Shown piece after piece: positions 1 to 64,000 of a stretch of DNA of 64,000 nucleotides. The notes under the pieces are model-generated. The model had not been told where the DNA came from. It made no database searches and worked only from the letters and a program-made list of their open reading frames with translations. Location of the stretch: positions 18,786,001 through 18,850,000 of the forward strand of contig CATNEN010000001.1 of NCBI GenBank assembly GCA_950097015.1, read 5' to 3'. Every line of letters begins with the position of its first letter. Positions within the stretch are counted from its first letter, which is position 1. The translations under genes and the position numbers were made by a program. The DNA is from Macrostomum hystrix. Its lineage: Eukaryota; Animalia; Platyhelminthes.

Positions 1-920
1 AGGTGAGAGTGAATGTGTTACAGGTGAGAGTGAATGTGATACAGGTGAGAGTGAATGTGACACAGGTGAGAGTGAATGTGACACAGGTGAGAGTGAATGT
101 GACACAGGTGAGAGTGAATGTGACACAGGTGAGAGTGAATGTGTTACAGGTGAGAGTGAATGTGTTACAGGTGAGAGTGAATGTGTTACAGGTGAGAGTG
201 AATGTGTTACAGGTGAGAGTGAATGTGATACAGGTGAGAGTGAATGTGACACAGGTGAGAGTGAATGTGACACAGGTGAGAGTGAATGTGACACAGGTGA
301 GAGTGAATGTGACACAGGTGAGAGTGAATGTGACACAGGTGAGAGTGAATCTGACACAGGTGAGAGTGAATGTGACACAGGTGAGAGTGAATTTGACACA
401 GGTGACAGTGAATGTGACACAGGTGAGAGTGAATGTGACACAGGTGACAGTGAATGTGACACAGGTGAGAGTGAATGTGACACAGGTGAGAGTGAATGTG
501 ACACAGGTGAGAGTGAATGTGACACAGGTGACAGTGAATGTGACACAGGTGTCAGTGAATGTGACACAGGTGACAGTGAATGTGACACAGGTGAGAGTGA
601 ATGTGACACAGGTGAGAGTGAATGTGACACAGGTGACAGTGAATGTGACACAGGTGTCAGTGAATGTGACACAGGTGACAGTGAATGTGACACAGGTGTC
701 AGTGAATGTGACACAGGTGACAGTGAATGTGACACAGGTGTCAGTGAATGTGACACAGGTGACAGTGAATGTGACACAGGTGAGAGTGAATGTGACACAG
801 GTGAGAGTGAATGTGACACAGGTGACAGTGAATGTGACACAGGTGAGAGTGAATGTGACACAGGTGAGAGTGAATGTGACACAGGTGAGAGTGAATGTGA
901 CACAGGTGACAGTGAATTTG
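1..920. repeat. 21-bp minisatellite (CAGGTGAGAGTGAATGTGACA)n, truncated by window start
   Basis: About 44 near-identical 21-bp units; explains the spurious QVRVNVT ORF. Confidence 0.97.
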
Positions 921-1544
921 ACGTAAATAACAATCAGTGTAGTGAAATGTGAGCCGTTGATCTCACACAGGAATTGTGCAATCAGCTTTAATCGCATTCA
1001 TAAATCACACAAAATCCAAAACAATGAGTCCTTAGCTGGAGGTCAAGAGGTCGGATGATTTGTAGCATATTGCACCTGCTCATCAACTGCTTGGCTGCAA
1101 TGACATCCAGCACGGTTGGTTTCAACTCAGACGACGGCGGAATGGCATGAAAACAAACACAACAGGGGATCTGTCAGAGACCTTGGTCCCGTGAGGCTAG
1201 TTTGAGCAGCTCTCATTGCATAACAAGCGCGTATATCAATTTTCATTCAGCGATTGTTCAGAATGTGGTATTGTTGCATCAGCCATATCGTGCCACTGGG
1301 ACAACTCCACACAATGGGCCAATAATAAAGGAACCGGTGCTTTATGTAATGAACGCACCGCGTGCAATGGTGCGCGCCAAGAATTTCGCTAAATAGAAAA
1401 AAACTAAAACAATAAAATTTCTGCTAGGCTGTCTTCTTAAAATCAAGGACAGAAAAATAAAAAAGCAATATTTTTATGGAAATTTTCCTGGCATTATTTG
1501 CTGTCTGTAGCTTGTTGATTAATGAGAGTTGAGATTGGAGAGAC

Positions 1545-2320
1545 GGGGAGAGAGAGGAAGGGTAGAGAGGGGGTAGAAGAAGGGTAGAGAGGGGGCAGAA
1601 GAAGGGTAGAGAGGGGGCAGAAGAAGGGTAGAGAGGGGGCAGAAGAAGGGTAGAGAGGGGGCAGAAGAAGGGTAGAGAGGGGGCAGAAGAAGGGTAGAGA
1701 GGGGGCAGAAGGGTAGAGAGGGGGCAGAAGGAGGGTAGAGAGGGGGCAGAAGAAGGGTAGAGAGGGGGCAGAAGAAGTGTAGGGAGGGGGCAGAAGAAGG
1801 GTAGAGGGGGGCAGAAGAAGGAGAGAGAAAGGGCAGAAGCGGGGAGAGAAGGGTAGAGAGGGGGCAGAAGAAGGGTAGAGAGGGAGCAGAAGAAGGGTAG
1901 GGAGGGGGCAGAAGAAGGATAGAGAGGGGGCAGAACGAGGGTAGAGAAGGGGCAGAAGAAGGAGAGAGAAAGGGCAGAAGAGGGGAGAGAAGGGTAGAGA
2001 GGGGGCAGAAGAAGGGTAGAGAGGAGGCAGAAGAAAGGGAGAGAAGGGGCAGAAGAAGGGTAGAGAGGGAGCAGAAGAAGGAGAGAGAAAGGGCAGAAGC
2101 GGGGAGAGAAGGGTAGAGAGGGGGCAGAAGAAGGGTAGGGAGGGGGCAGAAGAAGGGTAGAGAGGGGGCAGAACGAGGGTAGAGAAGGGGCAGAAGAAGG
2201 AGAGAGAAAGGGCAGAAGAGGGGAGAGAAGGGTAGAGAGGGGGCAGAAGAAAGGGAGAGAAGGGGCAGAGGAAGGGGAGAGACGGGGCAGAAGAACGGGA
2301 GAGAAGGCTAAGAGGGAAAG
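1545..2320. repeat. Purine-rich ~22-bp degenerate minisatellite (AGAAGAAGGGTAGAGAGGGGGC)n
   Basis: Visible tandem units with variants. Confidence 0.9.
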
Positions 2321-2984
2321 GGAGATTATCTAAGAATAGGCGAGATTATTGCTTCAAGACAGAGTTGAGTGAGCCAGGTAAATATAGCAGCAGTAGGTGA
2401 GTCATAATGTGTCTGGGAGACACTGAAGCACTGGCCTAGCCAAGTAACAAAACATTGCCCAGTAAACAGAGCTCGGATACAAGAAACAATAGTAAAATTG
2501 CATCACACCCAACCCAACCTGTGATTGATGCTAATCTGCAGTGTTTCGAAATCCGCACGAAATCCAGTGTCCACCTGGTTACTACGCAACCAGCCTTTAA
2601 GTCGAAGTCAGCTTGGCCATAAATCATTATTTGTAAGGGCGATTGCATCACCGCTGCTGAAACTATGCTCAACTGTGCTCAAACCAATGGCCACCAGAAT
2701 GAGAGATCTCAAAAACTTTCAGCATGTTTGCCTTTGTGCTAACTTTGAGTCGACTAAAGCGTTGCGCAACAGTGAGGGCCCAGTGCTCAAATGAGCTGGG
2801 GTCTGAGCAGGTCGAATTTCTGGTTGACTCAGTGACTTTATTGCAGGGGCTGCAATTAGAGCCAAATCTTTTGAATCTTTTAAACTGCTGGCGACGATAA
2901 ATATCAATACAGCTGCCAGCGCCGATAACTGCCCCCCATGGAATTAGATCTGACTGCAAGCATCTGCTTGATGTCATGCTGATA

Positions 2985-3650
2985 CACCTACTACTGACAA
3001 AACCACTGACACCAAAGCTACTGACAAAACCACTGACACCACGGCTACTGACAAAACTACTGGCACCACGGCTACTGACAAAACTACTGGCACCACGGCT
3101 ACTGAAAAAACTACTGGCACCACGGCTACTGAAAAAACTACTGACACCACGGCTACTGACAAAACTACTGACACCACGGCCACTGACAAAACTACTGACA
3201 CCACGGCCACTGACAAAACTACTGACACCACGGCCACTGACAAAACTACTGACACCACGGCCACTGACAAAACTACTGACAGCTCGGCTACTGACAAAAC
3301 TACTGGCACCACGGCTACTGAAAAAACTACTGACACCACGGCTACTGACAAAACTACTGACACCACGGCTACTGACAAAACTACTGACACCACGGCCACT
3401 GACAAAACTACTGACACCACGGCTACTGACAAAACTACTGACAGCTCGGCTACTGACAAAACTACTGGCACCACGGCTACTGAAAAAACTACTGACACCA
3501 CGGCTACTGACAAAACTACTGACACCACGGCTACTGACAAAACTACTGACACCACGGCCACTGACAAAACTACTGACACCACGGCTACTGACAAAACTAC
3601 TGACACCACGGCTACTGACAAAACTACTGACACCTCGGCTACTGACAAAG
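2985..3650 (+). repeat. 27-bp tandem repeat that reads as Thr-rich TTDTTATDK; possible remnant of a mucin-like coding region
   Basis: Unit ACTACTGACACCACGGCTACTGACAAA. Variants are codon-respecting (GAC>GGC, GAC>GAA, GCT>GCC, ACCACG>AGCTCG). The frame has a TGA just upstream and no clear start or acceptor. Confidence 0.85.
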
Positions 3651-4078
3651 CACAGGCGGAACTGAAAACAATTAAGCCGATCAATCAATGAATGATGACG
3701 TCAAACATAACTTTTATATGAACGAATTACGAGATCAACATAGTCATGACCTTTAAAGAAGCTTTATGCACCAGGCAGATAAATCGTCGATTCTTACCGC
3801 TTGTATATTCTTGTTGTTCAAACTAATGTAATTTCAACAAAGACATCTAGGATTCGACAAAATAAGTGCACAGTTAATTGGTCAAAATTACTACTAACAA
3901 GTAGAAATAGAAGGAAAATTTCAGCTTTCGCATAATAAATTTCTTAAATTTTAGAAAACTAAACTATTTGATTATCAAAATGTAGCAATTCGTTGTAGAA
4001 ACTTTTAAAGCAATGCATAAAAAAGGTACAAAAAAACTAGAAAATATAATATATGTACTTTAATTCAAATCAAATATT

Positions 4079-4290
4079 GATTAAGAAGAGGGGTCAAATG
4101 ACCCCATCAAACAGATTAAGAAGAGGGGTCAAATGACCCCATCAAACATATGAAGAAGAGGGGTCAAATGACCCCATCAAACATATGAAGAAGAGGGGTC
4201 AAATGACCCCATCAAACAGATTAAGAAGAGGGGTCAAATGACCCCATCAAACAGATGAAGAAGAGGGGTCAAATGACCCCATCAAACATA
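4079..4290. repeat. 35-bp tandem repeat containing hairpin GGGGTCA-AA-TGACCCC
   Basis: Six units, each with the 7-bp inverted repeat. Confidence 0.9.
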
Positions 4291-4724
4291 GGATTAGCAA
4301 AAGGATTAGGAATTGTCATAAAAATATTGATAAGCAAAGCACAATTCCTAAGAACAGTTTTTAAGACTTCAAGCCATTTATCGGCAACTTAAAAAACAAC
4401 GCGCAGAGGTCAAGTCTCTTCTTACTTCTGGTCTATCATTCTGGAATGTAAAGTCAATAATCAATATGCTCTACTTCAAGTAGAGTAGTTTGGAACAGTG
4501 TGGAAAATGTTTATCATGGAAAATGTAGCACTTTATCTATTATATCTAACAGCATATGCCCGATATAACTTTCATAACATCTGCTTTGAAACTAGCCTAG
4601 CAAAAGAGAGATCCTGACCTACAGGAGACAGGTGCATTGTCAGCAAAGAATATAATGACTACTGCCTGTCTGTGCTGGGAAAAATATGATACAAAGCGAA
4701 ATAATTACAAAAGACATTAGATTA

Positions 4725-6307
4725 GACGGGAGAAGAGGGGATAGAAAGAAGGGAGAAGAGGGGATAGAAAGAAGGGAGAAGAGGGGATAGAAAGAAGGGA
4801 GAAGAGGGGATAGAAAGAAGGGAGAAGAGGGGATGGAAAGAAGGGAGAAGAGGGGATAGAAAGAAGGGAGAAGAGGGGATAGAAAGAAGGGAGAAGAGGG
4901 GATAGAAAGAAGGGTGAAGAGGGGATAGAAAGAAGGGAGAAGAGGGGATAGAAAGAAGGGTGAAGAGGGGATAGAAAGAAGGGAGAAGAGGGGATAGAAA
5001 GAAGGGAGAAGAGGGGATAGAAAGAAGGGAGAAGAGGGGATAGAAAGAAGGGAGAAGAGGGGATAGAAAGAAGGGAGAAGAGTGGATAGAAAGAAGGGAG
5101 AAGAGGGAATAGAAAGAAGGGAGAAGAGGGAATAGAAAGAAGGGTGAAGAGGGGATAGAAAGAAGGGAGAAGAGGGGATAGAAAGAAGGGAGAAGAGGGG
5201 ATAGAAAGAAGGGAGAAGAGGGGATAGAAAGAAGGGAGAAGAGGGGATAGAAAGAAGGGTGAAGAGGGGATAGAAAGAAGGGAGAAGAGGGGATAGAAAG
5301 AAGGGTGAAGAGGGGATAGAAAGAAGGGAGAAGAGGGGATAGAAAGAAGGGAGAAGAGGGGATAGAAAGAAGGGAGAAGAGGGGATAGAAAGAAGGGAGA
5401 AGAGGGGATAGAAAGAAGGGTGAAGAGGGGATAGAAAGAAGGGAGAAGAGGGAATAGAAAGAAGGGAGAAGAGGGGATAGAAAGAAGGGAGAAGAGGGGA
5501 TAGAAAGAAGGGAGAAGAGGGGATAGAAAGAAGGGAGAAGAGGGGATAGAAAGAAGGGAGAAGAGGGGATAGAAAGAAGGGAGAAGAGGGGATAGAAAGA
5601 AGGGAGAAGAGGGGATAGAAAGAAGGGAGAAGAGGGGATAGAAAGAAGGGAGAAGAGGGGATAGAAAGAAGGGAGAAGAGGGGATAGAAAGAAGGGAGAA
5701 GAGTGGATAGAAAGAAGGGAGAAGAGGGAATAGAAAGAAGGGAGAAGAGGGGATAGAAAGAAGGGAGAAGAGGGGATAGAAAGAAGGGAGAAGAGGGGAT
5801 AGAAAGAAGGGAGAAGAGGGGATAGAAAGAAGGGAGAAGAGGGGATAGAAAGAAGGGAGAAGAGGGGATAGAAAGAAGGGAGAAGAGTGGATAGAAAGAA
5901 GGGAGAAGAGGGGATAGAAAGAAGGGAGAAGAGGGGATAGAAAGAAGAGAGAAGAGGGGATAGAAAGAAGGGAGAAGAGGGGATAGAAAGAAGGGAGAAG
6001 AGGGGATAGAAAGAAGGGAGAAGAGGGGATAGAAAGAAGGGAGAAGAGGGGATAGAAAGAAGGGAGAAGAGGGGATAGAAAGAAGGGAGAAGAGGGGATA
6101 GAAAGAAGGGAGAAGAGGGGATAGAAAGAAGGGAGAAGAGGGGATAGAAAGAAGGGAGAAGAGGGGATAGAAAGAAGGGAGAAGAGGGGATAGAAAGAAG
6201 GGAGAAGAGGGGATAGAAAGAAGGGAGAAGAGGGGATAGAAAGAAGGGAGAAGAGGGGATAGAAAGAAGGGAGAAGAGGGGATAGAAAGAAGGGAGAAGA
6301 GGGGATA
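4725..6307. repeat. 23-bp purine minisatellite (GAAGAGGGGATAGAAAGAAGGGA)n
   Basis: About 68 units; explains the 563/546-aa low-complexity ORFs. Confidence 0.97.
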
Positions 6308-6869
6308 TAAAAAAGATGCTTCGAAATACAATTATTAAGGTCGAATAACCGCGGCTAATCAAAAGAGCTAAAGGACAAGGTGTGAGAAAATATAAAATAA
6401 AAAAGCAGAGAAACTAGAAGCCAATTAATTCCCAAACTCAGAAACAGAAACTAGGCATTATTTCGCATCAAATTACTAAAGCGAGAGGCAAATGTCACAC
6501 AACTACAAACTGAATTAGAAAGATCCCAAACTGACTAGGATATTGTTATGCTTGATGAAAGATGGAAAAATCCTCGACCTAGGCAAGGCAAGCCAGTGAT
6601 GACGTAACAGGCTATGACGTAGCATGCAGGGGAGGCTTGAGCACAGGGGGCTTTGGCGGCACGCGTTTACAAAAGCTGGAAGCTCTGACGCATGATTTAT
6701 TGTGTATAATGCTTTGTTTGTGTTTTTTCTATCAATTCGCAAATACTGGAACAGCGGATGTGACTGCCATTGGAGGGTGGCAAGAATAACTAGCTAAAAA
6801 TATTGCGATCATAAATACACTGTTGAACAAAGACTAGTGAAACAATGGAGGCGGATGAGATTTGGGAAA

Positions 6870-7420
6870 TGGGAGAGGGGAGAATGATTGGGGGAGATGG
6901 GAGAGGGGAGAATGATTAGGGAGATGGGAGAGGGGAGAATGATTAGGGAGATGGGAGAGGGGAGAATGATTAGGGAGATGGGAGAGGGGAGAATGATTAG
7001 GGAGATGGGAGAGGGGAGAATGATTAGGGAGATGGGAGAGGGGAGAATGATTAGGGAGATGGGAGAGGGGAGAATGATTAGGGAGATGGGAGAGGGGAGA
7101 ATGATTAGGGAGATGGGAGAGGGGAGAATGATTAGGGAGATGGGAGAGGGGAGAATGATTAGGGAGATGGGAGAGGGGAGAATGATTAGGGAGATGGGAG
7201 AGGGGAGAATGATTAGGGAGATGGGAGAGGGGAGAATGATTAGGGAGATGGGAGAGGGGAGAATGATGGGGGAGATGGGAGAGGGGAGAATGATTGGGGG
7301 AGATGGGAGAGGGGAGAATGATTGGGGGAGATGGGAGAGGGGAGAATGATTTGGGAGATAGGAGAGGGGATATGGGAGAGGGGATATGGGAGAGGGGAGA
7401 ATGATTGGGGAGATGGGGGG
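6870..7420. repeat. 27-bp minisatellite (GGGAGATGGGAGAGGGGAGAATGATTA)n
   Basis: Tandem units, degenerate at the ends. Confidence 0.95.
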
Positions 7421-8074
7421 AGTGGTGTAGCTGGTAGAGGAAGAATGAGGATAAAAGGCAGATCGAATCGGTAATTGTGCAAGAGCAAGATAAGAGTTCT
7501 GTAAGGAGCAGTTTTGAATAATTTCTGACATTGGAAAGCGGACATGTGAAAGATGAGATGAGGAGACACAGTGAAGCACCAAAAGCTGACTATAATTTGC
7601 AAGAATCCAAGTCGATTTGCGAGGTCATGGAGGTCACGATAGAAATTGACAGCCGAAACGCGGGCCACTACAAACACCAGACAAATCAGAGTGATTTTGC
7701 TTGTCACAATCGTGTAGGCTTGCATCGCGGCAAGACACTTAAAAAAATCTGGGGAACATCAATTTTTACAATTCTAGTTCATTCCTACCCATTGGCCCAC
7801 CTCCGGAAACGGCTGATTCAACAAGCCCTTCTCTTCAGCACTGTCTCTCCACTTCATTAGAACCGGCGAGAAGCGAATCTGGATGCCGGGATTAGGGGAA
7901 AAGAGGAAGAGAGAAGGGAAGTAAGGAAGACAATTTTGTTTGATAAACATCTGCATGGTAAAGTAGTAAAATATATATTTCCAGAAAAAATACTGTCCGG
8001 CTACTAGAAAACTTGTGAATTTACTGACTTTACCGGACATCACTCCTCACTCTACCTCACCTAATTGATCTTAA

Positions 8075-8630
8075 CTGCAATGTACGCAGACTAGCCAAGA
8101 ACAGACACCTCACTTCACATTAATATTCGCTGCAATGTACGCAGACTAGCCAAGAACAGACACCTCACTTCGCATTAATATTCGCTGCAATGTACGCAGA
8201 CTAGCCAAGAACAGACACCTCACTCCACATTAATATTCGCTGCAATGTACGCAGACTAGCCAAGAACAGACACCTCACTCCACATTAATATTCGCTGCAA
8301 TGTACGCAGACTAGCCAAGAACAGACACCTCACTCCACATTAATATTCGCTGCAATGTACGCAGACTAGCCAAGAACAGACACCTCACTCCACATTAATA
8401 TTCGCTGCAATGTACGCAGACTAGCCAAGAACAGACACCTCACTCCACATTAATATTCGCTGCAATGTACGCAGACTAGCCAAGAACAGACACCTCACTC
8501 CACATTAATATTCGCTGCAATGTACGCAGGCTAGCCAAGAACAGACACCTCACTCCACATTAATATTCGCTGCAATGTACGCAGACTAGCCAAGAACAGA
8601 CACCTCACTCCACATTAATATTCGTTACAA
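8075..8630. repeat. 55-bp minisatellite
   Basis: About 10 units of GCTGCAATGTACGCAGACTAGCCAAGAACAGACACCTCACTCCACATTAATATTC. Confidence 0.95.
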
Positions 8631-8800
8631 TTTTTCCAGTCTAGATAGGAATTAGCAGCAGCTTACCATTACTAGTAATCGATGCACGGCTTAAGCAGAT
8701 AAAAAAATATATATTGAATCGCACTTGAAAAGAAGCTCATATTGACACCACCATGCTTTGGCACTGCTGAGAGTTGTAGGAACGCGGGTAGCCAGTCATG

Positions 8801-9625
8801 TCAGCCACCGCTGATAGGCGGTATGACCGCCAGCTCGTCGCCCGCTTTAACTCGAATATCCCGATCCTCTGGATAAACATACTCCTGGTTGACGCTGAGC
8901 ACAAAACAACCATTGAGTTGGCTGAGACTGGAAATTATATTTTCGAAAAGAATTGCATTAGACACGAATGGTTAAAAGAAAAAAACAGTGGAGAAAAAAA
9001 TAACCTACCATGGAAACAGACCGCAGATTTGGTCCTTGAGGCTCGCACCGGATTCAAATATATCCCGATGCAGTGTGATCTCGGCTTCACTGCAGCCAGC
9101 TAAATCTTTACTTTTAGCAAAGAAGCGCAGTTTTACAGCCTGCGAAATGGTCAGGATAAAATTATTGGGTTAAGGGCTGTCTAGGGGTTGTCTAGCCCCG
9201 CACTGAATGTACGCCCAATGTACGACCTCGTACATAAGCTAGCTACTAACAACCCCCTCCGCCAGACTGAATGTACATTAGGCTAGAGAACAACCCCTCC
9301 GCCAACTGTATGTACATTAGGCTAGCCAACAACCCCTCCGCAAGATTGAATGTACATTAGGCTGGCCAACAACCCCTCCGCCAGCCTGAATGTTCAAAAC
9401 AAGAAAAAAATTCTTGGATGACTACTCGATACTCGATAGACACCTCAGCATTTATAAAGGTCAAAGAAAAAAACTGCCGCATGTCTAAACTTCACAATCT
9501 AAAATGGCACCGGAAAAGAACGTATTTTGTTTCGATTCTAACCGAAAACTGCATTGCAGCTTTATTATCGGGAAAGTCTAGATAGAGGTACAAAACTAGG
9601 AATATAAATTTACGAGTAGAAACAT
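8801..9625 (-). CDS. MOCS2A: Molybdopterin synthase sulfur-carrier subunit (MoaD/MOCS2A), ~89 aa
   Basis: Not in the ORF track. Spliced exons 9139-9009 (AVKLRFFAKSKDLAGCSEAEITL...) and 8927-8801 (...FVLSVNQEYV...GDELAVIPPISGG*) with GT-AG and matching phase. FFAKS, VNQEY and the C-terminal IPPISGG are MoaD/MOCS2A hallmarks. First exon 9625-9614 (MFLL|GTAAAT) is tentative. Confidence 0.9.
9200..9395. repeat. Degenerate ~39-bp repeat (AATGTACATTAGGCTAGCCAACAACCCCTCCGCC...) in probable MOCS2A intron 1
   Basis: About four imperfect units. Confidence 0.7.
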
Positions 9626-10029
9626 CGAGAAATTTGGGCGAGACGGTGGAAAGCGGAAGTTAGAAGAACTAGACAATTGACCCACATGTAGACACAGTAA
9701 AGTGCAAGCTGAAACATGCCTCCGCTTGTATTATATATTATTACACGGAACTTACTAAGGCAAAATGCTAATAGGATAAACAGCTGTTCGATGACTTCGC
9801 TGCGGGTGCCCAGCCAAATCCAGTGGCTGCACCAGTTTACTCCGAAGCATCCCAAATCTAAACTTGCCTCTCCTACCCCCGGGTAGGCGGATCCTCTCCA
9901 TAATTATCCTCCCAGCCTGTTAGCAAAGCAAGCTAGAAAAAACATTTCCACAAGAGGTCAGACTGGGTCACCGTGGCGTGCCGCTCCTACAGCCTCGCAA
10001 ACTCAGTCATCGATGAACCAATAAATTAC

Positions 10030-12300
10030 GATTGTCCACTCCTGCCTATCTTTCTCAATCGCGATTGTCTGTCCACTACTGTCTGTCTTTCTCAACCTCG
10101 ATTGTCTGTCCTCTCCTGCCTGTCTTTCTCAATCTCCATTGTCTGTCCACTCCTGCCTGTCTTTCTCAATCTCCATTGTCTGTCCACTCCTGCCTGTCTT
10201 AATTAACCACAATTGTCTGTCCACTCCTGCCTGTCTTTCTCAATCTCGATGGTCTGTCCTCTCCTGCTTGTATTTCTCAATCTCGATTGTCTGTCCTCTC
10301 CTGCCTGTCTTTCTCAATCTCGATTGTGTCCTCTCCTGCCTGTCTTTCTCAATATCGATTGTCTGTCCTCTCCTGCCTGTCTTTCTCAATCTCGATTGTC
10401 TGTCCTCTCCTGCCTGTCTTTCTCAATCTCGATTGTCTGTCCACTGCAGCCTGTCTGAATTAACCACTATTGTCTGTCCACTACTGCCTGTCTTTCTCAA
10501 ACTCGATTGTCTGTCCACTCCTGCCTGTCTTTCTCAAACTCGATTGTCTGTCCACTCCTGCCTGTCTTTCTCAAACTCGATTGTCTGTCCACTCCTGCCT
10601 GTCTTTCTCAAACTCGATTGTCTGTCCACTCCTGCCTGTCTTTCTCAAACTCGATTGTCTGTCCACTCCTGCCTGTCTTTCTCAAACTCGATTGTCTGTC
10701 CACTCCTGCCTGTCTTTCTCAAACTCGATTGTCTGTCCACTCCTGCCTGTCTTTCTCAATCTCGATTGTCTGTCCTCTCCTTCTGCCTGTCTTTCTCAAA
10801 CTCGATTGTCTGTCCTCTCCTGCCTGTCTTTCTCAAACTCGATTGTCTGTCCACTCCTGCCTGTCTTTCTCAATCTCGATTGTCTGTCCTCTCCTTCTGC
10901 CTGTCTTTCTCAAACTCGATTGTCTGTCCACTCCTGCCTGTCTTTCTCAAACTCGATTGTCTGTCCACTCCTGCCTGTCTTTCTCAAACTCGATTGTCTG
11001 TCCTCTCCTGCCTGTCTTTCTCAAACTCGATTGTCTGTCCACTCCTGCCTGTCTTTCTCAAACTCGATTGTCTGTCCACTCCTGCCTGTCTTTCTCAAAC
11101 TCGATTGTCTGTCCACTCCTGCCTGTCTTTCTCAATCTCGATTGTCTGTCCTCTCCTTCTGCCTGTCTTTCTCAAACTCGATTGTCTGTCCTCTCCTGCC
11201 TGTCTTTCTCAAACTCGATTGTCTGTCCACTCCTGCCTGTCTTTCTCAATCTCGATTGTCTGTCCTCTCCTTCTGCCTGTCTTTCTCAAACTCGATTGTC
11301 TGTCCACTCCTGCCTGTCTTTCTCAAACTCGATTGTCTGTCCACTCCTGCCTGTCTTTCTCAAACTCGATTGTCTGTCCACTCCTGCCTGTCTTTCTCAA
11401 ACTCGATTGTCTGTCCACTCCTGCCTGTCTTTCTCAAACTCGATTGTCTGTCCACTCCTGCCTGTCTTTCTCAAACTCGATTGTCTGTCCACTCCTGCCT
11501 GTCTTTCTCAAACTCGATTGTCTGTCCACTCCTGCCTGTCTTTCTCAAACTCGATTGTCTGTCCACTCCTGCCTGTCTTTCTCAAACTCGATTGTCTGTC
11601 CACTCCTGCCTGTCTTTCTCAAACTCGATTGTCTGTCCACTCCTGCCTGTCTTTCTCAAACTCGATTGTCTGTCCACTCCTGCCTGTCTTTCTCAAACTC
11701 GATTGTCTGTCCACTCCTGCCTGTCTTTCTCAATCTCGATTGTCTGTCCTCTCCTTCTGCCTGTCTTTCTCAAACTCGATTGTCTGTCCTCTCCTGCCTG
11801 TCTTTCTCAAACTCGATTGTCTGTCCACTCCTGCCTGTCTTTCTCAAACTCGATTGTCTGTCCACTCCTGCCTGTCTTTCTCAATCTCGATTGTCTGTCC
11901 TCTCCTTCTGCCTGTCTTTCTCAAACTCGATTGTCTGTCCACTCCTGCCTGTCTTTCTCAAACTCGATTGTCTGTCCACTCCTGCCTGTCTTTCTCAAAC
12001 TCGATTGTCTGTCCACTCCTGCCTGTCTTTCTCAAACTCGATTGTCTGTCCACTCCTGCCTGTCCTTCTCAATCGCGATTGTCTGTCCACTCCTGTCTGT
12101 CTTTCTCAAACTCGATTGTCTGTCCACTCCTGCCTGTCTTTCTCAAACTCGATTGTCTGTCCACTCCTGCCTGTCTTTCTCAAACTCGATTGTCTGTCCA
12201 CTCCTGTCTGTCTTTCTCAAACTCGATTGTCTGTCCTCTCCTGCCTGTCTTTCTCAACCTCGATTGTCTGTCCTCTCCTGCCTGTCTTTCTTAACAAACA
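10030..12300. repeat. 37-bp minisatellite (CTCGATTGTCTGTCCACTCCTGCCTGTCTTTCTCAAA)n with 40-bp variant units
   Basis: About 60 units; stop-free in all three + frames, hence the 595-770 aa pseudo-ORFs. Confidence 0.97.
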
Positions 12301-13767
12301 TTGTCTGACAATATCAGTCCTTGTTCTTCTGACTAATTTTTCTGAAAAAAAACTATATTCTTTAGCTAAGTTTAGTATCTGGGCAAGCACCTTTAACTTC
12401 AGTCTTGTGTATAAAACAAAAGCAAACAAAAAATCGGTGACAGACAGGTGAGTTTCGTGTGTCCGATTTGCCCAGAAGATGACTACGGCATGCCCTGAGA
12501 GCACCTGTCTCCATTAGCATTCCTCATTTATCCGCTGAGGAATAGGATACAACGGGTAAATAATAGTCTGCTGTTACTCAACTCACCCAGATAAGCTAGC
12601 TGCAATAATGAGCTGTCCCAGCTCAGGTTAAGTTGCTCATTGACCTGCTCAGAGATACGAAAATGGACTTGGGGGAGGGTTCAAGGTGACAGTCTTTTTA
12701 GACAACCTCAAGCAGCAGAAAAGTATATGGATTTTCTACAATGAGAGATTTCCAAGACTATTTTAGCTAGGAACTCGTGGGGTGTACAGCTGGTGGGGTA
12801 CATCGATTGGAAAAATTGATGAGCTTAGATTAATCGATGCAAAAGATAAGAACTTCGACAGTACCGGAAAAACCCTAACTCCCATGAGATTCTAATTGCA
12901 GCTGTCTTTTATCCCCTGGACACTAGCATAGAATCCCCAACTACAAAACTAATCCCAATACCAATTTGATGCCATTTTTAATCCAATCCTAATCCTAGAT
13001 TAGGAATCGATAACGGAATTCCCTATAACGGAAATCTTAAACGGGTGTCCCTTTACCGGGAAACCCGAAGGGAATTCCCTTTACCGGGAATCCCAAAAGG
13101 AATTCCCTTTACGGGAATCCTAAGCGGAATCCCTTTTGCGGGAATCCTAAGCAGATATTTTTATAGGGGAATTCTAAACGGAATTCCTGAAACGGGGAAT
13201 ACTTTTGAAAAATTTTTAAAAATACCGAACCTGATTGTTTGGGATCGCATGATCCCAAATTAGAAATCTTCAAAAATTTCGAGAATTCTAACCAGAATTT
13301 GAAAACCGGAAATCCCTAAAAAGAAATTCTGAATTTGGCAGTTATCAAAATAACTATGACTATGAAAATAAAACAAACTAAGCTTTCCTATGTTAGAGAA
13401 CTGAAATGATAAAACTATATAAAATTTCATGTGGATTCGGAATAGAGCAACATACGGCAATGCTCACACACACACACACACACATATGGCTTGCCTTATC
13501 CAGTCATACCATAGCGACTTCATCCTGCCTACATTCGGTTGGAGCAGAGAAGCAAAAAGTTTTTCGTTTGATTGCATAATCACTGCTTGGTGGAGGGAGT
13601 CAATGGGATTAGGGCGAGCTGCTTCTCATCTAGGTCCATTCCTCATCTTTGCATCTCACCAAACTACAATGCCGCCTACTACAGCTGCTTGAGCACAGCT
13701 CAGGCAGTGCTCGAAGTTTACTTTGTACCACACGCAAGAATGATCCTGAAACTTACCCGAACCCATG

Positions 13768-14518
13768 TACAGTCATAGTGGAATGCTGTCATAGTGGAAC
13801 TGACAGGTCATGGAATACAATCATAATGGAACTGACTGGTCATGGAATACAGTCATAGTGGAACTGACTGGTCATGGAATACAGTCATAAAAGGAACCAA
13901 TTGGTCATGGAATACAGTCATAAAGGAACCAACTGGTCATGGAATACAGTCATAAAGGAACCAATTGGTCATGGAATACAGTCATAAAGGAACCAATTGG
14001 TCATGGAATACAGTCATAAAGGAACCAATTGGTCATGGAATACAGTCATAAAGGAACCAATTGGTCATGGAATACAGTCATAAAGGAACCAATTGGTCAT
14101 GGAATACAGTCATAAAGGAACCAATTGGTCATGGAATACAGTCATAAAGGAACCAATTGGTCATGGAATACAGTCATAAAGGAACCAATTGGTCATGGAA
14201 TACAGTCATAAAGGAACCAATTGGTCATGGAATACAGTCATAAAGGAACTAATTGGTCATGGAATACAGTCATAAAGGAACCAATTGGTCATGGAATACA
14301 GTCATAAAGGAACCAATTGGTCATGGAATACAGTCATAAAGGAACCAATTGGTCATGGAATACAGTCATAAAGGAACCAATTGGTCATGGAATACAGTCA
14401 TAAAGGAACCAATTGGTCATGGAATACAGTCATAAAGGAACCAATTGGTCATGGAAGACAGTCATAAAGGAACCAATTGCTCATGGAATACAGTCATAAA
14501 GGAACCAACTGGTCATAG
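13768..14518. repeat. 32-bp minisatellite with internal palindrome ACCAATTGGT
   Basis: Unit GGAATACAGTCATAAAGGAACCAATTGGTCAT, about 23 copies. Confidence 0.96.
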
Positions 14519-14859
14519 TAATTTAGCACTAGTTATTCTGCAGGGCAAAAAACAAAACGAGTCACTGATGCAGGTAGGTTCCAACGAACAAATCGCACAA
14601 TTCTCAAGTCTTGCAGGTGTAGCGAACACTCGCCTTGAAAAGCGAGGCGGCCAAATAGCAAAATAAATGAAACCAATAGCAGAAGACATTTCCTCAATTA
14701 ACAAACTGTATAGTTGGGTCATAAATTACAATCGGAGCCCAAAAAAACTTTTCGACGAAATAATTAATGCACAATGCAATGTAGCATTGCACCCAACGAA
14801 AGAATTTTCCGGCGACACGGACAAAACAAAAACAGGGGAGCAAAGCAGAAAAAAGACAG

Positions 14860-16085
14860 TTAGACAGACAAGAAAAGAAAGACAGACAGGTAGAGAAATA
14901 CAGACAGGTAAAAGGACAGACAGGTAGAGAAATACAGACAGGTAAAAGGACAGACAGGTAGAGAAATACAGACAAGTAAAAGGACAGACAGGTAGAGAAG
15001 GACAGACAGGTAGAGAAGGACAGACAGGTAAAAGGACATACAGGTAGAGAAGGACAAACAGGTAGAGAAAGACAGACAGGTAGAGAAAGACAGACAGGTA
15101 GAGAAAGACAGACAGGTAAAAGGACAGACAGGTAGAGAAGGACAGACAGGTAAAAGGACAGACAGGTAGAGAAGGACAGACAGGTAGAAAAGGACAGACA
15201 GGTAGAGAAGGACAGACAGGTAAAAGGACAGACAGGTAGAGAAGGACAGACAGGTAGAGAAAGACAGACAGGTAGAGAAAGACAGACAGGTAAAAGGACA
15301 GACAGGTAGAGAAAGACAGACAGGTAAAAGGACAGACAGGTAGAGAAGGACAGACAGGTAAAAGGACAGACAGGTAGAGGAATACAGACAGGTAAAAGGG
15401 CAGACAGGTAGAGAAGGACAGACAGGTAGAGAAAGACAGACAGGTAGAGAAAGACAGACAGGTAAAAGGACAGACAGGTAGAGGAATACAGACAGGTAAA
15501 AGGACAGACAGATAGAGAAGGACAGACAGGTAGAGAAAGACAGACAGGTAGAGAAAGACAGACAGGTAAAAGGACAGACAGGTAGAGAAGGACAGACAGG
15601 TAAAAGGACAGACAGGTAGAGAAGGACAGACAGGTAGAAAAGGACAGACAGGTAGAGAAGGACAGACAGGTAAAAGGACAGACAGGTAGAGAAGGACAGA
15701 CAGGTAGAGAAAGACAGACAGGTAGAGAAAGACAGACAGGTAAAAGGACAGACAGGTAGAGGAATACAGACAGGTAAAAGGACAGACAGGTAGAGAAAGA
15801 CAGACAGGTAGAGAAAGACAGACAGGTAGAGAAAGACAGACAGGTAAAAGGACAGACAGGTAGAGAAGGACAGACAGGTAAAAGGACAGACAGGTAGAGA
15901 AGGACAGACAGGTAGAAAAGGACAGACAGGTAGAGAAGGACAGACAGGTAAAAGGACAGACAGGTAGAGAAGGACAGACAGGTAGAGAAAGACAGACAGG
16001 TAGAGAAAGACAGACAGGTAAAAGGACAGACAGGTAGAGGAATACAGACAGGTAAAAGGACAGACAGGTAGAGAAAGACAGACAG
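14860..16085. repeat. 16/18-bp compound minisatellite (GACAGACAGGTAGAGAAA / GACAGACAGGTAAAAG)
   Basis: Interspersed 16- and 18-bp units. Confidence 0.95.
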
Positions 16086-16593
16086 CCACCAGACTGCGTG
16101 GGCGGCAGTGGACAGTTCACGCCAGTCTAACGCTGCAGTTGCTAAGACAGGACAGCAGCATCGCATGGGCCCAGTCGCACACAAAATTGGGATCGGAAAG
16201 CCAGGTGGGAGGGTGGCGAATTCTTCTTATCCTAGCGTGCTGGGATTTCACAAAATGGGATAAGCGATCAGTCAAAAAGGGGATACGTGGGAGAGGAATG
16301 AAATGTGGTGGGATCCAATGCTCTGCTTTAGCCACCTTTTGTGGGCTGGGGAAGCAGCTATTGTGTCTGCAGCAGACTTGCTTCTTTTGGGGTTTGTTGG
16401 TACTTTTCTCAGATCTTAGCCGGGGGATGGAGTCGCTGGGGCGGGCACTGACAGACAGAAAACACAAACAAGCCGATGCGTGAACTGGGAAAGATTGGGA
16501 GAAACGGCTAGGGAAACTGGAAAATTTGGGGATTATAAGGGACGGCTGGGAATAAGGAGAAGGACAGGAAATATGGATAGGAAATGAAAGCAT

Positions 16594-16990
16594 AGGAGAG
16601 GAGGGGAGAGGAGAGGACAGGAGAGGAGGGGAGAGGAGAGGAGAGGACAAGAGAGGACAGGAGAGGAGAGGACAGGAGAGGAGAGGACAGGAGAGGAGAG
16701 GAGAGGACAAGAGAGGACAGGAGAGGAGAGGAGAGGAGCGGAGAGGAGGTGAGAGGAGAGGAGAGGAGGTGAGAGGAGAGGAGAGGAGGTGAGAGGAGAG
16801 GAGAGGAGAGGAGAGGAGAGGAGAGAAGAGGAGGGGAGGGGAGAGGAGAGGAGCGGAGAGGAGGTGAGAGGAGAGGAGAGGAGGTGAGAGGAGTGGAGAG
16901 GAGGTGAGAGGAGAGGAGAGGAGAGGAGAGGAGAGGACAGAAGAGGAGGGGAGAAGAAAGAAGAGGAGGGGAGAGGAGAGGAGAGTAGGA
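16594..16990. repeat. (GAGAG)n-type low-complexity purine tract
   Basis: Direct observation. Confidence 0.9.
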
Positions 16991-17659
16991 AGGCGAATCG
17001 GCCCCTCACAATGCCGAGGCTGTTGATTTCTTACCACAGGCGATGCAGTCATGACGAAGGCAGACACAACAATGATCCCAGATTAATTTAGATATTCAAA
17101 ACCGGCATGCTGGAAAGTAATGTTAGAAAAAGTAAGAATACGCCAAGTAGCCGCCTAATTGATATCATTACACAGGAAAATGAGTTAAGAAAACAAGTGC
17201 ATAAAAATAATGCTGGGAACAGCGCACAATGCACCGAGAGAACCCTGCATGACGACCAAATGTAGAACATTCCCACACTTAGTCTAACCTATACAGCCAA
17301 CAAAATTCTTATGTGTGGTAGGTAGGTAGCTTGGCAGCAAAAGTACAGGACACAGTAGTTAGTCAAGATTACTGCACCACAGACATACACACAGATCCTA
17401 GTCCATATGGTCTTGCGAAATTCCTACCAGCAACACCAATTACTAGGTAACAAAAGATTAAGATTACTGCAGGAAAACTGGCTTACACGATACATTCGAA
17501 GACAGACTGTAGGCTACATTTTTGGATACACGATTTAGATACAAATTATAGAAAAAAACTGGACCTAATTCAATTGCAATATTTTCTGATTCGAATCAAT
17601 GGAACTCCTGTCTAGATTATTCATCCCGATAAGAAAACCTGAAGTTTCAATACACCAAG

Positions 17660-18497
17660 CTGGAGAAGTTGGGACTTGACTTAAAGAAGTTGGGGCTTCA
17701 CTCTTTGAAGTTGGGATTTCCGTTAGAGAAGTTGGGATTTCCGTTAGAGAAGTTGGGATTTCCGTTAGAGAAGTTGGGATTTCCGTTAGAGAAGTTGGGA
17801 TTTCCGTTAGAGAAGTTGGGATTTCCGTTAGAGAAGTTGGGATTTCCGTTAGAGAAGTTGGAATTTCCGCTAGAGAAGTTGGGATTTCCGTTAGAGAAGT
17901 TGGGATTTCCGTTAGAGAAGTTAGGGTTTCCGTTAGAGAAGTTGGAATTTCCGCTAGAGAAGTTGGGATTTCCGTAGAGAAGTTGGGATTTCCGTTAGAG
18001 AAGTTGGAATTTCCGCTAGAGAAGTTGGAATTGCCGTTAGAGAAGTTGGAATTTCCGTTAGAGAAATCGGGACTTAACCTGGAGAAGTTGGGATTTCGCT
18101 TGGTGAAGTTAGGATTATCGTTAGAGAAGTTGGGACTTCCCTTGGAGAAGTTGGGACTTCACTCGGAGAAGTTGGGACTTCACTCGGAGAAGTTGGGACT
18201 TCACTCGGAGAAGTTGGGACTTCACTCGGAGAAGTTGGGACTTCACTCGGAGAAGTTGGGACTTCACTCGGAGAAGTTGGGACTTCACTCGGAGAAGTTG
18301 GGACTTCACTCGGAGAAGTTGGGACTTCACTCGGAGAAGTTGGGACTTCACTCGGAGAAGTTGGGACTTCCCTTGGAGAAGTTGGGATTTGGCTTGGAGA
18401 AGTTGGGATTTTGCTTGGAGAAGTTGGGATTTGGCTTGGAGAAGTTGGGACTTCATTTGGAGAAGTTGGGACTTCCCTTGGAGAAGTTGGGATTTCG
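17660..18497. repeat. 21-bp minisatellite, two subtypes (GAGAAGTTGGGATTTCCGTTA / GAGAAGTTGGGACTTCACTCG)
   Basis: About 40 units in two homogenised blocks. Confidence 0.95.
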
Positions 18498-19274
18498 ACA
18501 AAATAAGTTTTTAATGTCATAAATTGGGATTTGGAAAGCATAAGTTCTATTTCGAAACTATTTCAGAAGGAAATCTACTAAAAAAATATGACTCAACGGT
18601 GGGGTATATATACCATATCTCAAGTCTCTGAATTTAACCGAACTTAATATAATAGCGAAATAAGGAACAACTGGGAGAATAGTTAAGCGGAGCTGCTGCT
18701 TCCAATAATTATTTAATCGAGACGCGCTGTTGGTTTCATATCGACTCTAACCATACGAGATTGCGTATGTAATATTAATATATATATATATGTATAGATA
18801 TATGCGGCATTAGAAATCGATATATTAATATATTAGAAATAAAATAGTTTGTATACAGAAACACGAATTCCGTGCTAGGCCTCAGTAAAAAAGTATATTG
18901 TAATAAATTGTACTACATTTATAGCAATACGGTGTCATAAGTTAGCAAACAATAGGAGCATTAATTAATCTTTGTTAGTGACAAAAAGCCCTCACATAAC
19001 TAGGTAGTAACTTGCAATTAATTTTTAACTATTTTTATCAGGATTAATGACAAGATTACGAGCTTCGGCTAGTCATGATGGCATTAAACTGTTGAGTCGT
19101 TTACAGAGCAGTCAATTAAAACAATAAAATAACAATTAAGCACGGAAAAGGTTTATACACAACGACATGGCTATGAGACAGAAAGCAAATGGATATTTGT
19201 GTTCTTTTCGAGTCTTTAAAGATCAACCTCATCCCATTGTCCGCGGACACCTCACTACTCTGTAGACTTGGATA

Positions 19275-19420
19275 AAATCTCACCCCTCCGAACCCGGATC
19301 TCACTCCTCCGAATTCTAATCTCACCCCTCCGAACCCGAATCTCACCCCTCCGAACTCTAATCTCACCCCTCCGAACTCTAATCTCACCCTCCGAACCCG
19401 AATCTCACCCCTTCGAAATT
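19275..19420. repeat. 21-bp repeat (AATCTCACCCCTCCGAACTCT)
   Basis: About seven imperfect units. Confidence 0.85.
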
Positions 19421-22400
19421 GACATCTATAGAATCTCACATTGAGTCTAAACTGTCGGTGAGAACACTTATAAATCAACAATGAGATAAGTCGAGGCCTT
19501 AAAAAAACGCTGAGTCAAAATCACCGAGAGGCAATAAAACTGGTTTTCATAGAAATACAAAATTGTTGATAGCGACATGCAGAAATTGTAACAATTTGGT
19601 AGGCAACAGTAGAAAATAGCACAAGATATTTCCGCTTAAGCCTAGCAAGCATTAAAATATAGTGAACAAATCAAGCTTGTGAGTGACACGTTATTGGTTA
19701 AAGTGCGCAGTTTAGCATTGAACATTAGTCTGAGTGACAGCTTTGAAGCCGCACAATTAGCACACATTAGTTAGCCAAATAAATATACTAATAATAAGGC
19801 CTAGCCCTGCATAGTTGAACAGAAATTGGCAAAAAAGACAGCAATTACAGATAAACCTATTTAAAACATTAAAACAAGCAAAAGGATGATTAAATTAATA
19901 AAGGAGTTTTGTGCCAATAAAATTTTTATTCGGTTAGATCCATCAAAATCGAAATAGCGGTTATAGCAATGAAAAAAGCTAACAATAACTAGAAAAACAC
20001 AACACAAGAAGCAATGCGCAAGCAAGTTTGAGACTAGGATTAGCAATTAGCTGATGAAAGATTTCTGTGATCGAGGAAAAAACTGGAGAGAAAAAGCAGT
20101 TAAAATTTGAATAAGCGGAAATTGAAGAGAGAAAGATTTAGGCGCAGTTGAAGAATTATCAAGACTAAAAAAAGAAAAGTTGCAGAACGCAGGTGCTGTA
20201 ACTGATCACATCACACAGTGAATAGTACGGCTCACTACTATTTGTCCTAAAACATTCCCACATCTGCACGCCAGTGACAATTTATTCATTTCTAAAAGCC
20301 CTAGTCTGGGCAGATTTAGGCCTGAAAAAGATTAACCATTGTATTGAATATAACCAAACTAACAAAATTGTAAGAATAATCTAGGCTAAGAAGACTTGAG
20401 CAGACAGGCAGGCATTGGGAACATTGGGACGGTGGGTTTGAAGTGGGTTGAGGTTGATGCGTTCATTGGGCTTCGTATTTTTTGTACTGTTGTAAAGGGG
20501 AGGGCGTTCTGAAAACTGACGTCACCGCTGTGTCATCCTTTCTGAACTAAGTTTCCTCACTTGTATTTTCTCCCATGCCTATGCTAATAATAAAGCCATA
20601 CTATGAACCTAATCTATAGCGACATCCACCCCTTACACTCACGCTCAGCTAGTCCTTCATTCTCTCACCCGCCCAGCACAAACCCACCACCCCACAGCCT
20701 GGACGGGACAAAGTGTACATTAGATAAAATTGACACAAATGTACATATTCTAAACAGGCCCGCTTGCCACTAACCCCCAACTGGGCCACTGTACAAATCC
20801 GGGTGCTGGTGTTTGATAGAGAAAGAGAAGGAATAGATGAGACAGCGGCTTATGCCTATCTTAGTATCAGAATTCCGGAATCGAAGAGGGAAGGTGGGGT
20901 TGCAGAGAGCAATGCACTCACGGAAGCTTTCGTTTCAAGCTCAATAAATTAACATTGCTTAATACACATACATACGCAAATTGCATCTATCGCGTCTGTC
21001 TTAGTGTTTATATATTTGTTTGAACTTTATTCATTGCTTAATTTACACACGCGTACAAGCCACCAGGTACAAAAGATACAGATTTTTTAGTTTAGACCCA
21101 GAAGAATTGAAGCCTGACAAAATGTTGGTTAATACCTAGATATCAGCCTTATAACACAGCACTCAGCTGCTTGGCAACAGCTGGCACACTGCGAACACAT
21201 TTTCTTCCTGTCTTTCTCTTCTATGCGCCCTCCTTGGTACGGCTCCAGCCTCCATCTGCGCATGATTATTACCTTCTAGCACACCTTTTATCTTCTAATA
21301 AGTAAATATATATATGCGCTTTGTTTGGCCTTTCTAAGCCTCTTGGATGCAAGGTAATCTTAAATCGAAGGGAAAGTAAATAGAAAAGCCAATTTACGTT
21401 GGAAAATTGCAACAAGCGACAAAATGACATATACGAAAGCGCTTTTTTTAAATTGAATTCATGCAAATTAATCAGAGTTATTCATAATTTGTTAGGTGCA
21501 AAAACAGAAATGTTTCTAGACGAAACAAAATTTTGACCTTCAACTATTGATTGCTAAGCAAAAACACATTTAATGCAAAAATTAGTGCTTCCAAAAAGCA
21601 GTGATTGATAATTTTCTTGATAATTGTTAAAAAACAATACTTACGACAGGTCACAGGTGTAATATTTGTGTGCCGAAACCGGAAACTCCAGAACGAATTT
21701 GAGATTCCAGAAGTTGAGATTGAATTTCTTCTCTTTAGTTAAAACTTAAAGATCCTACTCATTTATACTCCTATCCCCAGATCCTACTCAAAGCTCAGAT
21801 CATCTAAATTAAAAGACATTACCGAAAAGTATTAGTCGAACAGAAATTCAAAAGGACAATACCTAAAATGGGATTCTCAAATTCAACCAATGTGGGAATC
21901 TATAAATATAATATTGATTGGAAGTAGAATACCATAAGGATATCACCCAAAAGGGATTCCTAATAAGGGTATCCCAAGGGATTCCCAATAAGGATATCCC
22001 AAGGGATTCCCTATCAGGGCATTCTAAAGGGATTCCCAATAATGGTATCCCAATAGGATTCCTAAAAAGCAACTAAAGGATAAAGGAATTAATGAAAGGA
22101 TTCCAATTATTTGAGAGAACTTATATATTAGCAGAAAAATCCAAAAGAATTATACGACAGCACAAGACTTTACAAACTCCAAAAGAGAAGAAATTGCATG
22201 AAGGCAAACAACTTAAGTTAAAAGGGATTTCCAGATATAAGAGTGAAAAAATGACTAAAAATATCAGATTAAACAATCAAAATAACTTTGCTACACGATA
22301 TAAAAACACAAGAATTTATTCAAACTTGATTTGTTTAAAAAACATGCAAACACGAGCGGGTAAATTTATGTACAAAGAAAAACTCAACTGGTATCTTAAA

Positions 22401-22623
22401 AGAACAGAAACGAGAAGCACTGGCTAAGAGAGAGCCTAGCAACTAAGAGACCTCTGGAATACACTAGCATAGCTCACAGGTATATCCGATTGCATCATCA
22501 CCAAACTAAACTGGACGCAAGAAATTAACAGAAAAGAAATTGCTTCCTTTTACAGTCCAGCCCTGTGTACGCGCTTAGAAATATTTGGTTGGAAACATAA
22601 TTTAGCAGGCTACAGTAGCACTG

Positions 22624-28778
<6,155 letters not shown>

Positions 28779-29064
28779 CTATACACAAAGTGCTAAGAAT
28801 CTTTGTATTCAGTTAGGTTCTAATAAGGCAGCCTCAGATTCTATATTTTAGAAATAACTGGAAAATTATTTGAATTATGCAGGATAGATGGATAAAAATC
28901 AACACATTGAATACATCTTATCAACATAATAAATGTGCAGCAAATTGTACAGCCACATAAAAATGCAACATATGGCAGTTTAGTCCATGGACTGTAGGAT
29001 GACACACTAAATTAGGTAACTTTGTACTTGCCATTGGAAATTAATAATTATCCTTAACTAAGTA

Positions 29065-29347
29065 CATACATGCGCAACACCCGGCCAACCCGGCCGCCCC
29101 GGCCGGGTGAAACGAGGGCCAAGCAAGGTAAGTCGCAAAAACCAATTGACCAAGCGCAAAAAAATCAAAGAGGGGCACCAAGGGACAAAAAAGGAAGGCG
29201 TGAAGAAAAGGAAAAAGGGGAGAGAAAAAGAGAGCAAATGAGAGCAAACTAAGTCGTAAATAGAGCAATGAAATGAACTAAGTCGCAAATGAGAGCAAAA
29301 ACTAAGTCGCAAAGTCTGGCTAAGATTTGGGAGGTTGCACATGTATG
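29065..29347. mobile_element. Non-autonomous hAT-type MITE (283 bp)
   Basis: TIRs CATACATGCGCAAC / GTTGCACATGTATG (14 bp, 1 mismatch) flanked by a perfect 8-bp TSD ACTAAGTA (29057-29064, 29348-29355). An 8-bp TSD with CA...TG ends is typical of hAT. Confidence 0.85.
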
Positions 29348-31939
29348 ACTAAGTATTGGCTTGTTCTTGGTCTTTGCTTAGTGCATCTTTTAGGTAACTT
29401 AGGTAAAAAATATTGTGTTGCTATTCTTTGAAATAGGGCCTAATAACAATATGACTAAGTTGCCTCTTTAAAGTTGAACATTTATTTCTTGAGCTTGACA
29501 TTGAGTTGAAGATATTAACTTGATAAGTGTGATTTTGTCAATCTTTTAAACACAATTGGACTCATCATTATTTTATACTAAAGGACTTAAAATGGATTAG
29601 AAATTAACATAGTTTGGAATTTTAAAGGCCTTGCAAACAATTTGTCAACTGAAGAAATTAGATCATGTGGTACTATGTTAATAATATTGCAACTAGCTAA
29701 TTTTGAAATACAAAAAGCTGGTCAGACAGAATAAGTAAAAATATAAAATAAAAATATATTTAACCTATATGACAGAATTCAACCTTAAGACAATAAAATG
29801 AGTAAATATGATATAGAATTATGTAATTCTATTGTTCATAACCAACAAATATAGAAGTATAATAGTGGGATAAAAGTTTATATAAACCTTTAATTGTTTA
29901 AGTGCTAATATTGAGTACTAAATTTGTGATGATATGTCTACCAAAAAGTTCAATGCATAAATCATATTAGACATTATTTAGCTAGAGCAATATGTAGATT
30001 TTAATTTATTTGAAACTTGTAGTCTTAAAAGGTAATTTATATAGCATAGAGCATTTGTATATTATATGTTTATATATGTCTTAAATACTAAATTAAATAA
30101 AACAAATAGACCAAATATTAAAAAATCCAACAAGAAGGCTAGGTCGTTTATTTATGTTGCTTCATATAGCATTGAGCTAAAATTAATGAAAAAATTTACT
30201 AATTGCTTTTTTTCTTTAATCAAAATAATATAATTAAGGTATTTTCAGGCCCATAGGGATTTTATGATAGAAATAAAACTATCTACAATTTTCTTGGTTC
30301 TCGGTTTTTACTGACATGAGTGCAAAAAACAAAAAGATGGTTTATAAAATTCTTTGCTAATTGTCCATGAAGTGACTTTGTAAACAATAAGCCTTTTCAT
30401 AGACCCTTAGTCACTTCTTTTGGTTATTCTAGTCCCATACTGCGGCTAGTAAAGAGACAATTCTGCCAATTTTTGCTGATTTCTAGGCACACAGGCCCAC
30501 ATTCTGTATGTAAGCACATACTCACACAGGAGTGTACATCTGCCTAACCTTAGGAGGTTGGCCCTCAAGAGTCCTTAAGGGGATAATTTGCTTGTCAAGC
30601 CCTAAGCCTTCTCGCTGCAGCTGTGCCAAAAAATGTGGCCCTTCCATGTAAATCTAGCTCAGGGATTTAGGTACTAGAGGCAAACACATTAACCGCATGC
30701 CACTCAAACCTTGAGTAGCACCCATAAGAGATTATATAGTAAATAAATAGCAGCTTAACCAATAATTTTAAGTTGTATTTTTTATCTACAAAATTGCATT
30801 GTCTCTTAGTCTGATCTGATAAATCTGACTATCGCTATGAACTGAATTATTTAAATTACCGTTATGAACTTCCTGCAATTAGGTCTTAAGACGATCTACT
30901 TCCACTTCATTAACGATAAACAATCGTTATCGTTAGGAGTTAGGACCGTGACAACCGTCCTATACAGTCAAACAATCGTCTTTCAGTCTAACACTAACAG
31001 TGAAAAGCATATAAAAGTATATGAAAGCTACCCAGAACAACAATAAAATTGGTTGGAAGATCAATATAAACTTATAACTAGCTCATAGCAAGTCAACAAT
31101 TACTTACAATAATATATAATATAATTACAATTTCTTAGCGGGCCCATTCGTTTCCTTACGATCAGTTTAACTTTCCGCTTAAATTCTATGAAGAATGATC
31201 ATAAAAACAAAAAAGAAGCACTTCTTGTGGATTAGAAGCAATTAGAGGAACTTAAAAACCATGCTAAGAAACTTAAACAGTCCACTGTACAAAAATATAT
31301 CGTTCTTATGATAAAGTCGCACGTCGGGCTTTGATTTTGTAAAGTTCCCGAGGCGAAAAGATTCACCGCATGCGAGATAAACGGTTGTCAGATTATTTAA
31401 GACTATTGTAGATTGCACGCCCACTAGGTTTTGCGTTTCGATTAACAATTAACTAAGTTGAAAAAACAAGTAGCTGTGATGATGAAATTTCGGAACCTTA
31501 CCACGTTACCTTTATTTTCGTATAATTCTGCATTAGCCCAATTGCCTTTTTTAATTTTTGTCTTGTCACCTCAGTTCAGACTCGTCTATTTATCGAATAA
31601 TTAAAATGCAACAATTAAGGGCACGTTTGTAAGAAAAAATATTCGTGACACACAAGCTATAGCACGAAAGAAATAGTTTCAATTGTACCACAAACTTGTA
31701 AGTGGTACGCAAGAATAAAATTTCAAATCCAATTGCTATAATATAAATAAAAGGCGGTCGGTATACAAACAAATCAAGAACAATCAATTTGAAATTTTTA
31801 TAGGGGTTTCGCAGAAAACATTAAAACCAGCTGGTTTCAGCAAACTCTAGCAGCGTGTCAGATGCGTCCCGGAAAGATGCTAAAACCGGCAGGCTGTATA
31901 GTGCGTGATCGCTCCCTGTGTCATAACTCCCTCGGCCTA

Positions 31940-32195
31940 ATCTCTCCCCTATCTCATCTCTCCCCTGTCTCATCTCTCCCCTGTCTCATCTCTCCCCTGT
32001 CTCATCTCTCCCCTGTCTCATCTCTCCCCTGTCTCATCTCTCCCCTGTCTCATCTCTCCCCTGTCTCATCTCTCCCCTGTCTCATCTCTCCCCTGTCTCA
32101 TCTCTCCCCTGTCTCATCTCTCCCCTGTCTCATCTCTCCCCTGTCTCATCTCTCCCCTGTCTCATCTCTCCCCTGTCTCATCTCTCCCCCCTGTC
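31940..32195. repeat. 16-bp minisatellite (TCTCATCTCTCCCCTG)n
   Basis: About 15 units. Confidence 0.95.
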
Positions 32196-32828
32196 TCTCT
32201 CCCGCCTTATCTCTTATCTTTGATTTTGACCCTCTATTTTCGTATTTTGGGTTCTCGATCTTTAGCTCGAGGCAAAGGGTTGCCTACACCTAGACATAAA
32301 ACAGAAAATCAGGGGCTTTAAATTTATATTTAACTGCCATAACAAATAACGTGTGGTATTTTTAATGCTTAGTCATTTGAAAATTTGGTCATCGAACTCA
32401 TGAACTCATGAATTCAAGCAGAGACAGGGCAGTGAGCAAGTTACAATACAATACAGAGCCAACAAGTTAAAAAAACACGCACATCAAATTTAAACACGAG
32501 CAGCGGACTATCAAAAGTGGAAAAAAGCTTGCGACAAAATGTAAACAGTGATTTTTGTAGAATATGCAAATCCCAATGAGTTAAAAAAATTAAAGCTTGA
32601 AGCAAATCATAAAATTTAATTATAAGTAATTACATGGTGCATCGATCAGAGGAAATAGCTGTACTTTTACTACTATAAAAAATGAACGCAAAGTCCATTT
32701 CAATTCACCGCACTTCTCCAAAAAATTGTAATTCAAAAAAGCTGGAAGAAAAAAAATTATATGGATCAGAATAAAGGAAACCTTCTTGTTCTTTGCCTTT
32801 GTCCACGTGCTTAACTTTGTCACTGCAG

Positions 32829-35800
32829 TCAAGCATGAATCCAGGCCGCTCTCTGTTCCTCTATCGTCTCCATGGCAACAAGTCGTCCGAAGTCTGCTGC
32901 AGTCCGCCAGAGTCTGGCCCGTGCCCACAACTTCCGCTCCTCGTTCTCTGCACTGGAGTGAATGTCGCTGTCCCTGCCTCTTCGATTTGACACTCTCAGC
33001 AGCTTCTCTCTGACCCAGCGGATCTTCTCAAAGTCCTGCGTCTCCATGGCGACGCGTCTCTCGTCTCTGAGCATCTCCATCTGCCGCAAGTTGAACTCCA
33101 CATGTTCGCGGCGGTCGCTGTAATGGGCCAGTGTGAGCAGCTCCCCCAAGTCCGGGTCCTCTTGCAGCTCTGAGAGCCACGCATCGAAGTCGATTGCTGT
33201 GCAATTGCGGAGCAGCTCAGCTTGGAGACTCTAGCTCAGGCAGCGGAAGTTCACGTACAGGTGGGAGGAGCGAGGCTGTGACAGTCTGGCTGTGAGCAGA
33301 GTCTGCGTGAACTCGGGAAGGAATGCGAATCGAGGCGGAGTGTCTGTGGGGAGGCAGAACCTCCACGCCCAGTCCGAGTCTTGAGGCACTCTGATATCCG
33401 ACTGCACTATTTGAGTGTCACACGGCCCCCATCCGTTTTGAAGGGTGTGACTTTGCAGCTCCATCAGGAGTCTCTCAGCCTCCTCGGAGTCTCCGAACTT
33501 CCGATGCGCCATGGCAGTCATGCTCAGGGCAGTGCACTTGCACCACCGCCGCAGATGATCCAGCAGACTGAGTTGCCTCATCAAGGTGACTCTGTCACAT
33601 GACCCTGACTGCAGCTCGGCCATGCACTGCTGCACCACGCTGAACACATCAACAAAATGTCTTATCTTCTCATTCCGAATTTCCGAGACGTCAGGAAGCG
33701 TTTTCAGGGGGAGCAGAGTGAACGGATGAAAGTAGAAGTTCTCTGACTGCAGTGGTCTCACAAGTCTCCTCATCTGCTCAACCACTCCGCCGATGTCGCT
33801 TCTCAGCTCTCTCAGTCGGTCTCGAACCCTCGCCTTCGTGTTGTCGAAGTCGCCCCCTACTCCAGCGTTCTTGAAGTAGAGCGGAGCGTCGGACATGAAG
33901 AAGTGCGGCATGCACTCATCGGGTGAGCTGCTTGAGTCGATGAAGCTCAGCATCATGTCGAGAGACTCCTTCAGTCGTGAGATCAGATTCCGAGGCTGCC
34001 AAGCAGTTTTATCTGTTCTGCGATGCTTCTCTAGCATGAAGAAGAGCAGAGTCTTTGCATGGTAAGTCTTGAGTCCAGGTGTGTCCAAAGAGAGTGGCAA
34101 GTATCTCTTGAAAATGAACTTGATGAGCGTGAAGAGCTGACCTTGTACAGTGTTCAGCTGGCTCATTGTACTTTTCTCGTGGAAACTGAAGCTCACTCTG
34201 AGCTCGTTTGTCGAGTTCGGTCTGGTTGCCCTCACGAGATGCACTGGGTCAAGGTCATCGTCTTCTCTTCGTCTTATGAGTGACTTGATCCTCTCATCAC
34301 ACAATGAGCTGCAGCACCGGAGGGCATGGCAGGTGTCCTGAGCAGGTCGCACACCGCATGCGTCAGCTCTCACAGCAGGTTGGTTTCCTATGGAACGATT
34401 GTGGCCTGAGTCATTCAAATCGATAGATCGAAGATTGATTCATAAAATAGGGAATGTGGAGTTTATGCTGAACTGAAGCCTAGTTCAAAATGTAGCAATG
34501 ATAATTCTCTCTTAAAATTAATGTACAGGAAGCGCCAACATGGACGCGTTCTCACCCAATCCAACGGCCACCTGAGCATGGCCTTCCGTGACCAATAGCT
34601 TTGCCGTGACACCGTGACACTTGCAGCCGTCCTGCAGATGAAACTCGTTGCCTTCAACCAGCACAGTCCAGTCGATGTCGGAGTCTGTCGCTGTCCTGCC
34701 GTTCACTTGCACCAGACTGTTGGCCCAGCCCTCTGCGTAGCTGCCTGTCATCCACCTGTCATCGTGGGCGAGGACTCCAGCAACTTCCTCCAGCCATTCG
34801 GCCATTCTCTGCTGGCACTCCACTCTCTCTCTCGTGAATCCCGCCTCGTTGAGTAGTGCGTGCAGTTCCTCACTGAGCAGACCGTCTTCTGGTGTGACAT
34901 TTCTGAGGAGCGCGATTGGGTGGGATAACTGGTCTACTCACAGATGGAAGTCTGGGAGCATTCTTCGGCCTACACAGACCTGCAATCTGTCGTTATCGAG
35001 AATGTTAAACTGCGCTTCGGTCAATCAGAGTTTATGGTGCTCAAGGAACTTTTTGATTACCTAATAAAAACCGCAGGTATACGACAACTGGTACATAAAG
35101 TTAGCTGTGTAAAATAATACATACGAAATGAGTCGCGAATTATCGACTCGCAACCTGCTGTTGTGACCCTGAGGTGCCAGAATTTCTGAAAAGAACGACA
35201 GGATTGTCTTTTAAGTGCACCGAGACACACACACAAGAATCCACATATTCTACGAATTTTGTATATTGCGAGTTAGCATTGCTACTATGCATTAAATTAT
35301 GAGTTCTACTCGTAATTGCAGCATGTCTTGTGTTTTTTGTGTTTATTTCCCAACAAAAATGTGAGGAACGGGTATCCAAAAAGTATTATACTCCCTACTG
35401 CTCACTCACCTGACAGTCTGGGGCTTCAGCAGACGCAGCAGCTCCGTGTGTCCCAGCTGCTCCGCCACCCGCGCACACGTCAGACCCCGACAGTCCCGAT
35501 GACTCGCATCCGCTCCTTTGCCCATCAGAGTCTGAGCTGCTCGCACGTGACCCGCTTCACAAGCTCGCAACAGAGCTGTCCGACCCTGACTGTCTTCAGC
35601 TTGCACTGACGTCCCGAGATCCAACAGTTTCTTCATGAGAGCGTGATGACCTGCATCAGCTGCCAGCATGAGAGCAGTGGCTCCTGTGTCGTCTGGCAAA
35701 TCGACATGTTCTCTATTGAATCGTTCGTAATCGTTTGACTGCCTTTAAGCACCGATCATTCTCATACTTGTCGTCCAGTGTCTCCATTGAGAAGATTTCT

Positions 35801-35872
35801 TCACTTCGCTTAAGCTTTTTATCAAAGCACATATGCGCCAACTTCCGGAATCGAGAGCAGAGTAGGGAGTTC
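32829..35872 (-). pseudogene. Ankyrin repeat + Mab-21/cGAS-like nucleotidyltransferase (cGLR-like) gene with disabling lesions
   Basis: Exons ~35872-35410 (ANK: GATALMLAADAGH, GRTALLRACEAGH), 35185-35155, 34979-34556 (GSYAEG...DSDID), 34387-32829 (LRVSFSFHEK, KTYHAKTLLF, CMPHFFM); junctions are GT-AG and in phase. In-frame TGA at 34940-34938, in-frame TAG at 33233-33231, probable 10-bp frameshifting insertion at ~35719-35735. The 5' end is not resolved. Confidence 0.82.
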
Positions 35873-36252
35873 CTGTCACAGTAAGTTTTATGATTTATTC
35901 AGTAATTTTCCTGCTCATTTAAAGCTTTTTTTGAACTTAAACTGACCTGTTTATTGACTACTTCATAACTACCTCTGGCCTACCGGTTCATTTGGGCAGA
36001 AAGTGAAAACTACTTATCTCTATAATGTATTTTTGGCGAAAACCAGCATATTCAACTTTTCTAAGAAATTACTAGTTCTTCTACTTCTAGTGGTCATCGG
36101 GTTCAGCACAATCGAATGACATTCCTCACCTGTGGCTGCAGTGCACACGGAGTGAAGTCACTCATAGAAACTATGAGTGATCATTTCGCTCTAACTGCGG
36201 TTCCCTATGACGGATTGGGAGTTTAAGAAGAGATTGACTTTGCGTAGTCTGA

Positions 36253-36365
36253 GATCACTCGATCATCAGGGAGTGCTTGGTCTGGGATCACTCGATCAAC
36301 AGGGAGTGCTTGGTCTGGGATCACTCGATCATCAGGGAGTGCTTGGTCTGAGATCACTCGATCAT
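36253..36365. repeat. 33-bp repeat, about 3.4 copies
   Basis: GATCACTCGATCATCAGGGAGTGCTTGGTCTGG. Confidence 0.85.
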
Positions 36366-37799
36366 AACAAAGACTAGGCGAAGCAGTAGCTTAAGGCGAA
36401 AAGTAGCTGAAATTCAAAACCTGAATTTAAAGAAAGAAATATAGTTTTTTGTTTTGGGGTTCTGCTTGTCAGTTGCGACTTGCGCTTTTCTGAAACACAG
36501 AATGTCTAGATGTCTAGCAAATGCAATGACAAGAAACAGTTGGCATGGAAGCGCTCGATTACTAGCCTGTTCCCCGTTCCCCGGTAAGTAACTAGACAAG
36601 CCATTCTTAGTCAGCGTTCTTCACTTTTTAAAAACTTTATTATCGCCAAGCAATAGCTATGGCATTGGCTGCCCAGCATATGATTATTTGAATTCAAAGC
36701 AAGTGATTGCACAACAAAAAGAGAGGAATAGTAGATAATTTACCTCAATATTTAACCGTCCCTTACCGTCCAAACAATATTTTGAGGTTTGGGGCCCACA
36801 ATTATCATTTTTAGGCCAGTTGTTTTACATCTTGCATTCCCTGCTCTACTTTCCCTGGTAACTAGACAATCATCTTAGAGTCATCAAGATTTCACTGCGT
36901 TAACTTAAGATCAATTTAAACGATTACCTTTTTTGGTTTTCAGACATAAGACTCACTAACATTAATGAATGCATTTACACGTAAGCTACATGTCTCTCAA
37001 GACTTTATATTTGAAACTCATTTGGCGTTCATGTTGCCTTTAAGCTTTGCAATAAATCTAATTTAGAAGCGTAATAATTTTCACTTCTCCACTGAAAGTT
37101 AGGTGCAAGCGTCGGCAAGTTTTACACTTGGAATAAAAAGCTTGGAAACTGTCTTGCAGCTTAAGTATTTATACGTTTTCTATTAGCTTGTCAAATTAAT
37201 TACAGTTTTGTAGGTTTAAAAAAGTAATAATACTACTTATATTTCTCAGGACTGAAAGTTATATACTTTAACATCGAATTTAGTGATATTAAGCTTTAAA
37301 TATTTGTTTGTCTATTATCGCCAAGCGTACATATTGATGCGCATGGTTTTAAATTTTGAGAATAATCGTTTTTCTGTGGCTTTATTGGTTACTGGTTACT
37401 GGGGCAGCTATCCGTCATTGTTATTTATTATTTATTTTTTATATAAAATTTAGGTTCAGGAGACCTGTGGTTAGAATCAGTAAAACTACATTTTTCTTTA
37501 CAGAACAAAGTGTGCAACTGCCAAACTCCGATACATTTCTCTTACAGTTGCATCGTTCAGTGATATTTTACAGTAGCTCAGTTGAGCAAAATTAGATATT
37601 TATTTAGCCAATTAGCCAATACGAAGGGGAAACATAAGGCTCAACGTATTGAGTGTAAACTTTGATTCTTTTGATTAAAGTAGCCTTTAAAGTAATAGTT
37701 AGCAAATTAATAATATTTTTATAACAAGTTTTTCTTGATTATCCATGAGGAAATAAAAATCCGATTTAACATTTAAATCTAGTATATTGTGAAAAAATT

Positions 37800-50256
<12,457 letters not shown>

Positions 50257-50258
50257 AT

Positions 50259-50260
<2 letters not shown>

Positions 50261-50302
<42 letters not shown>
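50261..50302 (+). repeat. (CTG)14 microsatellite starting 4 nt after the calcineurin stop
   Basis: Direct observation. Confidence 0.95.
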
Positions 50303-50887
50303 ATTCTGATTAGAATTCTGAGGACAATTAAAATGTTGGCTGCCTTTACAATCAACAACATGATTATAATTGTCAATACAAAATATATAAATCTCTATCC
50401 TAGATAGCTGAAATGTTTTGGTGATTTGTTATAGCCAAAGCAAATTGTTTTTAATTTCATTAGAAAGTTAAGACTGCAGTCTGCAAAACAATGTCCAACC
50501 TTTAATGACTTACCTTTACTTTAATGCCACTTTAGTCCTTTTGCTATCACGCTTATCAACTTCAAGCAAGCTCTAGTAGTCATTAAGTTGCGGCAGTAAA
50601 TGCTCTTTACAATATTCTGTGCTGACTACTGCTGCCCTACTATATTTTAGTTTAAATGAGTAGTGTATTGCAAATATTAACTATGCATCGTGTTATATCC
50701 AAATTTTGTGCGTTAGTTCATTTTTTGTGTCGCTGTTGATGCGAAAGAGAATTTGGACTAGAATTTTTCTACTTTATTCAACGAAACTATAGTTATTATT
50801 ATTTTGTGTTTTGTGTACTAGTTCTGTGTACATAGACAATAAATAGTATATCGGTTGGTAGGTTACAGATAGATACAGTTTTCCATG

Positions 50888-51386
50888 CTGATTCAGGTGT
50901 TAGACGTGGATTCAGGTGTTAGACGTGGATTCAGGTGTTAGACATGGATTCGGGTGTTAGACATGGACTCAGGTGTTAGAGATGGATTCAGGTGTTAGAG
51001 ATGGATTCAGGTGTTAGACATGGATTCAGGTGTTAGACATGGATTCGGGTGTTAGACATGGATTCAGGTGTTAGACATGGATTCGGATGTTAGACATGGA
51101 CTCAGGTGTTAGAGATGGATTCAGGTGTTAGACATGGATTCGGGTGTTAGACATTGATTCAGGTGTTAGACATGGATTCGGGTGTTAGACATGGATTTAA
51201 GTGTTAGACATGGATTCAAGTGTTAGAGATGGATTCGGGTATTAGACATGGATTCAAGTGTTAGAGATGGATTCGGGTGTTAGACATGGATTCAAGTGTT
51301 AGAGATGGATTCAGGTGTTAGACATGGATTCAGGTGTTAGACATGGATTCGGGTGTTAGAAATGGATTCAGGTGTTAGACATGGAT
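50888..51386. repeat. 19-bp minisatellite (GGATTCAGGTGTTAGACAT)n
   Basis: About 26 units. Confidence 0.95.
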
Positions 51387-51786
51387 ATCAAATTTCTTGC
51401 AGAATTCGAAAACAATCCATTGTGATATTTTATAAGGCACTATTATTATACATGTTTATTAAAACTTGTAACGTTCTTTTCATAATATAGACCTTTTATT
51501 TGTTATAACCACACTGCAGGCAGATTTTTATACCGTTTTTTACGTTTTAAAAAAAGTTTACCTCCTTTTTATTGTCTAGTAAAGATTTTGACTTGCTTTT
51601 CTCACTGTCAATCAGAAAATATTTGCGTTTTAAAAATGTTGTTTTAAATCTATTAACTAAACCACATATTTTAGTTCGTGTTGTTCTCTTGTGGATAATT
51701 AAATGTCTGACAGTTAATTTCCTATGTTAGGCAAGGTTGTTATTCCTATTATAAAAAGCGATGTTTGTTTCAGATATGGTTGTCTC

Positions 51787-52175
51787 TGTTAGACATAGTC
51801 GTATAAACCGACATGTTAGACATATAAACAAACATGTTAGACATATAAACCAACATGTTAGACATATAAACCCACATGTTAGACATATAAACCCACATGT
51901 TAGACATATAAACCCACATGTTAGACATATAAACCAACATGTTAGACATATAAACCAACATGTTAGACATATAAACCAACATGTTAGACATATAAACCCA
52001 CATGTTAGACATATAAACCCACATGTTAGACATATAAACCAACATGTTAGACATATAAACCAACATTTTAGACATATAAACCAACATGTTAGACATATAA
52101 ACCAACATGTTAGACATATAAACCAACATGTTAGACATATAAACCAACATGTTAGACATATAAACCCACATATAA
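51787..52175. repeat. 21-bp minisatellite (TGTTAGACATATAAACCAACA)n
   Basis: About 18 units. Confidence 0.95.
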
Positions 52176-52900
52176 AACGGACATGATAATCAATTTGCAG
52201 CAAGGGTTGTGCCATAGACAATGTGGCTGAGATTGCCTTGTAATTTATTCCCCAGTTGGATTGGCGCATAGACCAGATAAATTTATTTATTTGGCCGTTG
52301 AAATTTATCTGGCCGGGACAGATAAACATTTATCTGGTCCGGTGACAATTATCTGGCTTCAACTGTGGAATAAATACATTATCACCCACTTGTTTGACTT
52401 ATCTATGGCCGGGAACGGCTGAGGACTCGTTTATTGGCCGAGGCGAAGCCGATAAAATATAAAGGCTTTTATAAAGACGATAAACCGATAAAAATAAATA
52501 AAAAAGTGGGTGATAACTTATACTTATTCGATAATTTATCGCTTGTTCTTCTACGCCTTGAAAGTAGCTGTTTTATATTTGATAAATGTTATATATTTTA
52601 TCGTCAGCAGCCCAAACGTGCCTGTCGCTTGTACATGTAGACAGTAATCAGTTGTCTGCGGACTCGATTCACCTTGTTCAATTAAAGTTGAATTGTTGTA
52701 ATTTTGTGTCACACTTTCAGAATACGCTATTGAGAAAGCTTTATTTTTTAGATTTCTTTTTGTTTGCCGTCTCTCTACCTATTTGAGTTTAGTGGTCTAC
52801 TTTCCTAATCATAAATGCATTCTTCCTTTCATTACCGATTTTAATAGTCTGTGCTTCTTCTAATTGAATCAACTATTTATGGTTCAATTAAGATACTACA

Positions 52901-53172
52901 TTAGATCGACGAATTCCTAGATCGATGAATTCCTAGATCGATGAATTCCTGGATCGACGAATTCTTAGATCAGTGAATTCTTAAATCGATGAATTCTTAG
53001 ATCAGTGAATTCCTTCATCGACGAATTCCAAAATCGACGAATTCCTAGATCGATGAATTCCTGGATCGACGAATTCTTAGATCAGTGAATTCTTAAATCG
53101 ATGAATTCTTAGATCAGTGAATTCCTTCATCGACGAATTCTTAGATCGACGAATTCCTGGGTCGACGGATTT
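52901..53172. repeat. 17-bp palindrome-rich repeat (TAGATCGACGAATTCCT)n
   Basis: About 16 units, containing GAATTC and ATCGAT. Confidence 0.9.
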
Positions 53173-53803
53173 CTTATCCTAATTGATTGACACTTTTTAC
53201 AAATCTTTTAATCAAATATTCAAATCCAAAGCATATTTTACGGCTTTAACCAATAATTGATTACGCAAAGTTAGTTCAATATAGCGTTACATTTTTTTAT
53301 TATGCGAACAAGTTTATATTTTTCTATCAATGAATTTTCAGTCGCACTATGCTTACCAGGGCTACTGTACACTCTGCTTAAATATTACATATGAAACTTG
53401 TGAGGGTCCTATTACATCTCAGTACAGTTTTCGAAAAAAATTACTATCCTTTTTTACTACAAAAAATAATTACTGTACTTAACATATTACTTTCTCTGTA
53501 CACAGTAGTATATAGCAATACTACGATTTCTGTAATTTTGAAATTTGTATAACGTAATCTATTAACCTATTGTTGTTGTTATAACTGTACGATCGTCGTT
53601 TAAGTGTTCCTATTTTTCCGAAACGTCCAAAATAAAACTCTATATTAATATATGTTCTGTAACCAACTAACTTATAACATATATCAAACACTATTTATCC
53701 ATACACACACACATGAAATGTGTAACACGCATCACGCAAATGTGTCCATTGAGACAGAGAATCTGAGATATGCTTGCTTATGAGCATTTGTTGGTTCTTT
53801 AAA

Positions 53804-54345
53804 GTTGAGTACAGCTGATCTAGTCTATATCTACAGTGTTGAGTACAGCTGATCTAGTCTATATCTACAGTGTTGAGTACAGCTGATCTAGTCTATATCT
53901 ACAGTGTTGAGTACAGCTGATCTAGTCTATATCTACAGTGTTGAGTACAGCTGATCTAGTCTATATCTACAGTGTTGAGTACAGCTGATCTAGTCTATAT
54001 CTACAGTGTTGAGCACAGCTGATCTAGTCTATATCTACAGTGTTTAGTACAGCTGATCTGGTCTATATCTACAGTGTTGAGTACAGCTGATCTAGTCTAT
54101 ATCTACAGTGTTGAGTACAGCTGATCTAGTCTATATCTACAGTGTTGAGTACAGCTGATCTAGTCTATATCTACAGTGTTGAGTACAGCTGATCTAGTCT
54201 ATATCTACAGTGTTGAGCACAGCTGATCTAGTCTATATCTAAAGTGTTGAGTACAGCTGATATAGTCTATATCTACAGTGTTTAGTACAGCTGATCTAGT
54301 CTATATCTACAGTGTTGAGTACAGCTGATCTAGTCTATATCTACA
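53804..54345. repeat. 34-bp minisatellite
   Basis: GTTGAGTACAGCTGATCTAGTCTATATCTACAGT, 16 units. Confidence 0.96.
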
Positions 54346-54846
54346 AGTATATTTTGTTTTAGCAAGGCAACAAGTTAGGTTTTATAAACAAATGATTTTC
54401 CTATTTTTTTTGAACTGGTAGTAGATATCAACAGCATTTTTAGTGCTTTGATCGCAAACTAAAAACGTTTAGATTTTATTTGTTTTTAAAGCAACTCGTA
54501 ATTAAGTTGCTATCAATCGCTTGAAAATAATAAAACCAATGCTTCTGGAATGACAATATCAGTGGCAGTGTCTGTTAATAATCGGACTATTCTTTTCCTA
54601 TCAATTGAAACGTGGTAAAGAATCAATAAAACACTCGTGATACTACTAGTTAGTAAAATAGTGCTGTGGATTTAATTAACAAAATAATAAAAAGACATTT
54701 TTTTAACACGCACTTGTCACGAAGGCTTGAACAGATATTGCAGATAGTTGTGGGTTTTGTGTTTTGCTAGCATTGCCAGTATACAACATATTAATAAATT
54801 TATTAAACAAGTTATCTAGTTTTTATGCCAGCAAAACTTGTCGACA

Positions 54847-57636
54847 TCAGTACTTGTGGCTTTCAGTGCCTCCGTGACCATAGCCTGCAGAGGTTCAGGT
54901 GGAATGTGTTCAACACTAATGGCATGCACTTCAGGAGTCACTTCAGTCCCTCACTCTGGACTTCAGGGCCTCAGGAATGCTTGTCACTTCAGTCCCTCAC
55001 ACTGGACTTCAGGGCCTCAGGAATGCTTGTCACTTCAGTCCCTCACACTGGACTTCAGGGCCTCAGGAATGCTTGTCACTTCAGTCCCTCACACTGGACT
55101 TCAGGGCCTCAGGAATGCTTGTCACTTCAGTCCCTCACACTGGACTTCAGGGCCTCAGGAATGCTTGTCACTTCAGTCCCTCACCCTGGGATTCAGGGCC
55201 TCAGGAATGCTTGTCACTTCAGTCCCTCACCCTGGGATTCAGGGCCTCAGGAATGCTTGTCACTTCAGTCCCTCACACTGGACTTCAGGGCCTCAGGAAT
55301 GCTTGTCACTTCAGTCCCTCACACTGGACTTCAGGGCCGCAGGAATGCTTGTCACTTCAGTCCCTCACACTGGACTTCAGGGCCTCAGGAATGCTTGTCA
55401 CTTCAGTCCCTCACACTGGACTTCAGGGCCTCAGGAATGCTTGTCACTTCAGTCCCTCACACTGGACTTCAGGGCCGCAGGAATGCTTGTCACTTCAGCA
55501 ACTCGCACCCTAATAATATTCAGGGCCTCAGGAATGCTAGTCACTTCAGCAACTCGCACCTTAATAATATTCAGGGCCTCAGGAATGCTAGTCACTTCAG
55601 CAACTCTCATCTTAATCAAATTCAGGGCCTCAGGAATGCTAGTCACTTCAGCAACTCGCACCCTAATAATATTCAGGGCCTCAGGATAGCTAGTCACTTC
55701 AGCAACTCTCATCTTAATCAAATTCAGGGCCTCAGGAATGCTAGTCACTTCAGCAACTCTCATCTTAATCAAATTCAGGGCCTCAGGAATGCTAGTCACT
55801 TCAGCAACTCGCACCTTAATCAAATTCAGGGCCTCAGGAATGCTAGTCACTTCAGCAACTCGCACCTTAATCAAATTCAGGGCCTCAGGAATGCTAGTCA
55901 CTTCAGCAACTCGCACCTTAATAATATCCAGGGCCTCAGGATAGCTAGTCACTTTAAACTCTCAATTTTAATAATGATTGATTACATCTGTCCCAATCGG
56001 GCCAGATGTGCAGCCGACAGCCCAGCCGCAGCTATTGCGCGGCGCATCTGAAGACTGCGTATACAGCTGTTCAGTCCATGGACTGGGGGGACGCCACACC
56101 CACCTTCAATTATCCCAGCTAATGTTGGTACCCATTTAACAGCTGGGTGAACTGAAGCAATGCAGAGTTAAGTGTCTTGCTAAAGGACACAAATTGTTTC
56201 AGTGGAGTCGGGAATCGAACCCCCGACCTTCAAGTCGTGAGTCCGACGCCCTAACCACTAGGCTACAACCTCTTTTAAACTCTCACCTTAATAATATTCA
56301 GGGCCTCAGGATAGCTAGTGGGTGCTTCCCATCGCACATGCAGGGGGTTCAAAGTTAATATCGACATCTAGGCTTCAAGACGTCAGACACTCGGGCTGTC
56401 CCAGAAGGAAAGAGTTAAACAATGCGACTCACCTCCCGGTCCAAACAGGGCTGCATAGCAGGGCTTATTGCAGTAGGGTTTGCCGTCGTGCTGCGGAGAT
56501 AAGCAGAGCAGTCGTACACAACGCTGATTTATTTACAACCTATTTCCCAATAGCTATAGTTGAGGATAAATGAATTATTCAACTAAGATTGTCCTCATCC
56601 AACTGTCGGAACTTACCTCGGCATGGGAGCCGGCGGACAGGGTCTTGTTGCACTTCTCGCAGCGCAGACAGGGTCTGTGCCAGTCCTTGCCCAGTGACGT
56701 CACCTTTTCAGCTGCGAGCAGTTTAAATATGTCTCATTAATAGCTAATTTGGCTCAGATATTGCAGTCATGTTGCTTTTAATGCAGTTCGATTTCATTGA
56801 GAAATCCTTATCAGTGGATCGTCGACTTCTATCTGATCCTTCTCTGTGGATCGTCTATTTCTCTATCTGATTCTTCTCTGTGGATCGTCTGTTTCTATCT
56901 GATCCTTCTCTGTGGATCGTCTGTTTCTATCTGATCCTTCTCTGTGGATCGTCTATTTCTCTATCTGATTCTTCTCTGTGGATCGTCTGTTTCTATCTGA
57001 TCCTTCTCTGTGGATCGTCTATTTCTCTATCTGATCCTTCTCTGTGGATCGTCTATTTCTCTATCTGATCCTTCTCTGTGGATCGTCTATTTCTCTATCT
57101 GATCCTTCTCTGTGGATCGTCTATTTCTCTATCTGATTCTTCTCTGTGGATCGTCTGTTTCTCTATCTGATTCTTCTCTGTGGATCGTCTATTTCTCTAT
57201 CTGATCCTTCTCTGTGGATCGTCTATTTCTCTATCTGATTCTTCTCTGTGGATCGTCTATTTCTCTATCTGATCCTTCTCTGTGGATCGTCTATTTCTCT
57301 ATCTGATCCTTCTCTGTGGATCGTCTATTTCTCTATCTGATCCTTCTCTGTGGATCGTCTGTTTCTCTATCTGATCCTTCTCTGTGGATCGTCTATTTCT
57401 CTATCTGATCCTTCTCTATGGATCGTCTGTTTCTTTATCTGATTTTTCTCTGTGGATCGTTGACTTCTCTATCTGATCCTAGACAAACTTTGCAATTATA
57501 TCTAGGAATTAGGATTATATTGGAGTGTGAATCGCAGATTTATATAAAATCTGTGGAATTTATATAATTTGTGGAAATCTGTGGAAAGTCACTTACCAAA
57601 GTACACCTCTTTGTTACACTTCGGGCACTTAGGCAT
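54847..57636 (-). CDS. CRIP1: Cysteine-rich protein 1 (single LIM domain), 76 aa
   Basis: Not in the ORF track. Exons 57636-57597, 56711-56617, 56490-56433, 54884-54847 give [76 protein letters not shown]; all GT-AG and in phase. Confidence 0.96.
54935..55952. repeat. Two adjacent related minisatellites (46-bp then 51-bp units) in CRIP intron 3
   Basis: Shared core TTCAGGGCCTCAGGAATGCTWGTCACTTCAG with different spacers; switch near 55497. Confidence 0.95.
55965..56273 (-). mobile_element. Full-length tRNA-derived CORE-type SINE with 12-bp TSD
   Basis: Minus strand: A box TAGCCTAGTGG, B box GGTTCGATTCC, CORE-like TGTGTCCTTTAGCAAGACACTTAACTCT...CTGTTAAATGGG, 3' hairpin ACATCTG...CAGATGT. TSD TTTAAACTCTCA at 55953-55964 and 56274-56285. 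Confidence 0.85.
56814..57480. repeat. 32/34-bp minisatellite in CRIP intron 1
   Basis: CTATCTGATCCTTCTCTGTGGATCGTCTATTTCT, about 20 units. Confidence 0.95.
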
Positions 57637-59310
57637 CTTTGAAGGCTTATTGTTATTTGATCGCTAGACAATTAAAAACCTGTAAAGAAATGAAATACCG
57701 TGGTAAAAATCAAATCGAATATTAAGTTCTAAGTATTAGATTATTAGTGCTCTTACCGGTAGGTTTTTTGCTGCTTTCACTTTGAAACTAACTGATTTGT
57801 CAACTCAGTAGATAGGAAGATAGGAGCATATAGACTCCACAGCAGGACTGAGGCGAGCGGAGCGCCTCAAATAACATTTTCCTGTCATGTGCGAGTGCTT
57901 CTTTTTCACTGAGCAATTTGATTGGCCGCTGGCTATGCACTGCCCCATTCCTGTTGTCTACTTCTGTTAGTCTGGCTTCACGCGCTGGCCCTATGGATTT
58001 CTCAATTCTTTCTTACTATCTTCACCCTCGGTGGCGGGTTAATGTACATTGGGCCGCTGCTTCTGAATGTACATTCAACCCACCCTCCAAGGCCGAAGTG
58101 GCCGTCTGTCTCAGTTTTCCTTTCGTTCCTACCCTACCCTACCCTACTCTACTTCATTGAAACCGTCACATTTTTTGTTTATTGGGCGTGGTCCATGGCG
58201 GCCCGACTGAACATTTCTTAAGCCTACATAATCAACCAATTTGCCTTTGCGCATATTGAGAATTAAAATTGTGAACAGGCTGGCCCTATCATTACGAAAA
58301 TTTTATTTTCGTAAGCAATAAAACTAAAGTTTCTTTGGTTATCAAAAACCCTGTATATTCAGGGCGCTGTCTCAAATGTGTAAAAAAGTTAGGAATGCGC
58401 AATGTTAAGCAGGTATAATAAATCAATGAGCAATAAATGTGCCTCTAATTAATTTACAGCCCACACAATATAGTACGAGCGTAAATGCTATACTTTTGCT
58501 TTGTTTTACTTCACTCAATTTCGATGGTCTGCCTAATTGCATTGTTTGTCAGGATCAAAATTAATTTCGATGTCTCTTAAAATCGGGACAAAGTTGGCAG
58601 ATGCGAAACGCACGAATAAGCTATCTAAAACGAAAAAACGGGCACAGCACACCACTATTAATTAAAAGTAGAAATATACCAAAGTGGGGGGAATTCCACC
58701 AGACAATTAGTTTTGCTGTACCCGAACAGAGCAACGCAAGCACACGAAACTCAAGAACGTGCGCAACTTTTTGTTGCGCATCTTCTGAAACAAGAATCAA
58801 GTTGCCAGCCCTTCGGACTGTCAAGATGTTCATCGGTTCTGGCTAAAGGTCGGATTTTTTTCCATAAGAACTAGTGTATTTCATACACCCCAATACACAA
58901 AGTTGCACCATGCCTCAGTGCGGCCTTGCCAGGCCTTCGAACTTAATCAGCATGTCACCCGAATGTGCCTGCATCATCTCCGACTTTGGTAGTCACCAAC
59001 CTTCTTCTAGACGGAACTGCTGGACCTTCAACAATAAATAGTTGAGTTTAGGCCAATATCGAAGCTTTATCAGCGAAAGTAGAAAAATTCGCTCCAGGGA
59101 CTCCGTAGCCAGCTGGAGACACACTGCTGATGGTGCTGACGGCGTCGGGGGTGGTGACTGATTGGTTGACGGACTGGGCGAGGGTCCTGTGGTTGAGCTT
59201 CGTCTCATATTAAGGCTGGATCTGCCAAATTGGGGAAATCTGCACCAGGGTGTCCATATTCGGTTAGTACCACTTGTTGAAAATCCAGCAGCTCCGTCAG
59301 CTAGATAAAT

Positions 59311-62300
59311 TCTCTGTGGATCGTAAATGGGACCGGGCCGACCCGGTGCGTGAGTACCATCATACCCACGCGGCAAGTGACTCCCTCCACGAGGGGCCCC
59401 TGGACGGCACACCACCGTTGCCGACGAAATGTCACACCCTTCAGGGATACTGCGCAAAACGAGGAGATCGACCCAACGAAACCACCGATCAGGACGCGTC
59501 CGAGGAGCTGAATCTTGTGATGCGTCTCAGGGGCGGAGACGCCACGGCTGGTGAACCGAAAACGAACAGCCGCCCGAGAAGACAGCACAGAAGGGTTAAG
59601 AGACCCGGCCCAGAGCTCCTGGTCCTGCAGCTTAACTGTAATGGGCTGCAGGCCCGCCGTACGGAGCTGGCCGAGAGGCTCAGACAAACCCAACCTTGCG
59701 CTGCCCTCCTCCAGGAGACGAAATTGCGTCAAGGAGCCAACTTCATCCCGCCCCACGGCTACAGCGTCGCGGCCCGCAAGGATGGCGCACCAAAACCAGA
59801 ACATACCCCGGAGGTCACCGCCACCACTACTGACGACGACCGCCAGGACGGCGGAAGCCCACGACTCCAGAACACCCAGATGACGCAAGCAGCTCCAAAC
59901 GGCCCCCCCCGCCGGCGCGCCACCGCCAGACCGCGATGCCGGCTACGCTGGCCAAACGACAGGACGACCTGGTGCCAGGGTTGTCGCAGCGGCAGACAGG
60001 CCTGCATCAACCGGGACCAGCCATGGCCGGAACGCGAAGGGGACAAGGACAATCACAATCAGCAAACGGCCCCGGCAGCAACCACGGACAAGGGCCCGGA
60101 CACCGAATCGGAAGCCACCAGAACAGCCAACGCATTGCCACCACCGCAGATCGAACTCGCAACCGGCAACAGAGCTACTAGGGGACAAAACACTAAAAAA
60201 TCAAGGAAAAACACAGCGCCCCCGGGCCGCGGAGGCGTGCTAATACTGGTGCGCAACGATATCCCATTCATGGATCCACGAACAAGCAGCGATGGGCCGA
60301 TGGACTGGGCCACAGTCACCATCATTCCAAAGGGCAAAGGCAAGTTTAACATCACCTCCGTGTACGCACCACCAAACAGCGACCAGCGGCAACAAGACAA
60401 CTGGGAGCCCGACTGGGACCTCATCCCGGTCACCACGCGCGGTGTCATCGGCGGCGACTTCAACGGCCACGGTAGCTGGGACGAGCACCAACCGGACGAC
60501 GACAGAGGAGATTGCATCGAACAGTGGGCGCTCCGACGCAGCCTACACCTCTGCAACCTCCCGTCCGCCCACACGAGGACAAACCCGGCCACAGGAGGCA
60601 AGTCCAGTCCGGATCTAACTTGGTGCTCACCTAACCTCACCGCAGTCTGCCGTCCCAGCTGGCGGACAACCGAGTGTATCGGCAGCGACCACCTGCCCCT
60701 ACTCTACGAGCTGACTAAGACATCTGCCAGTGGAAAACGGAATCGCCAGACGCGCTGGTGTTTCAAGAAAGCCGACTGGAAGGCGTACAAACAATCGCTC
60801 GACAACCGAGAGGCTAAGCTCAGGCCGAGCAAACCCGAGTCAGGTTCCAGCGTGGACTTCGATCACCAAAGGCTCAGCGACAACATCCTGACTGCAGCCC
60901 TGGAGTGCATCCCCAGAGGAGCCCGCAGCACCCCCGGTAAGCCCTTCTGGACAGAAGCCTGCGACAAGGCCTGCAAGGAGAACGCGCAAGCCCGCAAACA
61001 AGCAGAAACAAGCAGGGAAAAAAGCGACCTAGATGCGTACCAAGCGACCCGCGAGAACGTCCGCAACACGATCCAGAGAGAGAAAGCCGCTTTCTGGAAA
61101 GAAAAGACAGCGTCGCTGAACATCAACTCTGACCTCTTCGCTATCATGCGGTCTCTGCGCGGCGACCCAGCACCTCCCCCACCGAACGCGGCGCTCAAGA
61201 TCCCGGCCGACCCGACCCGTGGCGGCTCGCCCAGAACCGCCACCAACGATAGAGAAAAGGCAGAAGCGTTCTGTAGTCTCTACGCCAGCATCTCACGGAT
61301 CCCACGGGACCACGACGACCGCTCCATCAACCACCAGGCCTATAGAGCTATGCAAGCACCCTGCTGTAACAACAACGATCGTAAGGGGCTTTGCTCAGCC
61401 TTCTCTGCAGCGGAGCTAAAGAACGTCCTGACCGGGCTTAAGTCCGGCAAGAGCCCCGGCGACGATCAGGTTACGAACGAGATGCTGAAGCACCTCGCAA
61501 GCCCCACGGAGAAGAGACTGCTCGATCTGGTGAACAAGTCGTGGCTGACCGGAAAATGCCCGCACCAATGGCGGCGCGCCACAATAATTCCTATACCGAA
61601 GCGCGGCAAGCCAGCGGAGGAACTCGGCAGTTACAGACCGGTCGCCCTCACCAGCTGTATCGCTAAGGTCGCGGAACGACTGGTCTACCACCGTCTCAGC
61701 TACTTCTTGGAGTCCAACGGCAAGATCAGTGGAGTGCAAGCCGGGTTCCGGAAGGGCAGATCATGCGAGGAGCAGATCGCCCGCATCTCACAACAAATCT
61801 TCGATGGCTTCGAAAGATCCCCAGCGATGCGATCTGTCCTTGGTCTTCTGGACTTTTCCCGCGCTTACGACAGGGTCTGGAAGAGAGCCCTCCTCCTGAA
61901 ACTTAAAGAGGTCGGCATCCCACCCTGTGTCCTCCGGTGGATCAACAGCTTTCTGGCGGATAGAAGGGCCAAGGTCCGAGTAGGCACCAGCAACAGCAAG
62001 GAACGCACCTTCCGCGAGGGGCTCCCACAAGGCAGCGTCCTGGCCCCGCTGCTATGGCTGGTTTACATCAATGACCTACCAGACACCATCCACGCCGCTT
62101 CACCGGACACGAGTGTGAGCCTTTACGCCGACGACAGCGCGATACTCGCTACCAAGGAAAAACTTCAAGAATGCAAGAACATCCTGCAACCGGCTCTGGA
62201 CGCCATCGCCGGGTGGTGTAAGAGATGGAAAGTCGAGCTCAGCACCGCGAAGTGCAGTTACAGCACCTTCACGTTATCCCCGGCCGAAAACAGAGGCAAG

Positions 62301-63939
62301 AAAAGACTCGACCTCAACATCAACGGAGACCCACTGCGGTTCGAGGCGAACCCGACCTTCCTAGGGGTCAAATTCGACGACCACCTCGGTTTCGGAGAGC
62401 ATGCCAAGGATGTCAGACGGAAAATGGCAGCTAGACGCCGACCGATCCAGATGCTCGCAGACAGACAAACAGGCGCCGACCAGAAAACACTGCGTGCAGC
62501 CTACATCGCAACCTGCCGCTCTATTGCGGACTACGGCAGTGCCATTTGGTTAACGAGCGCAGCACCAAGCAACCGGGCACTTGTGGAGAGGCAGCAGAAC
62601 GCGTGTGCACGCCTAATCACCGGCTGCGTGATGCCCTCTCGGACGGACAAACTGCTGGCCGTCGCCAACCTGCCGCCCCTCCACCACATCGCCGCGGAAA
62701 GAGCTAGCAACCTCCGCGAGAGGATGGCCAGACTACCGGCCGACATCCCAGCGCACCAAGCAGCAACCGCGAACGAGCGACCAAGACTCAAAAACCGGAC
62801 CTACGAAGCCGCAATGAAGAACCGGGCCAACGACGGCCAGCGCGGGGAACGCATCCCGGACGCGCTCTCGGATGCCAACCGCCCGTACCGCGCCTGCTGG
62901 CGCCGCATCGCGCAAGAGCTGGAATGCAGCACCACGCTTGAGGCCCACCCAAGAGCACCAACGGCAATCGGCCCAGCACCTTGGACCATCAGCAGAAGCC
63001 TAGAAGTCCGCTTCGACACATCGGCCGCCAAAGAAGCAACCCGACAAATGCCAGCAGAACTTCGCGCCGCCCTCGCCGAACCAACCGTGTCCCGTCTCAC
63101 GGAGCACGTCATCTGGACCGACGGCTCGGTACAGGACGGTTGCAGAAACGGCGGGGGAGCAGCAGTCGCACAATGGCTTCCACCAGAGGCAGCCCGCATG
63201 TCTGCGGCGGGCGCTCTATGCAGCAGCTTCACGGCCGAACTCACCGCTATCCGAGAGGGCCTCCGCCTCTGCAACACCGCGGCAGACAGACCCCCGGACA
63301 TCACCATCGCCACCGACAGCCTGAGCGCCATCACGACCCTGAGCGCCGGGCCACTTAGGCAGAGGGACTCAGTAGCAGCCGACTGCTGGCAGCTCATTCT
63401 GGACCTGATCGAGCTAGGCACCAAGATTGGCTTCTGCTGGGTTCCGGCCCACTGCGGTATTACCGGCAACGAGGCCGCCGATCAGGCGGCGGCCAGGGCG
63501 GCAAAACTAGACCAAAGTCAGGTCCCGATCCAGTTGGACGCCGCCAGAGCAGCCACCCGACGCTGCCGGCGCGCCCTGGATATCATAGCAGTCGGCCCTT
63601 TCTGGAGCCCGCCCCAGGGTCTGCCGCGGAAGCAACAGGTCCTGGTCAACCAACTTCGCGCGGGCGCCAGCATGGTCGATAGAAAGACCCGCTACCGTCT
63701 CGGTGTCGACGCGTCCCCGCTGTGTCCCGATTGCGGCGAGGTGGACAGTGTCGACCACGTCGTCCTCCACTGTCCAAGAGGCGACCGCCACCGAGCCCTA
63801 CGCGGAATCCCGGCCGAGAACTTGATGGAGAACCCGGCCGCGGTCGTCGAGCTCCTGCGCAGTATGGGGCGCCTCTAGCGCCCCCGCCCTTATCGGTACT
63901 CCGGATCGGGCGCGCCCTGGAAACGAAAGAAAGAAAGAA
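59311..63939 (+). mobile_element. Apparently full-length single-ORF non-LTR retrotransposon (I group, Ingi-like)
   Basis: TSD (A)GCTAGATAAAT at 59299-59310 and 63940-63951; (GAAA)n tail; no ORF1; GC-rich compared with the host flanks. Confidence 0.93.
59520..63878 (+). CDS. LINE polyprotein: APE endonuclease, reverse transcriptase, RNase H, CCHC zinc knuckle
   Basis: APE: LQLNCNG, LQET, GDFN, SPD, SDH. RT: YRPVAL, QAGFR, LDFSRAYD, GLPQGS, YADD, FLG. RNase H: WTDGS, AEL, TDS, WVPAHCGITGNEAAD. C-terminal CPDC...HVVLHC. First in-frame ATG at 59520; the frame is open from the element 5' end. Confidence 0.95.
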   Translation: MRLRGGDATAGEPKTNSRPRRQHRRVKRPGPELLVLQLNCNGLQARRTELAERLRQTQPCAALLQETKLRQGANFIPPHGYSVAARKDGAPKPEHTPEVTATTTDDDRQDGGSPRLQNTQMTQAAPNGPPRRRATARPRCRLRWPNDRTTWCQGCRSGRQACINRDQPWPEREGDKDNHNQQTAPAATTDKGPDTESEATRTANALPPPQIELATGNRATRGQNTKKSRKNTAPPGRGGVLILVRNDIPFMDPRTSSDGPMDWATVTIIPKGKGKFNITSVYAPPNSDQRQQDNWEPDWDLIPVTTRGVIGGDFNGHGSWDEHQPDDDRGDCIEQWALRRSLHLCNLPSAHTRTNPATGGKSSPDLTWCSPNLTAVCRPSWRTTECIGSDHLPLLYELTKTSASGKRNRQTRWCFKKADWKAYKQSLDNREAKLRPSKPESGSSVDFDHQRLSDNILTAALECIPRGARSTPGKPFWTEACDKACKENAQARKQAETSREKSDLDAYQATRENVRNTIQREKAAFWKEKTASLNINSDLFAIMRSLRGDPAPPPPNAALKIPADPTRGGSPRTATNDREKAEAFCSLYASISRIPRDHDDRSINHQAYRAMQAPCCNNNDRKGLCSAFSAAELKNVLTGLKSGKSPGDDQVTNEMLKHLASPTEKRLLDLVNKSWLTGKCPHQWRRATIIPIPKRGKPAEELGSYRPVALTSCIAKVAERLVYHRLSYFLESNGKISGVQAGFRKGRSCEEQIARISQQIFDGFERSPAMRSVLGLLDFSRAYDRVWKRALLLKLKEVGIPPCVLRWINSFLADRRAKVRVGTSNSKERTFREGLPQGSVLAPLLWLVYINDLPDTIHAASPDTSVSLYADDSAILATKEKLQECKNILQPALDAIAGWCKRWKVELSTAKCSYSTFTLSPAENRGKKRLDLNINGDPLRFEANPTFLGVKFDDHLGFGEHAKDVRRKMAARRRPIQMLADRQTGADQKTLRAAYIATCRSIADYGSAIWLTSAAPSNRALVERQQNACARLITGCVMPSRTDKLLAVANLPPLHHIAAERASNLRERMARLPADIPAHQAATANERPRLKNRTYEAAMKNRANDGQRGERIPDALSDANRPYRACWRRIAQELECSTTLEAHPRAPTAIGPAPWTISRSLEVRFDTSAAKEATRQMPAELRAALAEPTVSRLTEHVIWTDGSVQDGCRNGGGAAVAQWLPPEAARMSAAGALCSSFTAELTAIREGLRLCNTAADRPPDITIATDSLSAITTLSAGPLRQRDSVAADCWQLILDLIELGTKIGFCWVPAHCGITGNEAADQAAARAAKLDQSQVPIQLDAARAATRRCRRALDIIAVGPFWSPPQGLPRKQQVLVNQLRAGASMVDRKTRYRLGVDASPLCPDCGEVDSVDHVVLHCPRGDRHRALRGIPAENLMENPAAVVELLRSMGRL

Positions 63940-64000
63940 AGCTAGATAAATGTCGGTGACCACCAAAGTCGGAGATGATGCAGCCACATTCGGGTGACAT

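Follow-up and report, generated by a model that had tools for sequence, protein, structure and literature searches.

A ubiquitin-tail motif in the 2A position of a Macrostomum LINE, a candidate cleavage site for host deubiquitinases

In this study, we analysed a 64-kb stretch of the Macrostomum hystrix genome (64,000 nucleotides, referred to as the window). The forward strand of the window carries a full-length, 4,629-bp, Ingi-like LINE of the APE type at 59311-63939, which ends in (GAAA)n and has no second copy in the window. The LINE is flanked by two identical 12-mers, at 59299-59310 on the 5' side and at 63940-63951 on the 3' side, which form its target site duplication. A single open frame (59268-63878, +) starts before the 5' end of the LINE and carries three Pfam domains. 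These are an APE endonuclease at 59616-60719 (PF03372 and PF14529; the start is approximate), a reverse transcriptase (RT) at 61593-62303 (aa 776-1012 of the open frame; PF00078, E=7.8e-34), and an RNase H at 63105-63503 (aa 1280-1412; PF00075, E=6.9e-13). A C-terminal CCHC zinc knuckle was found at 63723-63773 by pattern match. APE, RT, and RNase H were the only Pfam matches in the ORF at E<=1, and no OTU, USP, Ulp, or papain-like protease domain was present. The Macrostomum lignano protein P0065 matched part of the ORF at 89%. Target site duplications of about 12 bp are typical of Ingi, and the 12 bp found here are the length expected for the Ingi/L1Tc clade. The LINE also shares with this clade one ORF containing APE, RT, and RNase H, and the lack of an ORF1. 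The LINE is labelled "Ingi-like" only, as none of the searches gave a named Ingi reference. The N-terminal 2A-like sequence of the Ingi/L1Tc clade was absent from the LINE, and no NPGP occurred in any frame of the window.

Contigs of the LINE family from runs X1 and X4 both begin at 59329, and this position is probably the 5' end shared by the family. The 18 nt between the target duplication and this shared end (59311-59328, +) were possibly untemplated or captured at insertion. The insertion target (flank 59200-59298) is a multi-copy repeat over which many variant contigs lie, and seven contigs of run X1 run on into empty-site sequence at 59298. The open frame of this flank had no Pfam match. 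The APE domain is interrupted by an insertion of about 150 aa (59784-60233, +) with a conserved C-x(8-12)-WC-x2-C-x(5-7)-C pattern near 59935-60000. This Cys motif was found in 12 collected proteins; among the 10 from outside Macrostomum, four had a 2A and six were truncated or without a 2A. No Pfam family matched the insertion, which may be a lineage-typical zinc-binding module. In the M. lignano gene model P0133, an extra Cys/His-rich, PHD-like stretch was seen by eye in the same insertion.

Ahead of the endonuclease and in frame with it, the LINE encodes LNLVMRLRGG (59508-59537, +), followed by Asp (DATAG). Eight of the ten residues are those of the ubiquitin tail, as taken from protein P0150. 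When the residues of the 101-aa leader were shuffled, a score of 8/10 was reached in 0/50,000 trials and 7/10 in 5/50,000. A six-frame scan of the window against the ubiquitin tail gave one site at 8, none at 7, and ten at 6. The RLRGG core by itself was weak, with two further sites in the six frames of the window and 129 occurrences in 200,000 shuffles. The motif, predicted to be helical by a structure model, is followed by an Arg-rich linker (59538-59615, +) that includes KRPGP at 59598-59612. Similarity of the leader to ubiquitin was limited to the 10 motif residues by BLASTP, the leader had no Pfam match, and its model was unstructured (mean pLDDT 55, from a two-sequence alignment). A preliminary description of this DNA had reported the motif ahead of the APE in one open frame, RVKRPGP just before the APE, and a leader without a ubiquitin fold, and our results agree with it on all three points. 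The motif is real.

The motif was also found in a second family, represented by the M. lignano gene models P0123 and P0133. As in the window element, the motif is followed by Asp; it reads LHRVLRLRGG, matching the ubiquitin tail at 9/10 positions. The distance from the motif to the APE pattern was 28 residues in both the window element and P0123/P0133. These gene models are spliced and fused to a host exon, and their open leader is partly an ascertainment effect. Between the two families, identity was 7/10 in the motif, 6/26 (23%) in the linker, and 22/65 in the leader (Fisher tests: motif versus linker, p=0.018; motif versus leader, p=0.039). Identity in the APE halves was 42/56 and 97/162, and it was 75/276 downstream, where the segment overruns the end of P0133. 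The expectation that the motif is conserved while its flanks drift was thus borne out. Three motif positions differ between the families. Because at each of them one family has the ubiquitin residue, the comparison points to an ancestor of both families with a near-exact ubiquitin tail. The known motif carriers are these two Macrostomum families only, the window element and P0123/P0133.

Two other proposals of the preliminary description were rejected on the same comparison. KRPGP had been proposed as a decayed 2A, but it is not conserved (HRSGS in P0123/P0133) and lacks the GD(V/I)ExNPGP core; the motif itself (LRAG-D to LRGG-D) would be the better 2A relic. A start at the Met of MRLRGG was discarded as a family feature, the residue being Leu in the second family.

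Two variant copies, A and B, were obtained from contigs of run X1. Over 59430-59640, runs X5 and X6 gave no contigs and run X7 gave two short pieces only. Copy A has 85 differences over about 590 nt, and its contig is about 86% identical. Its motif is changed silently at Leu81, Leu83, and Arg86, and the last Gly is replaced by Arg. Upstream of the motif it has a 9-nt in-frame insertion, and many replacements occur in the flanks. Of the 27 differences between 59430 and 59629, 24 were examined. Among the differences listed for copy A (40 of 101), the APE changes include at least 18 that are silent and at least 7 that are replacing. The depth of copy A was 91.9, compared to 95.2 for the contig across the 5' junction of the window insertion, hinting at a single copy, although depth is no copy number. 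In copy B, the codons of Asn82 and Gly90 carry silent changes, and the leader frame is broken by a deletion of 17 nt at 59473, upstream of the motif. When the listed changes of both copies were pooled, 5/6 were silent in the motif and 5/17 in the flanks (p=0.052). Since the motif changes were mostly silent compared to those of the flanks, the motif appears to be under protein-level constraint. The di-Gly of the LRGG junction, present in the window element and P0123/P0133, was lost in copy A and is not inviolable among the copies seen. The sequence evidence that a ubiquitin-tail mimic has been kept by selection is good, but it comes from two families.

It has been reported that several single-ORF APE LINEs, of the L1Tc/Ingi clade and others, carry a 2A at the N-terminus (Odon et al. 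2013, PMC3708506; Luke et al. 2013, PMC3894237). The 2A core is GD(V/I)ExNPGP; LINE 2As often decay, and many are weak (PMC3708506). We collected 207 proteins, of which 21 were left out as duplicate or cluster members or polyubiquitins. Among the other 186, the APE start could not be recognised in 71 and was preceded by fewer than 35 residues in 29, leaving 86 with a readable leader (at least 35 residues before the APE). A 2A was present in 32 of these, RLRGG in one (P0133), neither in 53, and both in none; many of the 53 are Met-started calls that may be truncated, a bias warned of in PMC3708506. The suggested mutual exclusion of motif and 2A therefore held in all 86 readable leaders, and the suggested placement of the motif in the 2A slot was also confirmed. 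In P0155, P0156, and P0160, a 2A is followed by a basic linker and then by the APE; ..IRLRAG-D is an example of their front halves. In seven short-linker relatives, 28-48 residues separate the 2A Gly from the APE. The Asp after the di-Gly corresponds to the Asp of GD(V/I)ExNPGP (PMC3708506), and only this G-D of the ribosome-skip core remains in the LINE.

We then compared the 2A front halves with the ubiquitin tail, using the 25 of 28 2A rows that had all ten preceding residues. These 25 scored 1-4/10, and none had Gly at P2. Column-wise sampling of the front halves gave 8/10 in 10/2,000,000 draws and 9/10 in none. Because the sampled columns reached such scores so rarely or never, drift from a 2A by itself does not explain the ubiquitin match in this analysis. 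The motif is likely a 2A replacement, since relatives carry a 2A in that slot and their front halves score so low. It may be argued instead that the motif is what survives of the front half of an ancestral 2A (..LRAG-D), kept for pausing in the ribosome tunnel or as a short helix, with a ubiquitin likeness that is partly coincidence. Such a remnant would share the slot and the G-D with GD(V/I)ExNPGP and would fit the predicted helix and the frequent decay of LINE 2As (PMC3708506), as well as the tolerated Gly-to-Arg copy. However, the front-half scores and the sampling speak against it, and the extra matches (Leu, His, Val, Arg, and Gly) are specifically those of ubiquitin. We consider this explanation unlikely.

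A tree was constructed using IQ-TREE with 30 chosen sequences and 367 columns, from 86 of 119 aligned sequences. The Macrostomum pair had a support of 100 and was placed amid 2A-bearing elements. Its sister pair, P0121/P0122 (support 98), showed neither a 2A nor a ubiquitin-tail signal; an LTGG in the leader of P0121 was treated as chance. The node to the clade with the 2A-bearers P0002 and P0167 had a support of 71, and the node with many further 2A-bearers had a support of 98. An ancestral 2A is thus likely for the Macrostomum lineage but is not shown at the immediate node.

The predicted in-frame leader (59331-59507, +) contains no AUG and overlaps a putative HDV-like ribozyme core at 59377-59435 (+). 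The core was identified by a descriptor search and comprises P2, P3, L3, the P1.1 GG, a P4 hairpin, and J4/2; for P1, no 5' strand was found. The descriptor also matched 31/2000 shuffles, and with a stricter descriptor 59377-59435 was the sole match on both strands of the window. The back-translated leader of P0133 was compatible with this core at the corresponding position, with P2/P3 pairs that are changed but still pair (93/3000 shuffles). An Rfam search of 59100-59800 gave three chance-level matches and no ribozyme family. Since the leader of the second family allows the same core with P2/P3 still able to pair, the leader residues common to both families probably reflect RNA conservation. 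The leader frame is the only stop-free frame of the three, and 3451/20000 shuffles (17%) were also open. The variant copies differ in the leader by the insertion in one and the deletion in the other, as given above. An out-of-frame AUG opens a 41-codon upstream ORF at 59429-59554 (+); this short frame overlaps the motif and might reduce translation of the main ORF.

L1Tc/Ingi elements have an HDV-like 5' ribozyme, and in L1Tc the sequence downstream of it acts as an attenuator (PMC3185411; PMC4035085). The constraint on the motif might therefore lie in the RNA, with motif codons pairing with the ribozyme core as an attenuator or switch. Positions 59528-59534, inside the motif, are exactly complementary to 59396-59402 of the core, and the two segments are paired in the minimum-energy and centroid folds. 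Among the changes listed for the two variant copies, none falls at 59526-59534, while 59535 is changed. However, a 7-bp complement was found in 768/20,000 shuffles (about 4%), and the fold was no more stable than shuffles (z=-0.81). The silent changes at Leu81, Asn82, Leu83, and Arg86 indicate constraint at the protein level, and a pairing that spans only about two codons cannot account for a 9/10 match. An RNA constraint as the reason for the motif is therefore very unlikely.

The first in-frame ATG after the element start at 59311 is that of the Met inside the motif (ATG 59520), and the near-cognate codons CTG at 59508 and GTG at 59517 are also in frame. Translation may thus start at the motif, at the ATG or at the CTG or GTG just before it. 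The upstream region would then be a 5' UTR, and the motif would serve as a short peptide or degron at the N-terminus. This agrees with the largely ribozyme content of the upstream region and with the frameshifted copy, which keeps a motif with silent changes only. It is at odds with the Leu that replaces Met in the second family and with the residues before the Met, which are conserved in that family and show silent changes only in the variant copies. Trimming by a deubiquitinase (DUB) would still be compatible with a start at Leu81. We regard a start at the motif as highly improbable as the explanation of the motif.

The best explanation, to which we give slightly less than an even chance, is that the ubiquitin tail in the 2A slot is kept as a cut site for host DUBs, which would cleave after LRGG and free the endonuclease-RT-RNase H from a short leader. 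The RNA would begin with the HDV-like ribozyme, and translation would start at the motif or upstream of it, from a codon other than AUG. The front half of an ancestral 2A (..LRAG-D) may have been remodelled into, or overwritten by, the ubiquitin tail, and the NPGP half lost. A host USP or UCH enzyme would then cut between the di-Gly and Asp. An N-terminal Asp is an arginylation-type N-degron. The product, beginning with Asp, would be kept scarce, as has been proposed for 2A, to which a role in the control (down-regulation) of the LINE enzyme level has been ascribed (PMC3894237). It has also been reported that UCH-L3 accepts Ala at P2 at 47% in tetrapeptides (PMC7477763). Because UCH-L3 tolerates Ala at P2, LRAG may be one step from a DUB site, with a short path to LRGG.

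Several observations are unfavorable to DUB cleavage. The main difficulty is biochemical: DUBs depend on an exosite contact with the body of ubiquitin, and tail-only peptides are very poor substrates for them (PMC7477763). SDE2, the natural precedent, has a ubiquitin-like fold (PMC5131917). No ubiquitin fold was detected upstream of the motif by BLASTP, Pfam, or the weak structure model. Copy A carries Arg in place of the last Gly while its other motif changes are silent, and the di-Gly would not be essential if the lineage of copy A was mobile. The deletion in copy B breaks the leader frame, there is no in-frame AUG before the motif, a frame of the leader's length is open in 17% of shuffles, and the motif DNA can pair with the ribozyme core. 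Further points on this side are that only two families carry the motif, that the nearest sisters, P0121/P0122, are without either signal, and that the node to the nearest 2A-bearers has a support of only 71. A slow or partial DUB cut could still be regulatory, many LINE 2As being weak (PMC3708506). The full proposal is that a LINE lineage has swapped 2A skipping for a fold-less ubiquitin-tail site, so that release of the enzyme falls to host DUBs and no longer to the ribosome, and the Asp N-degron that they expose determines how long the enzyme lasts. We hold this somewhat more tentatively than the cut site itself.

Coronavirus polyproteins are cut at LxGG by PLpro, their own papain-like DUB/protease. 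The LxGG junction is alike in the LINE, but the LINE encodes no protease and a cut would need an enzyme in trans. In pestiviruses, ubiquitin is inserted before NS3, and a mobile RNA thereby exploits host DUBs. These insertions are whole ubiquitin monomers, whereas the LINE has a ten-residue tail. Ubiquitin-fusion precursors (polyubiquitin and ubiquitin-eS31) and SDE2 (PMC5131917) have a similar LRGG-type di-Gly junction before a functional protein. In contrast to these, no ubiquitin fold precedes the tail in the LINE, which mimics ten residues only. The motif and basic linker together showed a weak likeness to the ubiquitin-eS31 junction (E=0.23-0.5), which was not significant, and in P0155, P0156, and P0160 a basic linker likewise comes after the 2A. 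The LINE resembles L1Tc/Ingi and other 2A LINEs in its single ORF of APE, RT, and RNase H with a signal near the N-terminus before the APE (PMC3708506; PMC3894237), and L1Tc in the predicted HDV-like fold at its 5' end (PMC3185411; PMC4035085). It differs from the 2A LINEs in having no D(V/I)ExNPGP, and its ubiquitin tail would act post-translationally through a host protease and not by ribosome skipping.

All the conservation evidence would fit equally well if the motif were a true ubiquitin-tail mimic with another use, either docking on ubiquitin-binding proteins or cleavage by a non-DUB Gly-Gly protease of the Ulp/adenain type, from the host or a co-resident element. Ulp/adenain-type proteases have Gly-Gly specificity, and a ubiquitin fold would not be needed for either use. 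On the other hand, the LINE encodes no protease domain, and tail-binding domains mostly need a free C-terminal Gly, which counts against docking. Such a use is quite unlikely in our judgement, and the DUB cut site remains the preferred explanation.

Searches for further carriers revealed no third family. Profile searches with the two-family alignment gave 3 matches and 60 matches (four of them polyubiquitins), with no further RLRGG family among them. In metagenomes, covering half of the collection, 80 loci were kept of 533 relatives, most of them without a 5' end; an RLRGG-type motif was found in 0 of these in any frame and a 2A in 2. Viral contigs gave 19 pattern matches and 0 relatives. Prokaryote genomes gave 10 loci, which are probably eukaryotic contaminants; the four inspected had no motif before the APE. 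The ESM Atlas gave endonuclease clusters only. No description of a ubiquitin-tail motif in a LINE was found in the openly accessible literature, to which the search was limited.

For the 2A of single-ORF LINEs, a role in controlling the enzyme level has been put forward (PMC3894237). A lineage with a ubiquitin tail in place of the 2A suggests that what has to be conserved is a cut, or a new N-terminus, ahead of the endonuclease, irrespective of the chemistry used. If the DUB explanation is true, retrotransposons tap the ubiquitin system of their host while encoding neither ubiquitin nor a protease. It would also speak against the rule that a folded ubiquitin body is required by DUBs, as a natural case in which a ten-residue tail suffices, and would connect 2A and di-Gly sites directly in evolution. 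If no cut occurs, what is left is a short motif that is conserved in a single lineage of flatworm LINEs.

Two other features were observed on the reverse strand of the window. Long uninterrupted frames at 24831-27407 (-) and 23475-24107 (-) encode a kinase with a CNH domain, presumably of the MAP4K/Misshapen type. This gene seems to have few introns, and a tandem repeat interrupts it near 24000-24900. A 402-codon open frame at 33234-34439 (-) has a Mab-21 C-terminal domain (E=6e-7) and is a possible cGAS-like receptor gene.
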